A stretch of DNA of 64,000 nucleotides from IMG/VR virus record IMGVR_UViG_3300037193_002967, positions 8,174 to 72,173 of that record. One strand, 5' to 3'. The translations under genes were made by a program, and so were the position numbers. The DNA comes from a virus. The stretch's first letter is position 1. The number at the start of each line of letters is the position of its first letter. Positions 1 to 64,000 of this stretch are shown here, piece by piece. The notes under the pieces were generated by a model that saw only the letters and a list, made by a program, of their open reading frames with translations, was not told the origin of the DNA and made no database searches.

Positions 1-5
1 CCGGT

Positions 6-497
6 ATGGAAGGTGTGAGTTTAAGGGGAACAAATGCATTGGCAGTTTTATTCGAAAGGAATACTGTGATCATGCCTGGTAGTACTACTTTTAGAGTTAA
101 TGGTGCAATGGGCGGCACTGGTCAAAATATTGTTAGAAAAAATATTTTTATCCAACCGGCTGCAACGGGCGGCGTGGTTTATCCTAATAGATATATTTAT
201 TTGGAAAACGGTGGAAAGGTTACGGATGAAGATAATATTAAGATTCCAGCTCTTGCAGATGTAGCATTAGGTGTTGATAATTATTATGAACCTCGTGCTG
301 GTAGTCCATTTGTAGGGTATGGATATGAAATTCCAAAAGTAATTGAAGACCCAGACGTTGATCCACATCCCACTATGCAGGCTCAAATAGAAGGAGGCAT
401 TGTTAACCTTTTAAAATTACTACCGGCGGGTAATAATGAATTTACTATAAGACTTGGTGAGGCAATAATTAAAATTGGTATCAATATAATTAAGTAG
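6..497 (+). CDS. C-terminal part of a probable beta-helix / tail-fibre-like protein (likely starts before the window)
   Basis: Frame is open to the window edge; xxERNTVI / VRKNIFI beta-helix-like repeats; directly upstream of the lysis genes. Confidence 0.35.
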   Translation: MEGVSLRGTNALAVLFERNTVIMPGSTTFRVNGAMGGTGQNIVRKNIFIQPAATGGVVYPNRYIYLENGGKVTDEDNIKIPALADVALGVDNYYEPRAGSPFVGYGYEIPKVIEDPDVDPHPTMQAQIEGGIVNLLKLLPAGNNEFTIRLGEAIIKIGINIIK

Positions 498-519
498 CGG
501 GCAACAAAATTGCATTCTC

Positions 520-807
520 ATGATGATAAAATCTGATAAAATGAAGGTTTCGCCCGACATGAACTATAACATAGACTCCAATATGCTAACAGTTATAACC
601 GTATTCTTCTATGTCTTATTTGTTATAACCTCCCAGGGAGCCGCCGCTATTGCTACTATATTAGCTGCGTTCAGTACGCTTTTATGGAATGTATACAAAT
701 ATATCATGGATAGGAAAGACCGAAAAAAAGCCAATATTCAAAACATGAATGGTTCCAATGGTAAAAAACAAATTGATCACCCTATAAATGAACAATCCAA
801 TGAGTAA
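520..807 (+). CDS. Small membrane protein, holin candidate
   Basis: Hydrophobic stretch (VITVFFYVLFV...AIATILAAFSTLLW) followed by a basic tail; lysis-module context. Confidence 0.45.
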   Translation: MMIKSDKMKVSPDMNYNIDSNMLTVITVFFYVLFVITSQGAAAIATILAAFSTLLWNVYKYIMDRKDRKKANIQNMNGSNGKKQIDHPINEQSNE

Positions 808-1198
808 CCTTCAGATTATTATTGTCGGGTGGCTTGTGGGTCAATTTGGATACGCAGCCGTCAGTATCCATGTATTGCAACGACATAAGCCAAATATTAA
901 TTACTGGGAAGCCGCTGGCGCTTATTTCAGAAAGGAATTTAGCAATTTCGTAATGGCCTTTGCTGGCTTATTGATATTGATTTTTATATTTCCGGATTTT
1001 TGGGATGCTGATATCAATAAAATGGATTTAAAGATCAAATCAACTAAGACATGGAAAGAATGGATCATGATCTATCAGCGCGTAACTACTGTAGTGATCG
1101 GTGGTCTTAGCCAGCACTTACTTTATATAGCTTTTAAACGAGGCAAGAAGGAAATAGAAAAATTGGATGAGCAAAAGGCAAATGAAAATATAGAATAA
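788..1198 (+). CDS. Membrane protein, holin-like
   Basis: Three hydrophobic segments and a charged C-terminus; near the endolysin. Confidence 0.45.
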   Translation: MNNPMSNLQIIIVGWLVGQFGYAAVSIHVLQRHKPNINYWEAAGAYFRKEFSNFVMAFAGLLILIFIFPDFWDADINKMDLKIKSTKTWKEWIMIYQRVTTVVIGGLSQHLLYIAFKRGKKEIEKLDEQKANENIE

Positions 1199-1202
1199 AA
1201 CT

Positions 1203-1230
1203 AAACCCCTGATATAGATCAGGGGTTTTT
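1203..1230 (+). terminator. Intrinsic terminator-like hairpin
   Basis: AAACCCCTGAT-ATAG-ATCAGGGGTTT then TT, right after the 1198 stop. Confidence 0.6.
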
Positions 1231-1312
1231 AGATATATGTCATTATCATATAAAAGATAAGTATAAAAATAAAATATTTCTTCAAGAATAGAAAATATTT
1301 TATTTTGCAGGT

Positions 1313-1621
1313 ATGAATATTGGAGCATCTATTAAAAAACTGAGAGGATATGCTGGTATTTCCCAAGTGGAATTAAGTAAAAAGGCCAAATTAGCCCAAG
1401 GTTATTTAAGTAATATAGAGAGGGGGATGCAGAATCCTAGTTCTCAAGTTATCAAAAGGATTTCCAAGGTCCTTGATATACCACCAGGTTTGATTGTGGT
1501 TATGTCTATTGAAGACGAAGATGTGAAAATTGGAAAGAAAAGGCTCTTTAAAAAGTTAAAACCTGTGATGGAAGAAATAATTGCAGAAGCATTAATCCTA
1601 CAATATGGCCGTAAAAATTAA
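1313..1621 (+). CDS. XRE-family helix-turn-helix regulator
   Basis: IKKLRGYAGISQVELSKKAKLAQGYLSNIERGMQNPS is a canonical HTH_3 pattern. Confidence 0.9.
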   Translation: MNIGASIKKLRGYAGISQVELSKKAKLAQGYLSNIERGMQNPSSQVIKRISKVLDIPPGLIVVMSIEDEDVKIGKKRLFKKLKPVMEEIIAEALILQYGRKN

Positions 1622-2363
1622 AACAATACCGCCATGGGTATTGATCCTTTTAGGGGCAATTGCTGTCTTATTATTTCTTAAATTCTGTTTTAAAAATGAA
1701 AGCATTCCCCCTCCAAATTTGGATGCCATTAAAAAGCAACATAACCTTGACAGTATTGAATTTGAAGAAACAAAAAAGAAATGGCAATCAGAAAGGAATG
1801 ATTTAACTGCCCAAGTACAGGAACTTAATATTAAAAATGAATCTACAACTAACCACCTTAACAAAATCCTTTCTGATAATAAGCGGTTGATTGATAAATT
1901 TTATTCTAAACCGATCCCAGGTAAAGATTCAAGTGGCCAGACAATAGTCCCCAATGAATTTATTGATGATTGCAAGGATTGCTTTACTCAAATAGCTGCT
2001 ACGAGTGATACAGTTGAAAAATATAAATCTGAAGCCGAAGGGTTACGTGTTCTTTATGTAAGCGCTGCTAGTATTGATAGTGCCAGAATTGCAGAATTAG
2101 AAAAAGAAAAGCTAAAGCTGAACAAGGATTATAATGATATACGTATTGCTGCTGAAGTAAATGCAAAATATTTAGAACCACGTAGAAAATTAAAAGTAGG
2201 AATTGCCGGGATGCTTAATAATAAATTTTTACCTAATGGGATCGGTCCATCTTTTATGTACCAGGATAAAAAAGATAGAAATATTGGATACCGGCCATTA
2301 TTTGGAAATGGTGAGCCTATGCATATAATTGATATATTAGTTCCTTTCAAATGGAGCAAATAA
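1605..2363 (+). CDS. Membrane-anchored coiled-coil protein (spanin-like)
   Basis: N-terminal TM helix, long coiled coil, beta-rich C-terminus; lysis context. Confidence 0.45.
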   Translation: MAVKIKTIPPWVLILLGAIAVLLFLKFCFKNESIPPPNLDAIKKQHNLDSIEFEETKKKWQSERNDLTAQVQELNIKNESTTNHLNKILSDNKRLIDKFYSKPIPGKDSSGQTIVPNEFIDDCKDCFTQIAATSDTVEKYKSEAEGLRVLYVSAASIDSARIAELEKEKLKLNKDYNDIRIAAEVNAKYLEPRRKLKVGIAGMLNNKFLPNGIGPSFMYQDKKDRNIGYRPLFGNGEPMHIIDILVPFKWSK

Positions 2364-2379
2364 TTATAAAATTACATTC

Positions 2380-2685
2380 ATGAATAAGCCCAGAAAAGAT
2401 AACGAGTTAATTAGCGTAATATTAATAATTGGCATTTTTACAGCCGTCTTGTTGGCCGTTTATTTTACTTACAGCAATCTTGCTGCCATCCTTGAAGGCT
2501 CTTTTTGGTTAGCCGGAATTTGGCTGATATTAAATGCAGCAATTATAGCGGGCTGGTATATTGTTATTAAATACTGGCAGGACCCTAATAAGAATCTTTT
2601 TAGAGTATTACTTGTAATTGTTCATATCCTAACTATTGCACTTACGATGGGCCACCGGGCGGGTTGGCTAGAGCAAGTTAAATAA
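2380..2685 (+). CDS. Membrane protein (3 TM)
   Basis: Three hydrophobic helices. Confidence 0.6.
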   Translation: MNKPRKDNELISVILIIGIFTAVLLAVYFTYSNLAAILEGSFWLAGIWLILNAAIIAGWYIVIKYWQDPNKNLFRVLLVIVHILTIALTMGHRAGWLEQVK

Positions 2686-2689
2686 GTTT

Positions 2690-3145
2690 ATGAATTCGTT
2701 TGATATCATTTGTGTCACAATAATTTTTTGGGGAGCTTGTTTTGGACAAGCAGCCTACCATTCTTTCTTATTGAAGAAAGATATAACCGCCGATCGAAAA
2801 TGGCATTTGGGTCACGGGTTTGTCTATTTTATTTTTTGTGCTATTGTTAGCTATATATACTTTACAGAATTTGGTTGGATCGTTGGCTTGTTGATAATGA
2901 TCCATGGTATTTTAACCAGGCTGGCGTTTTTCGACGTTCTTTTAAACGCAATACGAGGCAAATCCTTGTGGTATAATGGACCAATTGATAGAGAACCAGG
3001 AAGTCTTATAGACTGGTGGGAGAACGATATTTTAAGGGTTGGAGAACCTGGTGGAATAAAAAGAGTCATCAAATTAAAAATTGCTTATTTGGTATTATGG
3101 ATTCTTTATTTAACTTTTTTATTTATAAAATATGCAATTAACTGA
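2690..3145 (+). CDS. Membrane protein
   Basis: Several hydrophobic helices; overlaps the endolysin start. Confidence 0.6.
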   Translation: MNSFDIICVTIIFWGACFGQAAYHSFLLKKDITADRKWHLGHGFVYFIFCAIVSYIYFTEFGWIVGLLIMIHGILTRLAFFDVLLNAIRGKSLWYNGPIDREPGSLIDWWENDILRVGEPGGIKRVIKLKIAYLVLWILYLTFLFIKYAIN

Positions 3146-3503
3146 AAACTTCGATCTCGAAGAATTTGCTTGCAAAGACGGGACGCCAGTACCTACACAC
3201 TTAATGGCGAATGTGAGATTATTGGCCTATAATCTACAAGTATTGCGTGATTATTTAGGGGAACCTGTTCATGTGAATAGCGGATATCGCACACCACCAT
3301 ATAACGCCAAAGTGGGTGGCAAAAAAAAGAGTCAGCATTTGTTGGCTAAAGCCGCAGATATTACAGTAAAATCAAAAACTCCAAAACAACTATACGCTAT
3401 CATAGAAAAGCTTATTAGTCAGGGCAAAATGAAGCAGGGCGGACTAGGTTTATACCCTGGGTTTGTACATTACGACGTAAGACCAGTTAAGGCTCGTTGG
3501 TAG
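3132..3503 (+). CDS. Endolysin, peptidase M15 family Zn peptidase
   Basis: SGYR, SQH-x6-D (SQHLLAKAAD) and FVHYD zinc-binding motifs. Confidence 0.9.
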   Translation: MQLTENFDLEEFACKDGTPVPTHLMANVRLLAYNLQVLRDYLGEPVHVNSGYRTPPYNAKVGGKKKSQHLLAKAADITVKSKTPKQLYAIIEKLISQGKMKQGGLGLYPGFVHYDVRPVKARW

Positions 3504-3564
3504 TAAAGATATTTGCTTTTTCTTCATTTTTAATAGGCGTCCATGTATTTCTATACATGGACTT

Positions 3565-4062
3565 TTAATTATAAATAAAAACTCGGGCATATTTAAATTG
3601 CAATCTCTTTTTGATCCGGTGTACGCGAACCCGTAGATTATTTTCGTCAATATTTAATAGTGATTGTATCTTTTTAAAACTATATCCATTTAGATATAAG
3701 AAAAATATTTCTCGATCTTCATCTGGCAATTCTGCAATTACAGTATTATATCTAATGGCTTGCTCTAATTTTTCCGCCTCTTCCATACGGTACTCTAAAT
3801 TATCAAGGAACTCTTCACTAAATGGGATATAACGCTTTTGTACCTTCTGTCTTCGAACATGATCTATGCAGGTTCGTTTGCATACGGAAAAGAACCATTG
3901 GCTAAATAAGCCCCTACCATTGAACGTTGGGAAAGAGTGCCACGCCCTTAATAAAATTTCCTGAATGATATCCTCACGGCTCAATTTGTTGGCATAACGA
4001 TAGCAAGCGTAATGCATGATCTCTTTATTGGCCTCAATTCCCGCTATAAATTCAGCTTCCAT
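3565..4062 (-). CDS. ECF-type RNA polymerase sigma-70 factor
   Basis: Region 2 (DIIQEILLRAW...FSQWFFSVCKRTCIDHVR) and region 4 (LPDEDREIFFLYLNGYSFKKIQSLLNIDENNLRVRVHRIKKRL). Confidence 0.9.
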   Translation of the reverse strand: MEAEFIAGIEANKEIMHYACYRYANKLSREDIIQEILLRAWHSFPTFNGRGLFSQWFFSVCKRTCIDHVRRQKVQKRYIPFSEEFLDNLEYRMEEAEKLEQAIRYNTVIAELPDEDREIFFLYLNGYSFKKIQSLLNIDENNLRVRVHRIKKRLQFKYARVFIYN

Positions 4063-4071
4063 ATAATTTAA

Positions 4072-4356
4072 TTAAAAATCGCCAGAGGCCCCTCCTCCAC
4101 CGGTATCACCACCATCAAAGCCGCCAAAATCAGAGCTACTTGAATCGTTCGATTCAGGGGAAGATAGAAAATCAATCGAAGAATTTATATACTCTTGTTG
4201 AAAAGTAGGTGGCTCAAGGTCAGACGTTGTATTCTTAGTAAAATTTGTTCTTTCATGTGGCGGCAAACCATAATAAATATGGTCAGAAATAGTTTGCCCG
4301 AAATAAAAGCGTATATTTTTTGTTTGGCTATAAAAAGGGATAATGCACCTATACAT
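4072..4356 (-). CDS. Hypothetical protein with Gly-rich acidic tail
   Basis: Ends DFGGFDGGDTGGGGASGDF; start uncertain. Confidence 0.5.
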   Translation of the reverse strand: MYRCIIPFYSQTKNIRFYFGQTISDHIYYGLPPHERTNFTKNTTSDLEPPTFQQEYINSSIDFLSSPESNDSSSSDFGGFDGGDTGGGGASGDF

Positions 4357-4366
4357 GATAGTAATT

Positions 4367-4615
4367 TTATAATTCGTTATTGATTGCAGCCATGAAAAGT
4401 ATAATGTTTTGTCTTAAAGGACCAAAACCGTATAATTTCTGCTTATCAAATTCCCATATATAAGCATCGGATGCCCACCAACCAACAGACTTATGCATAT
4501 TTTTCAATTCATCTAATTCCTGCTCTGATGGCATGAATAAATCTAATAAATCATAACTTATTAAATTATGCGCGGCACACCGACATAGCCCGCTTTCAGG
4601 CATCTTACCCGTCAA
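4367..4615 (-). CDS. Hypothetical phage protein
   Basis: ORF co-oriented within the leftward operon. Confidence 0.5.
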   Translation of the reverse strand: MTGKMPESGLCRCAAHNLISYDLLDLFMPSEQELDELKNMHKSVGWWASDAYIWEFDKQKLYGFGPLRQNIILFMAAINNEL

Positions 4616-5107
4616 TAAACATGATTCATAAAAATCTAAATGCCTACCATTTTATCGAATTGTTTCATTAATATAATATGCGTAAGCACCGCCTAGTACT
4701 GCCAAGATAACTCCTATAACAATAATTGTATTAATAATAGTGTTTAAATTTTTTTGTACAAAATGTTTCATGATAAACAGTATTTTATTTTAAAGTGATA
4801 AAGTTGAAAAAAGCCATAAGAAAAACCAGATCAATAGTACTACAAATGCAAGAAGTACTATAATCACAAATATATTCAGCAGGTTTCTCATATAAAAAAT
4901 ATGCGTTTATACCATGCGCATCCCGGTATTAAGAGAGCCCCTATAGTGAACCGTTCAGGTGTTAAATGGAAAAGTCAAATAGTCAAGCATAAATACGAAT
5001 GCAAGAAATAAAATTGCTACAGCGGCGTGTAAGTACTTTTCGTGTTTCATTGTTTAATTGCTTTTGTGATACAAATATACATCTGTTTAATAATTAAACA
5101 AGAATTT

Positions 5108-5317
5108 TTATAGCTTTTTTTTCCGCTCTTTCAATTCCTTGATCGAAGTCAAGTTTTTAACCAAGGTCATGCGTAATTCTGGTACATACCAAGAGTCAAT
5201 TTGGCCTCGATTGATCCAGTTCCTTACCGCTCCTGGCGTTACTTCCAGTTTATTAGCTAAATGCATCTGGCTAACCCACTCAGTAATATCAACTTGTTGT
5301 TTCAATTTTTTTGACAT
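5108..5317 (-). CDS. Excisionase/MerR-like HTH DNA-binding protein
   Basis: WVSQMHLANKLEVTPGAVRNWINRGQID; ATG at 5317 preferred. Confidence 0.65.
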   Translation of the reverse strand: MSKKLKQQVDITEWVSQMHLANKLEVTPGAVRNWINRGQIDSWYVPELRMTLVKNLTSIKELKERKKKL

Positions 5318-5573
5318 AAGGGTTATCTTCAAAAGGCATTTTATAGCGAAGAGCCATATATTCAAAATAGAAAGAACAAAAAAGCATTGCTTCTTCTGTA
5401 CTTTTGCATAAAGCGGCTATTAAAGCGAATACATCTATTTTTGGGATAGAGGGAATTGACCTTTGGATAACTTCCAGGTCACCAGCAAAAGACTTTAAAG
5501 CGGCCACTCTATCTGGTGGGATGCCTAATTGGGCTGCAACATCTTTCCCTTCTTTAATTATCGTTATTTTCAT
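5289..5573 (-). CDS. Small protein, member of a 4-copy paralogue family
   Basis: DVAAQLGIPPDR...CKSTEEAML resembles the ORFs at 7945, 8234 and 9671. Confidence 0.55.
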   Translation of the reverse strand: MKITIIKEGKDVAAQLGIPPDRVAALKSFAGDLEVIQRSIPSIPKIDVFALIAALCKSTEEAMLFCSFYFEYMALRYKMPFEDNPYVKKIETTS

Positions 5574-6381
5574 TATTTGGTTGATTTAAGACTTTTGCCT
5601 GTCTGGTATAGCCTTCTTTTTCAAAGGCGTCGATCCAGATCAATTTTCGTAATGAATTATTTGGACCATATGGCTGAAATCTAAAGTGTCCCCGAACACC
5701 AAAACCCTCGCTTTTAACTAACGTGGTAAACCATGTGCTATCCAAGATTTCGATATTGCGTTTAGTTTCATTGACATATTTAATACCGATGTGGTGATCT
5801 TTTCTGTTGGCCTTAATTAACTTTGTATCCAACTCACAATATTTCATGAAAAGGATCATTGTAAATATATCTCCAAATATACTTATTGGCTCTAATCCGG
5901 CATCGATAGCCTTTTTACTAGCATAAAAGCGGGCCCCACTAGCGGGCATTCCGGGCCGTCGCTGTGCGACTAATCCCAATGCCGTTTTATCCTTTTTTGT
6001 GTGATTATTGAAAAATAAAATGGTCGCATCCATTTCAAATTCATTCTTCTGGCCCCACGTTTCTATACTATAGAAAATCGTATTTGTCTCATGTATATCT
6101 GGCTTAAAAATAAAAGTACCAGATTCGTTTATTGGTTCTGCATCTAAAACTGCACCAAGCTTATGACAACTTTTATCGTAGGCTTCATAAAATGGATGAC
6201 TGATGTATTGTATTTTTTTACTGAAACGAGGCTGAAGGTTAGGCCATTTTGTTATAATAGAATGGGCCAGCATCATTTTTTGATCAGCCGTAGTCTCTCC
6301 ACCATCATCAATTATCCTAAATGATAAGTGGTCAATATGATCTAATAAATGTAAAGCGGTATTTTTATAATTGATCTTCAC
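5554..6381 (-). CDS. Hypothetical phage protein with RGHxRxQPYG motif
   Basis: C-terminal VRGHFRFQPYGPNNSLRKLIWI motif, recurrent in uncharacterised phage proteins. Confidence 0.65.
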   Translation of the reverse strand: MKINYKNTALHLLDHIDHLSFRIIDDGGETTADQKMMLAHSIITKWPNLQPRFSKKIQYISHPFYEAYDKSCHKLGAVLDAEPINESGTFIFKPDIHETNTIFYSIETWGQKNEFEMDATILFFNNHTKKDKTALGLVAQRRPGMPASGARFYASKKAIDAGLEPISIFGDIFTMILFMKYCELDTKLIKANRKDHHIGIKYVNETKRNIEILDSTWFTTLVKSEGFGVRGHFRFQPYGPNNSLRKLIWIDAFEKEGYTRQAKVLNQPNNENNDN

Positions 6382-6635
6382 ACTTTCGGCTTAAAATATT
6401 TTGATTTATCATATGGAGCATTTTTGAAATCATTCTCCAAGGTAGCAGCATTTATTTTATCCAGCGCGCTTTGAGTACATTGAATAAAAAGTTCACTTTC
6501 TTTTATGCCTTCTTCCGTTAACCTGTCGGCAGCAATAGCTAAAGCATGGCCTTCTTTACAAAGCTCTAATTGGCCTTGTAGTGCTACCTTGATTGCTGAT
6601 ACTTCTAAGCCTGTTAATGGTTCACTTTGTTTCAT
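6378..6635 (-). CDS. Hypothetical protein
   Basis: 4-nt start/stop overlaps with both neighbours. Confidence 0.6.
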   Translation of the reverse strand: MKQSEPLTGLEVSAIKVALQGQLELCKEGHALAIAADRLTEEGIKESELFIQCTQSALDKINAATLENDFKNAPYDKSKYFKPKV

Positions 6636-6826
6636 TTTTTTCTATTTAACTTATAAACATTAAAATATGCGGCCTTGGCTTCATCTTCATTTCCTCCATC
6701 GGCAAAGACTTTGAAATATGCATCCAAAGCCTTGTCTTCAAGGGCTTGATTGCCACCACGATCAGTTTTCTTAAATTTATCCCAATCCGATAATTGATCG
6801 GGATGTTCTTTTTCGTCTACTCTCAT
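6632..6826 (-). CDS. Hypothetical protein
   Basis: ATG at 6826 (MRVDEKE) preferred; coupled to the next gene. Confidence 0.5.
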   Translation of the reverse strand: MRVDEKEHPDQLSDWDKFKKTDRGGNQALEDKALDAYFKVFADGGNEDEAKAAYFNVYKLNRKK

Positions 6827-7181
6827 CTGTATTATTCTTTTTATGTATTTGTTTGGTAGCGGATATCGTCTTGTAGTATTGAGAATTAAGCAGATATTTT
6901 TCCCAGAACGGGTAAAATTTTGCATCCTTATTTAAGATTAAATTTTCTGCAACGTCTCGCGCCACTAAAACTGTAGAATGATCCCGGTTTCCTATAGACT
7001 TCCCGATCTCTTTCAATGAATAATTGGTGAAATAAAAAGCGATATAGGAAAAAATAAAACGGGCAGTTTTAAATTTAAACTTGCGGCTGCTGCTGATAAC
7101 ATTTTCAATAGATAGTTCCAAGGAATTACAAACATCATCCAATAATTGAGGAAGAGTAGGAGCTAAGGTGTTCGGTATCAT
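6777..7181 (-). CDS. Stand-alone DnaA C-terminal (domain IV) HTH protein
   Basis: ARFIFSYIAFYFTNYSLKEIGKSIGNRDHSTVL matches the Bac_DnaA_C signature (SLxEIGxxFGxRDHSTV). Confidence 0.8.
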   Translation of the reverse strand: MIPNTLAPTLPQLLDDVCNSLELSIENVISSSRKFKFKTARFIFSYIAFYFTNYSLKEIGKSIGNRDHSTVLVARDVAENLILNKDAKFYPFWEKYLLNSQYYKTISATKQIHKKNNTDESRRKRTSRSIIGLG

Positions 7182-7370
7182 AATTTATATTTTTGAGAGT
7201 GTAAGAATTCTCAAGGGGATATCCTGAAAATTAAGATTCTTTGCGGCACTCAAGTCTGCATTAAACATGAATTCGTTGTACTCGCTAAATGAAAATGTGC
7301 AATTATCAATAACCAAATTACAATCAGAATCCGCAATGATATTTCGTTTTTACTTTTATGATATTCGTAG

Positions 7371-7961
7371 TTAATCCTCGCATACGCTGCCAAATTTTAA
7401 AATTTTTTCAGCCCAGAATTCATTATGATCACTCACGGGGATAGAATAAATATGGGCTTTTTTAAGCGGCTTAGAGTAGGCTAAAATATATGCCTCTGTA
7501 TGTTGCCCAAGCTTTGCATATCCAAAAAGTTGATCATCATATTTCATGAACTTGATAAGTTCTGGAATGTTCTTTGAGTCCGTGATCTTTAGATCAACTA
7601 CAATTCGTTTTGGTATCTCCATATCTAAGCGACCTTTAGCAGGAAGACAAAAGCCATGGTAATGAAATATGCCGCTATAGCTTATCTGAGAATGCATATA
7701 AGGTAATATTCCTGAAAAATTAGCCCTTAAATAAGCTGCAATAGCTTTGGCGGCTGGATATAAGCGATGTGTCATATCAACCCGCTCATTAGATATAATC
7801 CCATCTACCAGACTTCCCAGGATAATTTTATCAGTTACTTCGACATTTTTAGATAACCCAAATGCTTCACTTTTCAAAAAACTAAAACTATATTGAGAAA
7901 AGCTCCTGTATTCATTAAAGTCAAGCGAAGTGAACCGCTGTTGATCAGTACAGGTTATCAT
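7371..7961 (-). CDS. PD-(D/E)xK exonuclease (RecE/ExoVIII-like)
   Basis: KGRLD...VVDLK...YDDQLFGY motifs; same operon as RecT. Confidence 0.7.
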   Translation of the reverse strand: MITCTDQQRFTSLDFNEYRSFSQYSFSFLKSEAFGLSKNVEVTDKIILGSLVDGIISNERVDMTHRLYPAAKAIAAYLRANFSGILPYMHSQISYSGIFHYHGFCLPAKGRLDMEIPKRIVVDLKITDSKNIPELIKFMKYDDQLFGYAKLGQHTEAYILAYSKPLKKAHIYSIPVSDHNEFWAEKILKFGSVCED

Positions 7962-8223
7962 CTTCTTTTAAACGGTTCTCCACCTCGTAAAATATGAGAC
8001 TGGTGGCCATTATTAAATAAGCTTCTTCTAGTGAATTTTCGGCAAAATCCAATACTTCTATGATAAGATCACCTTTATTAAAGACGCCCCCCAAGGGTGG
8101 ATTATTAAGAGTGGTGTCAATTTTTTTTTCAACCAGATCAAGCAATTCCTGTTCGCGTTCCTCAGAAATTCCAAACGCATCTGATAACGAAGAAGAATCT
8201 TTTTTAAGTAAGTTTCGTATCAT
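7945..8223 (-). CDS. Small protein, paralogue family
   Basis: SLSDAFGISEEREQELL...AENSLEEAYLI. Confidence 0.6.
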   Translation of the reverse strand: MIRNLLKKDSSSLSDAFGISEEREQELLDLVEKKIDTTLNNPPLGGVFNKGDLIIEVLDFAENSLEEAYLIMATSLIFYEVENRLKEDDNLY

Positions 8224-8233
8224 ATAGTACTAT

Positions 8234-8563
8234 TTATGGCAGATTAATGGCAACACCTTGATTTGCTAAGTTTATTAATTTTGATTCTAACTCGAAAATC
8301 CGTTTTCCTAAATGAAACAAGACATATGCTTCTTCCTGTATCGACTTGCAAATAGAAAGAACCATAGTAATGCATTTAGTTTGAGAAAAATTAAAATCGG
8401 TGATACCATTATTAAGTGTAGTAAAACAAGATTCAATATAATCTCCCGCTGTCGATATAGCATTAGTGAGCAATTCCTGCCCTCTTTCAGAGGTTAAACC
8501 AAAAAATGAAGGAAGATTTGGGGCGCTTAAAACAAACAATGATTGTAAAGAAATATTTTCCAT
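8234..8563 (-). CDS. Small protein, paralogue family
   Basis: NLPSFFGLTSERGQELL...CKSIQEEAYVL. Confidence 0.6.
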   Translation of the reverse strand: MENISLQSLFVLSAPNLPSFFGLTSERGQELLTNAISTAGDYIESCFTTLNNGITDFNFSQTKCITMVLSICKSIQEEAYVLFHLGKRIFELESKLINLANQGVAINLP

Positions 8564-8566
8564 TTT

Positions 8567-9658
8567 TTATAATTTGCTTTTAGTAGTCCAAATTAAGCCG
8601 CTAAAGTTAAAATTGTTGTCTTCATTTTTTATCTTCTCAAGAGCATCTGACATTTGTTGTATACCAAATCCAGTTAGCCATTTAGTAACACGCAATTTAG
8701 TTCGGCATTTTGCTGAATTAGCAAGGTAAGCCATAACTATTATGTTAGCAGCTTCAAATGTTTCTGGCATATTCAAAACAAATACCTCATTCAACTCTTT
8801 GCTATCAGTGGTCACCAAGACAGAAGTGGCCATTGACTGAATATTAGCTGCAACTACATCTTCGGTTTTGGCTTGCTCAATTGCAGAATGATTCTGCGCA
8901 GTTTCCTGGGTATTGAGATAGAGAGCCTGATCCTTATTGTCCCAAGCCTGGGTGTAATCAGCATATTTTACATTCAGATCATGTACGAAACCGGAAACAT
9001 AATATTGAGCCGGTTGAGGTTGAAATGCTTTATCAATTTCTGCATTTACTTCCTCCTGAGTGGCGTTTATTGCCCCAAAAGAAGGCTTTTGCATGGTACG
9101 GTTGCCAATAGTAATGCGGGCACGGATTTTGGCTAAATAAGGCTCCAATTGCTCTGGGGGGACCTTTTCTAAGGCGTAAATGTAACTCTTGCTGATAAGA
9201 TCAGCATGCTCTTTTAAATAAGCAGCATTTTGATTTGCGATGTAAAGCCGAACGTTTTCAGCTATTTTTTTCAATTCATCTAATTTGATCTGGGCAGCAT
9301 CATCTTCGTCTTTCTTTTTCTTTTTAAGCTTAATTAACCCGTCTATATATTCGGCAATTTTATCATTTACAGACTTTTCGGGCTGCATTAGTCGTGCCTT
9401 AACATCATCCAGCTTGTTCGTAGTTTCAAGCCTTTTTTTATAGAGGGCATCTTTGTCTCGTTTCGCCTGAGCTAATATTTCTTCTGCCTGTGGAATCCTT
9501 GCGGTTTCGGTGGGTAACAAAAGGCGATTAATTATGCCCTGACCTTGAACTTGCAAAGACAAATGAAGGTTATGAATCTCTACACCTAAATTTCCCCAAG
9601 CGATTCGTTTCTTATTTATTACTTCAATTTGGTCTGTAATTGGTTGTATATCGGACAT
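8567..9658 (-). CDS. Coiled-coil protein of the recombination operon
   Basis: 363 aa, helical/coiled coil, between RecT and the exonuclease. Confidence 0.55.
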   Translation of the reverse strand: MSDIQPITDQIEVINKKRIAWGNLGVEIHNLHLSLQVQGQGIINRLLLPTETARIPQAEEILAQAKRDKDALYKKRLETTNKLDDVKARLMQPEKSVNDKIAEYIDGLIKLKKKKKDEDDAAQIKLDELKKIAENVRLYIANQNAAYLKEHADLISKSYIYALEKVPPEQLEPYLAKIRARITIGNRTMQKPSFGAINATQEEVNAEIDKAFQPQPAQYYVSGFVHDLNVKYADYTQAWDNKDQALYLNTQETAQNHSAIEQAKTEDVVAANIQSMATSVLVTTDSKELNEVFVLNMPETFEAANIIVMAYLANSAKCRTKLRVTKWLTGFGIQQMSDALEKIKNEDNNFNFSGLIWTTKSKL

Positions 9659-9670
9659 AGAAAGTTTTAA

Positions 9671-9934
9671 TTAAAATGGATTAACTGCGCGGCCTGTACG
9701 ATAAAGCCATTGTATGTGGTTTGAAAAAGCATAAATAAATTCGTTATCGTTATTGGTAAACGATTGAATTTTTTCCAATAAATCTGCCATATGAACCAAG
9801 CGAATGCCAGAGGGTGGGCTGAAGTCGCGCACCATACTGTCTAAATTATTGGCAATCTCGGCTTGTCTCTCACTCGAAATACCAAATGCATCTCCAAGAT
9901 TGCCAGCTGTTCGGTCATTGAAAATTAAATTCAT
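9671..9934 (-). CDS. Small protein, paralogue family
   Basis: NLGDAFGISSERQAEIA...TNNDNEFIYAF. Confidence 0.6.
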   Translation of the reverse strand: MNLIFNDRTAGNLGDAFGISSERQAEIANNLDSMVRDFSPPSGIRLVHMADLLEKIQSFTNNDNEFIYAFSNHIQWLYRTGRAVNPF

Positions 9935-10758
9935 AATTCATCTGACGTTGGAGAATTTGAAGAAGTGCTTGGGGATACAGTGCTATTTATTTCTACATGC
10001 GAAATAAAATCTTCATCGGGTACGAACTGCGCTTCCTCGTCGAAGGTAGGATCAACAACTTGAGTTTTGGGTACATCATAAACACGGGCCGCAGTTTCAT
10101 TAGGGTTACGCCCAAGCTTCTTTAAGCTATGGCGTATACATTTTGCCCGTGCAAATTCCGGATCAATACCACCATTAAAACTGGTATAATTTGCGTTGGC
10201 AAAATTAAGCGACGTATTATCTACGTTCTGCTGATTGCGGGAATTGTCTTTATGGGAAGCTTTGCGCCATCTCATAAAATCGCCTTCGTCAAAAGAATAA
10301 TCTTCCCACCGGGGACTTCCATATGAGGGCAAAAGTAACCGCATGCTCACCTTTATTACTTTCCCACTCGAATCTTTTTCAACCTGCGGATTAGTATAGT
10401 CTAAAATCCGTCCTTCCTGCCTCATAATACTAATTAGTCCATTACAGGTGGGAGTGATTTCTAAAACCGACTTCCAATTTGGAGCTTGCTTGGTGCCGGT
10501 ATTAACTGACCTGGTTTTCACATATACTAGACCGGCATATGGATCAAGACTAAGATTTGATTTTATCACACTTCGCATCGCTAAAACGATGCTTTGAGGT
10601 TCGCACTTTAAAATATCTGGTTTCGAAAAAGCTAACGCTTCAAGGTACATTATTTCCTGAGAAACTATAGCAGACAGATCAGCACCAGGGCGAGCATTTA
10701 TTTTCAATAAATGCTCAAGAGTTGATTGTTCTTTGCGGACTATTTCAAGTTGTTGCAT
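9931..10758 (-). CDS. recT: RecT-family single-strand annealing recombinase
   Basis: CEPQSIVLAMRSVIKSNLSLDPYAGLVYV, GLISI and ARAKCIRHSLK resemble RecT motifs; acidic tail. Confidence 0.7.
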   Translation of the reverse strand: MQQLEIVRKEQSTLEHLLKINARPGADLSAIVSQEIMYLEALAFSKPDILKCEPQSIVLAMRSVIKSNLSLDPYAGLVYVKTRSVNTGTKQAPNWKSVLEITPTCNGLISIMRQEGRILDYTNPQVEKDSSGKVIKVSMRLLLPSYGSPRWEDYSFDEGDFMRWRKASHKDNSRNQQNVDNTSLNFANANYTSFNGGIDPEFARAKCIRHSLKKLGRNPNETAARVYDVPKTQVVDPTFDEEAQFVPDEDFISHVEINSTVSPSTSSNSPTSDEL

Positions 10759-10771
10759 TGGATTTGTTTAA

Positions 10772-11014
10772 TTATTTTACAGCCGCTAATTTAGAAGGTT
10801 TACGAACATCAACCAAATTTTTTTTGATTTCATTCAAATTAACCAATAAAATATAATTATTGCCAATTAAATCAAAAGCATAAACACCTGGCAAAGTTCC
10901 ATTTCTATAATAGCGCTGAAATACTGCCTGTTTTGTGCATCCCATTCGTTTGGCATACTCCCTCACAGTCATCGATTGAAGATCGTTAACTTTTGACTTT
11001 ATTTTCTTCGTCAT
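10772..11014 (-). CDS. Small HTH DNA-binding protein
   Basis: MTVREYAKRMGCTKQAVFQR; first gene at the divergent junction. Confidence 0.65.
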   Translation of the reverse strand: MTKKIKSKVNDLQSMTVREYAKRMGCTKQAVFQRYYRNGTLPGVYAFDLIGNNYILLVNLNEIKKNLVDVRKPSKLAAVK

Positions 11015-11067
11015 TAAAAATATTTTTGGTAAATTTAGTTGATGGTTGTAAACTTGCCAAATAATTT

Positions 11068-11388
11068 ATGCGCGTCACCCAAAAATATCTTCTTAATTGG
11101 CTTAAAGCTAAGTTCGAACAACTAGAAATCGAATATGTGCCATATGATATCCAAAAGACAAGATTTCATCCAAGTCAATACGAAGCAGGGGCGGCTAATT
11201 TCTTAATTAGGGCCAGACATAAAACGTGTAAATCCGATTACTTTGCTGATGCGATAATCTTAGTCCCATTTCCCTTGTGGGATTACCAAGGGGCATTAAA
11301 TAACGGTTATGAATTATTTTGGGAGCCAAGGACAGAAAGATGTGGTTACTTTATTAATGATTCAAATTTAATTTATAGAAAAAAATGA
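11068..11388 (+). CDS. Hypothetical protein
   Basis: First ORF of the rightward arm; ATGA-coupled to the next gene. Confidence 0.6.
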   Translation: MRVTQKYLLNWLKAKFEQLEIEYVPYDIQKTRFHPSQYEAGAANFLIRARHKTCKSDYFADAIILVPFPLWDYQGALNNGYELFWEPRTERCGYFINDSNLIYRKK

Positions 11389-11648
11389 CAACGATAATTC
11401 TTCTTTTAATTTTAAGTCTCATACAACTATATAGCCTATATATAAATAGGCGCATTGAGAAAGTTTTCAGTTTTAGAAGCTATATTCTTAAATTGGTTAA
11501 AGATGCGTCAATTAAAAGCGGGAGAAACCGGTTTGTAGATTTATACGTAAAACTGCCCCACCCTAAAGAGATGATCTACTCGTTTAAACCTTTGAAACTA
11601 GAATCTTTTTATACCGAAAAAGAAATAAATGAATTATTGGGATTATGA
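11385..11648 (+). CDS. Small membrane-anchored protein
   Basis: N-terminal hydrophobic helix; ATGA overlaps. Confidence 0.55.
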   Translation: MTTIILLLILSLIQLYSLYINRRIEKVFSFRSYILKLVKDASIKSGRNRFVDLYVKLPHPKEMIYSFKPLKLESFYTEKEINELLGL

Positions 11649-12127
11649 TCTCACAGGTAGACCCATATTTCAAGTTAGAAAAATTACGAGTTTATATAAA
11701 TAATTGGATAGATAAATATCCAAAATGGTGTAACTCTTATAATTTCGAACAGTTTTTTTATAGAAAATATCCGGAATCCATACCTGGGACACCAGAATTT
11801 TATAAGGTAATAGCGACCCATTGTTATTACTGTAACAGATCATTTGAGCGCGATACAAAAAATTTTTGTGCAACGATCGACCACTTTGAGCCAAAATCAC
11901 TGGGACAAACAACAAAATATGTAATTGCCTGTATTGATTGCAATACGCGAAAAGGCAACATGTCACCAGAAATATTATTATCAAGGTTCGGTTATGCGCA
12001 TTTGAGAGGTTTGCCTTTGTGGGGATATCAGGGTAAAAAATTGAAATTCATTTATACCCAAATACAAAAGATAAACAACGATCGATTATATAACATGGGG
12101 CCATCGGTTTATTATATTAAGCGTTGA
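11645..12127 (+). CDS. HNH endonuclease
   Basis: CYYC...TIDHFEPKSLG...ACIDCNTRKG. Confidence 0.85.
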   Translation: MISQVDPYFKLEKLRVYINNWIDKYPKWCNSYNFEQFFYRKYPESIPGTPEFYKVIATHCYYCNRSFERDTKNFCATIDHFEPKSLGQTTKYVIACIDCNTRKGNMSPEILLSRFGYAHLRGLPLWGYQGKKLKFIYTQIQKINNDRLYNMGPSVYYIKR

Positions 12128-13311
12128 ACAATATGGAGGACAAATATACAAAGACACAACAGGAATTCTTAAATAAGGTAATTGAAGGAAAAAATATTTT
12201 CTTGACTGGGAATGCTGGGGCGGGTAAATCATTCATACTAAAAGAAGCAAGAGATATTTTAACTGGTCTAAGACGTCCTGTAATCGTAGTGGCTCCTACG
12301 GGAATCGCTGCGACTAATGTCGATGGCGCAACTATTCATAGTATATTTCGAATAAATCCATACGGAATTCAAGATGAAACCACCGCAAATTGGGTGAGCC
12401 CAGCACGGCGCGAAGTTCTTCGCAAAGCAAGCGTAATAATATTTGATGAAGTGAGCATGTTGCGGCCGGATGTGCTAGATGCTACTCATTGGACATTAAA
12501 GAAAAATGGACTGGGTGGCCTTTGTAGATACCAGATTATATTAGTCGGGGATATGATGCAACTCCCGCCTATTTTAAATGATAATGAACGTAGCATTTTG
12601 TATCGAAGCTATGATGGCGATACTTTTGAGTATGCTCATATTTACCCCGCGCTGAATATAGAACGCGTGGAATTGCTAGAAATAAAACGCCAAACTGATC
12701 CGGAATTCATTGCTGCTTTGAATGTAATCAGAAATGGAGGTAAGCATAAGTACTTCAGGCAATTTATTCATACGGAGCCAGCAGGGATTATTTTAGCGCC
12801 ACATATATCTACTGTTCAAAAATATAATGAAGCGGGTCTAAATGATCAAAAAGGGGAACTTTTTACATTTAAAGCTACTATTGAAGGAAATGCAGAAGAA
12901 AAAGATTTTCATTTGGAGCCCGAGATACGTGTTAAAAATGGATGCAAAATTATGTACCTGGCAAACAGCGAGGATAACCCGTTGCGAAATGGTACATTAG
13001 GAATTTTTGTAAGCCACGCAGGGTGCCATTACATTCGTGTAGGCAATACGGATTTTGCCCTTGAGCCTGTAACTATTTCAAAAAAAGACTACGTATATGA
13101 TAAGGAAAAAGATGATATCATTTTGAAAGACATAGGTAGCATTACTCAATATCCAATTAAGCTCGCATATGCTTTAACGATACATAAAAGCCAGGGATTA
13201 ACATTTGATGAAGCGACAATTGACCTACGAAGGCCAACTTTTGCAAAAGGCCAAATGTATGTTGCACTTAGTCGATTAAGCAAGCCCGAAGGATTAAGAA
13301 TAATTATTTAA
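12124..13311 (+). CDS. PIF1/RecD-like SF1B helicase
   Basis: TGNAGAGKS, APTGIAA, DEVSM, VGDMMQLPP, AYALTIHKSQGLT, YVALSR. Confidence 0.92.
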   Translation: MNNMEDKYTKTQQEFLNKVIEGKNIFLTGNAGAGKSFILKEARDILTGLRRPVIVVAPTGIAATNVDGATIHSIFRINPYGIQDETTANWVSPARREVLRKASVIIFDEVSMLRPDVLDATHWTLKKNGLGGLCRYQIILVGDMMQLPPILNDNERSILYRSYDGDTFEYAHIYPALNIERVELLEIKRQTDPEFIAALNVIRNGGKHKYFRQFIHTEPAGIILAPHISTVQKYNEAGLNDQKGELFTFKATIEGNAEEKDFHLEPEIRVKNGCKIMYLANSEDNPLRNGTLGIFVSHAGCHYIRVGNTDFALEPVTISKKDYVYDKEKDDIILKDIGSITQYPIKLAYALTIHKSQGLTFDEATIDLRRPTFAKGQMYVALSRLSKPEGLRIII

Positions 13312-13577
13312 TGGGCTGTAAAGGAACCATACAGTTGATAAGAAGAGATGATGATTCTATTGTTAGAAGACAGGTTTATCATTCCTTTACCAAAAAGGAA
13401 GCTATTATTGAAACATGGAAAAAATTGTATGGTAAAAAATTTTATGAAATATTGAAGATAGTAGAAGTGCCTGAGCAGCGGCTTCGCAAGCAAAAGTCGG
13501 AAAAGAAAAATAAAGTTGCCAACTATGGCAAGCTTCATCGCAATCATAACACTTCAGGATTTAAAAAGAAATATTAA
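13311..13577 (+). CDS. Basic hypothetical protein
   Basis: TAATG coupling to the helicase. Confidence 0.55.
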   Translation: MGCKGTIQLIRRDDDSIVRRQVYHSFTKKEAIIETWKKLYGKKFYEILKIVEVPEQRLRKQKSEKKNKVANYGKLHRNHNTSGFKKKY

Positions 13578-13599
13578 TTAAGTAATAAAAAGCAATCAC

Positions 13600-14079
13600 A
13601 TGTTTAACACTAAAGCGCAACAACAACGAAAAATTCAACAAACCCACCACGAAATTGATACGAACCCCATGACACCTGAAGAATTAATGAAGCCACGGTA
13701 TAAGGTAATCGCTGATTATCCACTAAGTAGATTTATAATAGGGTCTATTGTAGAAGGACAAAAAGGCAGATTTGATGAATGGTTTTTTGAAATAAATGGT
13801 AAAGAACTTCCATTCGACATAACACAATACCCGCATCTCTTCAAAAAGCTGGAATGGTGGGAAGAAAGAAAGCTGGAAGAAATGCCGCAGTATGTGAAGG
13901 AATTCAATTCATTATATAAGATTGGGGAAGTCATAAAAGTTGCCGAATGGAACATGGGAGATGAAGAGCCCAATATACCTTGTTTTAGAGATGAGACGGA
14001 TAATTCTTTTACATGGGTTCGTGGCTTTCATCCTGCCACCGAGGAAGAATATAATGCATACATAACTCAAATAACATGA
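13600..14079 (+). CDS. Hypothetical phage protein
   Basis: RYKVIADYP...YPHLFKKLEWWEER. Confidence 0.6.
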   Translation: MFNTKAQQQRKIQQTHHEIDTNPMTPEELMKPRYKVIADYPLSRFIIGSIVEGQKGRFDEWFFEINGKELPFDITQYPHLFKKLEWWEERKLEEMPQYVKEFNSLYKIGEVIKVAEWNMGDEEPNIPCFRDETDNSFTWVRGFHPATEEEYNAYITQIT

Positions 14080-15284
14080 AAAAACAATTGTTACTATTCA
14101 TTCTTTTCTTAGTGGCCTTTATAGCGAATGCGCAGACTTTTCCGATAAAGATCGACGCTATTCGATATGATGCGATGTTAGGAGTTGCTGTAGAAGAAAG
14201 TCTTGAGGGCGGAATGCATGTAACAAATGTTAACGCCGGTGATTACATTGATTTCAAGATCAACATCCAAACCGACGCAGTGTATTTCTTCAAGGTGCGA
14301 ACCGCTGGCCATGGTGGCATGCACGGTGGGATATTACAAATCCGTGATTCCGCCAATAGAATTTTGGGTACGATTAAAACGCCACCCACCCAAAATAAGC
14401 AAGCGTTTGCTATAGGAGCAGGCCGGATTCGAATGCTTCCTGGATATAGAACCTACCGAATATACGCGATAACTGAAATCTTAAATTTCAAATCGATTGA
14501 AATTGATACGTCCAACTACCGGCACTACATGACCTTCACGCCGCTGGTGGCCGGCAACAGCACCTGGGAGAATACCCATGATGTTAATGGTTGGATCAAA
14601 GAGATCAATAACGCCCGCCCTGCTGCCGCTACGATCGTCGAGAACCCCTTTGGGAAACCCGGCTGGGCGATGAAGTTCGAGCAGCGGAAGACTGATACCC
14701 CTGCGGCTGTGAGGGCTGAAATGAGGTTAACGAGTCTTTCTAATGAGCCGAGGGAGGGGTGGTGGAGTTGGAGTGAATACTTGCCATCTGAAGATTGGGC
14801 GGCGTCCGACCCGCATCAGGACGTTTCGGGGCAATGGCATGAGCGGCCAGATTTTCATTTAGGTGAAACATGGCGAAGCCCGCCAATTATGAAAAAAATT
14901 CAGAATGGAAAATATTGGGTGAATATTATTTGGGCATCCGCTGCCGTCAACAGCAATCCATTCAGCTATGATGGACAGGCAACTATTGATTGTGGCCCTG
15001 TGTTGACTGATCAATGGGTTGATTGGGTATTTCACATTAAGTACGCTTACGACAATACCGGTATTCTGGAAGTCTGGAAGAATGGAGTTAAAGTGGTAGA
15101 AAGGATCAACATGCCGAACAGTTTCAACGATGTTGATGTGCCGTATTTTAAGATCGGTGTATATAAAGGCGCATGGTGCTGCGCGGAATATCACGCCACA
15201 TCCCCGGGCACGAAAAGAACTATATATATCCGCAACGTGAAAATAGGCAAACCGAATAGTTTTTATAATGAAATGAAACAGTAA
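14076..15284 (+). CDS. Secreted CBM6-like + polysaccharide lyase-like (jelly-roll) protein
   Basis: Signal peptide MKKQLLLFILFLVAFIANAQ; CBM-like VNAGDYIDFKINI...FKVRTA; lyase-like RAEMR, GQWH, WVDWVFHIK...GILEVWKNG, PYFKIGVYK. Confidence 0.75.
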   Translation: MKKQLLLFILFLVAFIANAQTFPIKIDAIRYDAMLGVAVEESLEGGMHVTNVNAGDYIDFKINIQTDAVYFFKVRTAGHGGMHGGILQIRDSANRILGTIKTPPTQNKQAFAIGAGRIRMLPGYRTYRIYAITEILNFKSIEIDTSNYRHYMTFTPLVAGNSTWENTHDVNGWIKEINNARPAAATIVENPFGKPGWAMKFEQRKTDTPAAVRAEMRLTSLSNEPREGWWSWSEYLPSEDWAASDPHQDVSGQWHERPDFHLGETWRSPPIMKKIQNGKYWVNIIWASAAVNSNPFSYDGQATIDCGPVLTDQWVDWVFHIKYAYDNTGILEVWKNGVKVVERINMPNSFNDVDVPYFKIGVYKGAWCCAEYHATSPGTKRTIYIRNVKIGKPNSFYNEMKQ

Positions 15285-15291
15285 ACCAACA

Positions 15292-15564
15292 ATGACACTA
15301 CCGAAGGAAACAATTGAAAGGATCAATAAGGATGCAAATAAAATGTGGACTACTGATACGCCCCATATTGGATACCAATTTGGCCCCAAACAAAGAGCGT
15401 ACATTTTTGGCCGCTGCCAGGAAGCTGAACGCGCCAGGGTATTGGTAGAGGCGTTGGAGAAGATCGGTACTTTCTTCCCGAACGTCGATAATGCCAAAGA
15501 CATGAAACGTATTGCAATCGAAGCCCTTTCATCATACAATAAAACGCAGGAAGATGGGATATGA
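15292..15564 (+). CDS. Hypothetical protein
   Basis: Co-oriented ORF. Confidence 0.55.
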   Translation: MTLPKETIERINKDANKMWTTDTPHIGYQFGPKQRAYIFGRCQEAERARVLVEALEKIGTFFPNVDNAKDMKRIAIEALSSYNKTQEDGI

Positions 15565-15967
15565 TTTAATACCAAAAAACAAAAAGCTAGACTCGTTTTC
15601 TGTAGGATGGCTTACATGGCCAATGTTTCTTCAAGAAACAGGTATGGGGTATATATTAGGCTATGGAACAGGGATGAAGCCCGGCAGCTATGTTTATCAG
15701 GGTGGTAACAATGGATCACCATCATCAAATGATGGATATAAGGTTTCATCAAAAGAAGCGAAGATGATGGCGGCCGTTGCTCGTGGATATGTGTCAGTAC
15801 AAAGGTATGTCAATAAAGAATGGGAAGCTATACCAGCCGAACAGTTACCTAGCTACGAAAATGCACAAGCAGGGATATATCGGGCCAAGATTCACGAAGA
15901 TCATTTAGTGAAACTTGAAAAATTTGCTGACTTCGCAGAAGAATCGGGTGGCTTTTCAATTAATTAA
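15554..15967 (+). CDS. Hypothetical phage protein
   Basis: MGYDL...SNDG...FAEESGGFSI; ATG at 15554. Confidence 0.65.
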   Translation: MGYDLIPKNKKLDSFSVGWLTWPMFLQETGMGYILGYGTGMKPGSYVYQGGNNGSPSSNDGYKVSSKEAKMMAAVARGYVSVQRYVNKEWEAIPAEQLPSYENAQAGIYRAKIHEDHLVKLEKFADFAEESGGFSIN

Positions 15968-15979
15968 ACACCATCAACA

Positions 15980-16327
15980 ATGCAAAAGGAAACAATATTT
16001 GAAATGAATGAAGTGATTGCCCGGTTTATGGCGCTTGAAGAACGACATGACGAGTGGCGAGCACCGCATCCAACCCTTGTATTTCTTTATGATAATGCGT
16101 GGACGCCAGTACCTCGACTAAAATACCATTCATCATGGGATTGGATCATACCAGTTTGGATCAAGTTCAGAAAATTAGAGTTAGATAATAAATATTTTTC
16201 CGAATGGTGTAATAGTTTAAGCTGGTATTTATATAGTTCGGACGAACCTTCTCGCTTTGCAGAAAGACTATATTATGCTATTCAATGGTATAATAAATAC
16301 AGTAACTCGTACTCAAATTTGTGTTGA
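15980..16327 (+). CDS. Hypothetical phage protein
   Basis: NEVIARFM...YHSSWDWIIPV motif. Confidence 0.65.
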   Translation: MQKETIFEMNEVIARFMALEERHDEWRAPHPTLVFLYDNAWTPVPRLKYHSSWDWIIPVWIKFRKLELDNKYFSEWCNSLSWYLYSSDEPSRFAERLYYAIQWYNKYSNSYSNLC

Positions 16328-16406
16328 GTAAAGTGGAGTATAGTACTGCTATGTAATGTCGGGTGCCGTTCAGTGATGCGCCGTTATGTCTAGTATTGTA
16401 AAGTTT
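16322..16406 (+). repeat. NGY-NN pentamer array 1 (17 units), putative guide RNA
   Basis: tgttg agtaa agtgg agtat agtac tgcta tgtaa tgtcg ggtgc cgttc agtga tgcgc cgtta tgtct agtat tgtaa agttt; 17/17 have GY at positions 2-3. Confidence 0.9.
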
Positions 16407-16423
16407 TTAAAACAATAAAGTAT

Positions 16424-16990
16424 ATGATCTACACAGTAAAAATCGAAGGCGTTACGCCTTATATGCAACATCGCATGGACGATGTTAAATTAGCCGACTG
16501 GGAAAAGAACCGCAAACAGATCATCGAACGTCCGGATGTGGCCCTCGAAGATGCAAAGCGGGCGGAATATCATTGTTACAGAAATAAAGATGGGCATTGC
16601 TATATCCCATCAGAACAGCTTAGAATAGCTATGATCAATGGAGGCACTTACTTAAAAAGTAAAGTTGGTACTAAAACCAAAAGTATGAAAGGCATTATTG
16701 CCGCTGTTCTTCAAATCACCCCTGAGCAAATATTGCTGCCAGATTATGATGAAATTGATAAAAGGTCAGCCGTAAATAAAAATGTTAAAGCCAGGGTAAT
16801 GGTGATCCGCCCAAAATGGTCCCAGTGGGAAACCCAGTTTGATATGATCTTGGATAATGGGACTCTTACAAAAGAAATGCTTACAGAACTTGTAAATGTT
16901 ACTGGTAATTATGTAGGCATCGGAAGTTATCGGCCTACTAACAATGGGTATTTTGGTAGATTCAAATTAAATGATATTTGCATAAAGTAG
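16424..16990 (+). CDS. Stand-alone Cas7/RAMP-like RNA-binding protein
   Basis: RAMP hallmarks: N-terminal strand IEGVTPYMQH, YIPSEQLRIAM (cf. Cas7-group IPGSSLKG), VIRP, and C-terminal Gly-rich loop GIGSYRPTNNGYFGRF. Confidence 0.8.
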   Translation: MIYTVKIEGVTPYMQHRMDDVKLADWEKNRKQIIERPDVALEDAKRAEYHCYRNKDGHCYIPSEQLRIAMINGGTYLKSKVGTKTKSMKGIIAAVLQITPEQILLPDYDEIDKRSAVNKNVKARVMVIRPKWSQWETQFDMILDNGTLTKEMLTELVNVTGNYVGIGSYRPTNNGYFGRFKLNDICIK

Positions 16991-17080
16991 AGTGATGCGA
17001 TGTTTTGCGGAGTAACGCAATGTTATGCTAAGTCACGTCAAGCGCAATGAAGTAACGTCCTGTACCGTATAGATTTTTTT
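16986..17080 (+). repeat. NGY-NN pentamer array 2 (17 units + AGATTTTTTT)
   Basis: agtag agtga tgcga tgttt tgcgg agtaa cgcaa tgtta tgcta agtca cgtca agcgc aatga agtaa cgtcc tgtac cgtat; 16/17 GY. Confidence 0.9.
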
Positions 17081-17089
17081 AAATAATAA

Positions 17090-17179
17090 AGTAGCGTCGC
17101 GTTACGTTGGGCTAAGTTAGGTGGCTGTGATGTAGGGCAAGGTGTTGTGGGGCGAAGCGCAGTTTAGTATAGATTTTTT
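17090..17179 (+). repeat. NGY-NN pentamer array 3 (16 units, one extra C at 17125)
   Basis: agtag cgtcg cgtta cgttg ggcta agtta ggtgg [c] tgtga tgtag ggcaa ggtgt tgtgg ggcga agcgc agttt agtat, then agatttttt. Confidence 0.9.
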
Positions 17180-17210
17180 AAATTTACTTAATTAAGATAT
17201 TTTATTTTGT

Positions 17211-17317
17211 TGCGATGCAATGTTATGTCATGTAAAGAAATGTACGGTGGAGCAAAGTAATGTCAAGCCACGTGTAGTATCGTCAAGTCAAGAATAGTAA
17301 AGTTTAGTATTGATTTT
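17211..17317 (+). repeat. NGY-NN pentamer array 4 (20 units)
   Basis: tgcga tgcaa tgtta tgtca tgtaa agaaa tgtac ggtgg agcaa agtaa tgtca agcca cgtgt agtat cgtca agtca agaat agtaa agttt agtat, then tgatttt; 18/20 GY. Confidence 0.9.
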
Positions 17318-17345
17318 ATAGCCACTAAAAATATTTTTATTATAC

Positions 17346-17475
17346 TGCTGTGCGTAGTTATGCGTGGCGGCGTAATGTTAAGTTGTGTAAAGTGGAGTTT
17401 AGTAAAATAAGGTGGAGTAAAGTAATGTCAGGCCACGTGTTGTATGGTAAGGTCAAGTTTAGTATAGATTTTTTT
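17346..17475 (+). repeat. NGY-NN pentamer array 5 (24 units)
   Basis: tgctg tgcgt agtta tgcgt ggcgg cgtaa tgtta agttg tgtaa agtgg agttt agtaa aataa ggtgg agtaa agtaa tgtca ggcca cgtgt tgtat ggtaa ggtca agttt agtat, then agattttttt; 23/24 GY. Confidence 0.9.
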
Positions 17476-17489
17476 CAAATAAAAGAACA

Positions 17490-18146
17490 ATGGAGAATAG
17501 CAAACTACCAGGTGAGGTAAAGAAAAAAATAAGGCATTCAGCACATCGAGCAACTGATGCCGAAGAAGCCCGCTTGAAACAGAAGAATATTGACTATGGC
17601 CGCATGATTAGCCATTTGGGTGGTTTTACCGTTGGCCACATTGCTGGCGCTATTGAATGGGCAGAAAAATGGTGGGAGGTGTACGAGGAAAACGGAAGAA
17701 TGGCAATGAAGGTTACTGAGCTGTGGGAAGAGAACGAGAATCTGAAGAAACAACTTAATCACTATGAACTTTTTGAAATAAATATCAAAGCTGGGATGCC
17801 TGAAAATGAGGCTTCATTCCAGTCTGGATATACTTGTGGTCACGATGTCGCAGAGGATAAGTTAAAGAAGGAGAGCGAGAGGCTGAAGGCGGCACTGAAT
17901 AAAATCATTAACGTATATCCATCGGTAACTGGCGCTAACAGAATGCGTGATATAGCGGCCGAGGCACTGGCATCAAAGGGAAAGGAGGGAGAGAAAAAGA
18001 TAGTGATAGGCGAAGCACCGGACCTGGGCGATTGCAAAGAGTGCAAGACAGCGAAAGCTGAACACGATTATAACGGCCATCAGTATTACGTCTGCAATAC
18101 GTGCTTTGATCGGCTGTCCCGAGAATTCGAAGACGAATATCAGTAA
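17490..18146 (+). CDS. Hypothetical protein, coiled coil with C-terminal Zn ribbon
   Basis: CKEC...CNTC. Confidence 0.6.
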   Translation: MENSKLPGEVKKKIRHSAHRATDAEEARLKQKNIDYGRMISHLGGFTVGHIAGAIEWAEKWWEVYEENGRMAMKVTELWEENENLKKQLNHYELFEINIKAGMPENEASFQSGYTCGHDVAEDKLKKESERLKAALNKIINVYPSVTGANRMRDIAAEALASKGKEGEKKIVIGEAPDLGDCKECKTAKAEHDYNGHQYYVCNTCFDRLSREFEDEYQ

Positions 18147-18168
18147 GCACTAAACAATCAAAACAATA

Positions 18169-18423
18169 ATGGATAAGCAACAATGCCCTGAGTTCCCGCA
18201 TTTCGGCGCACGTTACCCAGATGCGCGGTGTATTGATGGGTATCTATGGGATCTGGATTCAGATAATGATGGCATGTTTACTCGTGGTGGTGATGATCCG
18301 TGCCCGTTCTGTAATACCGAACAGTACATTGAATTTCTTTTGGATGAGCATAACGGTGTAACTAGGTCACAGATTGAGCAGCACATCCAACAACTTAGAA
18401 ACCGTTACCAGCACCCAGACTAA
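18169..18423 (+). CDS. Hypothetical phage protein
   Basis: HFGARYPDARCIDGYLWDLDS...PCPFCN. Confidence 0.65.
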   Translation: MDKQQCPEFPHFGARYPDARCIDGYLWDLDSDNDGMFTRGGDDPCPFCNTEQYIEFLLDEHNGVTRSQIEQHIQQLRNRYQHPD

Positions 18424-18543
18424 CCCCTCAAAAAGATAAATAATGGAAAAGTTTTGGACCGCAGCGGGCATTGGAGTTGTCATCCTCTGCTTTCTTTTAG
18501 GTATGGCATTGATCATTTACATCACAAACAAATATGATAAATA

Positions 18544-19653
18544 ATGGAACAATACCCAGGCTCATATTATCAACCACTTTTCGACTATATACATGACCAG
18601 CATGGCACTCTGCTATTAGAAAGTGAGTGTCAAGAAATTATTGAAATTGTCAATAAGATGCAAGCCACCCAGCCGCCATCCAATACAGCGGTAGAGGAAG
18701 AAACAGTACCCGATCTTTCTGCGGCAACAGACCAGGAAAAGGCCGATTTTATTAATGGTCTTATCAAAATTGCGTCCCGGGAGATTTTAAAGGTCTTTGT
18801 TATGCTGGGATTAAAGAGCCATATCGAAACTACAGTTGTTAATGAAGCTACCGGAGACGCATTTCTATTTAGCTTTCGGAAGAAGGGAGCCGCATCCACC
18901 CCACAAGGTGCAGCAGACCCCGAAGCACTAACCATTGCCGATTACGAAGAAGTCTTAGCCGATCACCGCCGCCTGGTTCGAGAATTGGATACCATCATCA
19001 ACGGCGAGAATGCAGCCAAACAAGCCAGTTTATGCGATATGGTGAAACAGTTAGAGAATGAATGGCCGAAGAGGCGAGGGGCGGTATGGGTGAATGGTGT
19101 TAAATGGCCGGAGGGGAGGCATAATGAGGTACACTGGCGTACCGTTCGCGATAAACACCCGGTACTTGTGGTTGGCAGAAATCATGTTGATAACATCGTA
19201 GCTCAATTCGGGAAGGTTTATCTGCCGTCAGACCTCGAATACCTCGACGAAAGCGGACTCCAATTTACTCAGGGTGATGCGGTATGGGTGAAGGGTGATT
19301 ATGAGCGGTTGTATCATCAGATAAAAAGTGGGAAGCGCACGGTGTGTTTTATAGATTATACCCCATTCGGGCAAGATAAAACCTTCCGGGATATATGCAC
19401 CATCAGAGCCGAAACAATGGAATTCACCTCACGCGGCCACGGGTATGGCGGCGGCAAGTACCAGGATGCGGTTTATGAGAAAAAAGAATTTTTGGAGGAA
19501 TGTAAGAAATTGAACGTCGAATGGCTCGACGAATCCCCATCAAACCAAAGCGATGCGGTGGAGTTCTTAGATTATCTACAGAAACATGGTTTTTATCTTT
19601 CCCTCATTTATAGTAATGAACAACTATACGATCAATTCAAAAACCAACCATAA
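18544..19653 (+). CDS. Modular hypothetical protein
   Basis: Internal repeated boundaries AVWVxG ... [YW]LDES. Confidence 0.65.
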   Translation: MEQYPGSYYQPLFDYIHDQHGTLLLESECQEIIEIVNKMQATQPPSNTAVEEETVPDLSAATDQEKADFINGLIKIASREILKVFVMLGLKSHIETTVVNEATGDAFLFSFRKKGAASTPQGAADPEALTIADYEEVLADHRRLVRELDTIINGENAAKQASLCDMVKQLENEWPKRRGAVWVNGVKWPEGRHNEVHWRTVRDKHPVLVVGRNHVDNIVAQFGKVYLPSDLEYLDESGLQFTQGDAVWVKGDYERLYHQIKSGKRTVCFIDYTPFGQDKTFRDICTIRAETMEFTSRGHGYGGGKYQDAVYEKKEFLEECKKLNVEWLDESPSNQSDAVEFLDYLQKHGFYLSLIYSNEQLYDQFKNQP

Positions 19654-19844
19654 TGGCTAAACAAAAATTGACACCAGCGTATTGGCATGAAGCGTGTGAT
19701 AGAACATTTTGTGTTCAACAAATAATTGATAATTTATTATCTCAGCATCCTGCTATTTCCCAAACCCCTCACTTAAAAATTAAGATTGAACAGTTACAAG
19801 AAATATTAAGTGAAATATACCAGGAAACAGGAGCTAAAATGTGA
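19653..19844 (+). CDS. Hypothetical protein
   Basis: TAATG coupling; WHEACDR motif. Confidence 0.55.
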   Translation: MAKQKLTPAYWHEACDRTFCVQQIIDNLLSQHPAISQTPHLKIKIEQLQEILSEIYQETGAKM

Positions 19845-20101
19845 TGGAACTACGATGCAAATATAAAGTTGCTTTTAGCAATAGCATTAAGGCATTAGCG
19901 GCACTGCAAAAACATAACTCTAAAAATAAAGAGTTTAAATTTACAGGTTATTATTGTTGTCAATATTGCAAATTATGGCATTTAACATCGTTGCCCGCTC
20001 ATAAATGGGCGTCACAGAAAAAATTTCATGAAGATCGTATTAAAAATAATCAACTTGGTGATCCAGATAAAAGTAGACTTGGTAGAATGAAGAAAAAATG
20101 A
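19841..20101 (+). CDS. Small Zn-finger-like protein
   Basis: YCCQYCKLWHLTS. Confidence 0.6.
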   Translation: MMELRCKYKVAFSNSIKALAALQKHNSKNKEFKFTGYYCCQYCKLWHLTSLPAHKWASQKKFHEDRIKNNQLGDPDKSRLGRMKKK

Positions 20102-20283
20102 GTTCTGAAAATCTTAATATTGATTATCATAAGCAACAGCTGCTTTTAAAATCCTTAAATAAGTATCGGACTAAAGTTCAAGCCCGCGCTGCATTAGGTA
20201 TCTCGGAAAAACAAATGTATACGTACATAGAGAAATATAAAATTATTAAAAATAAAGAAGGCGAATATGTTCAACTTAAATAA
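20098..20283 (+). CDS. Fis-type HTH protein
   Basis: LLKSLNKYRTKVQARAALGISEKQMYTYIEKYKI matches HTH_8. Confidence 0.7.
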   Translation: MSSENLNIDYHKQQLLLKSLNKYRTKVQARAALGISEKQMYTYIEKYKIIKNKEGEYVQLK

Positions 20284-20623
20284 AGAGAATTTTTTCGACG
20301 ATATAAAAGCGAAATATCCGCAAGCGTTCGAACACTTTATGAATTGGCTGGATGATTATAAAAAAGAAATACGATGGGATGAATTGTTTGCAAAAAATGC
20401 GAGGCTATCTGTTAAAAGTTCTGATGATATTTACCCTGATACCATTAAATTTCATGATCTCCCATTCGATATGCAAAACGGTATACTTGCCAGGTTTGAT
20501 ATAGAAAAATTCAGTGGGAAGCTTGGATATGAAAGTATGCTTAAAACTGAACCACGTCGAATGGAAAATCTTTTTGCTGCCGTTCAAACAGCTATTGAAA
20601 ACAAAAATATTAAATTGAACTAA
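20267..20623 (+). CDS. Hypothetical protein
   Basis: Co-oriented, overlapping start. Confidence 0.6.
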   Translation: MFNLNKENFFDDIKAKYPQAFEHFMNWLDDYKKEIRWDELFAKNARLSVKSSDDIYPDTIKFHDLPFDMQNGILARFDIEKFSGKLGYESMLKTEPRRMENLFAAVQTAIENKNIKLN

Positions 20624-21107
20624 ATAAAAATATTTCTTACCTTAGTACTGCTTCAATTTTTTTTGACTAAAAAATGCTACACACCCGCTTGTTTCTACTC
20701 GCGGGTTTTTTGTCCCTTTAAATAATTATCGTATGAATAACGCAACCGAGATACTATACTACCAATGTTGGGTAATGTATGATAATGGTCGCCCTTCGCA
20801 TTATGCCTTTGTTGATAGCAAATGCATTCCGATAGAAGGACAGGCCCTGCATTTAAATGAAATTAAAAATTCTGGATTTTATTTATTACCACTTTTTGGA
20901 TGGCGCGTTAAAAAGAAAATAATTAAATGATCAAAAAATATTTTTTACTAATTCGTGGATTTATTCGCTGCCGAATTTTTAACTTTTGCCCGAAATGCAA
21001 TAGTGATGCGCCGGAAAAGGATACATGTAGTATCTGTGATGACGCATATGGTTACCCGACACGTGCTGTATGTATGACATGGTGGCTTGACTACAAAGAC
21101 GAACTAA

Positions 21108-22622
21108 ATGATTAAAAAAAAATTCACATTACTAGATTACCAACTGGCATTCCAAAAAAACCTAGCTATTGCCGTTAGGGATCACCAGCAAGTTATTGCT
21201 TGTGCGGCTACTGGTTCAGGTAAGACCAAGACTTTTATAGACACTTCCGCTAAAGCACATGCGAAGGGCAAAACAATATTGATCATTTCTGAATCCCTAA
21301 AGATATTCGAACAAATAAAAGAAGAAATAGAAGCCACTGAAATAGCAGACGGCAAGAATTACAAAACTATACAGCCGCATTTCGTTTATCTCGCCATGGC
21401 CCAGACCTTGCGAAATCGCCAGCATCTTATTGAACAATTTGCCGCACTTGGTCCTAACCTGCTAGTGATCTTCGATGAATGCCACATGGGGAACGGCGCC
21501 GCAATTCTTAAGTTATTTAAGTCGAATGGCGTTCTTATCATAGGTTTTTCTGCCACACCAGAAGGTAAGCATTTGGTAGATATCTACAATCATTGTGTAG
21601 TGGGTCCACAGCCGCATGATCTGGTTCTAAGCGGCGATCTTACTCCATATAAGCATATAGCCAGACAACGCGCTGATATCGCTAATCTGCGCCTTAACAG
21701 CGCAGGCGATGAATACACCGAAGAAAGCCAGGAAGAAGTATTTGAATCAGATGAAGTATACGAAGGGCTCACAGAGGATTTGCGTGTTATACCATTTAGA
21801 AAATGTATAATTTATTGTGCAAGCATAAGAGATTGCGAACACACATATGAAACTTTAACCGCTGCCGGTTTTATATGTTCGCGTATCCATACTCGTATGA
21901 CCAAGGATGAACAGAAGATCGAAATGGATAAATTCATGGGCCTTACTCCTATAATGATCAATGTAGCCATCTTGACTAAGGGATATGATTATCAACCAAT
22001 CGACCTGATCGTATTAAAATTCAAAACAAAAAAGTTAACTAAGTATATTCAATGTATTGGGCGTGGCTCCCGTGTATTAGATGAAGATCGTGGTAAACCA
22101 CTAGAGCAAAGAAAAAAGCAAGTATTCCGCGTGCTGGATTATGGGCAAAATCACGAAGCCCACAAGCAATGGGATTATGAACACGATTGGGCCAATAAGT
22201 GGCAAGGTAAGCCCACGCGTCCTGGTGTACCCCCTCATAAACTGTGCCCAAATTGTAACCATCTTATTCCAAATAGCATAAAAAAATGCCCAAATTGCGG
22301 GTACGAATTCGTAAGTTTGACGCTCGACCCGGAGCCAGCGGAACAACCTGAAACAGTACTAATCGAAATTACCCAACCATACACCCAACTATCCGGCAAG
22401 AAACTAAGTGAACTTTCACCTGAAGAACTAGCCATTTATGCAAAGACCAAGAATAAGCGCATGTATGCTATACGAGTTGCAAAAGCACGTGCCCAAAACA
22501 ATGATGAGGATTTCCTACGTTCCTTCGGCGCCGCCATGGGTTATAAATGGGGATGGGCACAAAGACTACTCGAAAATATGCCCACCGATCCAATAGAGTA
22601 TAATGATTTCATTCTGAGATAG
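21108..22622 (+). CDS. SF2 DExH helicase with Zn ribbon
   Basis: ATGSGKT, DECH, SAT, QCIGRGSR, CPNC-x10-CPNC. Confidence 0.92.
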   Translation: MIKKKFTLLDYQLAFQKNLAIAVRDHQQVIACAATGSGKTKTFIDTSAKAHAKGKTILIISESLKIFEQIKEEIEATEIADGKNYKTIQPHFVYLAMAQTLRNRQHLIEQFAALGPNLLVIFDECHMGNGAAILKLFKSNGVLIIGFSATPEGKHLVDIYNHCVVGPQPHDLVLSGDLTPYKHIARQRADIANLRLNSAGDEYTEESQEEVFESDEVYEGLTEDLRVIPFRKCIIYCASIRDCEHTYETLTAAGFICSRIHTRMTKDEQKIEMDKFMGLTPIMINVAILTKGYDYQPIDLIVLKFKTKKLTKYIQCIGRGSRVLDEDRGKPLEQRKKQVFRVLDYGQNHEAHKQWDYEHDWANKWQGKPTRPGVPPHKLCPNCNHLIPNSIKKCPNCGYEFVSLTLDPEPAEQPETVLIEITQPYTQLSGKKLSELSPEELAIYAKTKNKRMYAIRVAKARAQNNDEDFLRSFGAAMGYKWGWAQRLLENMPTDPIEYNDFILR

Positions 22623-22638
22623 CCCGTAAATACATTTG

Positions 22639-25179
22639 ATGGATAATCAATTGCACCCAGTTTGGCAACAAGTGGAGCTATTGCTTAATGACGGCATCAA
22701 TCTGGTGCCGGTGAGAGATAAAGAGGAAGAATATCACGGTAAAGTATATGCTAAAAAGACACCATACAGTGAATGGACTAAATTTCAAACTGAACGAGTA
22801 GGAAGACAAGACCTATTCCATGAAATGGAACGCCGCAATACTACCGCTGTTGCGATGGTTTGCGGGGGAATATCCGGAAATCTAGAAGGGATCGATATTG
22901 ATGAAAAATACCTCCCTGGGATCAGTGCCCGGTTTTTTACCGACCTGCAAGCTATTTACCCGGACCTCTTCGAAAAATTGCGGGTCCACAAAACACCCTC
23001 CGGCGGTTGCCACATTCCTTACCGGATCGAATTGCCAGAAGGACAGGCAATGCCACGAAGTCAGAAACTTGCCCAACGGGAAGCTATATCAGAAGAATTA
23101 CAGGCAGATATCGACCGGGGCATCAAAAAGCCATCAAAGACCCGATGTTTTATTGAATCTCGTGGTGAAGGTGGCTTAATGACCTGCCCACCATCGATGG
23201 GGTATACAGTTCGCAAAGATGCTCCTATACCATTACTTACTTGGATAGAACGCTGCCAGCTTATCGAATTCTGCCGGGCGTATAATACCTATATTAAAGA
23301 AGATAAGCCCTACAAACCCAACCGAGCGGAATTAAATTACTACGATGAGAATCCTTTTGAACACTATAACCGAACTGTTTCGGCGGTCGAACTTTTGGAA
23401 AGTCTGGGCTGGCAACTTGTTAGTAAGCGCGGCACTCATCTTTGGTTCACCCGACCCGGTGGCAGGCGTGGTGATGTTCACGCTTCGTTCCACGTGGAAC
23501 ATCGCTATTTTTACGTATTTACTGTCAGCACAGAGTTAGAGCCTGACCGTGCCTATAATCTATCAACCCTCCTGGCACATTACAGTTTCGGCGGGGATAA
23601 GCAGAAGACCTATCAATGGCTAGTAGAAGCAGGCTATGGAAGAATCAAGCCCGCTGTGGAACAACGTATCATCCGCACCAAAGCCATGACCGGCGACCCG
23701 CTTCCACAGAACATCAGTACCCAGGGGCGGGAAATGTACCAACAAACTGTAGAGCAGCTTAATACCCAGCATCCACACGGCATATTCTGGTCGCCCGACG
23801 ATGAGGGTGTAATGCGTATAAGCCGCCTGCGCTTTCAGCAAGTTGCTCATGACCTGGGTTTTCGCCTGTATAAAAAGGAATTGGTACGTATACAAGGTAT
23901 TTATATACACCATTGCGAGGATAGGCAGTTTTACGATGCTATGTCCGGTTATATTAATGAGGAAGATGGTGATCTGTATGAAGAGATTTTCAATGCCCAT
24001 CATGCTTTTTTTCAAAAGAACGCCAATTTCTGCATAACCTGTCTGACAACCATCAGTCAAGAAAAAATACTAGGTGATTCTCGTCAAGTATGCTATAAGT
24101 TTTTCCTTAATGGCTTCGTTGAGATATCTGCAAGTGGCTGGTCTTTTAATAGTTATGAATTGATCACAGACCATTTAGTTTGGGCAACCAAAGTTCAACA
24201 GCGTGATTTTGTCGAGGATCAATCAGGCGGTCTTTATGTAGATTTCTTAAATAAGTCTGTTGAACTAGATAAGAATACAGATCATATAATGCGTTGTTTG
24301 GGGTATTTGTCCCACGAATGGAAGGACGAAACCACCGGTTATTTTATCGTACTCACTGAGCGCTGCCCTGATCCTATGCAGGGTGGAGGGTCCGGCAAAA
24401 ACCTTTTCTGTAACTTACTTAAGCTGACAACTACTTACATGTCGATCCCTGGGAGTCAGGCCCAGGCTAATGAAAAGTTCCTTCAATCCTGGCGTGGCCA
24501 AAAGATATTTGCCATCAGCGATCTACCCAAAGATTTCAATTTCGGCTTCCTAAAGGAAATGACCACGGGAGAAGCCATTCTTAAGAAGTTATTTAAAAAT
24601 GAAGAAGTACTTGGTCTGAACGATGTACCCAAGTTCATTTTACAGACCAATTATGCTGGTGATGTGCAGGATGGAGGGATCAAGGGCCGTATGATCCAGA
24701 TTGAATTTACCGGGTTTTTCAATCGTAAGCGTGGCGTGGATATGCATTACGGAAAACATTTTGCCAACGATTGGACCCCGGAAGACTTCCATGCCTATGA
24801 CACTTTCATTATTAAATGTATCCAAACTTGGATGCAATTCGGACTTAAATTAGATGATATCGAGCTTTCTGCTACCGGCTGGGAAAAAAGGTTCGTTGTA
24901 TCGTACGGACAAGCCCTATTTGACTTCATTACCGAAAATTGGGAGAACTGGAAAAACCGGTTTATTTCAAATGAACAGTTTAACCGGCAGCTTGACGAAT
25001 TTATACGCGAGAATAATATCAATCAGAAGTATCGGCCCACCTCCTTCAAGATCAATAATGCCTTAAAAGAATGGTGTGATAAACGCGGATACATATTTAA
25101 TAAAGCTGATATACAACGTGTAGACGCCATCAATACCGTACGTGGCCGATCTTTTACTGAAGAAAAGCTGCCTTTTTAA
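22639..25179 (+). CDS. Prim-pol-type primase fused to a P-loop helicase
   Basis: GIDID, KTPSGGCH and IESRGEGG prim-pol motifs; GGSGKN Walker A; ILQTN. Confidence 0.85.
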   Translation: MDNQLHPVWQQVELLLNDGINLVPVRDKEEEYHGKVYAKKTPYSEWTKFQTERVGRQDLFHEMERRNTTAVAMVCGGISGNLEGIDIDEKYLPGISARFFTDLQAIYPDLFEKLRVHKTPSGGCHIPYRIELPEGQAMPRSQKLAQREAISEELQADIDRGIKKPSKTRCFIESRGEGGLMTCPPSMGYTVRKDAPIPLLTWIERCQLIEFCRAYNTYIKEDKPYKPNRAELNYYDENPFEHYNRTVSAVELLESLGWQLVSKRGTHLWFTRPGGRRGDVHASFHVEHRYFYVFTVSTELEPDRAYNLSTLLAHYSFGGDKQKTYQWLVEAGYGRIKPAVEQRIIRTKAMTGDPLPQNISTQGREMYQQTVEQLNTQHPHGIFWSPDDEGVMRISRLRFQQVAHDLGFRLYKKELVRIQGIYIHHCEDRQFYDAMSGYINEEDGDLYEEIFNAHHAFFQKNANFCITCLTTISQEKILGDSRQVCYKFFLNGFVEISASGWSFNSYELITDHLVWATKVQQRDFVEDQSGGLYVDFLNKSVELDKNTDHIMRCLGYLSHEWKDETTGYFIVLTERCPDPMQGGGSGKNLFCNLLKLTTTYMSIPGSQAQANEKFLQSWRGQKIFAISDLPKDFNFGFLKEMTTGEAILKKLFKNEEVLGLNDVPKFILQTNYAGDVQDGGIKGRMIQIEFTGFFNRKRGVDMHYGKHFANDWTPEDFHAYDTFIIKCIQTWMQFGLKLDDIELSATGWEKRFVVSYGQALFDFITENWENWKNRFISNEQFNRQLDEFIRENNINQKYRPTSFKINNALKEWCDKRGYIFNKADIQRVDAINTVRGRSFTEEKLPF

Positions 25180-25207
25180 TTTTAAAACAAACCAAAAATC
25201 AAGGATC

Positions 25208-25531
25208 ATGAACAGTATTGAACAATTAAAGATGCTCGGACTCACAGAGCCCGATTTTGACCTTTTAGTAGCTGGCCTGGATCAACTACCTCACAAAGGT
25301 GATGTGCAAGAACTTGTTACCCAAATGATGCGGGGCATTGGTAAAACACCTGAAGAACACAGAGTACTCACAGATCAGTATCGAGCACAGCTTCAAAAAA
25401 AGGAAAAAGAAAAAGCTACATTGATCGAAGATATTCGCATTCTTCAGGGCAAGCTTTTGATGCTGAAACGATACATGAAAGATAACGAATTATTGCAGTC
25501 GGTAAACGAGATAATCAACCCAAAAAGTTGA
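25208..25531 (+). CDS. Hypothetical protein
   Basis: ATG at 25208; coiled coil. Confidence 0.55.
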   Translation: MNSIEQLKMLGLTEPDFDLLVAGLDQLPHKGDVQELVTQMMRGIGKTPEEHRVLTDQYRAQLQKKEKEKATLIEDIRILQGKLLMLKRYMKDNELLQSVNEIINPKS

Positions 25532-25562
25532 TCTCATAAAATACTAAATCATTCCCTTATTT

Positions 25563-25589
25563 AAGGCGGCTATTATGGCCGCCTTTTTT
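25563..25589 (+). terminator. Intrinsic terminator
   Basis: AAGGCGGCT-ATTAT-GGCCGCCTT plus T-run. Confidence 0.75.
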
Positions 25590-25906
25590 GTTACAAACTT
25601 TTTTTGTTACAAATCAAAATTTGTAACAGTTTTTGTAACGTATTAACTTATTGATATTTAATATATTATACTACCTTGTTACAATGTTACAAAAAATATA
25701 GTATAATGGAAGGTATAGGTATAAAATATATAAGGGGTAATTATGTATCTACGAATATATCGTAGATACGCATTTCGCATAATTGTATTTCCCCGTATAT
25801 ATAAATAAGGGCGGTTTTTTTTTGTAACTTTGTAACAGACACTTAAGTTAATGAAATTCAATTATTTATACTTTAGTTGCATAAACAACTATGTTACAAG
25901 TTACAA
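25589..25906. repeat. Iteron-like GTTACAA/TTGTAAC cluster, probable replication origin
   Basis: 10 copies in both orientations in an AT-rich intergenic region after the primase-helicase; perfect 10-bp hairpin at 25745-25769. Confidence 0.65.
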
Positions 25907-26009
25907 AATATTAGGGCCATTTTGGTGGTTTAGCCCCACTTGACGAAAAAAGTGAAAAAAGTGAATTTCGTGAAATCCGTACTTTTCGTGGTTTCCGTAC
26001 CTTTGCCGG

Positions 26010-26417
26010 GTGACTCACGATCAACTCCAATCCCAATGCTTCCTCAAAGCCTGGAATCACTCCCAAGATGACGGATTCTTTCCCTGGATGCAATACCGGT
26101 TCTTTAGCGTACCAAATAGCGCTGTGGGCTTCCTGGGACCCAAAAAGGCAAAACAGTTACAATCTTGTGGTCTGGTGGCAGGCGTCTGGGATATGCCTAT
26201 ATTTGACTCCAATGGGGCCTGTCACTGGATCGAATTCAAAGTTGGTAAAGACACAGTGAGCCCCGCCCAAAAAAAATTCAGAACAGCCATGCTTCCACTC
26301 GGGAACCAATTTTTTTATGTGGTACATGAAGACGTTAACCTTTTTTGGGAAATTTTCACTAACATTGCACATATGAATATTCAATCTTTATTGAAACTTC
26401 AATACAATGACGCCTAA
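26010..26417 (+). CDS. VRR-NUC family nuclease
   Basis: FSVPN, GLVAGVWDM, WIEFK, SPAQKKF. Confidence 0.8.
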   Translation: MTHDQLQSQCFLKAWNHSQDDGFFPWMQYRFFSVPNSAVGFLGPKKAKQLQSCGLVAGVWDMPIFDSNGACHWIEFKVGKDTVSPAQKKFRTAMLPLGNQFFYVVHEDVNLFWEIFTNIAHMNIQSLLKLQYNDA

Positions 26418-26985
26418 ACAACAAAGGTTTGTTGATGAATATGTGAAAGACCCAGATCGGAATCAAACACAGGCAGCAAGAAAGGCGGGATATAGTGAAA
26501 AAACAGCAGCACAGGCAGCGGCTCATCTGTTAAAAAACCCTAATATTCAGCTAGCTATAAGGGAAAAGCTAGAATTAGTTCGAGCAGAAACTGCATTAAA
26601 AATTCAACGAGAGGAAGAGGAAAACTGGCTCGATCCCGTCAATGTGGCAAAAGGCTTCAAAAAAATCTACGATAGATGTATGCAAGCCGAAGCCGTGATG
26701 CGTTATGATGCTCGTGAAAAACGTATGGTCCCTGTCCGTGATGAGCATGGTAACGCGATGTATGTATTTGATTCCAATGGTGCCAATCGTGCCTGGGAAA
26801 ATATTGCCAAACATATTGGGTTCTACGAAATTGATAATGCCCAAAAAGCCCCGATCATCAATATTGAACTTAATAACACCAATAACATTGCAATTCTAAA
26901 TGCAAGCGACGAAGAGGCCGGAGATAAAGATCAATTTATCGACGGAAATGTTCTTACCATGCTACCGCCATCTTCTGAAGAATGA
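26407..26985 (+). CDS. terS: Terminase small subunit
   Basis: MTPKQQRFVDEY...NQTQAARKAGYSEKTA. Confidence 0.92.
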   Translation: MTPKQQRFVDEYVKDPDRNQTQAARKAGYSEKTAAQAAAHLLKNPNIQLAIREKLELVRAETALKIQREEEENWLDPVNVAKGFKKIYDRCMQAEAVMRYDAREKRMVPVRDEHGNAMYVFDSNGANRAWENIAKHIGFYEIDNAQKAPIINIELNNTNNIAILNASDEEAGDKDQFIDGNVLTMLPPSSEE

Positions 26986-28324
26986 GGTAGAAGTAATTAG
27001 CCCTGTCGAAGAGTTAGCACCTGTTCCAATTGACATAGAGTTTTTATGGGGCGGCCGCGATAGCGGTAAGAGCCGTCATATTGTCCAACAATTGATTTAT
27101 GATTGTCTAAGACTGCCTTATTTTAGATGCGTCCTTGTGAGAAAGGTTTTCAACACTATCAAAGAAAGCCAATGGCAGTTAATTAAGGATGTTTGCGAAG
27201 AATGGGGCGTGGATCATCTATTCAGCTTCAAACAAAGCCCGCTTGAGATCATTTGTATCAATGGTAATAAGTTTATATGCCGCGGTATGGATGAGCCTGG
27301 CAAATTAAAATCTATTGCCAACCCTTCACATTGCTGGTGCGAAGAAGGGAATCAATTGGAAAAAGATGATTTTGTTATCATCATGACTTCTTTACGCTAT
27401 AACCAAGGCCGAGTTAAAGTGTGGTTTTCTTTCAACCCTGAATACGAGGGAGATTATAAAGAGTTTTGGTTATATGCTATCTTCTTTAAGAAATACGAAC
27501 ATCTCTTATATAAGCAAAGAATATTTGTTGGACAATGGCAAATAAAGCTGCCAATGTACCAATTTAAAGAACGTATAATCAATTTTACATACAGAAGCAC
27601 ATGGACAACGTACAAGGATAACCGATACTGTAAGCATGAGCGTGCTGCTTTCTTAGAAGAGTTAAAAATCCTTGATCCATACTGGTATAAAGTATTTACG
27701 CAGGGGTATTGGGGGAATAGAATTGTTAGTGATCCATATTGCTATTGCTTTAATGAAGAAAAGCATGTTGGATCGACTTATTTAGACCAAAACAAGGAAC
27801 TTTATTTAAGTTTTGACTTCAACGTGAATCCTATTACCTGCGGCGTGTATCAGCATGACGAATATGATAATTGGATTAGAGTAATCGAGGCCATAAAGCT
27901 TGATAATAGTGATATATATAAACTTTGTGACCATATTAAGGCAAAGTATTGGGGATATGTAATGATCGTTACTGGCGATGCTACCGGACGAAATACGAGT
28001 GCCCTGGTACAGGATGGGATCAACTATTATTCAATTATAAAAACCGAATTGGGTTTAGTGGATGGCCAGATGCGCCAACCAACTATTAACCCACCAGTCC
28101 GTGAGAACCGAGTATTAGTTAACGCTTGCTTATTTAAGTTGAATATACTTATGGACGAACAACATTGTGCCCCGTTGATCTTCGACTGTAAGAACGTAAG
28201 CGTGACTGACCTGGGAGATATTGATAAAGGAAGTAGGTCAAATCCAAAGAAACGCGCTGACCATCTTGACCATTTCAGATATTATTTAAATACTTTTTGG
28301 AAAAGAGTTCTTAAAATGCAGTAA
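26900..28324 (+). CDS. terL: Terminase large subunit (PBSX-like)
   Basis: GGRDSGKS, WCEE, SFNP, DFN, DHFRY motifs. Confidence 0.92.
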   Translation: MQATKRPEIKINLSTEMFLPCYRHLLKNEVEVISPVEELAPVPIDIEFLWGGRDSGKSRHIVQQLIYDCLRLPYFRCVLVRKVFNTIKESQWQLIKDVCEEWGVDHLFSFKQSPLEIICINGNKFICRGMDEPGKLKSIANPSHCWCEEGNQLEKDDFVIIMTSLRYNQGRVKVWFSFNPEYEGDYKEFWLYAIFFKKYEHLLYKQRIFVGQWQIKLPMYQFKERIINFTYRSTWTTYKDNRYCKHERAAFLEELKILDPYWYKVFTQGYWGNRIVSDPYCYCFNEEKHVGSTYLDQNKELYLSFDFNVNPITCGVYQHDEYDNWIRVIEAIKLDNSDIYKLCDHIKAKYWGYVMIVTGDATGRNTSALVQDGINYYSIIKTELGLVDGQMRQPTINPPVRENRVLVNACLFKLNILMDEQHCAPLIFDCKNVSVTDLGDIDKGSRSNPKKRADHLDHFRYYLNTFWKRVLKMQ

Positions 28325-28370
28325 ATTGGGATTGCTTCGAATATGAACCATTTCGTGAGTTTTTGCGTGC

Positions 28371-28401
28371 AGGGCTGTCCGGGGAGGGACAGCCCTTTTT
28401 T
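28371..28401 (+). terminator. Intrinsic terminator after terL
   Basis: GGGCTGTCC...GGACAGCCC plus T-run. Confidence 0.8.
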
Positions 28402-28402
28402 A

Positions 28403-28472
28403 TTGATCGTGGTCAATAACTTACGCAGTATGACAAAAAGATTTGTCATTGTCGTTTTTGTGCGTATCTTTG
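28403..28472 (+). promoter_or_regulatory. Bacteroidota promoter with two palindromic boxes
   Basis: TTGATCGTGGTCAA 28403-28416; TGACAAA-AAGA-TTTGTCA 28431-28448 containing the -33 TTTG; TATCTTTG 28465-28472 (19-nt spacer). Confidence 0.8.
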
Positions 28473-28491
28473 GGATATAAATAAAGATCAC

Positions 28492-28776
28492 ATGAAAAAT
28501 AGAGCTAAAAAGGGTGGTGAAATAGGAATGAACGGGGAATTTTATAAAGGCGGATTATTTTTACCATCAACCCAATTGCCAAAGCAATCACCTATCAAAA
28601 TCCATAACACAACCACCAAAAAGCCTATGGCAGATTGGCAAATTAAGAATCTTGAACGTGCCATTGAGGGTACTAAAAAGGCTCTTCATGCCGCAATTGA
28701 AAGAAATGATAAACTGGCTATTGAGGGCAATACTGCTCAATTAGAAAGATATATGAAAATGCTAAATCAACAATAA
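28492..28776 (+). CDS. Hypothetical protein
   Basis: RAKKGGEIGMNGEFYKGG; has its own promoter and terminator. Confidence 0.7.
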   Translation: MKNRAKKGGEIGMNGEFYKGGLFLPSTQLPKQSPIKIHNTTTKKPMADWQIKNLERAIEGTKKALHAAIERNDKLAIEGNTAQLERYMKMLNQQ

Positions 28777-28802
28777 CAATATTTGTCCGAGATGTACACA
28801 CC

Positions 28803-28831
28803 GGCCGCAGGTTTCGCCCTGTGGCCTTTTT
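28803..28831 (+). terminator. Intrinsic terminator
   Basis: GGCCGCAGG-TTTCGC-CCTGTGGCC-TTTT. Confidence 0.75.
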
Positions 28832-28832
28832 G

Positions 28833-28903
28833 TTGACCTGAGTCAAGATATTCTATTTATTGACAAATATATTTGTCATTTCAAAAGCGCCTACCTATCT
28901 TTG
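28833..28903 (+). promoter_or_regulatory. Bacteroidota promoter with two palindromic boxes
   Basis: TTGACCTGAGTCAA 28833-28846; TGACAAATATATTTGTCA 28861-28878; TATCTTTG 28896-28903 (20-nt spacer). Confidence 0.8.
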
Positions 28904-28923
28904 AGTCATCAAAAGCAAATAAC

Positions 28924-29184
28924 ATGAAACACTTCATTTCTTACAGCGCGATCTCAAATTCAGGTACTACAATACCAGATGAATTTTTTTGGAATGGGAA
29001 AGAGTTCTGTGTAAACTACAAAGAGACCTATCCGATAGTATTTTTTAGCGATGAAGAGGTGGAAGAGGAAGCTTCCAAGGCTATGCAACATTTGGAAGAC
29101 GCGGGTTTGGAACACCTATATCAAGAACCTCAATTCAGCTTCGGTATTAAGCTGGAAAGTGAATGGGCCGTTTGTGATAAATAG
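28924..29184 (+). CDS. Hypothetical protein
   Basis: ATG at 28924, downstream of the promoter. Confidence 0.6.
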   Translation: MKHFISYSAISNSGTTIPDEFFWNGKEFCVNYKETYPIVFFSDEEVEEEASKAMQHLEDAGLEHLYQEPQFSFGIKLESEWAVCDK

Positions 29185-29237
29185 TTAATTAACTTTTGGC
29201 TAGGGTAAAACCTGGCCTTTTTATATTTTAAAACTTA

Positions 29238-29612
29238 TTGCATATGTACTCATCAACTTATTATTTTCTTCAAGTCAAGAGGAATGTGGGTCACAATCTA
29301 GTATGGTGGTCCAATGAACACGTTGACATAAACCACCTTCTTTGGTTATTTGGCAATTATGACATTGCTTGCATATGGAAGGTCAGACCTAAACTACCGT
29401 TAACTGACCCTAAACTATTAGGTAAACATAAATTAGAGCTTAGTTATATCGGCGATGGCCGCGTATTCCTTAATTTTTGGGATTGGGCTCACGGTAATGA
29501 TGTATGTGTACAAATCATAGATGGGCATCTTGTTGATGGAAATGAACAAGTAATTTCAATTAAAGAATTTATTTCTACTGTAGAAGCGTCTATTTGTAAA
29601 CGGGAATTATAA
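29238..29612 (+). CDS. Hypothetical protein
   Basis: Co-oriented ORF. Confidence 0.5.
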   Translation: MHMYSSTYYFLQVKRNVGHNLVWWSNEHVDINHLLWLFGNYDIACIWKVRPKLPLTDPKLLGKHKLELSYIGDGRVFLNFWDWAHGNDVCVQIIDGHLVDGNEQVISIKEFISTVEASICKREL

Positions 29613-29634
29613 TTAATCATAAAAACTTTTCAAC

Positions 29635-30990
29635 ATGTCTCATTTTACAGTATTAGTTATCGGCGAGAATCCGGAAGGACAATTAGAGCCTTATCATGAG
29701 TTTGAATGTACAGGGCAGGATGATTATTATGTCAAGGATATTGATATTACCGAACAGGTCCGAAAGGATTATGAAGACGCTACCGTTGTGCGTTATAGGG
29801 ATGGGGATGGAAACCTGTATGAGCCTTATAGTGATGAATTTTATCGTGATCCCACAGAAGCAGAACGCGAAATTATTGGGCCAATAGCCGGTTCCGGATG
29901 CGGTGGTGGTATACAATGGTCTTCAAGAGACTGGAAAGATGGGCGCGGGTATCGTACTAAAGTAAAATTTAAGCCAGATCACTTGGAAGAGGTGGAAATA
30001 CCTCTTAAAGAAATTGAGTCCTTTTTGGAGTATTGTACTGAACATGAAGGTAAGCCCCGAATTACCGAAGCTGGATTAGGATTTGAGCGACGAGAGAATA
30101 AGGGTAAATTAAGTAAGGCATATAAATATGGATACACCGTCATTGATCCCGTTACGCGTGAGGTGATCCGCGTTATAAGACGTACTAATCCAAATGCAAA
30201 ATGGGATTGGTATCAGTTAGGTGGGCGATGGACCGGGCTTTTTAAATTAAAGCCATTAAATTTACTTGCTTATAATGAGGTGTTTGATTCTTTCCAAGGG
30301 TTTACTGCATCCGAAATGGAAGCCTTTGTAAAAATGAAGATTGAAAATCCTGCCAAATTTGAAAAGGTAATTTCAAAATATAATGGCAAATCTGCGGAAT
30401 TGCGGGCTAAGGTAGAGCAGTTAGTTATTGAAAAGAATCGCCGCTTATTTCCAGAATACAAAATCGGGAATCCGGGTCTAATGACCGAACCTGCTAAAGA
30501 AGGCTATGCCGATATGGCAAAAAAGCGGGATATCGATTTCGAAGGTATGCGCGATGAGGCTGTCAAAGAAGCAAAGGAAAGGTATGATTATGCAATGGAA
30601 ATTCTGCATGAGTTACCGATCAATTATACTTGGGAGCAAATTAGGGAACGGATAAAAGACACGGATGAAGCTCGTAATGCCTATTGGAGCCAACCGCGTT
30701 GTAAAGCATGGCGAGAAAAAGAATTCGACACTCGTGAATCTTGGCCATTTAGTTACCGTGCCTCGCCAGATGATTTTTTGATCACTGAACAGGAGTACAT
30801 TCAGAAAGCCGCGAACCGGGCTATTAGCACACATGCCGTTATCAAAGATGGCAAATGGTACGAACGCGGTAAAATGGGTTGGTGGGCGTTTGTTTCTAAC
30901 GAGAAAGCAGACTGGGATAAGGAATTTGCCGCATTGCTTGATAGTGTTGATGATGATACATTATTGTCGGTCTGGGATTGTCATATTTAA
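29635..30990 (+). CDS. Conserved hypothetical phage protein
   Basis: MSHFTVLVIG...NPNAKWDWYQLGGRW...GKWYERGKMGWW...WDCHI. Confidence 0.75.
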   Translation: MSHFTVLVIGENPEGQLEPYHEFECTGQDDYYVKDIDITEQVRKDYEDATVVRYRDGDGNLYEPYSDEFYRDPTEAEREIIGPIAGSGCGGGIQWSSRDWKDGRGYRTKVKFKPDHLEEVEIPLKEIESFLEYCTEHEGKPRITEAGLGFERRENKGKLSKAYKYGYTVIDPVTREVIRVIRRTNPNAKWDWYQLGGRWTGLFKLKPLNLLAYNEVFDSFQGFTASEMEAFVKMKIENPAKFEKVISKYNGKSAELRAKVEQLVIEKNRRLFPEYKIGNPGLMTEPAKEGYADMAKKRDIDFEGMRDEAVKEAKERYDYAMEILHELPINYTWEQIRERIKDTDEARNAYWSQPRCKAWREKEFDTRESWPFSYRASPDDFLITEQEYIQKAANRAISTHAVIKDGKWYERGKMGWWAFVSNEKADWDKEFAALLDSVDDDTLLSVWDCHI

Positions 30991-31006
30991 CTTTAAAATA
31001 TTTTTT

Positions 31007-31309
31007 ATGGAATTTAAGCATACGCCTGGGCCGTGGGTCGTTTCCGATTCTCCGTTAGGGTATACCGAAAGTGCTATAAAGCATGGCACTGGCATGATGT
31101 ACTTAAATGTCGTCGCAGGTCGGGCTAAGATAGTAACGAAGTGTTTACACAAAGACAGCATGACCTTAATTGCTAATGCAAAGCTAATTGCTGCCGCTCC
31201 TGAATTGTTGGATGCGTTGATTGCTGCATACAATGAATTAAACCTTAAATATAACGATACCGAAGTTATTAATAAGGCAAAAGGTGCCATCAAAAAAGCC
31301 ACCGAATAA
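31007..31309 (+). CDS. Hypothetical phage protein (HTPGPW / ANAxLIAAAPELL family)
   Basis: Both motifs present; ATG at 31007. Confidence 0.75.
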   Translation: MEFKHTPGPWVVSDSPLGYTESAIKHGTGMMYLNVVAGRAKIVTKCLHKDSMTLIANAKLIAAAPELLDALIAAYNELNLKYNDTEVINKAKGAIKKATE

Positions 31310-31335
31310 TTCACAATAAAAAAAAAATTCAATCA

Positions 31336-31887
31336 ATGGGAACAAGAAATCTCACTATGGTCATTGACCAAAACGGAACAAAAAAAGTAGCCCAGTACGG
31401 CCAATGGGATGGCTACCCTTCAGGGGTTGGCGCTGGCATAGTTATCTTTTTGCAGAACAAGCCGTTGTTTGACTTATTTAAGTCAAAATTGCATCGTGTC
31501 AGGTTTTTGGAGCCGGAAGGAAGGGACAAGGAATTTGTGGAAAGTTATGATAAAAATACTCCTGCATGGAGCCATGAGCTAGACAACAGAACAGAGGCAC
31601 AAAGACGGTGGTATTCGACTTATATGCATCGTGATTTGGCGGAAGAAGTATTAACGAATATAGCTAATTCTGAAGACGAAGAAATACTGTTAGACGATAG
31701 TGAAGAAACCGCAAGAGGGGGTGGCTGGGTCGAGTATTCTTATGTAATCAACTTGCAGGATAATACCTTGTCGTGTTATCATAAGTTAGATAAGCCGCCT
31801 TTCAAGGTTTATTCTATAGATGAACTTCCCGATTTCGAAAGATTTACAGCCGAATGTGAAGCTGCGGAAGACGCATTGAGAGGATAG
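31336..31887 (+). CDS. Hypothetical phage protein (MGTR...WDGYP family)
   Basis: MGTRNL...YGQWDGYPSGVG...EYSYVINL. Confidence 0.75.
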   Translation: MGTRNLTMVIDQNGTKKVAQYGQWDGYPSGVGAGIVIFLQNKPLFDLFKSKLHRVRFLEPEGRDKEFVESYDKNTPAWSHELDNRTEAQRRWYSTYMHRDLAEEVLTNIANSEDEEILLDDSEETARGGGWVEYSYVINLQDNTLSCYHKLDKPPFKVYSIDELPDFERFTAECEAAEDALRG

Positions 31888-31914
31888 TTAGCGGTTTTGA
31901 AAAGTTCCGCTATA

Positions 31915-31950
31915 AGCCTGGGTTACCTTTTTGGTGATCCGGGCTTTTTT
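31915..31950 (+). terminator. Intrinsic terminator
   Basis: AGCCTGGGTTACC...GGTGATCCGGGCT plus T-run. Confidence 0.7.
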
Positions 31951-31999
31951 ATTTTTTAAAATTTGGCCAGGAGTGGGAAAAAGTGTATAATTTAGGGGG

Positions 32000-32281
32000 A
32001 TGAATGCCTGTTCTATCACACCCTTAGATATTGGAGAACAAACTGGTTATTGCAATGGTTATTATCAGCGAATAACAAAGGCTGAATTACATGTTTATGA
32101 AAATGGGGACCACAGAATAAAATTAGTATTTGAAGATGGTACAGTATCCGAAGGAAAGATAATTAAGATTCAGCCAGTTAATAATCCGCCTCACTGTATA
32201 GTAACTGATGGGAATTTTTTAGAGTCATTCGAGCCAATTCAAATTATTTGGAAAACTGATCAAAATACTTGCAATGAGTGA
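32000..32281 (+). CDS. Hypothetical protein
   Basis: ORF after a promoter-like element. Confidence 0.5.
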   Translation: MNACSITPLDIGEQTGYCNGYYQRITKAELHVYENGDHRIKLVFEDGTVSEGKIIKIQPVNNPPHCIVTDGNFLESFEPIQIIWKTDQNTCNE

Positions 32282-32630
32282 TAAATGCACATGTTGCTTT
32301 GAAGATTTCATAGTTCGCTGCACTGATTACATTCAGGTATATGCGAAGTTGGAGCCTAACACTAATTACTTCTGGGTAATTACTGATAAGTTTGATAAAC
32401 AATATGGAGGGTCATTTACTACTGATGCTGATGGCTTCTGGCGTATTCAGGTAGAAGATTTGCCCGAAGGGTTACTCACCGAATACAGTAGCTCATTTAA
32501 TCTTCAGGTCTTTGAAGATGCTTATGGGTGCAGCCCAGTAAAATTTAAAGTTGCCCAGGATTATGATTGCATTCAATTCAATGTGCGCGGCGGCTTACGC
32601 AATAAAATAACTTTAGGATGCGAATTTTAG
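32274..32630 (+). CDS. Cys-rich probable virion protein
   Basis: Beta-rich, acidic, N-terminal CTCC. Confidence 0.45.
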   Translation: MSDKCTCCFEDFIVRCTDYIQVYAKLEPNTNYFWVITDKFDKQYGGSFTTDADGFWRIQVEDLPEGLLTEYSSSFNLQVFEDAYGCSPVKFKVAQDYDCIQFNVRGGLRNKITLGCEF

Positions 32631-32891
32631 AAGAGTTATTTAGGTTTAGTTTTATTGATAAGTGCGTGTTATTGGTTGGAGTTGCCTCTATTTTTTTTAA
32701 TTTCGCTTATATAGTACCATTCAGTGTAGGCTGGTGTTCTGGGAGTGTGTTATTTAATTTGATTGTTTATTGGATACCGAATGAGGAAAAATAAAAAACC
32801 CGAATATAGAAATATTCGGGTTAAATGAAGTACAGTAAAATAAAGAAAGCATATGAAATACTACAAGGCGAATATACTAAAAATTAATTAG

Positions 32892-33125
32892 ATGGCTTGT
32901 TGCCCATCCACCATAGTTTCTTTTCAAAATGGAGTTACTGAAATACCATATACTGCACTGATGCAACAAACATATGGTCCTACACCACGTGTATATATCT
33001 GGTATTATGATGTGGTAACCGGAAAATGGATGCAAAGTAGTTTCTTTACTTTAGTAAGTTTTAAGGATAATATTATTACCATTGACCATGGCGGGCCGCA
33101 GATCGGTGCGGCAGTGATAAGATAA
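32892..33125 (+). CDS. Small probable virion protein, paralogous to the C-terminus of ORF 41116
   Basis: IPYT...YGPTPRVYIWYYD...IDHGGPQIG. Confidence 0.55.
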   Translation: MACCPSTIVSFQNGVTEIPYTALMQQTYGPTPRVYIWYYDVVTGKWMQSSFFTLVSFKDNIITIDHGGPQIGAAVIR

Positions 33126-34100
33126 GCTAATCATGAAAGAAGAGTTGACGCGCACCTTCACAGTAACGCGCGTAATACAGCCATACAATGATGAAAATGA
33201 TTTGGTGGCTATTTCTGTTACTGATCTACATGGCCGTTTTGAGCAGCAAAGTTTCTTTAAACGTAAAGGAACAAGATGGGATTTTGAATGTGAACGTAAT
33301 GAGCGCATGGCAATTAAATTACTTGTACATAATTTGTTGATGAAATGAGTTGCGAACACAAATTCGTCTTTATTAGAAATCATAGTTACTATACATGGAT
33401 AAGCAGATACACGCTTAAATATGTTAGCGTCGATTATTTTTTTTGTGAAAAATGTCTTGAATATCATGAAATTAAAAAGGAGGCGCAGGTTAGCGATTCT
33501 CAGAAGGATATATTACCAGAATGGGCACGCCTTATCACTTATAAATTACCTTCGGAATATTCTATATGAAATCAATATTATTATTACTAATCCTCATCGC
33601 CTGCCGTGGACCCCGAGAGCGCATCAAAGATTGGCCACCTAAGTGGCTGGATACGGTGATCCATAGGCCAATGCCCGCATGTAATGACACAACAGCATTT
33701 AAAGAAAAATTAAATAAGTAATGTCAGAAGATATATTGGTTTTGATCCCGCTCATGGTACTTGCAGTTCTCTATTTAATAGAAATTTATAGGAACTCTAA
33801 GCGAGAGATTGAAAAAATATGTGATGAAAAAATAAACCGTACGTAATGGGACCAGGATTTGGAGATATCGGCCCACCAGAATGGTTTTGGTACCTGCTAT
33901 TTTTACTAGCAGCAATTGGGGGTATAGCCATGATATATTTCTTAATTAAGTTTATTATTTGGTGCATTCATCATATTAGTATTACATGAAATGGAAATGT
34001 ATCATCTCTAACGAATTCGAATTATGGATTGATCCGTCTGTTTTATCTAAGAACAAAAGAACAATTTTGAGGCTATTTAAAGTTGGCAAATAACCACATT

Positions 34101-34559
34101 ATGATCTTAATTCAACTATTCATAATTTCTCTTTTGGTTTTCGCAATCCATTATACCATGTTGGAAGGCGAGATATTTGATTTTGTGCGCAAGTGGTGGA
34201 AGAAGAAGGAAGATAGGGAGATGTGTTTGGCAGAAGAGTGTGCAAAAGAAGCAGCGTATTTAGAGTCGCTGGATAAGCCTTCTAGGCAATCGCTTATTGA
34301 AAATAGGCGCGTATTAATTAAGTTTAATGCCGATTGTGAAAACAAGCATTTAAAAAAGTTATTTCTACTCGAAAAATTATCACAACCTATTTTCGATTGC
34401 CCGGTGTGCATGGCTCCATGGCATGGTACCTATCTTTATTGGCTGATCCCATGGCAAAGGATCGGATTACCCGCGCATGATTGGGTTGCATGGTTGGTTG
34501 TAATTATTGGTGCATTAGGTTTGAATAGTATTATTATAAGAACTTTTAAGGATGAATAA
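34101..34559 (+). CDS. Membrane protein with CxxC (DUF1360-like)
   Basis: TM helices flanking PIFDCPVCMAPWHG. Confidence 0.55.
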   Translation: MILIQLFIISLLVFAIHYTMLEGEIFDFVRKWWKKKEDREMCLAEECAKEAAYLESLDKPSRQSLIENRRVLIKFNADCENKHLKKLFLLEKLSQPIFDCPVCMAPWHGTYLYWLIPWQRIGLPAHDWVAWLVVIIGALGLNSIIIRTFKDE

Positions 34560-34923
34560 AATACACGTTTCAAAGAACCCGGATATTATATTATCTGAGG
34601 CCCAAAAACATATTTTTTGTGAAAATGGTGTGAGCAAATCGGGGAACGAACAAGTTATTTCCAATGAGCAGCTTTATGAAAAAATGGAAGAAATGATAGA
34701 TAGCATGAAATTAAAATGCAAATGGAAGGATATACACAACTATTAATAAGGCACGGTTTTCGTGAATCTGGCACTTGCCGCTGTGATGGTTATTTCACAA
34801 AAAAATATCGGAAGAGGAATATTGAAATAAAGATCAGAGTAAGTAAATATACCTTCAAAGTAAAAGAAGACAATTCGACTTTATACGGCTTTCAAGCCTT
34901 AATTAACTTAGAAAAAGTTTTGA

Positions 34924-35508
34924 ATGAATTGGATAAAAAGACTGTTTAAGCGCAATCCCAGGGTGAAAGAATTCAATGGGGAATATGCTACAGAAGTATT
35001 TAGACATAATGGGAAGGTATACTTTGCCTTTACCGATACATTTCGCATCCCGGCAGGTCGCGCCCTGTGTGCCTTAGCTATTTACGAAGAATTACGTATG
35101 CGATGTGATCGGGAATATTTGGAAAAGCATATTAGAGCTACAGAACTTATTTTAAGCCCGGATCGGAAACGTATTGATCTGGCTGCATTAGCCTTAATTA
35201 ACAACAATCTGAAGGAAAGACTTAATTTAGCCCCTTATCCTGATCATATTTATAAGCTGGCTAGTGTAATGTTCTTTGATCAAAGCGAGAGCCCCTATAA
35301 GTATGATTTTGTGTATAATCAAAAAAAGATCGACGAATGGAAAGCTGATCCCGGAATGTTGGATTTTTTTTTGCGAACACACTTCAAGGATTTGATGCCC
35401 TCTTTACCTTCGTCCGGCATAAATGCGGACACTTATTTTCAGGTAGCGGAAAAAGTAAACAAACTACACCGACAACAATTGTCGGACATCATATCCAGCA
35501 AGAATTAG
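34924..35508 (+). CDS. Tail assembly chaperone (gpG-like)
   Basis: Upstream of the tape measure gene; contains slippery T TTT TTT at 35364-35370. Confidence 0.65.
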   Translation: MNWIKRLFKRNPRVKEFNGEYATEVFRHNGKVYFAFTDTFRIPAGRALCALAIYEELRMRCDREYLEKHIRATELILSPDRKRIDLAALALINNNLKERLNLAPYPDHIYKLASVMFFDQSESPYKYDFVYNQKKIDEWKADPGMLDFFLRTHFKDLMPSLPSSGINADTYFQVAEKVNKLHRQQLSDIISSKN

Positions 35509-35678
35509 ACGCATGGTTTAGCCAGATGTATTGGCTTGGAGATAATGATCCAATAAAAATTAATGCAATAAATAACGGCCCTATCGTAGATTTTTTTATC
35601 TTGCTGGATGAACGGGTTAGACAAGCCAAACAACAGTTAAAGGGAATAGACAGACGCCTGCAAAAATCAAAGAAATAA
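35364..35678 (+). CDS. -1 frameshift extension of the tail chaperone (gpGT-like)
   Basis: -1 frame is open from 35349 to TAA 35676-35678, ending 3 nt before the tape measure ATG. Confidence 0.7.
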   Translation, partial: FFFANTLQGFDALFTFVRHKCGHLFSGSGKSKQTTPTTIVGHHIQQELDAWFSQMYWLGDNDPIKINAINNGPIVDFFILLDERVRQAKQQLKGIDRRLQKSKK

Positions 35679-35681
35679 TCC

Positions 35682-38600
35682 ATGGCAGGCGAACAAACTA
35701 CCGAAGTTGTATTTATTGACTTTCAAACGAATCTCTCGGAACTTGAATCCGCCACGGATATATTGGAGAAAACCGGTCAAATAGATAAAAAGACTGCGGA
35801 TGCCTTCAAAAAGACGAATGCTGAAATTGATAAGCGCAAAAAGGTTGTAAATGATGCTGCCAAGGCCACCCAGGCAGCTACACAAAAACAAATGATAAGC
35901 ATTGAAGAATTGAATGCTTACATGGAAAAGTTTTTTTCGGATTTCGTGTCAGGGATGCAGGAAGGGGTAATTGATGCTCTCAAGGAAGCCGGATTTGAAT
36001 TCGATGAATTCGGCAATATTATCAACAAAAATAAGGATAAGGTCAACAAGGATGTTGGGTCCATGAAAAAGGAACTCAGCGACATTAATAAAGAGTTGGC
36101 CGCAATGAAATTGCGTGGTGAAGAAAATACACAACAATTCTTAGAACTTGCTCAACGTGGTGGCCAGCTTAAAGATGCTATTGGTGACGCTGCCAGGGAG
36201 GTGAACCGGTTTGCCAGTGATACCCGAAATATTGATGGTTTAATTGATCTTACAAACGGTCTTGCAGGAAGCTTTGCTGTTGCTCAGGGGGCAGCAGCCC
36301 TTTTTGGTTCGGAAGGCGAAGCATTGCAGGAAACTTTAGTTAAGGTGAATTCAGCCCTGGCCATTTTGCAGGGGTTACAATCTGCTACTAATTTACTTCA
36401 AAAGGATAGCGCTGCTATCACAACTCTTAATACTATTGCCCAACGTGGCTATACTTTTGCCGTGGGGGAAAGTATAGGTGCTTTGAAAGCGTTTCGTGTA
36501 GCCCTTGCGCTTACTGGGATTGGTGCTTTAATCCTGGGTTTAACCGCCTTGGTAATGTGGCTCAATAGGGCAAATGAGGAAATCGAAGCAAATACGAAGG
36601 CATTACGTTTATTGAATGCCGAATTGGATCGGGATATTGAAAATTTAGACAGATATACTTCAGAGATACAGCAGGCAAGTGCAGTACGTATAGCAGCTTT
36701 AGAGGCGCAGGGAGCGGCTAATAAAAAAATACGCGATGAACAGCGAGAAGCCACAGCCGAAGAGCTAAGAGGCGTCTTTGAGCTTCAGCAGGCATATAGG
36801 GATCGTGCGAACGCTGCCGAAGAAACGCTTAGGCAGATTGCATTAGGGAACCGCAAGTTTACTGAAGAGGAAGTTGAAGAAGCTGAAAGAACAGTACAGA
36901 CATTTGCAGAATTGACTGAGCGGCGTAAACAATTAGCTACTGATCTGCGTGTACAAGCCATTCAGGACGAAAGGGAAACGCAGCGTGAGCAGTTGCAGGC
37001 AATTGTAGATGGGTTAGAAGCTCAATTGGCTGCAACGAGACAAAATAGTGCAAAAGAACTTGAAGTAAATAAACAACTTGCGCGCGCGCGTGCGAATGTG
37101 GAATTAAATGAAGCTGGGCAAAACGCTGCCAAAAGAAAGCTTATTGAGGCAAATTTACGTAAGGAATTACGCGAATTAGATGCTGAATATGCCAGGGTCC
37201 GGCAGCAAGATCGTATTTCACAATTAGAAGCTGAACTAACTAAGGAACAAAGTGAACGTGAAAAGATCACTAGTCGTACGAGTCAACGAGAAATCGATCT
37301 GCAAGCTAATATTATTAAAGAACAGGCGCGTCTTGAATTAATGCAAACTGGATTAACTGAGGGCCAGAAAACCGCAATTGTTCAAAAATCACTTTCTGAC
37401 AGATTAAAGCTTCAACGTGAATTTACTAAACAAAGCGCTCAGGAGTCGTTGGAGGATTTTATTAGTCGTAACAATCGAGAGCTTGAACAATTAAATATAT
37501 CAAATGAGGAACGCTTGCGGCTTACAGAAGAAAATATCATTGTACAGTCTCAACTGGAAATAAATGCCGCTGAAGGTCTTTCAGACAAAATAAAAGAAAT
37601 TGAAGCCAAAAGGGATGCCGACCTGCGTGCTGCAAGATTGGCATCAATTCAACAACGTGTGCAGTATGAGGAAGAATTGCAGACCGCTCAAACAGGAGTA
37701 CTAAGGCGGGCTCAGGAACGAATACTAAATAGCGAAAGAGCCACTTTGCGACAGCGGATTACAGCTATTAATCAATTAGCCGCTTTGGATATTGAGGCGA
37801 TCAATAGGCGCCAGGATGCATTAGAAGAAGCTCACAATAAGGGCCTCATCAGTGAAAAAGAATATATCCTTGAGTATGAAAAACTGAAAGATGAGGAATT
37901 AAGAGTAACAGAAGAAACTGAAAGAGCTAAAACAGAAGTGCGTCGCAAAGCAGCAATAGAACAGGCAAATATTGCTATTCAAATTACCAGCCAGGTTTTG
38001 GAGATTTTTCAATTAGAATCACAGCAGCGACTGGAAGCACAACAAAATGAATTGAATTACCAACGCCAACAAATAGCCGATCTTCGTGAAACTGGTGCTA
38101 TTACGGAAAAAGAAGCTACTGCCAGACAGAAAAAAATTGATGCCGAGGAAAAAAGATTACGCAGGCAGCAAGCTGAAAGAGAAAAACAATTCGCCATTTT
38201 TAAAGCCGTGTTAGCTATCCCACAGGCGTATCTTACAGGCTTAACACAAGGCGGTCCCATTTTAGGTGCAATTTATGCAGGGTTAGCTGCGGCCCAGGCT
38301 ATAGTTATAGCAAGCCGACAAATTCCAAAGTTCGGAAGAGGTAAGCATAATGAATATGAAGGTCCGGCCGAGATCGGCGAAACCGGACCAGAGCTTTGGC
38401 AAACCGATATGGGCATGTATTATGTACCTAAAAAAACCATTGTTTGGGTAGGGAAAAAAGACCAAGTTTTTAATCCAACCGAAACAAAGAAAATGCTGGA
38501 ACGGCCCGCCATGAATATTGAAAATAGCTATCAGAATGTAAATAATACTGGCAGCGTTTTTAATATTGATTATGATAAGATGGGAGAATCTATTGCCAAA

Positions 38601-38711
38601 CGGATGCCGCAGACCGGTTTTAATTTTGATAAAGATGGGTTTACTATGTGGGCGCTCGGTCAAAACAGCTTAAATAAGTATTTAGATAAACGGCGCAGCT
38701 ATGGAGTATAG
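35682..38711 (+). CDS. Tape measure protein
   Basis: 1009 aa, Ala/Glu/Gln-rich helical with hydrophobic segments; C-terminal GETGPE motif. Confidence 0.8.
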   Translation: MAGEQTTEVVFIDFQTNLSELESATDILEKTGQIDKKTADAFKKTNAEIDKRKKVVNDAAKATQAATQKQMISIEELNAYMEKFFSDFVSGMQEGVIDALKEAGFEFDEFGNIINKNKDKVNKDVGSMKKELSDINKELAAMKLRGEENTQQFLELAQRGGQLKDAIGDAAREVNRFASDTRNIDGLIDLTNGLAGSFAVAQGAAALFGSEGEALQETLVKVNSALAILQGLQSATNLLQKDSAAITTLNTIAQRGYTFAVGESIGALKAFRVALALTGIGALILGLTALVMWLNRANEEIEANTKALRLLNAELDRDIENLDRYTSEIQQASAVRIAALEAQGAANKKIRDEQREATAEELRGVFELQQAYRDRANAAEETLRQIALGNRKFTEEEVEEAERTVQTFAELTERRKQLATDLRVQAIQDERETQREQLQAIVDGLEAQLAATRQNSAKELEVNKQLARARANVELNEAGQNAAKRKLIEANLRKELRELDAEYARVRQQDRISQLEAELTKEQSEREKITSRTSQREIDLQANIIKEQARLELMQTGLTEGQKTAIVQKSLSDRLKLQREFTKQSAQESLEDFISRNNRELEQLNISNEERLRLTEENIIVQSQLEINAAEGLSDKIKEIEAKRDADLRAARLASIQQRVQYEEELQTAQTGVLRRAQERILNSERATLRQRITAINQLAALDIEAINRRQDALEEAHNKGLISEKEYILEYEKLKDEELRVTEETERAKTEVRRKAAIEQANIAIQITSQVLEIFQLESQQRLEAQQNELNYQRQQIADLRETGAITEKEATARQKKIDAEEKRLRRQQAEREKQFAIFKAVLAIPQAYLTGLTQGGPILGAIYAGLAAAQAIVIASRQIPKFGRGKHNEYEGPAEIGETGPELWQTDMGMYYVPKKTIVWVGKKDQVFNPTETKKMLERPAMNIENSYQNVNNTGSVFNIDYDKMGESIAKRMPQTGFNFDKDGFTMWALGQNSLNKYLDKRRSYGV

Positions 38712-40911
38712 ATTCTACTTGAATGGTGATCCATGTGAAGAGCCTATTGGATGGGCTGATTTCGAATTATCGATGCGCCGGGATGACAAAACCCATGGCA
38801 TTCAGTTTGAGGTTAGTACTGGAACATTACGTTTTTATGGACCTGATGCATTATATCTTAAAGAACAAAAAGAATTGCATGGAATTAAAGCTCACGTGGA
38901 ATTTGTGGCTCAGGAATTTTGCGATGACCCATATACTCCATTTGAAGAAATAAGAGGTCAATTGAATTTTGGTAAATACAAGGAATTATGCGGAAATCAA
39001 TGTTTAGTTGAATTGCCAGTTGAGGAAGATAGTTGCAGGTTGATCTTTAAAAATAAATACGATCAAAAGGTTGATTTGGATTCTGCTCTTACTTTTAATG
39101 GCATCAATTCTTTACCGAATTATACAGGCTTAAGGATCGATATGGAATTACCGCCTAAAGCATTACAAGCGGCGGTTGATGGGAGTGTTGGCGAAGAAGA
39201 TAATATTGTAGAATTTGACGAAACGATTATTCAGGCCGCAAGATTTTTTATTAGGCCAACATATATAATTGAAAGGTACAATAATATTTTAACAGGCCAG
39301 TTAGTGCCGGTTAGCAATTGGGATACCACAGACGGCGCTGATTTTCCAATAAGCCCGCAATTATTGTTTGAAGATATAATAGCATGTTTTGATGGAGATT
39401 TTGAATATAGCGGAAGACAAAAGGGGCTTCTTGAAATTACGGAAAATGGATCAAATGCAGGTGTGTATGCCTTAAAGCATAAAATAGTTAAATGGGATGG
39501 AAATGGCAGTATATTTAATGACTCCACATTAATTGCAGAACACGTGTTTTTTGATGATTTTGGTAATCCTGTAGAAATACCCTATAGCGTTAGTTTTGAT
39601 AATACACTGAGCGGTATTTTAACTTTGGCCGAAGGAGATGGGTTATATAATGTTATAGAGGTTGGGGTGTTGACGGCGCTTTCTGCTTCTTTGCATTTTA
39701 AAGTTACTTATGATGATGATACATTTTTTACTTTATCAGCGAGAAAAGAATGCCCATCTACAAATGCAGAAGTTTATTTGATCCACGAAACATTGAGCCG
39801 AATTGCTGAAAGTATAACAGATATGTGTATACGAGTAAAAAGTTCTTATTATGGTCGAATAGACAGTCAGCCGTTTGCTTTTCCTAGTGATGGGTGTGGT
39901 GGTTTAAGACTATTAACTAGTGGACTTAAGATTAGACGCGCACCAGATGGAAAATTTTTCGCCAGTATGAAAGATGTAGTGGAGGGATTAAATTCGATTG
40001 ATAATATTGGATTTGATATTGTGCCAGACCCGGATTTGCCTAATAGGTTTTTAATGTATATCGAAGAAGTGGGATATTTTTATCAAGATGAAGAGGTGTT
40101 TATTATTGATCATATACCTGAAGGTACAGTAGAGATGCAAGAGCAAATGCATTATGCCAAAGTGAATGTAGGGTATAAAAAATGGGAAGTAGAAGGGGTT
40201 AATGGCTTGGATGAATTCAATAGTACTAGGGAATATAGAACTAGCATTGATACAGTCAATAATACGCTGGATATTACTAGCAATCTAATTGCTGGCAGTT
40301 ACCCTTTGGAAATAACAAGACAGCAAAATTTTGCTGATAGTGGTGCGGCAGATACGAAGTTTGATAATGATATTTTTATTGTAACTTTAAAAAGAAATGC
40401 GTACGATTTTTCGGTAGAGCAGGACAATGTATCAAGTGCCGAAAATTTCTTTGATCCTCCTAGCATTTACAACTTTAGACTAAGCCCCGTACGAAATTTG
40501 ATGCGTTGGTATAAGACAATTGCTGCCGGATATAGAAATTTAACGGATGGGGAAAATAAATTGTTTTTTGGAGCCGGAACCGGTAATATCAATGCCAGGG
40601 GTGAGGTGATTGAGGGTGCCTATGATGCAGAATGCAAAATAGAATCGATGCCCATTTCTGAAAATCAGGATATTTTTATCACTCATTTCGCTAGGGCAGA
40701 AGACTACACGCCCTTATATAAGAACGAAACTTTTTCTTTTGAATACCCGTTAAGTATTTCTGAATATAAGGAGTTAAAAGCTTCTCCATATGGTTATATA
40801 AGTTATAGATGTGGGAGTAGCGGAGATTTTGAAAAGGGATTTATTAAGGAAGTGAAATTCAGGCCAGCTAAAGGCATGGCCTCTTTTTCATTAATTAAAA
40901 AATGGTCATGA
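38701..40911 (+). CDS. Tail/baseplate structural protein
   Basis: 736 aa, acidic, beta-rich, directly after the tape measure gene. Confidence 0.6.
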   Translation: MEYRFYLNGDPCEEPIGWADFELSMRRDDKTHGIQFEVSTGTLRFYGPDALYLKEQKELHGIKAHVEFVAQEFCDDPYTPFEEIRGQLNFGKYKELCGNQCLVELPVEEDSCRLIFKNKYDQKVDLDSALTFNGINSLPNYTGLRIDMELPPKALQAAVDGSVGEEDNIVEFDETIIQAARFFIRPTYIIERYNNILTGQLVPVSNWDTTDGADFPISPQLLFEDIIACFDGDFEYSGRQKGLLEITENGSNAGVYALKHKIVKWDGNGSIFNDSTLIAEHVFFDDFGNPVEIPYSVSFDNTLSGILTLAEGDGLYNVIEVGVLTALSASLHFKVTYDDDTFFTLSARKECPSTNAEVYLIHETLSRIAESITDMCIRVKSSYYGRIDSQPFAFPSDGCGGLRLLTSGLKIRRAPDGKFFASMKDVVEGLNSIDNIGFDIVPDPDLPNRFLMYIEEVGYFYQDEEVFIIDHIPEGTVEMQEQMHYAKVNVGYKKWEVEGVNGLDEFNSTREYRTSIDTVNNTLDITSNLIAGSYPLEITRQQNFADSGAADTKFDNDIFIVTLKRNAYDFSVEQDNVSSAENFFDPPSIYNFRLSPVRNLMRWYKTIAAGYRNLTDGENKLFFGAGTGNINARGEVIEGAYDAECKIESMPISENQDIFITHFARAEDYTPLYKNETFSFEYPLSISEYKELKASPYGYISYRCGSSGDFEKGFIKEVKFRPAKGMASFSLIKKWS

Positions 40912-41114
40912 ATTTAGAGAATATTTGGCATGTAGTTCCATTAAACGATCTATTTAAACATGATACAATTACTTTTAATAATGGGGAAAATATAGTTTGT
41001 GAATGTGATTGCGAACCATCCATTTCGACAGAAGAAAACGGATTTGTTGTAATCCACCACAGCTTTGACGGCAGAGAGGGGATTGAAGCCGTAAACGAAA
41101 TCTTAAATAAGTAA
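40902..41114 (+). CDS. Small His/Cys-rich hypothetical protein
   Basis: WHVVPLND...CECDCEP...HHSFDGRE. Confidence 0.6.
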   Translation: MVMNLENIWHVVPLNDLFKHDTITFNNGENIVCECDCEPSISTEENGFVVIHHSFDGREGIEAVNEILNK

Positions 41115-41115
41115 C

Positions 41116-41853
41116 ATGCCTTACAGAATCGAAACAAGCCAGTTTAGTTTTGTTCAATTTGCCGAAGGTGATTCAATTGAGGCATGTGGATGGTCTAGTG
41201 CGGATATGTGCTTGCCAGTATTTAATACAGAGGATGTATGGTTTCAGTTTGTAGTAGCTTCAGACACAAAAGAGGAAGCAGATGATCTATGCGAAAATGA
41301 AGATTTGATAACACTAGGTCTTGTCGAGGCATGTACCGATGGTTTTTTATTGGAATTTAGTCAGAAGCCTAACCGATATCGAATTAGTGATACCCGAGTT
41401 AGATACGATTGGACGCATGGCTTCCCTGGTTTTCAAAATGTGCTAAGTGTTGGGGAATGCTTTCATATAAAAGTTTTGATCGTAAATCAGCAGTTTTGTA
41501 GTAATTGTTTTCAGCGTATTGTCGATGATTGTCATACAAGCGTAATTCAATATGGAAACAATGATAATGCCTTCGGGTTTAATTATTGCGCAGGCGCTAC
41601 AGATGAGCAACAGGATGAAAGCTGTGAGCCATTAGAAATACCTTTTGGGCCGAGTGTGGCAACCATGACCATACCATGGACAGCTTATTTAAGGGATAGG
41701 TATGGTGATTTCCCGAGTGTTGAGGTTTGGACCTACGAGCCAGGAGGCGAGTTAATTAAGCCTGGAATAGTTGCTGAATTAGATGGTTACCCACCTAATG
41801 AAATCAGGTTGGATTTTGGGGGTCCCAGTTCAGGGGTTATAAAAATAATGTGA
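41116..41853 (+). CDS. Cys-rich tail structural protein
   Basis: Acidic, beta-rich; tail-module context. Confidence 0.55.
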   Translation: MPYRIETSQFSFVQFAEGDSIEACGWSSADMCLPVFNTEDVWFQFVVASDTKEEADDLCENEDLITLGLVEACTDGFLLEFSQKPNRYRISDTRVRYDWTHGFPGFQNVLSVGECFHIKVLIVNQQFCSNCFQRIVDDCHTSVIQYGNNDNAFGFNYCAGATDEQQDESCEPLEIPFGPSVATMTIPWTAYLRDRYGDFPSVEVWTYEPGGELIKPGIVAELDGYPPNEIRLDFGGPSSGVIKIM

Positions 41854-42252
41854 TTAAAACTCTTTACTATGAAAGTAATAAAGGTTCCATTATTGGTAGC
41901 TGGTGTTCTGTTTTTCCCAATACATTTACTTATAATGTTACCAATTGAATTGCCATTATGGAGGGAGTACCGTAAACAGAATTATAACGTGCCTGGGTTT
42001 TTGAAATTTTTCTGGGATCGATGTTGCTCCTTAAAAGAGGTTAATTACAAGAAATTTAAATCATGAATTTGTATTTTATTATTTACTGGCTTGTGGGATT
42101 TATTATTTGTGCAAGATTATTATACTTGGAAGCCGAAAGATTGGATATGGGCATGGCGATTTTAAATCCGTGGTTTTGGTTAATTGCAATGGTAGAGGCT
42201 ATTGTATGGCCTATAGTTGTAATATATTTCTTAATTCGTAAATTTAAACGTC

Positions 42253-42651
42253 ATGCCTGAATTAAATACCACGTTGGCGGTAAATTTTGATTTTGTAGTT
42301 AAGCAAAATCAAACGTTCAATCCGTTACTTACTTTTTTGCATGATGATGATAGCCCAGTGGATTTTACTGGTACCACCATAAAATTGAGTGTTCGAGAAA
42401 AGGATGGTTGCGGTTGTAATCGCGGCTGTAGTCCACATGACACTAATTTTAACCAAGTTTATAAGCAGGATTTTGTTCCTAACATAACTGGATCAGGAGA
42501 TAATGAGTTGCAATTTGATGATGTGATTGAGTTGGCTCCTGGTAAATATGTTTATGACATGCTTGTTGTATGGCCAGATGGTGAGCAGCAATATTATTTA
42601 AAAGGGAAATTCAAGGTCGAAAAATCGTATACTGATGCAAATGACAATTGA
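42253..42651 (+). CDS. Baseplate upper-protein-like Ig-fold protein
   Basis: QNQTF...PVDFTGTTIKLSVR...LAPGKYVYDM...YLKGKFKV. Confidence 0.6.
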   Translation: MPELNTTLAVNFDFVVKQNQTFNPLLTFLHDDDSPVDFTGTTIKLSVREKDGCGCNRGCSPHDTNFNQVYKQDFVPNITGSGDNELQFDDVIELAPGKYVYDMLVVWPDGEQQYYLKGKFKVEKSYTDANDN

Positions 42652-42744
42652 ATTTAAAGGGGTTTCGGTTTCGTTTAATATTTTCACAACAACCGGTGGC
42701 AATATAGTTATTAAGTATATTAATCAACCGATAATTAAAATATA

Positions 42745-43923
42745 ATGGCTTTTGTCAACAGAATTAGGTTGCCTTTTAAGATCACTCGACCTCAATATAC
42801 AGAAGAAAGAGAGGTGTTTAGAAAGTCTAATGGGGTTACCATGGTTCTTAGTTCGGTTATAAGAAAACGTTATGAAGGTGAAACGGATTTTTGGCCTGAT
42901 AAAATTCATGGCAGATTTAAGATTGCACTTAGTCACGATAATGTTACTATTGAAGGAGAAAAATACGTTGGCGGGGTTGTTCAGGATGGAGATTACACAA
43001 TCAATTGGCCAGATTTCTTGGACTACCCATTAGGAAAGGCAGAATTTTTTGTATTTGCAACTCCATTCGATGCCACAAATAGCAATTGTGGCGCATGTGA
43101 AGAATTCAGTCAAATTGTGGTTGAAGATGATAATATAGGAGATGTTGAGGAATCAGAAAATCTTATAATTGACGTGTTAGCGAACGATAGCATTTGTTGC
43201 TCACCAGTTATAATTAGTATTGTTACAGCTAATAGTGAATATGTTGAAAGTATTTCCATAACAGAAGATAATGAAATACAAATCTTAATTAAAGATGAAG
43301 TTATAACTCAAAACAGTGTAATACTTGCCACTTATAGGGCGCAATGTGAAAATGGGATATATGATGAGGGGAATATTATTGCGAATGTAACAGGAAGCGG
43401 TGACGCTGGGTGTTTGGCACCATTGAATGTTAATGCCGATTCAGTAAGTGATGATACAGCTTCAATAACTTGGACTGCGCCTGACCCGGCGCCTGCCTGC
43501 GGATATATATGGAATCTTTATTTAACTACCGATCTCGGAACCCCTATTCAAAGCGGTACTACTACCGAAACAGAATTAGATTTAACTGGCCTTACGCAAC
43601 GCAGGCAATATAGGATCGATATACAAAGCGATTGTTGTGATGGGAATGTAAGTAGCGTAGCCTTTGATACATTTACTACACTCCCAAGTGGTGGATTGGA
43701 GTCCTGCGGTAGTTATAGATTGTGTTATGAGCAGGCGCTTCCGCCAGAAGACGAAGGTGTGGCGCGCGTAGAATATTTGAATTGTAATGGAGACTATGAA
43801 GTATTGGTGATCCCAAATCATCAATGCCGAGAAGTGTGTATGTTGCAAAGCGGACCAGGTATACCAGTATATGTTAATCCGGGTGATTATGTTGTTACCC
43901 CTCAATATTTAGGACTATGTTAA
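42745..43923 (+). CDS. Tail protein with Ig-like and fibronectin type III domains
   Basis: IDVLANDS; APLNV...TASITWTAP...LTGLTQRRQYRIDIQ (FN3). Confidence 0.65.
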   Translation: MAFVNRIRLPFKITRPQYTEEREVFRKSNGVTMVLSSVIRKRYEGETDFWPDKIHGRFKIALSHDNVTIEGEKYVGGVVQDGDYTINWPDFLDYPLGKAEFFVFATPFDATNSNCGACEEFSQIVVEDDNIGDVEESENLIIDVLANDSICCSPVIISIVTANSEYVESISITEDNEIQILIKDEVITQNSVILATYRAQCENGIYDEGNIIANVTGSGDAGCLAPLNVNADSVSDDTASITWTAPDPAPACGYIWNLYLTTDLGTPIQSGTTTETELDLTGLTQRRQYRIDIQSDCCDGNVSSVAFDTFTTLPSGGLESCGSYRLCYEQALPPEDEGVARVEYLNCNGDYEVLVIPNHQCREVCMLQSGPGIPVYVNPGDYVVTPQYLGLC

Positions 43924-44786
43924 AACAAGGTGTTCTTATAATCGCTATTGGCCATCCTTATTACGGCCGAATGGCCTTTAATTTGGCAAAAACTATCAAG
44001 GCAGTAGACAAAAATATGTCAATACAAGTGGTAGTAAATGAATCTTCATTGAACCACATTAGCCATAAAGATTTGTGGGTATTTGATTATATAACTTATA
44101 CTGATATAATAAATGGGTTTGAATGCAAGCTACACGCTGATAATTTATCCAAGTTTGAAAATACTCTTTTAATAGATGCTGATTGCGCATGGGTAAACTT
44201 ATTAAGCCCATCTAACCTTTTTAATACATTAAGTGGATGCACATTTACTGGAATTACAGAGGGTTACTTTGATCCCAAGGTACCCCAGGCAAGCGAAGTA
44301 CATCCAAAATATTATTTTTGGGCCGATATCGATGAGATTATTTCAAAATATGGGTTGACAAATATTATTTTTCAATGGCGGAGTGAATTTATTTATTTCG
44401 AAAAATGTGACTGGGTAAAAGTTATGTTTGATGTAGCCAGGGAGGTTTATCAAGATGCACCACAAAGGCTGAAAAGTATAAAATTATTTGCTCATCATGT
44501 GCCGGATGAACTTGCGTTAAACATAGCTGCAAGTACTTGTAATATACGGCCTCATAAATACAAATGGCAACCTAGTTTTTGGCATAGAATTAATCCGGGG
44601 TATTCTACAGTCGAACAGTTAATGTCTAAATATTATGTTCTTAGTTGTGGTAGCAACGTAACCGAAATGAATATAAAAAAGATTTACGACAGAATTGTTA
44701 AGGCTGCTAGTTATAAGTTAGGTATGCAACATATTTTCCCACTTATTTCCAAAAGAGAAATGATGCCTGCGCGTCAACAAATGTAA
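43917..44786 (+). CDS. GT-A fold glycosyltransferase-like protein
   Basis: GVLIIAIG N-terminal strand, LLIDAD (DxD), PDE motif. Confidence 0.65.
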   Translation: MLKQGVLIIAIGHPYYGRMAFNLAKTIKAVDKNMSIQVVVNESSLNHISHKDLWVFDYITYTDIINGFECKLHADNLSKFENTLLIDADCAWVNLLSPSNLFNTLSGCTFTGITEGYFDPKVPQASEVHPKYYFWADIDEIISKYGLTNIIFQWRSEFIYFEKCDWVKVMFDVAREVYQDAPQRLKSIKLFAHHVPDELALNIAASTCNIRPHKYKWQPSFWHRINPGYSTVEQLMSKYYVLSCGSNVTEMNIKKIYDRIVKAASYKLGMQHIFPLISKREMMPARQQM

Positions 44787-44790
44787 ATGT

Positions 44791-46635
44791 ATGGCACAAC
44801 AACCAATAGTATTGGATTATAGACAGTTGAAAGAATATTTTTTTGAGAATAAACATCACCTGTATTATTCTTTGTCAGTAGATAAGTACAAAGAATTTTT
44901 GCCGCATAGTGATGGTGAATACCCGAAGGATGTAATAGAGCGCCAGAGACCTAATGAACCAATGGCGGTAAAGGATTTCCGTAAAGAAATATGGGAACCA
45001 ATTACTAAACCTAAGTTCACACAGATAGTAAGTAGCTTAGGAAAAATAAGGAGAAGTAGTGATTGGGCTATTAAATATCCAGAAGAGGCAAAAGAATTAA
45101 CAAAGATATCAGAAGAAGAAACTTTACAAAAATATTGTGAAGAAGAATTCCCTTATTTTAAATCTGTAACAAATTGGGTATTCAGTGTGTTGATGAAATT
45201 TTATCTTATTGATCCCAATGCGGTAATGCTAGTAATGCCTTTAGAATCCAATGTTGATCCAACTGAATATATAAAACCATATCCGTATTTATTCAATTGC
45301 GAAGATGTATTTGATTTTGTTCCTGAGAAATACGCAGTTATTAGAAATCCATTAGGCAGCTCCTTATATAAGAATGGAAAAAGTTTTTATGTAGTAACGG
45401 AATCGGTTATTGAATTGTGGGAGCAGGTTAGTGCAAGAAATTTCGAAATCAGTGATCAATATTTTCATGGATTAGGGTTTATGCCAGCTTTTAAGCTGGG
45501 TGGAATAATAACAAAAAGTCATGGACATAATTTTTTGTATGAAAGCCGGATCAGTGGAATATTGCCCAGCCTGAACGAAGCAATTGCAGAATATACAGAT
45601 TTGCAAGCAGCAAAGCGATTACATATATATCCTGAGCGATGGGAGTTTAGTCAAAACCAATGCACCACCTGTAAAGGCGCAGGCACTATTAGGAATTCAT
45701 CTTATACAGCAGGCAGTGGTTTTGATCCTATTGTTCGTTGTAATGATTGTGGAGGATTGGGGGTAAATATTAATAGTGGCCCTTATAGTAAGGTTATCGT
45801 TAAACCTACTGACGCGGGCATGGCGGCAATACCTACACCACCGGCTGGTTTTATTGAAAAAGATGTAGAGATCGTAAAGATAATGGATGAAAGCTGGCGT
45901 AAACATATTTATGATGGTCTTGCCTCAATTAATTTTCAATTCCTTGATAAATCACCTTTAAATCAAAGTGGATTAGCTAAAGAAGTAGACAAAGAAGAGT
46001 TAAATAACACTGTTCATTTGATTGCCGAGGATATTGTAGCAGTAATGGACAAGTTTTATAAATCAACCGCTCATTACCGTTATAAAGATTTATATTCTTC
46101 TGAGGAAATAGATACTATGCTACCGTCTATTCCTGTTCCTGATCATTTTGATTTATTAAGTAGTCAATTTATGCAAGAAGAAGTGGCGAAAGCTAAGACT
46201 TCTAAATTACATCCAACTATTGTAAGTGCAATGGAGATAGAATATACTGGGAAACGATTTATTAATGAACCGGAAGTTAAGGACAGGCTGGAACTAATTT
46301 TAAGACTTGATCCGTTACCAAATATTACAGAAGAAGAAAAAATGACAAGATTGAGCAATAAGGGCATTACTCAACTTAATTATATCATTAGCAGCAATAT
46401 TCAATCTTTTGTACAACGGGCTATCGATGAAATACCTGATTTTGCTTCCAAATCATTACCAGAACAAATAAAGGTTATGGAAAAATATGCGCAAGCTCAA
46501 ATTGATGCTGCTAAGGCAGAGGTGGAAGAAATGATGCAAAGACAGATTGAATTAATAGGCAATCAACCACCTGAAACTGGTGATCCTAGTGAAGAAGATG
46601 AAGAAGAGCCAGTATTAGAACCTGAAAATGTATAA
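44791..46635 (+). CDS. Portal protein with inserted CxxCxGxG zinc finger
   Basis: 614 aa, QSGLAKEVD (portal-like SGxA), acidic tail, followed by a head morphogenesis gene. Confidence 0.75.
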   Translation: MAQQPIVLDYRQLKEYFFENKHHLYYSLSVDKYKEFLPHSDGEYPKDVIERQRPNEPMAVKDFRKEIWEPITKPKFTQIVSSLGKIRRSSDWAIKYPEEAKELTKISEEETLQKYCEEEFPYFKSVTNWVFSVLMKFYLIDPNAVMLVMPLESNVDPTEYIKPYPYLFNCEDVFDFVPEKYAVIRNPLGSSLYKNGKSFYVVTESVIELWEQVSARNFEISDQYFHGLGFMPAFKLGGIITKSHGHNFLYESRISGILPSLNEAIAEYTDLQAAKRLHIYPERWEFSQNQCTTCKGAGTIRNSSYTAGSGFDPIVRCNDCGGLGVNINSGPYSKVIVKPTDAGMAAIPTPPAGFIEKDVEIVKIMDESWRKHIYDGLASINFQFLDKSPLNQSGLAKEVDKEELNNTVHLIAEDIVAVMDKFYKSTAHYRYKDLYSSEEIDTMLPSIPVPDHFDLLSSQFMQEEVAKAKTSKLHPTIVSAMEIEYTGKRFINEPEVKDRLELILRLDPLPNITEEEKMTRLSNKGITQLNYIISSNIQSFVQRAIDEIPDFASKSLPEQIKVMEKYAQAQIDAAKAEVEEMMQRQIELIGNQPPETGDPSEEDEEEPVLEPENV

Positions 46636-47600
46636 TGGCCAGTTTTAAAGCTATAATAGATCGTATTGATGATGCAATTGCTACGTTTGCAGAAAAAATT
46701 CCAGCTTCGCAGCGGGACATGTTATATGCTATTGATGAAGAGTTGGCAAGGTTAGATTTGTTAAATGGGAAAATAAAACCTACGGTAGCAAATCTAAAGA
46801 TTGTTAATAGTATAAAAAATAAGCTCCTTCGTGTGATCCTTACCGATGAGTATAAATCTCAGGTAAAAGATTTTATACAATCTTTTAGGGATATTACTAC
46901 TCTTCATAATCAATACTGGCGAAGTATTGAAAAAAAGTTCAAGCCTAGTAGCATTCTTAAAGAGGTAAAGAAAGTAGCTATTTCTGATACCATTGAAAAG
47001 CTTACTGAGAATGGAATAAATGTAAGTGTAGCAGGTCCTGTAGCAGATATCCTAAATCAAAATATCACACAGGGCGGCAGTATGAAAGACTTGAGGGATG
47101 GCTTAAGAACTATGTTAACCGATGCAGGCGATACCCCAGGACTATTAAAAAAATATGCCACGCAAATTACGACGGATAGTATCAATCAGTATAGTCGAAA
47201 TTATACTCAAATCGTCACCAGTGATTTGGGTCTTGAATGGTTTGGATATAGGAATACCTTAATTAAGACAAGTAGGCCGTTTTGTATTGCTATGGTAGAG
47301 CGACGATATTTCCATGTCAGTGAAATACCTGCCTTACTTAAAGCAACTGATCTAACTTACTTAAATCAAAAAACTGGCAAGAGGGAAAAGGTTAAATTAA
47401 ATCCAAAGACAAAACTTCCGGATGGAATGTATGCAACAACCAATGTAGCCAACTTTCTTACTCTTCTAGGTGGGTATAATTGTGGTCATCAGGCGGGGCC
47501 GGTAAGTGAAACCCTGGTAAAAATGCAGGACCCGGCTCTTTATAATAAGGTAATATCCAGTAATTCATATAAAGCGTGGAAAAGAGTTAACGCGGTATGA
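46635..47600 (+). CDS. Minor head / morphogenesis protein (gpF-like)
   Basis: SRPFC...GGYNCGH; coupled to the portal. Confidence 0.7.
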   Translation: MASFKAIIDRIDDAIATFAEKIPASQRDMLYAIDEELARLDLLNGKIKPTVANLKIVNSIKNKLLRVILTDEYKSQVKDFIQSFRDITTLHNQYWRSIEKKFKPSSILKEVKKVAISDTIEKLTENGINVSVAGPVADILNQNITQGGSMKDLRDGLRTMLTDAGDTPGLLKKYATQITTDSINQYSRNYTQIVTSDLGLEWFGYRNTLIKTSRPFCIAMVERRYFHVSEIPALLKATDLTYLNQKTGKREKVKLNPKTKLPDGMYATTNVANFLTLLGGYNCGHQAGPVSETLVKMQDPALYNKVISSNSYKAWKRVNAV

Positions 47601-47628
47601 TTTTTATATCAAAAAATATAATAAATTT

Positions 47629-48144
47629 ATGGCTCTTCACAATGTTAACATAAACTTGTGCCCACCAGGGGCGCACGAAGGTTTCGAAACTCTTAACAAA
47701 AAAATTGATCAACTTATTATGAGCTTACAAACTTTAGCTAAAGAAGTTACCGACCTGAGGGCGCAGGTAACTGATTTGCAGACGACAATTGACACAGAAC
47801 AGGATCAGATCAGAACCACGATTGACACCCTTAATACGAACATCGTAGCTTTGAATGGCACTATTCAGCAATTACAGGACCAGTTAGCTAATGGTGCCAC
47901 TCCTGAGCAATTGGACGCACTGCAAGCTGATATTATTGATGTACGTAATAATCTCACTACAGCAAAAGAAGATTTGGCGGGCACCATTCCCGATGCTCCA
48001 CAGGAGCCAGGTAATGGCGAAGGAACAAATGGCGGCGAGACTACTGGTGGGCAAACACCTACTACTGAACCTGCTACAGGCGAAGGTACTCCCGGTGGGG
48101 TAACTGGTAACCAAGGAACCAATACGCCATCAACTAATTTATAG
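47629..48144 (+). CDS. Coiled-coil protein with Gly/Thr/Pro-rich disordered tail
   Basis: Heptad repeats, then GNGEGTNGGETTGG... Confidence 0.65.
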   Translation: MALHNVNINLCPPGAHEGFETLNKKIDQLIMSLQTLAKEVTDLRAQVTDLQTTIDTEQDQIRTTIDTLNTNIVALNGTIQQLQDQLANGATPEQLDALQADIIDVRNNLTTAKEDLAGTIPDAPQEPGNGEGTNGGETTGGQTPTTEPATGEGTPGGVTGNQGTNTPSTNL

Positions 48145-48173
48145 TAGTTCTTTTGAGTCTAATCCCTTGATGC

Positions 48174-48202
48174 AAAAAAGGCTACCTTATTGGTAGCCTT
48201 TT
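48174..48202. terminator. Bidirectional terminator
   Basis: AAAAAAGGCTACC-TTATT-GGTAGCCTTTT between convergent genes. Confidence 0.8.
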
Positions 48203-48240
48203 GTTATAACTGCATATGAAACTAGAAAAGAGCCACACTG

Positions 48241-48546
48241 TCAATATTTTTTTAGTTCAATATTCAGGCTGTCTATTTTATATTGATAGCCCCAAATTTT
48301 GCTTTTGATCCGCATTCTTTCATTAACATTAATAGCCTGGGGGCTCATGATCTCACCAGTTTTGGCATAAGCGAATGTAGGAGCATGTTCCACCAATACC
48401 AGTGCGGCCTTTTGACGGCCAATGCTGTCTTTATAATTTTCAATCAATTGTGTGATTCTGGATTTTTTATTACCCCTATTTATATTAATAATAAAATACG
48501 TCAAAAGCAAACCAAGGAAAATAAAAATAATTACAAAATATTTCAT
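48241..48546 (-). CDS. Membrane-anchored hypothetical protein
   Basis: N-terminal TM MKYFVIIFIFLGLLL. Confidence 0.55.
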   Translation of the reverse strand: MKYFVIIFIFLGLLLTYFIININRGNKKSRITQLIENYKDSIGRQKAALVLVEHAPTFAYAKTGEIMSPQAINVNERMRIKSKIWGYQYKIDSLNIELKKY

Positions 48547-48744
48547 CTTAAATAAGTTTAGTTTTAAAAAGCCGCCCCGCATGACCAGGGCGGCAAAAGC
48601 AGAAAACATGACGAAACTTACATAGAAAATACACCAACTATGTAACAGAATTAATACTAAATGGTAACAATCAAAAAGCGTACGGGGTGATCTTACAAGA
48701 ATCGAAGTAACGCCTCTCTACGACACATTCAGTATTAAATATTA

Positions 48745-49137
48745 TTATAAAGAGCTTTGTTTTGATTCTTTTAGAAATTTAGTATAAAGTCTTCCCTTCT
48801 GCGTTAAATTGAATCTACAGGAAAATGGATCAGTTAAGATCATTCTTCCGTCTATTTCAATCCTGCCTAACATGAGACTTTCGTAAAGCTGCGTAAATAC
48901 CAGAAATGTCTCAGCAATATCTGCTGCTTCGTCATCATTTTCTATATTCCAAAATGACTCACCAGTTTCCATTTGGTAGACAGTATCTACATAATTTATA
49001 ATCAAATCCTCACTTATTGGGTTCCAGTTCTTTTTCCTAGAAATATTTACCAATCTACCAAATTCCTTGGTAGTCATATTTTCAAAGAAGTTTTGTAAAT
49101 CTCCCATACCGTGAGCTTTTAAAGAAAGGCCCACCAA
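48745..49137 (-). CDS. Hypothetical protein
   Basis: ORF; start uncertain. Confidence 0.55.
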   Translation of the reverse strand: MVGLSLKAHGMGDLQNFFENMTTKEFGRLVNISRKKNWNPISEDLIINYVDTVYQMETGESFWNIENDDEAADIAETFLVFTQLYESLMLGRIEIDGRMILTDPFSCRFNLTQKGRLYTKFLKESKQSSL

Positions 49138-49178
49138 CTAAGGGCCTTTCTGATGAATAAAACCACTATATGAAACAG

Positions 49179-49249
49179 TACACAGTATGGGAATCGAACC
49201 CATTACATTGACGTGAAAGGCCAACCGCTCACCAATTGCGTTACTGTGC
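49179..49249 (-). tRNA. tRNA-Glu (TTC)
   Basis: Acceptor GCACAGT/ACTGTGT, anticodon arm TTGGC-CTTTCAC-GTCAA, T arm ATGGG-TTCGATT-CCCAT; no encoded CCA. Confidence 0.8.
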
Positions 49250-49306
49250 TTGTACCAGCATAGAAATGCCGGGTACGTTAAATTCCAAAATCCTATGAAA
49301 AACCAG

Positions 49307-49411
49307 TGACCGGCAGCGGATTCGAACCACATAACTAACGCAGAAGCTGCGCTTTACCTGATACTGATATTGTAAATATACCGCTAAGTATATTACTCAC
49401 AGCGCCGGTCA
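49307..49411 (-). ncRNA. Atypical tRNA-like RNA
   Basis: Closing stem TGACCGGC/GCCGGTCA and T loop GG-TTCGAAT-CC, but non-canonical D and anticodon regions. Confidence 0.5.
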
Positions 49412-49490
49412 TTTGCCCGCCGTATCGTGCGGGCGCGTAACGCGATTATGAGATTTTACACTGTATAGATGGTCGGTAAAATTAATTTAC

Positions 49491-50915
49491 TTAAGCATGC
49501 ACATTCTTGCCTTCTTCGGTTTCCCATACACCTTGCGCAATCCTTTGTCCGAGCAATTCGCCAAATAATTTCACAAATTGTTCAGCCTTATTGGGCTTAT
49601 CAACCTGATCATTCATCAAAGCAATCTGGTAAGACATGCTGTGAATGCATGATTCAACGATATCATCTGTAATAGTGCCTTGTTTCTTTGCCAATTTAAC
49701 AGCGCGCTGTGCAATTTCAGCTACTACGGCACCCTGTACATCGGGTGTCTTTTTAGCAAGCGTGGCATAATCAAGCATCGCTTCGCCCTTCAGGCCCTTG
49801 AAATATACCTGGTAGATTTGTGAACGCACTTCTTCGTCAGGGTTCTCAAATTTGATCATTACATCAATCCTTCCAGGGCGGCGCAAAGCAGTATTGATCT
49901 TTTCGGGGTGGTTTGTGGTGAAGATGACAGTCAGGTCATTTCCTTTAGTTTGAACACCATCCAAGGTATTCAAAATTTTATTCATGCTGCTATCCCGCTG
50001 TTCACCAGAAGCAATTTCGTCCACATCTTCCAAGAAAATGATGCATGGCTGGTATTTTTTACACTGGTTCAACAGAATATCAAAAGCTTTTGCATCTTTC
50101 AGATAAAAGAATGACATGCCATGATTTTCAACAGCGGCGCGGCCAACGCGCATAGCGGTTTCGGTTTTACCAGTACCATAGCCACCTGCAAAGAGGTAGC
50201 AGCGTTTTCCAGATTCTCCCAGGCTGTCAATGATGAAAGTGTCAACCACCAATTGTTCCCGTTTGTTCAGAACAATTTTTTCGCTGCCTTTGTTTTCAAT
50301 GATCTCAAAGGCAAGGTTATTACCATTTTTAGTAACAACAATACTTTTCCCCCGGTAAATACTGGCGGTTTCCAGTTGTTCGCGTATAAGGTTGAAATAG
50401 TTGGTAATGGGGTCGCTGAATTTCCGCTTTGCTTGGATTGAAATATGCACGGTACCATCATCTGCAATTCCAATTCTCGCTACGGCCTTTTCCCAACAGG
50501 TAATTTGGAAGTCACCATAAAAAGCACGTTCGTTTACCTTCTTGCCTTTTTTGATATCTACCACGATATCAATTTCTCTCGGACTGCCAGTAAACCAGTT
50601 TTCTTTTCCATTCATCCATCCAAATTCACGTTCTGTAACACGGCGAACGGCTACCAAAACATCCTGCCAGTTCCAGCCTTCAAAGGCGCTGGAAAAATTG
50701 TTTTCGGACTCTTCATTTTTCCACTGTGCCTCTAATTCCTTAGCAGCTACACGCTTGTCCATGCCTTTAGGGAGCAGGATTTTTTTCACCTCATCCGAAT
50801 ATTCGGTAGGTGTTGCGATTTCTTTTACGTTATCCGGAAGGTCTACGCCCATGGCTTTTAAGAGAGCGGCTACAGGTCCTTCAATTTGTACTTCGCGTTG
50901 AAGCAATTTAGACAT
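49491..50915 (-). CDS. AAA+ ATPase
   Basis: GGYGTGKT, IIFLEDVD, second region of homology TTNHPEKINTALRRPGRID. Confidence 0.92.
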   Translation of the reverse strand: MSKLLQREVQIEGPVAALLKAMGVDLPDNVKEIATPTEYSDEVKKILLPKGMDKRVAAKELEAQWKNEESENNFSSAFEGWNWQDVLVAVRRVTEREFGWMNGKENWFTGSPREIDIVVDIKKGKKVNERAFYGDFQITCWEKAVARIGIADDGTVHISIQAKRKFSDPITNYFNLIREQLETASIYRGKSIVVTKNGNNLAFEIIENKGSEKIVLNKREQLVVDTFIIDSLGESGKRCYLFAGGYGTGKTETAMRVGRAAVENHGMSFFYLKDAKAFDILLNQCKKYQPCIIFLEDVDEIASGEQRDSSMNKILNTLDGVQTKGNDLTVIFTTNHPEKINTALRRPGRIDVMIKFENPDEEVRSQIYQVYFKGLKGEAMLDYATLAKKTPDVQGAVVAEIAQRAVKLAKKQGTITDDIVESCIHSMSYQIALMNDQVDKPNKAEQFVKLFGELLGQRIAQGVWETEEGKNVHA

Positions 50916-50952
50916 GCTTTTTTGTTTTTGAGTTATAAAATCCCTTAGTTAG

Positions 50953-51022
50953 TTGCGTGGGTTGGAGTCGAACCAAACTTCAGGGTTATGAGCCCCGTGT
51001 GCTACCGTTACACCACCCCGCC
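50953..51022 (-). tRNA. tRNA-Met (CAT), initiator-like
   Basis: Anticodon arm CGGGG-CTCATAA-CCCTG with three G-C pairs; T arm TTGG-TTCGACT-CCAA; imperfect acceptor stem. Confidence 0.75.
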
Positions 51023-51135
51023 ATGAGCAACTTTTGAATAGAGTTGCCAACTATTAGCGTTGCATTTGTTTTGTTCGCTGCGACTTTTAGACCCCAGCAA
51101 ACTGGTTGAACCACACAATCTACCCAACCTCTTTA

Positions 51136-51336
51136 TTACCAAAAAGGATCACCCGGTACGTATGGAAAATCAACTCCCAAATTCCTGCCCGTGCGGTAAG
51201 CCTCTTCAGAATGGCCAGGATGCCTTTTTTTCATATCTTCTATTTCTTCATCATTATAGTAGCCGCCATCTCTAAGATCGTCACAATTACATTTATCGAG
51301 TGGCTGACCGCAGGAAGAGCAATAAGATGGGGTCAT
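51136..51336 (-). CDS. Small Cys-rich protein
   Basis: CSSC...CNC; AT-rich leader. Confidence 0.5.
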   Translation of the reverse strand: MTPSYCSSCGQPLDKCNCDDLRDGGYYNDEEIEDMKKRHPGHSEEAYRTGRNLGVDFPYVPGDPFW

Positions 51337-51464
51337 AAAACGTAATTTAAAAAGTTTTTAAAAATGGGCCCAGCGTAAAAACGCCGGGCGCGTTAAATGA
51401 CTGATTGGCGTTTGTCAACGATTGAACACTAATCAATGTTAATTAACCATTAAACCTTATCCTG

Positions 51465-51615
51465 TGAAAGCGAATGGATTCGAACCATCAATACAAATGC
51501 GTGGAAGCCGCACTCATATTTTTAGGGAACTATCGTTGGGATTCCACCCCCTATTTTCGCTCCTTTTTTAGCCGACCCTAACGGTCGCTGCGTTTACCAA
51601 TTCTGCTACACTTTC
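51465..51615 (-). ncRNA. tRNA-like RNA with a long insert in place of the anticodon/variable arm
   Basis: Acceptor GAAAGTG/CGCTTTC, D region TAGCAGAATTGGTAAACGC, T arm GATGG-TTCGAAT-CCATT. Confidence 0.6.
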
Positions 51616-51732
51616 GTTAAACTTTATTTAAGTTGCAGTTTCACAAGATTAGTGGGATTCTCGCCCGTTCCTGAATTTAATCATACCGATCTTGGCTTAA
51701 ACGCAACTTAAATAAATTAAGTTATTTTAAAT

Positions 51733-51853
51733 TGACGGATGGCAGGATTGGTTAAAACACCGTTTACCTGCACGTGCTACAGTTACGACTTTCTGCTTGC
51801 ACACCACCAAAAGTCGATAGTGCGTGGAGCGTCTAATTCCGCCACATCCGTCA
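51733..51853 (-). ncRNA. Leu-type tRNA-like RNA with expanded T loop
   Basis: ACGGATG/CATCCGT, TGGCGGAATTAGACGC, GCAGG...CCTGC. Confidence 0.5.
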
Positions 51854-52324
51854 AAGAGTTTATTGGCTGTCCATGTATCCAGCATGGAATGACTATCGAA
51901 CACGTTAATTCGCTCTTAAATGCGCACCCATAGTACTATGATATAATACCTGTCATGCACACATTCCTTTCACCCCTCCATCAAACAAACGCTACTGGTA
52001 TAGCTGTAGTAATCGCCTTCCTTTCACCTTGCGGGTTCACTCATAAGGCAGTGCGTTGTTGCATCTCGCAGGAATACTACTGTTTGACTTCAAGCAGCCA
52101 ATAAGAAGTTATTGGCGTTAAGCAGGCCGTCAACGACGCGGCACTTTCATGCTATAAACTTGACCATACACAATGTGTTAAGCGGTCGGGCATCTATTGC
52201 CTGCTATTAGCCAATAATATCTTCAATTACTTTTCAAAGAACTTTAAAAATGGGCACTGAGTAGAAACAAAGTGCCGGGCTAACGATTGCATGCCCGATG
52301 AAGGGCCCATATGAAAAAAATTCG

Positions 52325-52383
52325 AGGCGGGAACAGGATTCGAACCTGTGAAATTACGCGTTAAGCCACTCCGCAACCCCGCC
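52325..52383 (-). ncRNA. 59-nt tRNA-like RNA lacking the anticodon arm
   Basis: GGCGGGG-TT-GCGGAGTGGCTTAACGC-GTAATTTC-ACAGG-TTCGAAT-CCTGT-TCCCGCC-T. Confidence 0.65.
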
Positions 52384-52455
52384 ATATAAGGGCCCAGCTG
52401 GATAACCAGGCCCGTTTATTAAGAAAAAACCTTAATAATGGAAAAAAATATGAGT

Positions 52456-53328
52456 TTAATTAACCATTTCTAAAATGGTATTGAATATTTTTTTGTCGGC
52501 CCTCTCTTTTTCAAAGAATGGCTTGCTTTCAACACCGTGAATATACTCATTGAAAGCATTATAACCAAGCCATAAATTGGGGGTTGCGCCCAATTGGCCA
52601 GCTTCTTTTTGGATGGTATCAATGATCTGTTGGGCGATTTTAGAAGGCTCATCCGGGTTCTTTTCGCTTTTTTCGTACTTCGCCAGACCGGTCTTGCCTA
52701 GAACATATTTCACGAATTCATTGATATCTGGTACTACGCCTTCTGCCAGCACATTGAACTTTTTTTGAATGGTGTAATACTCGTTATCCATGAATTGCGC
52801 AATAAGCTCTTCGATCTTCGGCATAATGATTTCCATGGTGTTAGCGCCGCGTTTACGAAGGCTAAATCCAATTTTCATATGAGCCACATGTAGACCGTTC
52901 TCGCATATTTTGCGAAAGCCCGAGAAGCCGCCCACAGTACGAACGCTACCGTCATATGAATTAATAGCGGTTAGCATGGGTTTGATAGTATCAACACCCT
53001 TGGCGTTTTTGAACTTATCGCCAATGTTTACATGGTAGGCATCGTCTTCCAGGATGTAGTCTACCTTGAAGTTTTGATTGCGGTAGTTGCTGGCGCGCTT
53101 GCTGTATTGAATACCAGCATTATCCAGTAACGTCTCAAACTGACCGAAGAATTGCTCATTCGGAATGAGATTATAGCCATTGCTTACCAGGTTGACAATC
53201 TCGCCATCAGCAATAATAAATTTATCAAAACCGGGGCGCATTTTAAATCCGGTGATCATTGAAGCGTCCGCTTCTGTAACGGGGATGTAGATGTTGTCGT
53301 TTCTTTTGTAGGATTGTTGTGTGTTCAT
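52456..53328 (-). CDS. DUF932-like protein
   Basis: VSNGYNLIPNE, INSYDGS, RKICENG, NLWLGYNAFNEY. Confidence 0.75.
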   Translation of the reverse strand: MNTQQSYKRNDNIYIPVTEADASMITGFKMRPGFDKFIIADGEIVNLVSNGYNLIPNEQFFGQFETLLDNAGIQYSKRASNYRNQNFKVDYILEDDAYHVNIGDKFKNAKGVDTIKPMLTAINSYDGSVRTVGGFSGFRKICENGLHVAHMKIGFSLRKRGANTMEIIMPKIEELIAQFMDNEYYTIQKKFNVLAEGVVPDINEFVKYVLGKTGLAKYEKSEKNPDEPSKIAQQIIDTIQKEAGQLGATPNLWLGYNAFNEYIHGVESKPFFEKERADKKIFNTILEMVN

Positions 53329-53370
53329 GTTTTTTTGCTTTATGATGTGAAGTTAATTTGGTTTTTTGAA

Positions 53371-53390
53371 TTGACAAAATATTTTGTCAA
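53371..53390. promoter_or_regulatory. Operator palindrome upstream of the DUF932-like gene
   Basis: Perfect TTGACAAAATATTTTGTCAA. Confidence 0.75.
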
Positions 53391-53605
53391 TTATTTTTTT
53401 CTGGGACCAATTTATTTAATCTTTCTAGTAGGTCGGCCCTGATGCTGTTAGTAGCTATCCAAACCTCCCCATTAAAATAAACGGAATTACATGGTGAAAA
53501 ATCCTTTTCTGCCCTTAGGCATTGCTCAGTAATATAGCCTTCAGTGCTGCCCATCAATTTACCCCAAGCATAAATGTAAGGGTATTTTAAAAATATTTGT
53601 TTCAT
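53387..53605 (-). CDS. Hypothetical protein
   Basis: YIYAWGKLMGS; has its own promoter. Confidence 0.6.
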   Translation of the reverse strand: MKQIFLKYPYIYAWGKLMGSTEGYITEQCLRAEKDFSPCNSVYFNGEVWIATNSIRADLLERLNKLVPEKNN

Positions 53606-53637
53606 GGTAATTATGTTTTTTGTTTTGATTGATAGAG

Positions 53638-53764
53638 TAAAGATATTGGGTTTTATTTAATTGACAAATATATTTGTCTTATATTCGCCGATCTTGATCA
53701 TGATCAATTAAGTCGGTAATTATGACAAAATAATTTGTCATTTCGAACCCTGATAGTATATTTG
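53638..53764. promoter_or_regulatory. Divergent promoters with two operators and a central palindrome
   Basis: TGACAAATATATTTGTCT 53662-53679; TTGATCATGATCAA 53694-53707; TGACAAAATAATTTGTCA 53723-53740; TATATTTG 53757-53764; TATCTTTA on the minus strand at 53638-53645. Confidence 0.8.
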
Positions 53765-53787
53765 TGTAAACAAAAGTAAAAACATAT

Positions 53788-54135
53788 ATGGAACTTAATA
53801 TAAAACAGCTTAAAAAATGGATTGCCGCTTTAGATAGCGGGGAATATAAGCAATCAATTGGAAGATTGCAGGGGCCAAATGGGTATTGTTGTCTTGGGGT
53901 TGCTACCAAATGCTTAGTGCCATTAAGCCAGATTGAAATAGATCATGAGGGTTACCTTATAGGCACCGTTCCTTTTGATCAAAAATCGGCTCCAAAATGG
54001 TTAAAGGAAATAAGTCTTGATTTCAATAAACAAACTGGGTATCATTTAACATCATTAAATGATGTATATGGATATAGTTTTACCGAAATCGCCACGCTAT
54101 TGGAATTAATATACATCCATAAAATCCTTGATTAA
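53788..54135 (+). CDS. Hypothetical phage protein
   Basis: WIAALDSGEYKQ...YCCLGVA...LND...FTEIA. Confidence 0.7.
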   Translation: MELNIKQLKKWIAALDSGEYKQSIGRLQGPNGYCCLGVATKCLVPLSQIEIDHEGYLIGTVPFDQKSAPKWLKEISLDFNKQTGYHLTSLNDVYGYSFTEIATLLELIYIHKILD

Positions 54136-54317
54136 TAAAATCCCAATCCAATGAATATTCTGATTTCTTTCAAACTTTACAATCTGCATGGCAAATTAAC
54201 TGTTGCCGCTACGATTGTCTGCGATATGAAAAAGATGGCATATTATATAGACGAATTCAATTCTTCTAGTGTCAATCCTCAAAAAGATCAATTATTAATT
54301 TGTAAAAAAGGCTAACG

Positions 54318-54557
54318 ATGAAACAGCAAAATCAATCTACACAAGCCACTGAAACGGCAACTTCTTCTTTTGAAGATAAAATATTTTTCATGGGCAATGA
54401 AAGTATTAATGTTATTCAGGCGCTCATCCCTCTTTTAAAACAAAGAGAGCAGGCTGCTAAATTTTTCAGAGATGAACAGCTTAGTGTTTATAAGGTGCAG
54501 TTGCAATCTGTTATAGAAGACCTGAACGAAGAAATTAAAAAACTTTTATCATTATGA
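54318..54557 (+). CDS. Hypothetical protein
   Basis: ATGA coupling to the next gene. Confidence 0.55.
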   Translation: MKQQNQSTQATETATSSFEDKIFFMGNESINVIQALIPLLKQREQAAKFFRDEQLSVYKVQLQSVIEDLNEEIKKLLSL

Positions 54558-54790
54558 GCTACCCCGAACGTCTATCCGAAATTATCCGATTGCTTTCTGA
54601 AGCCAGATATAAAATCGATGGGTTGGCAATAGATATGGAACGTGAGACTAATGAATTGAGTATTAAAGGATTAATATCACCAAATTACGTAGAAAATCGA
54701 TCAGATAATATTGGTGACTTATATGATGCAAGTGGTCAGATTGATAACAGTATTATTTTACTTACAAAGATAAAAAATGGACCAATTTAG
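54554..54790 (+). CDS. Hypothetical protein
   Basis: Co-oriented ORF. Confidence 0.55.
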   Translation: MSYPERLSEIIRLLSEARYKIDGLAIDMERETNELSIKGLISPNYVENRSDNIGDLYDASGQIDNSIILLTKIKNGPI

Positions 54791-54837
54791 GTTTAATCCT
54801 GATCATGGTATTTCTTGAATCTCTTAAATAATTATAT

Positions 54838-55218
54838 ATGCAACTAACAATTGAAAATGTACGAAAAATATTTTATGATTCTCTTCATCATGAGGGCGAA
54901 GAAGTTTCCGATCCAGTAATCTGTGAAGGCATTGTAAATTCGGTTGGCTTTCATCGCGCGAGGCTGGAAAGCCATAAGGATGAAATTGCTTCCATGTTGG
55001 TTCAATTGCCAAAAGAGTTTCACAAATCTCATGGTGGCGGTCATAGTTTCTTAAATATGTGTATGTTGGATTCTGGGGAACAGTGGGCAGACGAACACAT
55101 TGATGTAGAAAAACTTCTGTTATTGGGTCTTGGCATTGAAAAGGCTGCTTATAATTTGGGACCTCAATTTTGGCCACTTTTACCAGGTGGGGTGGCTTAC
55201 GTTTATATCGATTTTTAA
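54838..55218 (+). CDS. Conserved hypothetical phage protein
   Basis: GFHRARLE...GGGHSFLNMC...GEQW...LPGGVAY. Confidence 0.7.
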   Translation: MQLTIENVRKIFYDSLHHEGEEVSDPVICEGIVNSVGFHRARLESHKDEIASMLVQLPKEFHKSHGGGHSFLNMCMLDSGEQWADEHIDVEKLLLLGLGIEKAAYNLGPQFWPLLPGGVAYVYIDF

Positions 55219-55236
55219 AACTTAAATAATAAACTT

Positions 55237-55536
55237 ATGTGGGCGGAAAAACAGATTACTAAAGATGAGGCAATTGCTTGGTATTCAAGTGGCATATGGG
55301 AAAAATGGACAGCACAGGAAATCGTAAAAGCGCAATTGTTTCAAAAACGGCTATTCATGCCTTTTGATAAGTTTCATGAAGCCGTAGAAAAGGTTTTGGG
55401 CCGTGGAGTATTTACCCACGAATTCGCATACGTGGAAGCATTGCAACATGAATACTTAGGAGAAAAGCCGCCTCCTACTTTTGAGGAAATCATTAACCTT
55501 ATCCCAGAAGAAAAAAGAGTCATCATTAAAATTTAA
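55237..55536 (+). CDS. Conserved hypothetical phage protein
   Basis: FHEAVEKVLGRGVFTHEFA. Confidence 0.7.
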   Translation: MWAEKQITKDEAIAWYSSGIWEKWTAQEIVKAQLFQKRLFMPFDKFHEAVEKVLGRGVFTHEFAYVEALQHEYLGEKPPPTFEEIINLIPEEKRVIIKI

Positions 55537-55741
55537 ATGGTATGCCTTTAGCAGAGGAAATAACTAAATTCTCACAAGTAGTTGGCAGCAATGCGCCAGA
55601 AGTGGGAGGGTTTACTATCGGATGGTATAGGAAAGAAGCACAAATTAAAGCTATCGCTTTAAGGTTAGCTGAAATGGCCTCTTTTTTACCACACGATCAG
55701 CAACAGGAATATAATTCACTCATTCAACAATTGATGAAGTA

Positions 55742-55963
55742 ATGTATAAGAAGCGAAGTGAACATTTAGTGAACTGGGTTAATAGTCACCCATTGATAAA
55801 CGTAAAACTTTTGTGTGAAATGGCGGGAATGAATAATTGGGGTAATTTCTCAAATGCTTTGTTGGGGCACCGATCTGTTAGTCCTAAATATATTGACTAC
55901 CTGGAAAAGGTACTTAAGGAATATGGGTTTGAACCACTTACAAAGAAACAATTAAGTGAGTGA
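55742..55963 (+). CDS. Small HTH-like protein
   Basis: INVKLLCEMAGMNNWGNFSNALLGHRSVS. Confidence 0.5.
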   Translation: MYKKRSEHLVNWVNSHPLINVKLLCEMAGMNNWGNFSNALLGHRSVSPKYIDYLEKVLKEYGFEPLTKKQLSE

Positions 55964-56540
55964 TATTTTTAAGATGGCTTGTAGCTATTATATCGTATGC
56001 GCAGGAATTAAGCTGGTCTTGAATCCTGCGTTTTTCTTGTGCCTTCTTCCATAGTTTAGGATCGAATTCTTTGCCAGTTCTCGGATGCGGTAATTGACGG
56101 AATTTTTGAAAGTCATTATATACAGGAATTCCAAGGCGTTTTAAATTAAACATCATTTCATTGTCTTCAGCGCGATGAAAATAATCATTATTATATCCCC
56201 CGATTTTAATAAAAATCGGATGAGGAAACATTGTAACACCTCCTAAGTAATCTTCCTTTTGTATATCACTAAGCGCAAATTGTATTACAGAGTCATCAAA
56301 TGACGGTGGTTCGTATCTGAAATCCACAGGCAACATATCAATATCATGCATTATATAGTATTCAGATGGGAATTGTAATGCTCCAATATTTAAAAGTTTA
56401 CCTCTATTGAAAGGTTTTTCTTCAGTTTGTTCAATTATGGCAATAGGAATTTTTGGAACATGAGATTTCATCCATTCCAGAAATAAGTGTAAATGATGTG
56501 GCCTATTTCTATAGGGAACTATTATAGTTTGGAAATTCAT
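55938..56540 (-). CDS. GT7 (beta-1,4-galactosyltransferase-like) glycosyltransferase
   Basis: IVPYRNR, FNRGKLLNIG, HDID, GGV, GGYNNDY...EDNE. Confidence 0.85.
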   Translation of the reverse strand: MNFQTIIVPYRNRPHHLHLFLEWMKSHVPKIPIAIIEQTEEKPFNRGKLLNIGALQFPSEYYIMHDIDMLPVDFRYEPPSFDDSVIQFALSDIQKEDYLGGVTMFPHPIFIKIGGYNNDYFHRAEDNEMMFNLKRLGIPVYNDFQKFRQLPHPRTGKEFDPKLWKKAQEKRRIQDQLNSCAYDIIATSHLKNITHLIVSL

Positions 56541-56796
56541 TGGGCTTTAATGGTTCAATTACAAGATTTGAATATTTCTTAAGTGGTCTTTTATAACCAT
56601 TCTTTTCAAAAGTTACACAAAGATTTTCAAACCCCTCATCATCGACTACGTTATCCCAAGTTACCTCTATAGTATGTTCGGCACATAAGTACAATAGCGG
56701 ACTAGTTGATGCCGGTTTATAATTTGGGTGCACGCGCAATTCCAAGGATACGCTGTTGGTGGCGGCATTTGTGCAGTCATTTTTATTACATTTCAT
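56509..56796 (-). CDS. Small Cys/His hypothetical protein
   Basis: CNKNDC...LCAEH. Confidence 0.55.
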   Translation of the reverse strand: MKCNKNDCTNAATNSVSLELRVHPNYKPASTSPLLYLCAEHTIEVTWDNVVDDEGFENLCVTFEKNGYKRPLKKYSNLVIEPLKPNEFPNYNSSL

Positions 56797-57649
56797 TGCT
56801 CAATTCTTTTAATATTTCTTGTTTGCATCCCTGATAGGTAAACATGCTTTTATTTACCTCAACGATCATTTTCAATACCGAATATCCTTTGTCAATTTCA
56901 TGTAAGCAATAATCTATTTCTTCACCGGTTAAAGTTGCGCCAAATGGGAATACTGGCATATTATAAGGAATGATAAATTCATCACTTATATAAATTGGGA
57001 TAGCTCCATATTGAATGGCTTCGCAAATTCTAAAACTGGTTTGACCATACCCGCGCGGGCATAAAGCGTATTTGGTCCTTGCCATAATCTCGCAATACTC
57101 ATGCAAGCTAACTGGCTTGGTGTGTATATAATAACCTGGCAAATCTTTTAACTGTTCAACCATTTTGGCACGAAGAGGATGTGTTATTCGTCCTACAAAG
57201 CTGGCAAATATATCTCGTTCGACATTGAATTTATATTGATGTTGAGGACATAATAACGGTAGTGCATAGTCGATGCGTGGCCCACTCATGGCAAATATCT
57301 TGATATCCAAATGATCTATCTTATTTAAGATACCATCATCGTATTGAACGATGGTATAATATTTCTTGGAAGTATCAAGTTGGTTTAAATAAGATTGTAT
57401 TAATTCATGTGTTCGCTTGCACTGCCCAAATTTATTATTGCAATAGAGTGCGGTCCACTGAATAGGCAGATAAAGCCTTTCTGTTGCCTCACGTTCTACA
57501 AATGTTTCCATATACCAGCGTTCAAATGTTCGATCATTATCGGCTGGATATTTCATATTTTGCACTGGCCGCAAAAAGTTTGGTATACTAACCATTCCAT
57601 TTATTTTAGGCGGTCCGGCTATCCGCGCTCTTACTTGTCTTGGACGCAT
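56786..57649 (-). CDS. Exostosin-family (GT47) glycosyltransferase
   Basis: ASFVG, YALCPRGYGQTSFRICEAIQYGAIPIYISD. Confidence 0.88.
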   Translation of the reverse strand: MRPRQVRARIAGPPKINGMVSIPNFLRPVQNMKYPADNDRTFERWYMETFVEREATERLYLPIQWTALYCNNKFGQCKRTHELIQSYLNQLDTSKKYYTIVQYDDGILNKIDHLDIKIFAMSGPRIDYALPLLCPQHQYKFNVERDIFASFVGRITHPLRAKMVEQLKDLPGYYIHTKPVSLHEYCEIMARTKYALCPRGYGQTSFRICEAIQYGAIPIYISDEFIIPYNMPVFPFGATLTGEEIDYCLHEIDKGYSVLKMIVEVNKSMFTYQGCKQEILKELSNEM

Positions 57650-57981
57650 TAATCAGTAATTTTTTCCATTTCTTTTACATATTGATCCCATCCCATTTTA
57701 TGGGCTGCCATTACATGTTCAACAGTAGCGTGCATCATTGCACCCGATGGACCATTTTCACCGCATGCCTTACATATGTGATCTGTAAAAGCAATTGATT
57801 CGGCATTTGTTGGCGTAATTATCCCATATATGTTTTCACACTGTTGAAAGGAAAGTGCTGCCTCAGGATGTTGATCAAGCCATTCCATTCCAGCGATTAC
57901 CATTTTTCGGCAAGCATTTTCATATTCGCCACCGAAGCCAGATATTTCACGCATGCGGGGATTGAATTCGTATTTGTTCAT
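57649..57981 (-). CDS. Hypothetical protein
   Basis: EISGFGGEYENACR...SGAM; coupled. Confidence 0.6.
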   Translation of the reverse strand: MNKYEFNPRMREISGFGGEYENACRKMVIAGMEWLDQHPEAALSFQQCENIYGIITPTNAESIAFTDHICKACGENGPSGAMMHATVEHVMAAHKMGWDQYVKEMEKITD

Positions 57982-58192
57982 GATCTTAGTTTTAAGTTTC
58001 TTTTATTTGCTTCAGCGGCTAATGCCTGGCAGTATTCGTAATCTTCACTATCAACATACCGATCATATGATAATTGCAATTCTTCATCGCTTAGGTCTTC
58101 TACATAAGGAATATAGATTACATGCCCTGTGGGCAATTTCTTTTCTACAAAAAGCTGTGAATAAATTCCTAATCTGCGTATGGGTTTCATGG

Positions 58193-58816
58193 TTACGAAA
58201 TTGGCTTTCTTATATATAAGGCATCGCCCCACCCAGCATTAACCCAATTGGTTTCCACACGATCAAATTCACGTAGAATATTATCCAGTTCGGTTACGCC
58301 CACTGCATTTTTGTACAAATTTGCCCCATCCTGATTTACTTCGGTATACACATAATCAATCTGTGCCAAAATTCCACTGGCACCTAATAAGACGCCTGCT
58401 TCCGCACCCTGTACATCTATGTTGAGCATGTTGTATTTACTGTGCAATCCCAATGCATCTAAGCGAACAGTCTTTACGATTTCCGTAGAATTAAATTTTA
58501 TTTCAGGGTAATATTTTAAATGATTAACTGGCTCAAGCAAGCTATTGCTTTGGCCTTTATTCGCAGTTTCGGTAAACATTACAGCCGTACCGGCAGTTGT
58601 AGTACAGGCGTAGTTAAATAATTTTATGTGGTGGTGGCCACTGAATTTCTGCTTAAGTATATTAAAGGCTTTAGCGCATGGTTCGATCAAGGCAATATTT
58701 TTAATTCCGAGTTGCGAATATTCGTCACACTCTTCACCCCAATGCGCGCCAACATGTATTACGCCGTTAATTTTGAGGCTGTATTTTTTAACCAGGGTTG
58801 TTAAGTTGAGAAGCAT
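58193..58816 (-). CDS. FkbM-family methyltransferase
   Basis: IHVGAHWGEE, IEP, NIDVQGAE, YVYTEV. Confidence 0.88.
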   Translation of the reverse strand: MLLNLTTLVKKYSLKINGVIHVGAHWGEECDEYSQLGIKNIALIEPCAKAFNILKQKFSGHHHIKLFNYACTTTAGTAVMFTETANKGQSNSLLEPVNHLKYYPEIKFNSTEIVKTVRLDALGLHSKYNMLNIDVQGAEAGVLLGASGILAQIDYVYTEVNQDGANLYKNAVGVTELDNILREFDRVETNWVNAGWGDALYIRKPIS

Positions 58817-59417
58817 ATATGCAAACTATTTTATCAGGTTTAAAACTATTAGCTTTTGCCTCGTTATCAAATATTATATCGTTTCTGTAAACAGTTCCTT
58901 CATATGCTGTTTTAATATCATTAAATAAATTAGAGGGTCTATAATCGATAGGGAGCCCCTGGCTAAAGAATTCATCATCATTACAATGCAAATCCTCAAT
59001 AAAATAATGTTTGCCATTGAATAGCCCAAAGAAGGTTATCATTTGATCTCTGGCATTATGCGATCCATCATCAATAATAATATCAAAATCATATTTGCGA
59101 AGCTCTTCTAAAATTTGCCAATCTCGTTGGTCCCCCTTATGTAGGTACATTCGTTCTTCGGGGATTTCAATTCCATTAATACGTATAATATTTTGGCGAA
59201 CTTCCCAGCGGGCTATTTCTGAAAATAAATCTAATCCATGGATTTCGGCATTAGGAAAATATTCTAACCACATTCCAATACTGGCACCACCTTTAACACC
59301 AATTTCTAAAATGCGTTTTGGGTCCTTTGGTAAGTGCTGCTCATAAAATGGGCAGTAATTGTGCCCTAAACTGCTTTTATCTGATCCGTATTTTATGGCA
59401 AGTTGGTCAAGTGTCAT
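58788..59417 (-). CDS. Class I SAM methyltransferase (sugar O-methyltransferase-like)
   Basis: YGSDK, ILEIGVKGGAS, DIIIDDGSH, YFIEDL. Confidence 0.85.
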   Translation of the reverse strand: MTLDQLAIKYGSDKSSLGHNYCPFYEQHLPKDPKRILEIGVKGGASIGMWLEYFPNAEIHGLDLFSEIARWEVRQNIIRINGIEIPEERMYLHKGDQRDWQILEELRKYDFDIIIDDGSHNARDQMITFFGLFNGKHYFIEDLHCNDDEFFSQGLPIDYRPSNLFNDIKTAYEGTVYRNDIIFDNEAKANSFKPDKIVCIYASQLNNPG

Positions 59418-59728
59418 TTTTGATTTAATTTTTCTTTAACTAGTTGAACAGCTTTTTCGTGACCTTCTTCGGCTTCTTCCCAAGTAGAATATCGCCACAT
59501 ATCACCATCCAATTCGCCACCAAAAATCATGGTTTCAAATAATAATGGTTTATTCGTACCAGCATCAAAGCTGTGATTAAGTCCTAAAAACACGGTTGAG
59601 ATTATAATATCTCCAATTTCTGTTTTCTTAACTGTTCTGTCAGCGTTTTGGTTCCATTTAGCCCATTCCATAAAATCGTCTACTGGGATTGGCGTTTTGT
59701 CTTTTAATATATAGTATTCGTTATCCAT
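59414..59728 (-). CDS. Conserved hypothetical phage protein
   Basis: ISTVFLGLNH...LFETMIFGG...RYSTWEEAEEGH. Confidence 0.7.
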   Translation of the reverse strand: MDNEYYILKDKTPIPVDDFMEWAKWNQNADRTVKKTEIGDIIISTVFLGLNHSFDAGTNKPLLFETMIFGGELDGDMWRYSTWEEAEEGHEKAVQLVKEKLNQK

Positions 59729-59969
59729 TTTCTAAGATTTTTTCGTATTCTATGACCTCTTCCTTTGTGTCAAAATATCTTAATGGGCACTCATCAGAAT
59801 GAAAAGATACTTCAATTTCATACAGGTATTGCGCATGTAATTTATCTGTTAAATATAAACCGTCTTGGTAATTTTTTTCGCAGATTTCACAGCTGCACCC
59901 GTTTCGATTTCGGTAGACAATTTTACCAATTCTATCCAAGAACCATTGTTCTCGTTCTTTGTAATTCAT
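59721..59969 (-). CDS. Hypothetical protein
   Basis: CSCEIC; coupled. Confidence 0.55.
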   Translation of the reverse strand: MNYKEREQWFLDRIGKIVYRNRNGCSCEICEKNYQDGLYLTDKLHAQYLYEIEVSFHSDECPLRYFDTKEEVIEYEKILENG

Positions 59970-60190
59970 GGCAACTTATTTAACCAGTTACTATCAATTG
60001 GATTCGGGTAAAGGTCAATTTTAACTATCCATCCGGATTCACAGATAGTATGTTGCTCACAGCTTTCTACGGTTGCACGCTTACCGCCGATCCCATTACT
60101 AAATGCCCAATCTATAAAAACTTTGTCACCCTTAGAAAAGGGTGGTTTATCTGGGTGAAATCTGCTTTGATTTTTTTGATAAGCGTTCAT
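59966..60190 (-). CDS. Hypothetical protein
   Basis: ATGA-coupled. Confidence 0.55.
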   Translation of the reverse strand: MNAYQKNQSRFHPDKPPFSKGDKVFIDWAFSNGIGGKRATVESCEQHTICESGWIVKIDLYPNPIDSNWLNKLP

Positions 60191-60915
60191 AGCCTAATAA
60201 ATCTTTCAGGCAATAGATCACAAGTTTCTAAATGCGCATTTCCTGGGCCGTACCATCGGTTTTCAGATGGTGCAATAACTGGTATGCGATTTTCGCGCAA
60301 GAGAGCCGGGAATAGACTGAACGTACTATTTGCTATGATAAATCCATCCGCGTTGTACATATGACGCATTGCGGCTAAAGGATCAGATATTGTACAGAAT
60401 TTATCATCCTTAAATAAGAACTCTTTTTTACACCATTCAATATCATCGCTGTAAATCATAAAATCATGATGCCCCATATCCATAAAGCGAAGCATTGCAT
60501 TATCATAATAATTTATTGATAATGGTGGGTGCTTATCGGAAAATTGAGTTACATAATCCCCGCGCCGGATATGGATTGCTATATAACCACCACCATTATT
60601 TATATCGAATCCAAGCGCGGTTCTAATTTCTTCTTTAGCGTTATCAAAATATTTTTCACTTTGGAAATAGCCATCTAAGGTAAGGTCCTTGTGTTCAGGT
60701 AAAGGATCATAAGAGTGCCGCTTTTCCTGGTAGGCATGCATTGTCGCGGCGCCACGCGCTACCGGCAAGCTTTTAAAATAAGTTGGCCATACATTAGGGT
60801 TTGAAGATCGATATGGTACACGCCAATCAGTTTTCATTTTTTTGGCATGTGCAATAGCGGCAGCAATTTGAAAGCATTGATTACCTAATCTTCCATATAG
60901 CTTGGGCAGAATCAT
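60187..60915 (-). CDS. Alpha-1,2-fucosyltransferase (GT11)
   Basis: GRLGNQCFQ, GYFQSEKYF, HIRRGDY, SDD, ANSTFS. Confidence 0.92.
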   Translation of the reverse strand: MILPKLYGRLGNQCFQIAAAIAHAKKMKTDWRVPYRSSNPNVWPTYFKSLPVARGAATMHAYQEKRHSYDPLPEHKDLTLDGYFQSEKYFDNAKEEIRTALGFDINNGGGYIAIHIRRGDYVTQFSDKHPPLSINYYDNAMLRFMDMGHHDFMIYSDDIEWCKKEFLFKDDKFCTISDPLAAMRHMYNADGFIIANSTFSLFPALLRENRIPVIAPSENRWYGPGNAHLETCDLLPERFIRL

Positions 60916-61448
60916 AAATCATCAGAATTAACTGGTTGGTCATTGATGGGAGGCGCGGGCTCGATAAATGGCAAGTCCTGTTCATCGGTTACTATGGTCG
61001 CTTCTGATGTATTTTCTTGTTCTTCATTAGAAACAGGTGGGTAGACGCCCGATTTTAAACTTTCTAGTTTTGCTTCGAGGTCTTTAATTTCTTGTTGCCG
61101 GTCTTCCTCAAGCATTTCTTGGAGTCCTTTTATCATAAGCACTTTACATTCTGGGGAAATATCTGCATATTTTTTCAAATGCATTGCTACGTTGATGTTT
61201 TTCTTCATTGCGCGGTTTGTTTTTTTAATAAAAGTATTTAATTCGGAAGTAGTAACAAGAACGAAATTGTCCTTAACAATTACAACTAACCATTTTTGGC
61301 ATTCTGGATTAATGCAAATAATCGGAAATTCTTGCATATCCTTTACCCACTTCTTACGCCAATCTTTTTCAAAATGGACTAAGAAACATTTCGGACAATT
61401 GAATGTTAGATCATCATAAACTTTCCAATGTCCGATTGTGCCTATCAT
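60912..61448 (-). CDS. Hypothetical protein with Zn ribbon and acidic tail
   Basis: CPKC...CINPEC. Confidence 0.6.
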   Translation of the reverse strand: MIGTIGHWKVYDDLTFNCPKCFLVHFEKDWRKKWVKDMQEFPIICINPECQKWLVVIVKDNFVLVTTSELNTFIKKTNRAMKKNINVAMHLKKYADISPECKVLMIKGLQEMLEEDRQQEIKDLEAKLESLKSGVYPPVSNEEQENTSEATIVTDEQDLPFIEPAPPINDQPVNSDDL

Positions 61449-62173
61449 AATTCCATTATTAAATTTCTCACTTCAGCCGATTTCTGCATATTATATTGAG
61501 CATTTTGCATAAATCCACTGTCTTTATGAACGCGGTGGTAATATTCCATCCCTGGAACAACATAAAAGCCATTACCTGCTTTAAGCCAATTGTAATTAAA
61601 CCAGATCGTATCAGATGCGACGTGTTCGGAATTTTGGACAAACATACGGGCGTATGCATGTCTATTTACAATGTAATTGCAAGTGTTTAATAAACAATTG
61701 AACATATCTAATCTTGCATGTCTTGCGCACTCAATGGCATAATACGTCGTTCCGGCAAATTGCCGGTAGTCGAAATTTGGTTTAGCAAAATCAGGGCAAT
61801 AGATAAGATATGGGCGTGGTTTAGTAGCACTTATTAATTTAAGATGATTATAGAATGCGTCAATATATTTAGGCTCCAAAATATTATCACTATCAAATAG
61901 AATGCACCAATCGTTTTTTGCTGCTTTCACAACCTTTAGTTTGTTGATCTGCATGCCTTCATTAACACTACTTTCCCATAAATGAATTTTCTTTAAAGGA
62001 TCGTTTTCTAAAACGTGCATTTGAAGCCAACGTATATTATGATCTTCACTTTTATCATCGAAAATAATGATCTCATCTATTCTTTCGTCGTTATAAACCT
62101 GCGCGAATGATTCGGCAGTCAATTCAGGCCGGTTATATGTGGTTATACAAAGCGAAAGTTTCAAAACTGCCAT
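61445..62173 (-). CDS. GT2 glycosyltransferase
   Basis: SLCITTYNR, IIIFDDKS, LFDSD, YYHRVH. Confidence 0.88.
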   Translation of the reverse strand: MAVLKLSLCITTYNRPELTAESFAQVYNDERIDEIIIFDDKSEDHNIRWLQMHVLENDPLKKIHLWESSVNEGMQINKLKVVKAAKNDWCILFDSDNILEPKYIDAFYNHLKLISATKPRPYLIYCPDFAKPNFDYRQFAGTTYYAIECARHARLDMFNCLLNTCNYIVNRHAYARMFVQNSEHVASDTIWFNYNWLKAGNGFYVVPGMEYYHRVHKDSGFMQNAQYNMQKSAEVRNLIMEL

Positions 62174-62901
62174 TGCTGAAAGGTATTTAAAAGGATTTTA
62201 CCATTATTGTTTTCTGGAAGATATTTGCCATCTATTTTATCATGTCGAACATACTTAACTAAGAAATCCACTTCGCCTTTTCTTTCTACACGCCAGATTG
62301 CGCCTTCTGGTCCATCAACAGCGCCATGAAATCCATTTATATGAACACCAAATACTGTATTCATAATATATTCTATTGAACAGGCATGACCGGCATATAA
62401 TACTTTGGGACGTTGGAATTTTCCATAAGTTCTTTCAGAGAATTCATCAAAATTCACGCGTTTATTATCTCTAAAAATATCAAATACTACAAATGGCTCA
62501 TGTGGCATATTGTAAACAGTGCCGTGAGCCTGATAAAGCCATTCGCCTACTATGCGTTCTCCTTCATTGAGCAATTTTTGAAATACATTTTCTTTAAGGT
62601 AAACATATTGTCCGAATAAATAATGGGAACAATATTGACTATCCTTTACATGATATCCTGCGCGTGTAAGTGGAATTATCTGCCCATTCAATTTTGCAAC
62701 AGCACAACAGCTACCATCTAATTTTTCCTGAACAATTACAAAATCATGTTTATCGCGGGTTTTTTCTGTTGCAATACGAGCTTGTCCGAGTTCGCAATGA
62801 TGATCACCGGGGCCTAAACGGCTACCTGGTAAATGTGGAATACTTCCATAGGCTTTACAGCCTAATGGTTTTACCGCTTTTGATCTTCCGCTTTCTTGCA
62901 T
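62161..62901 (-). CDS. RNA ligase family (ATP-dependent nucleotidyltransferase)
   Basis: QEKLDGS (motif I), GEWL, FDIF, EGAIWR, VKYV. Confidence 0.8.
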   Translation of the reverse strand: MQESGRSKAVKPLGCKAYGSIPHLPGSRLGPGDHHCELGQARIATEKTRDKHDFVIVQEKLDGSCCAVAKLNGQIIPLTRAGYHVKDSQYCSHYLFGQYVYLKENVFQKLLNEGERIVGEWLYQAHGTVYNMPHEPFVVFDIFRDNKRVNFDEFSERTYGKFQRPKVLYAGHACSIEYIMNTVFGVHINGFHGAVDGPEGAIWRVERKGEVDFLVKYVRHDKIDGKYLPENNNGKILLNTFQQWQF

Positions 62902-63047
62902 CGTTCGTAATCTCTTATGATTTTGTAAATGGTCTGTTCAATACCAAAGACACCTTTATTTCTATCTATCTTCTCCTTATGCTGTTCAACCAATATAATT
63001 CTGAAGATTTCCGGGGGAATATTTCTAAGCGTGATGGATTTTGCCAT
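62871..63047 (-). CDS. Small ribbon-helix-helix-like protein
   Basis: MAKSITLRNIPPEIFRII. Confidence 0.5.
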   Translation of the reverse strand: MAKSITLRNIPPEIFRIILVEQHKEKIDRNKGVFGIEQTIYKIIRDYERCKKAEDQKR

Positions 63048-63125
63048 AAAATGATTGGTGCTAATTGGTGCCGTCACACAAGTATACAACGTTTTTTGTA
63101 TTCTTCAAAAAATTAATTTTGTCCT

Positions 63126-63476
63126 ATGTTATATAATGGACCATATTTAAGAGTGCTTTCCCCTCGTACGAGCAATGGGTCAAATCTTCTTATAGATGAG
63201 GCATCAAAGCAGGTACAATATAGAGAGGATCATTTGCCTATGTCTGCTTATAAGCATTTGATTACCTTAAATAAATCCACACCAAAACACCTTCAAAAAA
63301 TTATTGAGGTGGTTCAAGGTGTTCAAGCAGGGACCCAAGCGAACAAGCCCATATCTGAAAAAAGAGAAAATCAAGATGAAACACTTCCATTTTTAACCGA
63401 TACTAATACAGGATTATCGCAAGTTCCAAATCCAATAACAAAACCGGTAGCGCCCAAATCTGTTAAACAATCTTAA
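63126..63476 (+). CDS. Hypothetical protein, first gene of a probable head operon
   Basis: TAATTTTG promoter element 4 nt before the ATG. Confidence 0.6.
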   Translation: MLYNGPYLRVLSPRTSNGSNLLIDEASKQVQYREDHLPMSAYKHLITLNKSTPKHLQKIIEVVQGVQAGTQANKPISEKRENQDETLPFLTDTNTGLSQVPNPITKPVAPKSVKQS

Positions 63477-63478
63477 TT

Positions 63479-63541
63479 ATGATTTATTGCAAAGGCGGTT
63501 GTGGTAAGCCTCGTGGGGGCCGTGGGGGTCGCGGAAGATAA
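63479..63541 (+). CDS. 20-aa RGG-rich peptide
   Basis: MIYCKGGCGKPRGGRGGRGR fills the intergenic gap. Confidence 0.45.
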   Translation: MIYCKGGCGKPRGGRGGRGR

Positions 63542-63550
63542 AAATAATTT

Positions 63551-64000
63551 ATGCCTAAACTGAATGATTTTTTAAAGTCTTTAATTGTCAAAGCTGGCGG
63601 TAATCTTGATAGTGAAAATATCAAAACCGCACTCGGCAATTTGGGCGCTGATTTGGAAATTGGGGATGATATAGTTACTGCCATTGATAATGGCTTGCTC
63701 TCATTAAAAGACGCAAAAAATAACTTCCCAGAATTAAAGAATCATTATTTTGGGCAAGCATATAAAGGATTGGATGCAGAATTGGAATCACTTATCCAGT
63801 CTGAAAAACTTCCAGAAGAAGTTATAACAGAACTTAAACAGGAAACAAGCAGCACCAAACGAGCCGCTAAATTGGCACTTAAGCTAAAGGAATTGGAAGC
63901 TAAAAAATCCGCTTCTAATAGCAAGGGCGACACCCAGAAATTGAACGAACAAATAGTTGAGTTAAATAATCAGCTACGTGCAGAAAAAGATGCAAAAGCA
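63551..64000 (+). CDS. Probable capsid scaffolding protein (truncated by the window end)
   Basis: MPKLNDFLKSLIVKAGG...; charged coiled coil, frame open to the end. Confidence 0.55.
   Translation, partial: MPKLNDFLKSLIVKAGGNLDSENIKTALGNLGADLEIGDDIVTAIDNGLLSLKDAKNNFPELKNHYFGQAYKGLDAELESLIQSEKLPEEVITELKQETSSTKRAAKLALKLKELEAKKSASNSKGDTQKLNEQIVELNNQLRAEKDAKA

What the first reader, a model, noticed from the sequence alone, without database searches (positions are those of the whole stretch)
17246..17455. Arrays 4 and 5 share a nine-unit block in which NN is conserved but the scaffold drifts
Seen: 17246-17290 ggtgg agcaa agtaa tgtca agcca cgtgt agtat cgtca agtca versus 17411-17455 ggtgg agtaa agtaa tgtca ggcca cgtgt tgtat ggtaa ggtca. 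Of six differences, four are at position 1, one is a C/T swap at position 3, and only one is in NN (17 of 18 NN bases identical). Inference: positions 4-5 carry the selected information, which fixes the register as NGY|NN. The two guides may hit related alleles of one target and probably arose by duplication or recombination.
Basis: partly seen in the sequence, partly recalled or inferred. Interest (0 to 1): 0.8.

Follow-up and report, generated by a model that had tools for sequence, protein, structure and literature searches.

The report
Phage VIPR guides against DUF2188 genes

Summary
Blocks 17246-17290 and 17411-17455 are 39/45 identical, with differences by unit position of 4,0,1,1,0.

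The locus is a VIPR system, published in 2026. The 188-aa gene at 16424-16990 matches the solved SUSP1 Vipr protein (E 2e-7) and folds like Cas7/Csm3. Six or seven same-strand runs of NGYNN units flank it. The module recurs beside the gene in 75 of 80 metagenome loci.

New here: the shared block belongs to a family of six guides from five phages. Their NN dinucleotides match the 5' end of DUF2188 genes, M(x)GKNQHV. DUF2188 matches a PADLOC defence candidate.

Position 1 is not scaffold. It is as variable as NN. In this family it varies only synonymously, in 24/24 two-fold codon cells. It equals the target's "skipped" base in 8/10 units of an independent guide-target pair. The Asp that reads the first G in SUSP1 is Ser here.

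Verdict: a new variant of a known kind. Whether three bases are read per unit is likely but unproven.

The parts
16322..16410 (+). vrRNA1 array upstream of vipr: 17 NGYNN units ending AGTAT TGTAA AGTTT plus a T run
16424..16990 (+). vipr gene, 188 aa: a minimal RAMP/Cas7-like protein, phrog_4652
   Evidence: PDB 36pp_D 'SUSP1 Vipr protein' E 2.1e-7 over residues 4-182. AF2 pLDDT 78, and Foldseek top hits are Csm3/Cas7 at E about 7e-6. No Pfam family. phrog_4652.
16986..17080 (+). vrRNA2 array: 17 units, one of them (AATGA) lacking G2; it starts on the vipr stop codon; tail CGTAT AGATTTTTTT
17090..17179 (+). vrRNA3: 7 units, one extra base at 17125, then 9 units and the tail AGTTT AGTAT AGATTTTTT. 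Whether it is one RNA or two is not resolved.
17211..17319 (+). vrRNA4 ('array 4'): 20 units including the tail AGTAA AGTTT AGTAT TGATTTTAT
17246..17290 (+). Block A of the finding. N4 N5 plus the next N1 reads GGA AAA AAT CAA CAC GTA ATC CAA CAA (GKNQHVIQQ).
   Evidence: The core is identical over 19 nt to the DUF2188 allele in L320.
17346..17410 (+). vrRNA5a: 10 units followed by a degenerate tail-like AGTTT AGTAA AATAA with no T run
   Evidence: that this is a tail remnant is inference
17411..17475 (+). vrRNA5b, holding block B of the finding (17411-17455), then the tail AGTTT AGTAT AGATTTTTTT. It reads GGA AAA AAT CAG CAC GTT ATG AAG CAA (GKNQHVMKQ). Together with the preceding unit it matches AAA GGT AAA AAT CAG CAC GTT GTA AAA CAT of Bacteroidota DUF2188 genes.
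   Evidence: NN 19/20 against L275/L281.

Best explanation
The window holds a phage VIPR (Viral Interference Programmable Repeat) locus. It consists of a vipr gene (16424-16990) flanked by six or seven vrRNA genes made of 5-nt units N1-G2-Y3-N4-N5.

By analogy with the solved SUSP1 system, one Vipr protomer should bind each unit by its G2-Y3 and present the variable bases to double-stranded DNA, so that transcription of the bound gene is silenced.

The two nine-unit blocks are the guide parts of vrRNA4 and vrRNA5b. Both are written in the sense of the coding strand of the first codons (Gly-Lys-Asn-Gln-His-Val...) of DUF2188 genes. These are small genes common in Bacteroidota genomes and in prophages, and they match a candidate anti-phage defence family. 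N4 N5 correspond to codon positions 1-2. N1 of the following unit corresponds to codon position 3.

The two guides are duplicates tuned to two allele types of that target. This is why their differences fall mostly on position 1 (wobble differences) and on the last units (amino-acid differences).

Shown here: the Vipr homology, the repeat anatomy and its conservation, the match of the guides to the DUF2188 5' ends, and the codon-like behaviour of N1.

Inferred: expression, filament formation, silencing, that N1 actually base-pairs, and that DUF2188 is the natural target in the unknown host.
For: Identity as VIPR
- phmmer hit to PDB 36pp_D 'SUSP1 Vipr protein', E 2.1e-7, residues 4-182 against 5-187.
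- The AF2 model (pLDDT 78.1) has Csm3/Cas7 of type III/VII complexes as its best folds, E 7e-6 and TMq 0.45-0.61.
- Pentamer arrays occur only beside the gene and on its strand.
- The same gene-plus-array module is found in 14 of 20 viral loci and in 75 of 80 metagenome loci. Over the 110 loci there are 272 plus-strand arrays against 76 minus-strand arrays.
- The papers describe Vipr plus YNNGG repeats, name YNNNG variants, and report a 1-nt skip aligned to codon wobble positions.

Target
- Six guides from five phages share NN = (GG/AA) AA AA CA CA GT.
The 80 loci read held 80 matches. In 73 of the 80 an ATG/GTG/TTG lies within 9 nt upstream in frame, and 72 of these ORFs are 70-79 aa.
- Three of these ORFs were tested. 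All are PF09954 DUF2188 (E 1e-25 to 1e-27), phrog_3220 and PADLOC PDC-S16 (E about 1e-39).
- PF09954 is present in 72 of 401 sampled Bacteroidota genomes.
- vrRNA5b matches the L275/L281 alleles at NN 19/20.
- The vrRNA4 core is identical over 19 nt to the L320 allele.
- Four of the guides begin with AT|G on the target's start codon.
- None of the 14 VIPR phage genomes or 110 loci encodes a DUF2188.
- There is no self-target in the phage's own genome.

Position 1
- Its entropy is 1.85 bits against 1.90 and 1.90 for positions 4 and 5.
- In the six-guide family 0 of 10 NN columns vary against 5 of 6 N1 columns (Fisher 0.0014). N1 after Lys, Asn, Gln and His codons is in the synonymous purine/pyrimidine class in 24 of 24 cells.
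- An independent pair, guide L100:1839 against phage G010, matches NN 20/20 (0.002 such hits expected by chance). N1 equals the skipped base in 8/10 units, P = 0.0016. This site is intergenic, upstream of a 110-aa gene, so codon drift cannot explain the match.
- Stop codons are depleted in N4N5N1' triplets: 98 against 119.7 +/- 7.5, z = -2.9. Three of four control pairings are flat. The fourth, the reverse-complement reading of the same triplets, is raised (z = +2.5).
- SUSP1 reads G1 with H17 and D177. Here D177 aligns to Ser168, which is Ser in all 26 NGY-clade sequences of alignment A1. The G2 and Y3 contacts (R129, Y/F169, R170) are kept.
Against: - No RNA data: no RNA run holds the locus. 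Expression and RNA ends are therefore inferred.
- No allele matching vrRNA4 or vrRNA5b perfectly was found. The viral scan with their own NN gave 6 loci (4 distinct sequences). By my own estimate about 3.5 were expected by chance, and none was convincing. The best natural matches are NN 19/20 and 17/20.
- The host is unknown, so DUF2188 as the natural target is an inference from homologues.
- Against N1 being read: guide L044 matches allele L255 at NN 20/20 but at N1 only 3/10. vrRNA5b matches N1 at 5/10.
- The six guides are related, so the 24/24 cells are not independent.
- Counted by family (a hand count), transitions against transversions at N1 do not differ between two-fold and four-fold boxes: 13:8 against 5:5, P = 0.70. 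The pair counts do differ: 30:13 against 11:15, P = 0.042.
- No stop depletion is seen for the antisense reading.
- Seeds from vrRNA1 and vrRNA2 and from two other guides found only chance-level hits or none.
- No conserved accessory (vap) gene lies beside vipr.
- No structured 3' tail is predicted, unlike the SUSP1 clade.
Confidence: 0.72

Rival explanations
1. This is a canonical VIPR reading. Only N4 N5 pair, one target base is skipped and not read, and N1 is a relaxed scaffold base. Its codon-like look would come from shared ancestry of the six guides plus a general transition bias, and the 8/10 match in the L100-to-G010 pair would be luck or a recent origin.
For: - The published code for the tested type II systems reads NN only, and the skipped base is flipped into a protein pocket.
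- L044 against L255: NN 20/20 but N1 3/10.
- By-family transition/transversion counts do not differ between codon boxes: 13:8 against 5:5, P = 0.70.
- Transitions are in excess overall: 13 of 21, P = 0.007 against an expected 1/3.
- In block pairs chosen evenly on positions 1, 4 and 5, N1 differs about twice as often as NN: 11/36 against 11/72.
Against: - 24/24 synonymous-class cells, with transversions seen only after four-fold boxes.
- 8/10 at an intergenic target.
- Stop depletion is specific to the N4N5N1' pairing.
- The G1-reading Asp is lost in the whole clade.
- N1 is as variable as NN, which is not expected of a base the protein holds.
Confidence: 0.3
2. The guides are real, but their natural target is a DUF2188 gene carried by competing prophages or satellites (inter-element warfare, as in the published cases), not a host defence gene. 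Alternatively, the target is another gene that merely shares the GKNQHV start.
For: - 73 of 80 matches in viral contigs are DUF2188 starts. Many lie in provirus-sized records of about 33-41 kb.
- The papers report that natural vrRNA targets are mostly satellites and prophages.
- The L100 guide targets another VIPR phage.
Against: - DUF2188 matches PADLOC PDC-S16. Two papers, of which I read only passages, call it a predicted defence component.
- It is present in 72 of 401 sampled Bacteroidota genomes. Whether those copies sit in prophages was not examined.
Confidence: 0.4
3. The arrays are not guides. They would be protein-binding or sponge RNAs, or DNA-level repeats such as replication or packaging signals, and their periodicity would serve only to load a filament-forming protein.
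For: - My first reading before the protein was identified: a period of 5 with a fixed G-Y recalls ring or filament RNA binders (recalled, not tested).
- No RNA data are available.
Against: - The neighbouring protein is a Vipr homologue.
- The variable bases match real genes and a real promoter region far beyond chance.
- Strand and position relative to vipr are conserved.
Confidence: 0.03

Closest known systems
Type II VIPR of Escherichia phage SUSP1 and the Pseudomonas fulva prophage (bioRxiv 10.64898/2026.04.26.720920, 10.64898/2026.04.26.720927, 10.64898/2026.10.15.759431)
   Same: - A small RAMP-like Vipr protein (sequence hit E 2e-7).
- Same-strand vrRNA genes of tandem 5-nt units on both sides of vipr.
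- A fixed G-Y in each unit and hypervariable NN.
- Targets with period 3, aligned to codons.
- Phage-borne.
- A conserved 3' end on each vrRNA.
   Different: - The first G of GGY is free (N), and the Asp that reads it in SUSP1 is Ser here.
- N1 follows the target's third base.
- The tail is about 10-15 nt plus a U run, without predicted structure, against about 40 nt with a pseudoknot.
- No conserved vap gene lies beside vipr in 110 loci.
- The inferred target is a DUF2188 gene start.
- The papers name 'YNNNG' repeats only in the methods. The supplementary figures on the other types could not be seen.
Cas7/Csm3 backbone of class 1 CRISPR effector complexes
   Same: Best structural matches of the model. 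One protomer per guide segment, with a thumb that breaks the guide-target duplex periodically (as described in the paper read).
   Different: No CRISPR repeat-spacer array was seen: TRF finds none in the window and Rfam finds only tRNAs. No cas genes were seen among the 10 ORFs of 11.6-19.7 kb scanned against Pfam and PHROGs. The period is 5 rather than 6. Specificity lies inside the repeat units.
Solo (orphan) vrRNAs and vrRNAs aimed at rival VIPR phages (10.64898/2026.10.15.759431)
   Same: Guide L100:1839 matches another Vipr-encoding phage, G010, at an intergenic site. This is phage-against-phage targeting.
   Different: The site is a putative promoter of a 110-aa gene about 8 kb from that phage's vipr, not vipr or a vrRNA. 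L100 carries its own vipr.

Membership tests
VIPR system | Vipr protein: a minimal RAMP with RRM core, G-loop and thumb | tested here: met
   PDB SUSP1 Vipr E 2.1e-7 over nearly the full length. Cas7/Csm3 fold hits. A G-x-x-x-G-I-G-S-[YF]-R-P loop is conserved.
VIPR system | Tandem pentanucleotide repeats GGY/NN (YNNGG) in the intergenic DNA flanking vipr, on the same strand | tested here: met
   Arrays lie on both sides of vipr on the + strand. The consensus is N-G-Y-N-N, which is the 'YNNNG' variant named in the paper's methods. The strict GGY form is not met.
VIPR system | Protein contacts that read G1, G2 and Y3 (SUSP1 H17/D177; R138/W178; R179) | tested here: inconclusive
   By the pairwise alignment and the columns: H16, R129, Y/F169 and R170 are kept, while D177 is replaced by Ser168 throughout the clade. 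This fits the loss of G1 reading. It rests on a 0.60-accuracy HMMER alignment, not on a structure.
VIPR system | Invariable 3' tail with conserved secondary structure | tested here: inconclusive
   A conserved end is present: (AGTTT) AGTAT AGA plus a T run, with exact 19-mers at two sites and a third with 2 mismatches. No structure beyond shuffles is predicted: z = 0.4, 0.7, 0.2 and -1.0. The pseudoknot is reported for the SUSP1 clade only.
VIPR system | Accessory vap gene next to vipr ('typically') | tested here: not met
   None of 5 neighbouring window ORFs has a hit in the 110 related loci. In an all-against-all clustering of flanking ORFs only vipr is shared widely. The next two clusters by size (32 and 13 loci) consist only of minus-strand ORFs. 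Going by the example coordinates they overlap vipr, and I take them to be antisense shadows of it.
VIPR system | NN dinucleotides match targets with a 1-nt skip, mostly aligned to codon wobble positions | tested here: met
   Skip 1 gave the only 20/20 hit in the test of all guides against 14 genomes. Skip 0 and skip 2 and the reversed-order controls gave none. The guide family matches DUF2188 codons in frame.
VIPR system | vrRNAs are expressed, co-purify with Vipr and silence targets | not testable with these tools
   No RNA run holds the locus.
VIPR system | Carried by a virus or provirus | tested here: met
   The genome is a 72,173-bp virus record with direct terminal repeats. Phage genes lie nearby.
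CRISPR-Cas class 1 | Repeat-spacer array and cas operon | tested here: not met
   TRF finds no repeat-spacer array in the window. Rfam finds only tRNAs. The neighbouring ORFs have no Cas families.

The most novel reading that the evidence does not exclude
In this Bacteroidota-phage Vipr clade the code is not '2 read, 1 skipped'. Each 5-nt unit would contribute three consecutive pairing bases (N4, N5 and the next N1), and only G-Y would be held by the protein. The guide would then read a contiguous target in 3-nt steps, with purine or pyrimidine choices at N1 covering synonymous codons. The phage would use two such guides to shut off, at the start codon, a host or prophage DUF2188 gene that is a candidate anti-phage defence. 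This would be RNA-guided counter-defence rather than only warfare between mobile elements.
Probability: 0.3. Interest if true: 0.8.

Novelty: new variant of a known kind. Interest (0 to 1): 0.62.

Why it matters
VIPR was described only in 2026, and its tested members read two of every three target bases. A natural clade that also matches the third base would show that the code is tunable, from 2+1 to 3+0 per unit, through a change in the G1 pocket. That bears on how such filaments could be engineered and on how a gapped code relates to the contiguous CRISPR code.

A target can also be named here. The start of DUF2188 genes is aimed at by guides in five related phages. This gives an uncharacterised but very common small protein a testable role in phage-host or phage-prophage conflict. 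It also offers a concrete guide, target and protein set for experiments.

Tried and rejected
- **Phage database:** blastn of 15900-18200 found no match.
- **Rfam:** only tRNAs.
- **First idea:** a TRAP-like ring or filament RNA binder, or a sponge RNA. Dropped once the Vipr hit appeared.
- **Self-targeting:** none in the phage's own genome or the related loci under skip 0-2. The best scores do not exceed shuffled guides.
- **Viral scan with the NN of blocks A/B:** 6 loci, 4 distinct sequences. I estimated about 3.5 by chance. There was no extension, no open frame, and N1 equalled the skipped base in only 2-7 of 19 units.
- **Same pattern with up to 3 mismatches in 15 related phage genomes:** only chance hits, similar to the backwards-read controls.
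- **Guide-space pattern to find more DUF2188 guides in viral contigs:** it returned only the already known G001.
- **Seeds from vrRNA1 and vrRNA2:** 3 and 17 hits, none extending beyond the seed.
- **Guide L011 ('MYRDK...'):** 0 hits.
- **Guide L014/L098 ('LYDFEQRLFS'):** 9 hits in low-complexity frames, judged chance.
- **vrRNA4 pattern with up to 3 mismatches in 401 genomes of one order:** mostly chance. Of the five places fetched, L318 and L319 are not DUF2188 genes, while L320 and L321 are, judged from their translations.
- **Guides reading ATG plus at least 9 open codons:** 12 of 191 arrays. I roughly estimated about 9 by chance, so there is no enrichment.
- **RNA evidence:** no RNA holder listed.
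- **Population variation:** contigs of four DNA runs from one study show no difference inside the arrays.
- **Sigma-70-type promoter and terminator scan of 16200-17600:** not above shuffles.
- **Not available:** supplementary figures of the VIPR papers (types I-VII, repeat logos) were closed, so the VIPR type could not be assigned. Any statement there about YNNNG targeting would not have been seen.
Full report
**1. The observation**

The two strings stand in the window exactly as quoted. A recount gives 39 of 45 identical bases. The six differences fall on unit positions 1-5 as 4, 0, 1, 1, 0.

The likeness is far beyond chance. 22 of 27 matches at the three free positions has P = 2.4e-8 with the family's base composition.

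The skew of the differences toward position 1 is only marginal on this pair alone. P = 0.030 for position 1 against positions 4 and 5. P = 0.089 with position 3 included.

The pentamer register is real. Runs of NG[TC]NN with 7-24 units occur only on the + strand between 16322 and 17465. Elsewhere the window has four 6-unit runs. The rest of the 72,173-bp genome has none of 7 or more units.

**2. What the locus is**

Between the first and second array lies a 188-aa gene (16424-16990).
- It has no Pfam family and falls in phrog_4652, of unknown function.
- Against all PDB sequences its one significant hit is 36pp_D, 'SUSP1 Vipr protein', E 2.1e-7 over residues 4-182.
- An AlphaFold2 model built on 31 relatives (pLDDT 78.1, pTM 0.73) has Csm3/Cas7 subunits of type III and VII CRISPR complexes as its best folds, E about 7e-6.

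Three 2026 preprints describe the system. I read these parts:
- 10.64898/2026.04.26.720920: Results, Discussion, one methods section and found passages.
- 10.64898/2026.04.26.720927: part 1 of 2 of the Results, and the Discussion.
- 10.64898/2026.10.15.759431: outline, Introduction and found passages.

According to these papers, VIPR systems consist of a minimal RAMP protein, Vipr, and vrRNAs of 9-16 YNNGG repeats. One protomer binds each GGY. The NN dinucleotides pair with double-stranded DNA while every third target base is skipped, mostly the codon wobble base, and the bound gene is silenced. The methods name variant repeats 'NNNGG, YNNNG and NNNNG'. The window's unit N-G-Y-N-N is the YNNNG form.

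**3. The module is conserved**

- The protein has 801 relatives at E <= 0.001 among 836 candidates in the large protein collection.
- Plus-strand arrays lie directly beside the gene in 14 of 20 viral loci, namely those with 49-80% protein identity. None were found beside the five relatives at 22-27% identity (L017-L021), and L023 (26%) has only minus-strand runs.
- Of 80 metagenome loci, 75 have at least one plus-strand array. Over all 110 loci there are 272 plus-strand arrays against 76 on the minus strand.
- The closest relatives in named genomes are contigs binned with Bacteroidota: a Draconibacterium orientale MAG and a Cyclobacteriaceae MAG, at 59-60% identity.
- No neighbouring gene is conserved. 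None of five window ORFs around vipr has a hit in the 110 loci. In a clustering of all flanking ORFs only vipr is shared by all. The next two clusters by size consist only of minus-strand ORFs, which I take to be antisense shadows of vipr. This clade thus appears to lack a vap gene.
- Each array ends in a short conserved motif, (AGTTT) AGTAT AGA plus a T run.
- Neither the vrRNAs nor their tails fold better than shuffles. This differs from the pseudoknotted tail of about 40 nt in the SUSP1 clade.

**4. What the shared block aims at**

Searching all loci for units with the block's NN found four more guides in other phages: L035, L038, L044, and L042 (the same as L005). In the six guides the NN of units 2-6 (AA AA CA CA GT) never vary, while five of the six neighbouring N1 columns do (Fisher 0.0014).

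Reading N4 N5 plus the next unit's N1 as triplets gives GGN AAR AAT CAR CAY GTN, that is Gly-Lys-Asn-Gln-His-Val. Three of the six guides begin with ATG just before it, and a fourth (L038) with ATT.

I scanned the viral contigs with the NN of the four non-window guides, with N at every skipped base.
- The 80 loci read held 80 matches. In 73 of them a start codon lies within 9 nt upstream in frame, and 72 of those ORFs are 70-79 aa, beginning M(x)GKNQHVVP.
- Three of the ORFs were tested. All are PF09954 DUF2188 (E 1e-25 to 1e-27), phrog_3220 and PADLOC 'PDC-S16' (E about 1e-39).
- Two papers, of which I read only the passages found, call DUF2188 a predicted defence component. One notes it as a putative effector in a Thoeris island of a Sediminibacterium.

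The family is present in 72 of 401 sampled Bacteroidota genomes. It is absent from the 14 VIPR phage genomes and 110 loci that I hold.

Matches of the individual guides:
- vrRNA5b matches the alleles in L275 and L281 (MAKGKNQHVVKH) at 19 of 20 NN bases over ten units.
- The vrRNA4 core is identical over 19 nt to an MGKNQHVVPH allele in L320, but its flanks fit less well (NN 17/20).

No perfect allele for either window guide was found, and the host is unknown. The statement 'two guides for two allele types of one target' is therefore well supported as to the gene family. The exact natural target is inferred.

**5. Position 1**

Family-wide it is as free as positions 4 and 5: entropy 1.85 against 1.90 and 1.90 bits over 804 units. 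G2 and Y3 are fixed by the way the units were collected.

Four observations suggest that it follows the target's third base.

(a) In the DUF2188 family, N1 after the two-fold codons Lys, Asn, Gln and His lies in the synonymous purine or pyrimidine class in 24 of 24 guide-by-codon cells. After Gly, Val and Pro it also shows transversions.

(b) I tested all 191 distinct arrays against 14 whole VIPR phage genomes (994,883 bp). The only 20/20 NN match appeared under the 1-nt skip rule, with 0.002 expected by chance. Skip 0, skip 2 and the reversed-order controls gave no 20/20 match; their best scores were 18 or 19 of 20. In that pair, guide L100:1839 against phage G010, the skipped base equals N1 in 8 of 10 units (P = 0.0016). 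The site is intergenic, about 40-90 bp upstream of a 110-aa gene whose product looks to me like a helix-turn-helix protein. I did not test that last point.

(c) Stop codons are depleted in N4N5N1' triplets after tails are trimmed: 98 against 119.7 +/- 7.5, z = -2.9. Pairing NN with the same unit's N1, with the N1 two units on, or reading antisense shows no depletion. The reverse-complement reading of the same triplets is raised (z = +2.5).

(d) In SUSP1 the first G is read by H17 and D177. By the pairwise alignment, D177 corresponds to Ser168. This residue is Ser in all 26 sequences of the NGY clade in alignment A1, while the residues that hold G2 and Y3 are kept.

Points against:
- The six guides are related, so their cells are not independent.
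- A by-family hand count of transitions against transversions does not separate two-fold from four-fold boxes: 13:8 against 5:5, P = 0.70. The non-independent pair counts do: 30:13 against 11:15, P = 0.042.
- Guide L044 matches allele L255 at NN 20/20 but at N1 only 3/10.
- In block pairs chosen evenly on positions 1, 4 and 5, N1 differs about twice as often as NN: 11/36 against 11/72, P = 0.078. That is what either a wobble base or an unread base would do.

I rate 'N1 is matched to, and probably pairs with, the base that canonical VIPR skips' at a little over one half.

**6. How it most likely works**

Shown here: a Vipr homologue, its arrays, their conservation, and the matches to targets.

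Inferred from the solved SUSP1 system:
- Each vrRNA is transcribed from its own A/T-rich upstream region and ends at the U run.
- Vipr protomers polymerise along it, holding G2-Y3.
- The filament binds the DUF2188 start region, with the guide in the sense of the coding strand and therefore pairing with the template strand, and blocks its transcription.

The two window guides are duplicates that have diverged at wobble-equivalent N1 bases and in the last two or three units. This widens the range of alleles covered.

Whether the gene silenced is a host defence gene or a rival prophage's gene is open.

**7. Novelty**

Not found in the parts of the three papers that I could read (their supplements were closed):
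- the target-like behaviour of N1 in a YNNNG clade;
- the Asp-to-Ser change at the G1 site;
- the short unstructured tail;
- the lack of a vap gene;
- DUF2188 as a recurrent target. 'DUF2188' does not occur in 10.64898/2026.10.15.759431. A full-text search for DUF2188 listed 12 of 13 papers, and no VIPR paper was among those 12.

I file it as a new variant of a known kind.

Noticed in passing
L024:3583-3940 (contig binned with a Draconibacterium orientale MAG): Three vrRNA arrays there end in ACAATGGTTT followed by ...CCCTGGTTCGATTCCnGGGG..., which looks like a tRNA T-arm. It may be a tRNA-like 3' processing element in place of the U-run tail.
   Followed up: no
window 17090-17170: Array 3 changes phase by one base at 17125 (GGTGG-C-TGTGA). 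With the extra base kept, the spliced variable bases give an open frame on the reverse complement (worked out by eye, with no tool). This could be one RNA with a 6-nt unit, two RNAs, or a 'staggered' array like the one in the paper's fig. S18 legend.
   Followed up: partly
L026, L027, L028, L030, L031, L023: Distant Vipr relatives (22-37% identity) carry other unit types. L026 and L027 (a metagenome chromosome and Paracoccus) have CGCNN. L028 (Polyangiales) has canonical GGCNN. L030, L031 and L023 have NGTCN-like runs on the strand opposite to vipr.
   Followed up: no
L100:1839-1918 against G010 (L154:3160-3207, minus strand): A guide of one Vipr phage matches 28 of 30 consecutive bases in an intergenic region of another Vipr phage. 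The site lies upstream of a 110-aa ORF (L154:2787-3119). This looks like phage-against-phage promoter targeting.
   Followed up: partly
L011:2782 and L074:1606: A second guide family is shared by two phages. It reads ATG TAT CGT GAY AAR GA... (MYRDK...), and the two N1 differences in the shared part are synonymous. No target was found in viral contigs.
   Followed up: partly
window 15500-19700 against 110 related loci: The vipr-plus-array cassette sits among unrelated genes even in phages whose Vipr is 86% identical. It may move as a unit.
   Followed up: partly
many Bacteroidota genomes, e.g. G495:C1:694004-694032: At 3 mismatches the vrRNA4 pattern repeatedly hits a conserved stretch AAR GGN AAA AAR CCN CAG GTN ATH GAY CA (KGKKPQVID) in many genomes of one order. 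The gene was not identified, and this is probably a coincidence of a conserved motif.
   Followed up: no
window 51465-51615 (minus strand): Rfam reports a third, weak tRNA match (30.6 bits) spanning 151 nt that ARAGORN does not call. It may be a tRNA with an insertion.
   Followed up: no
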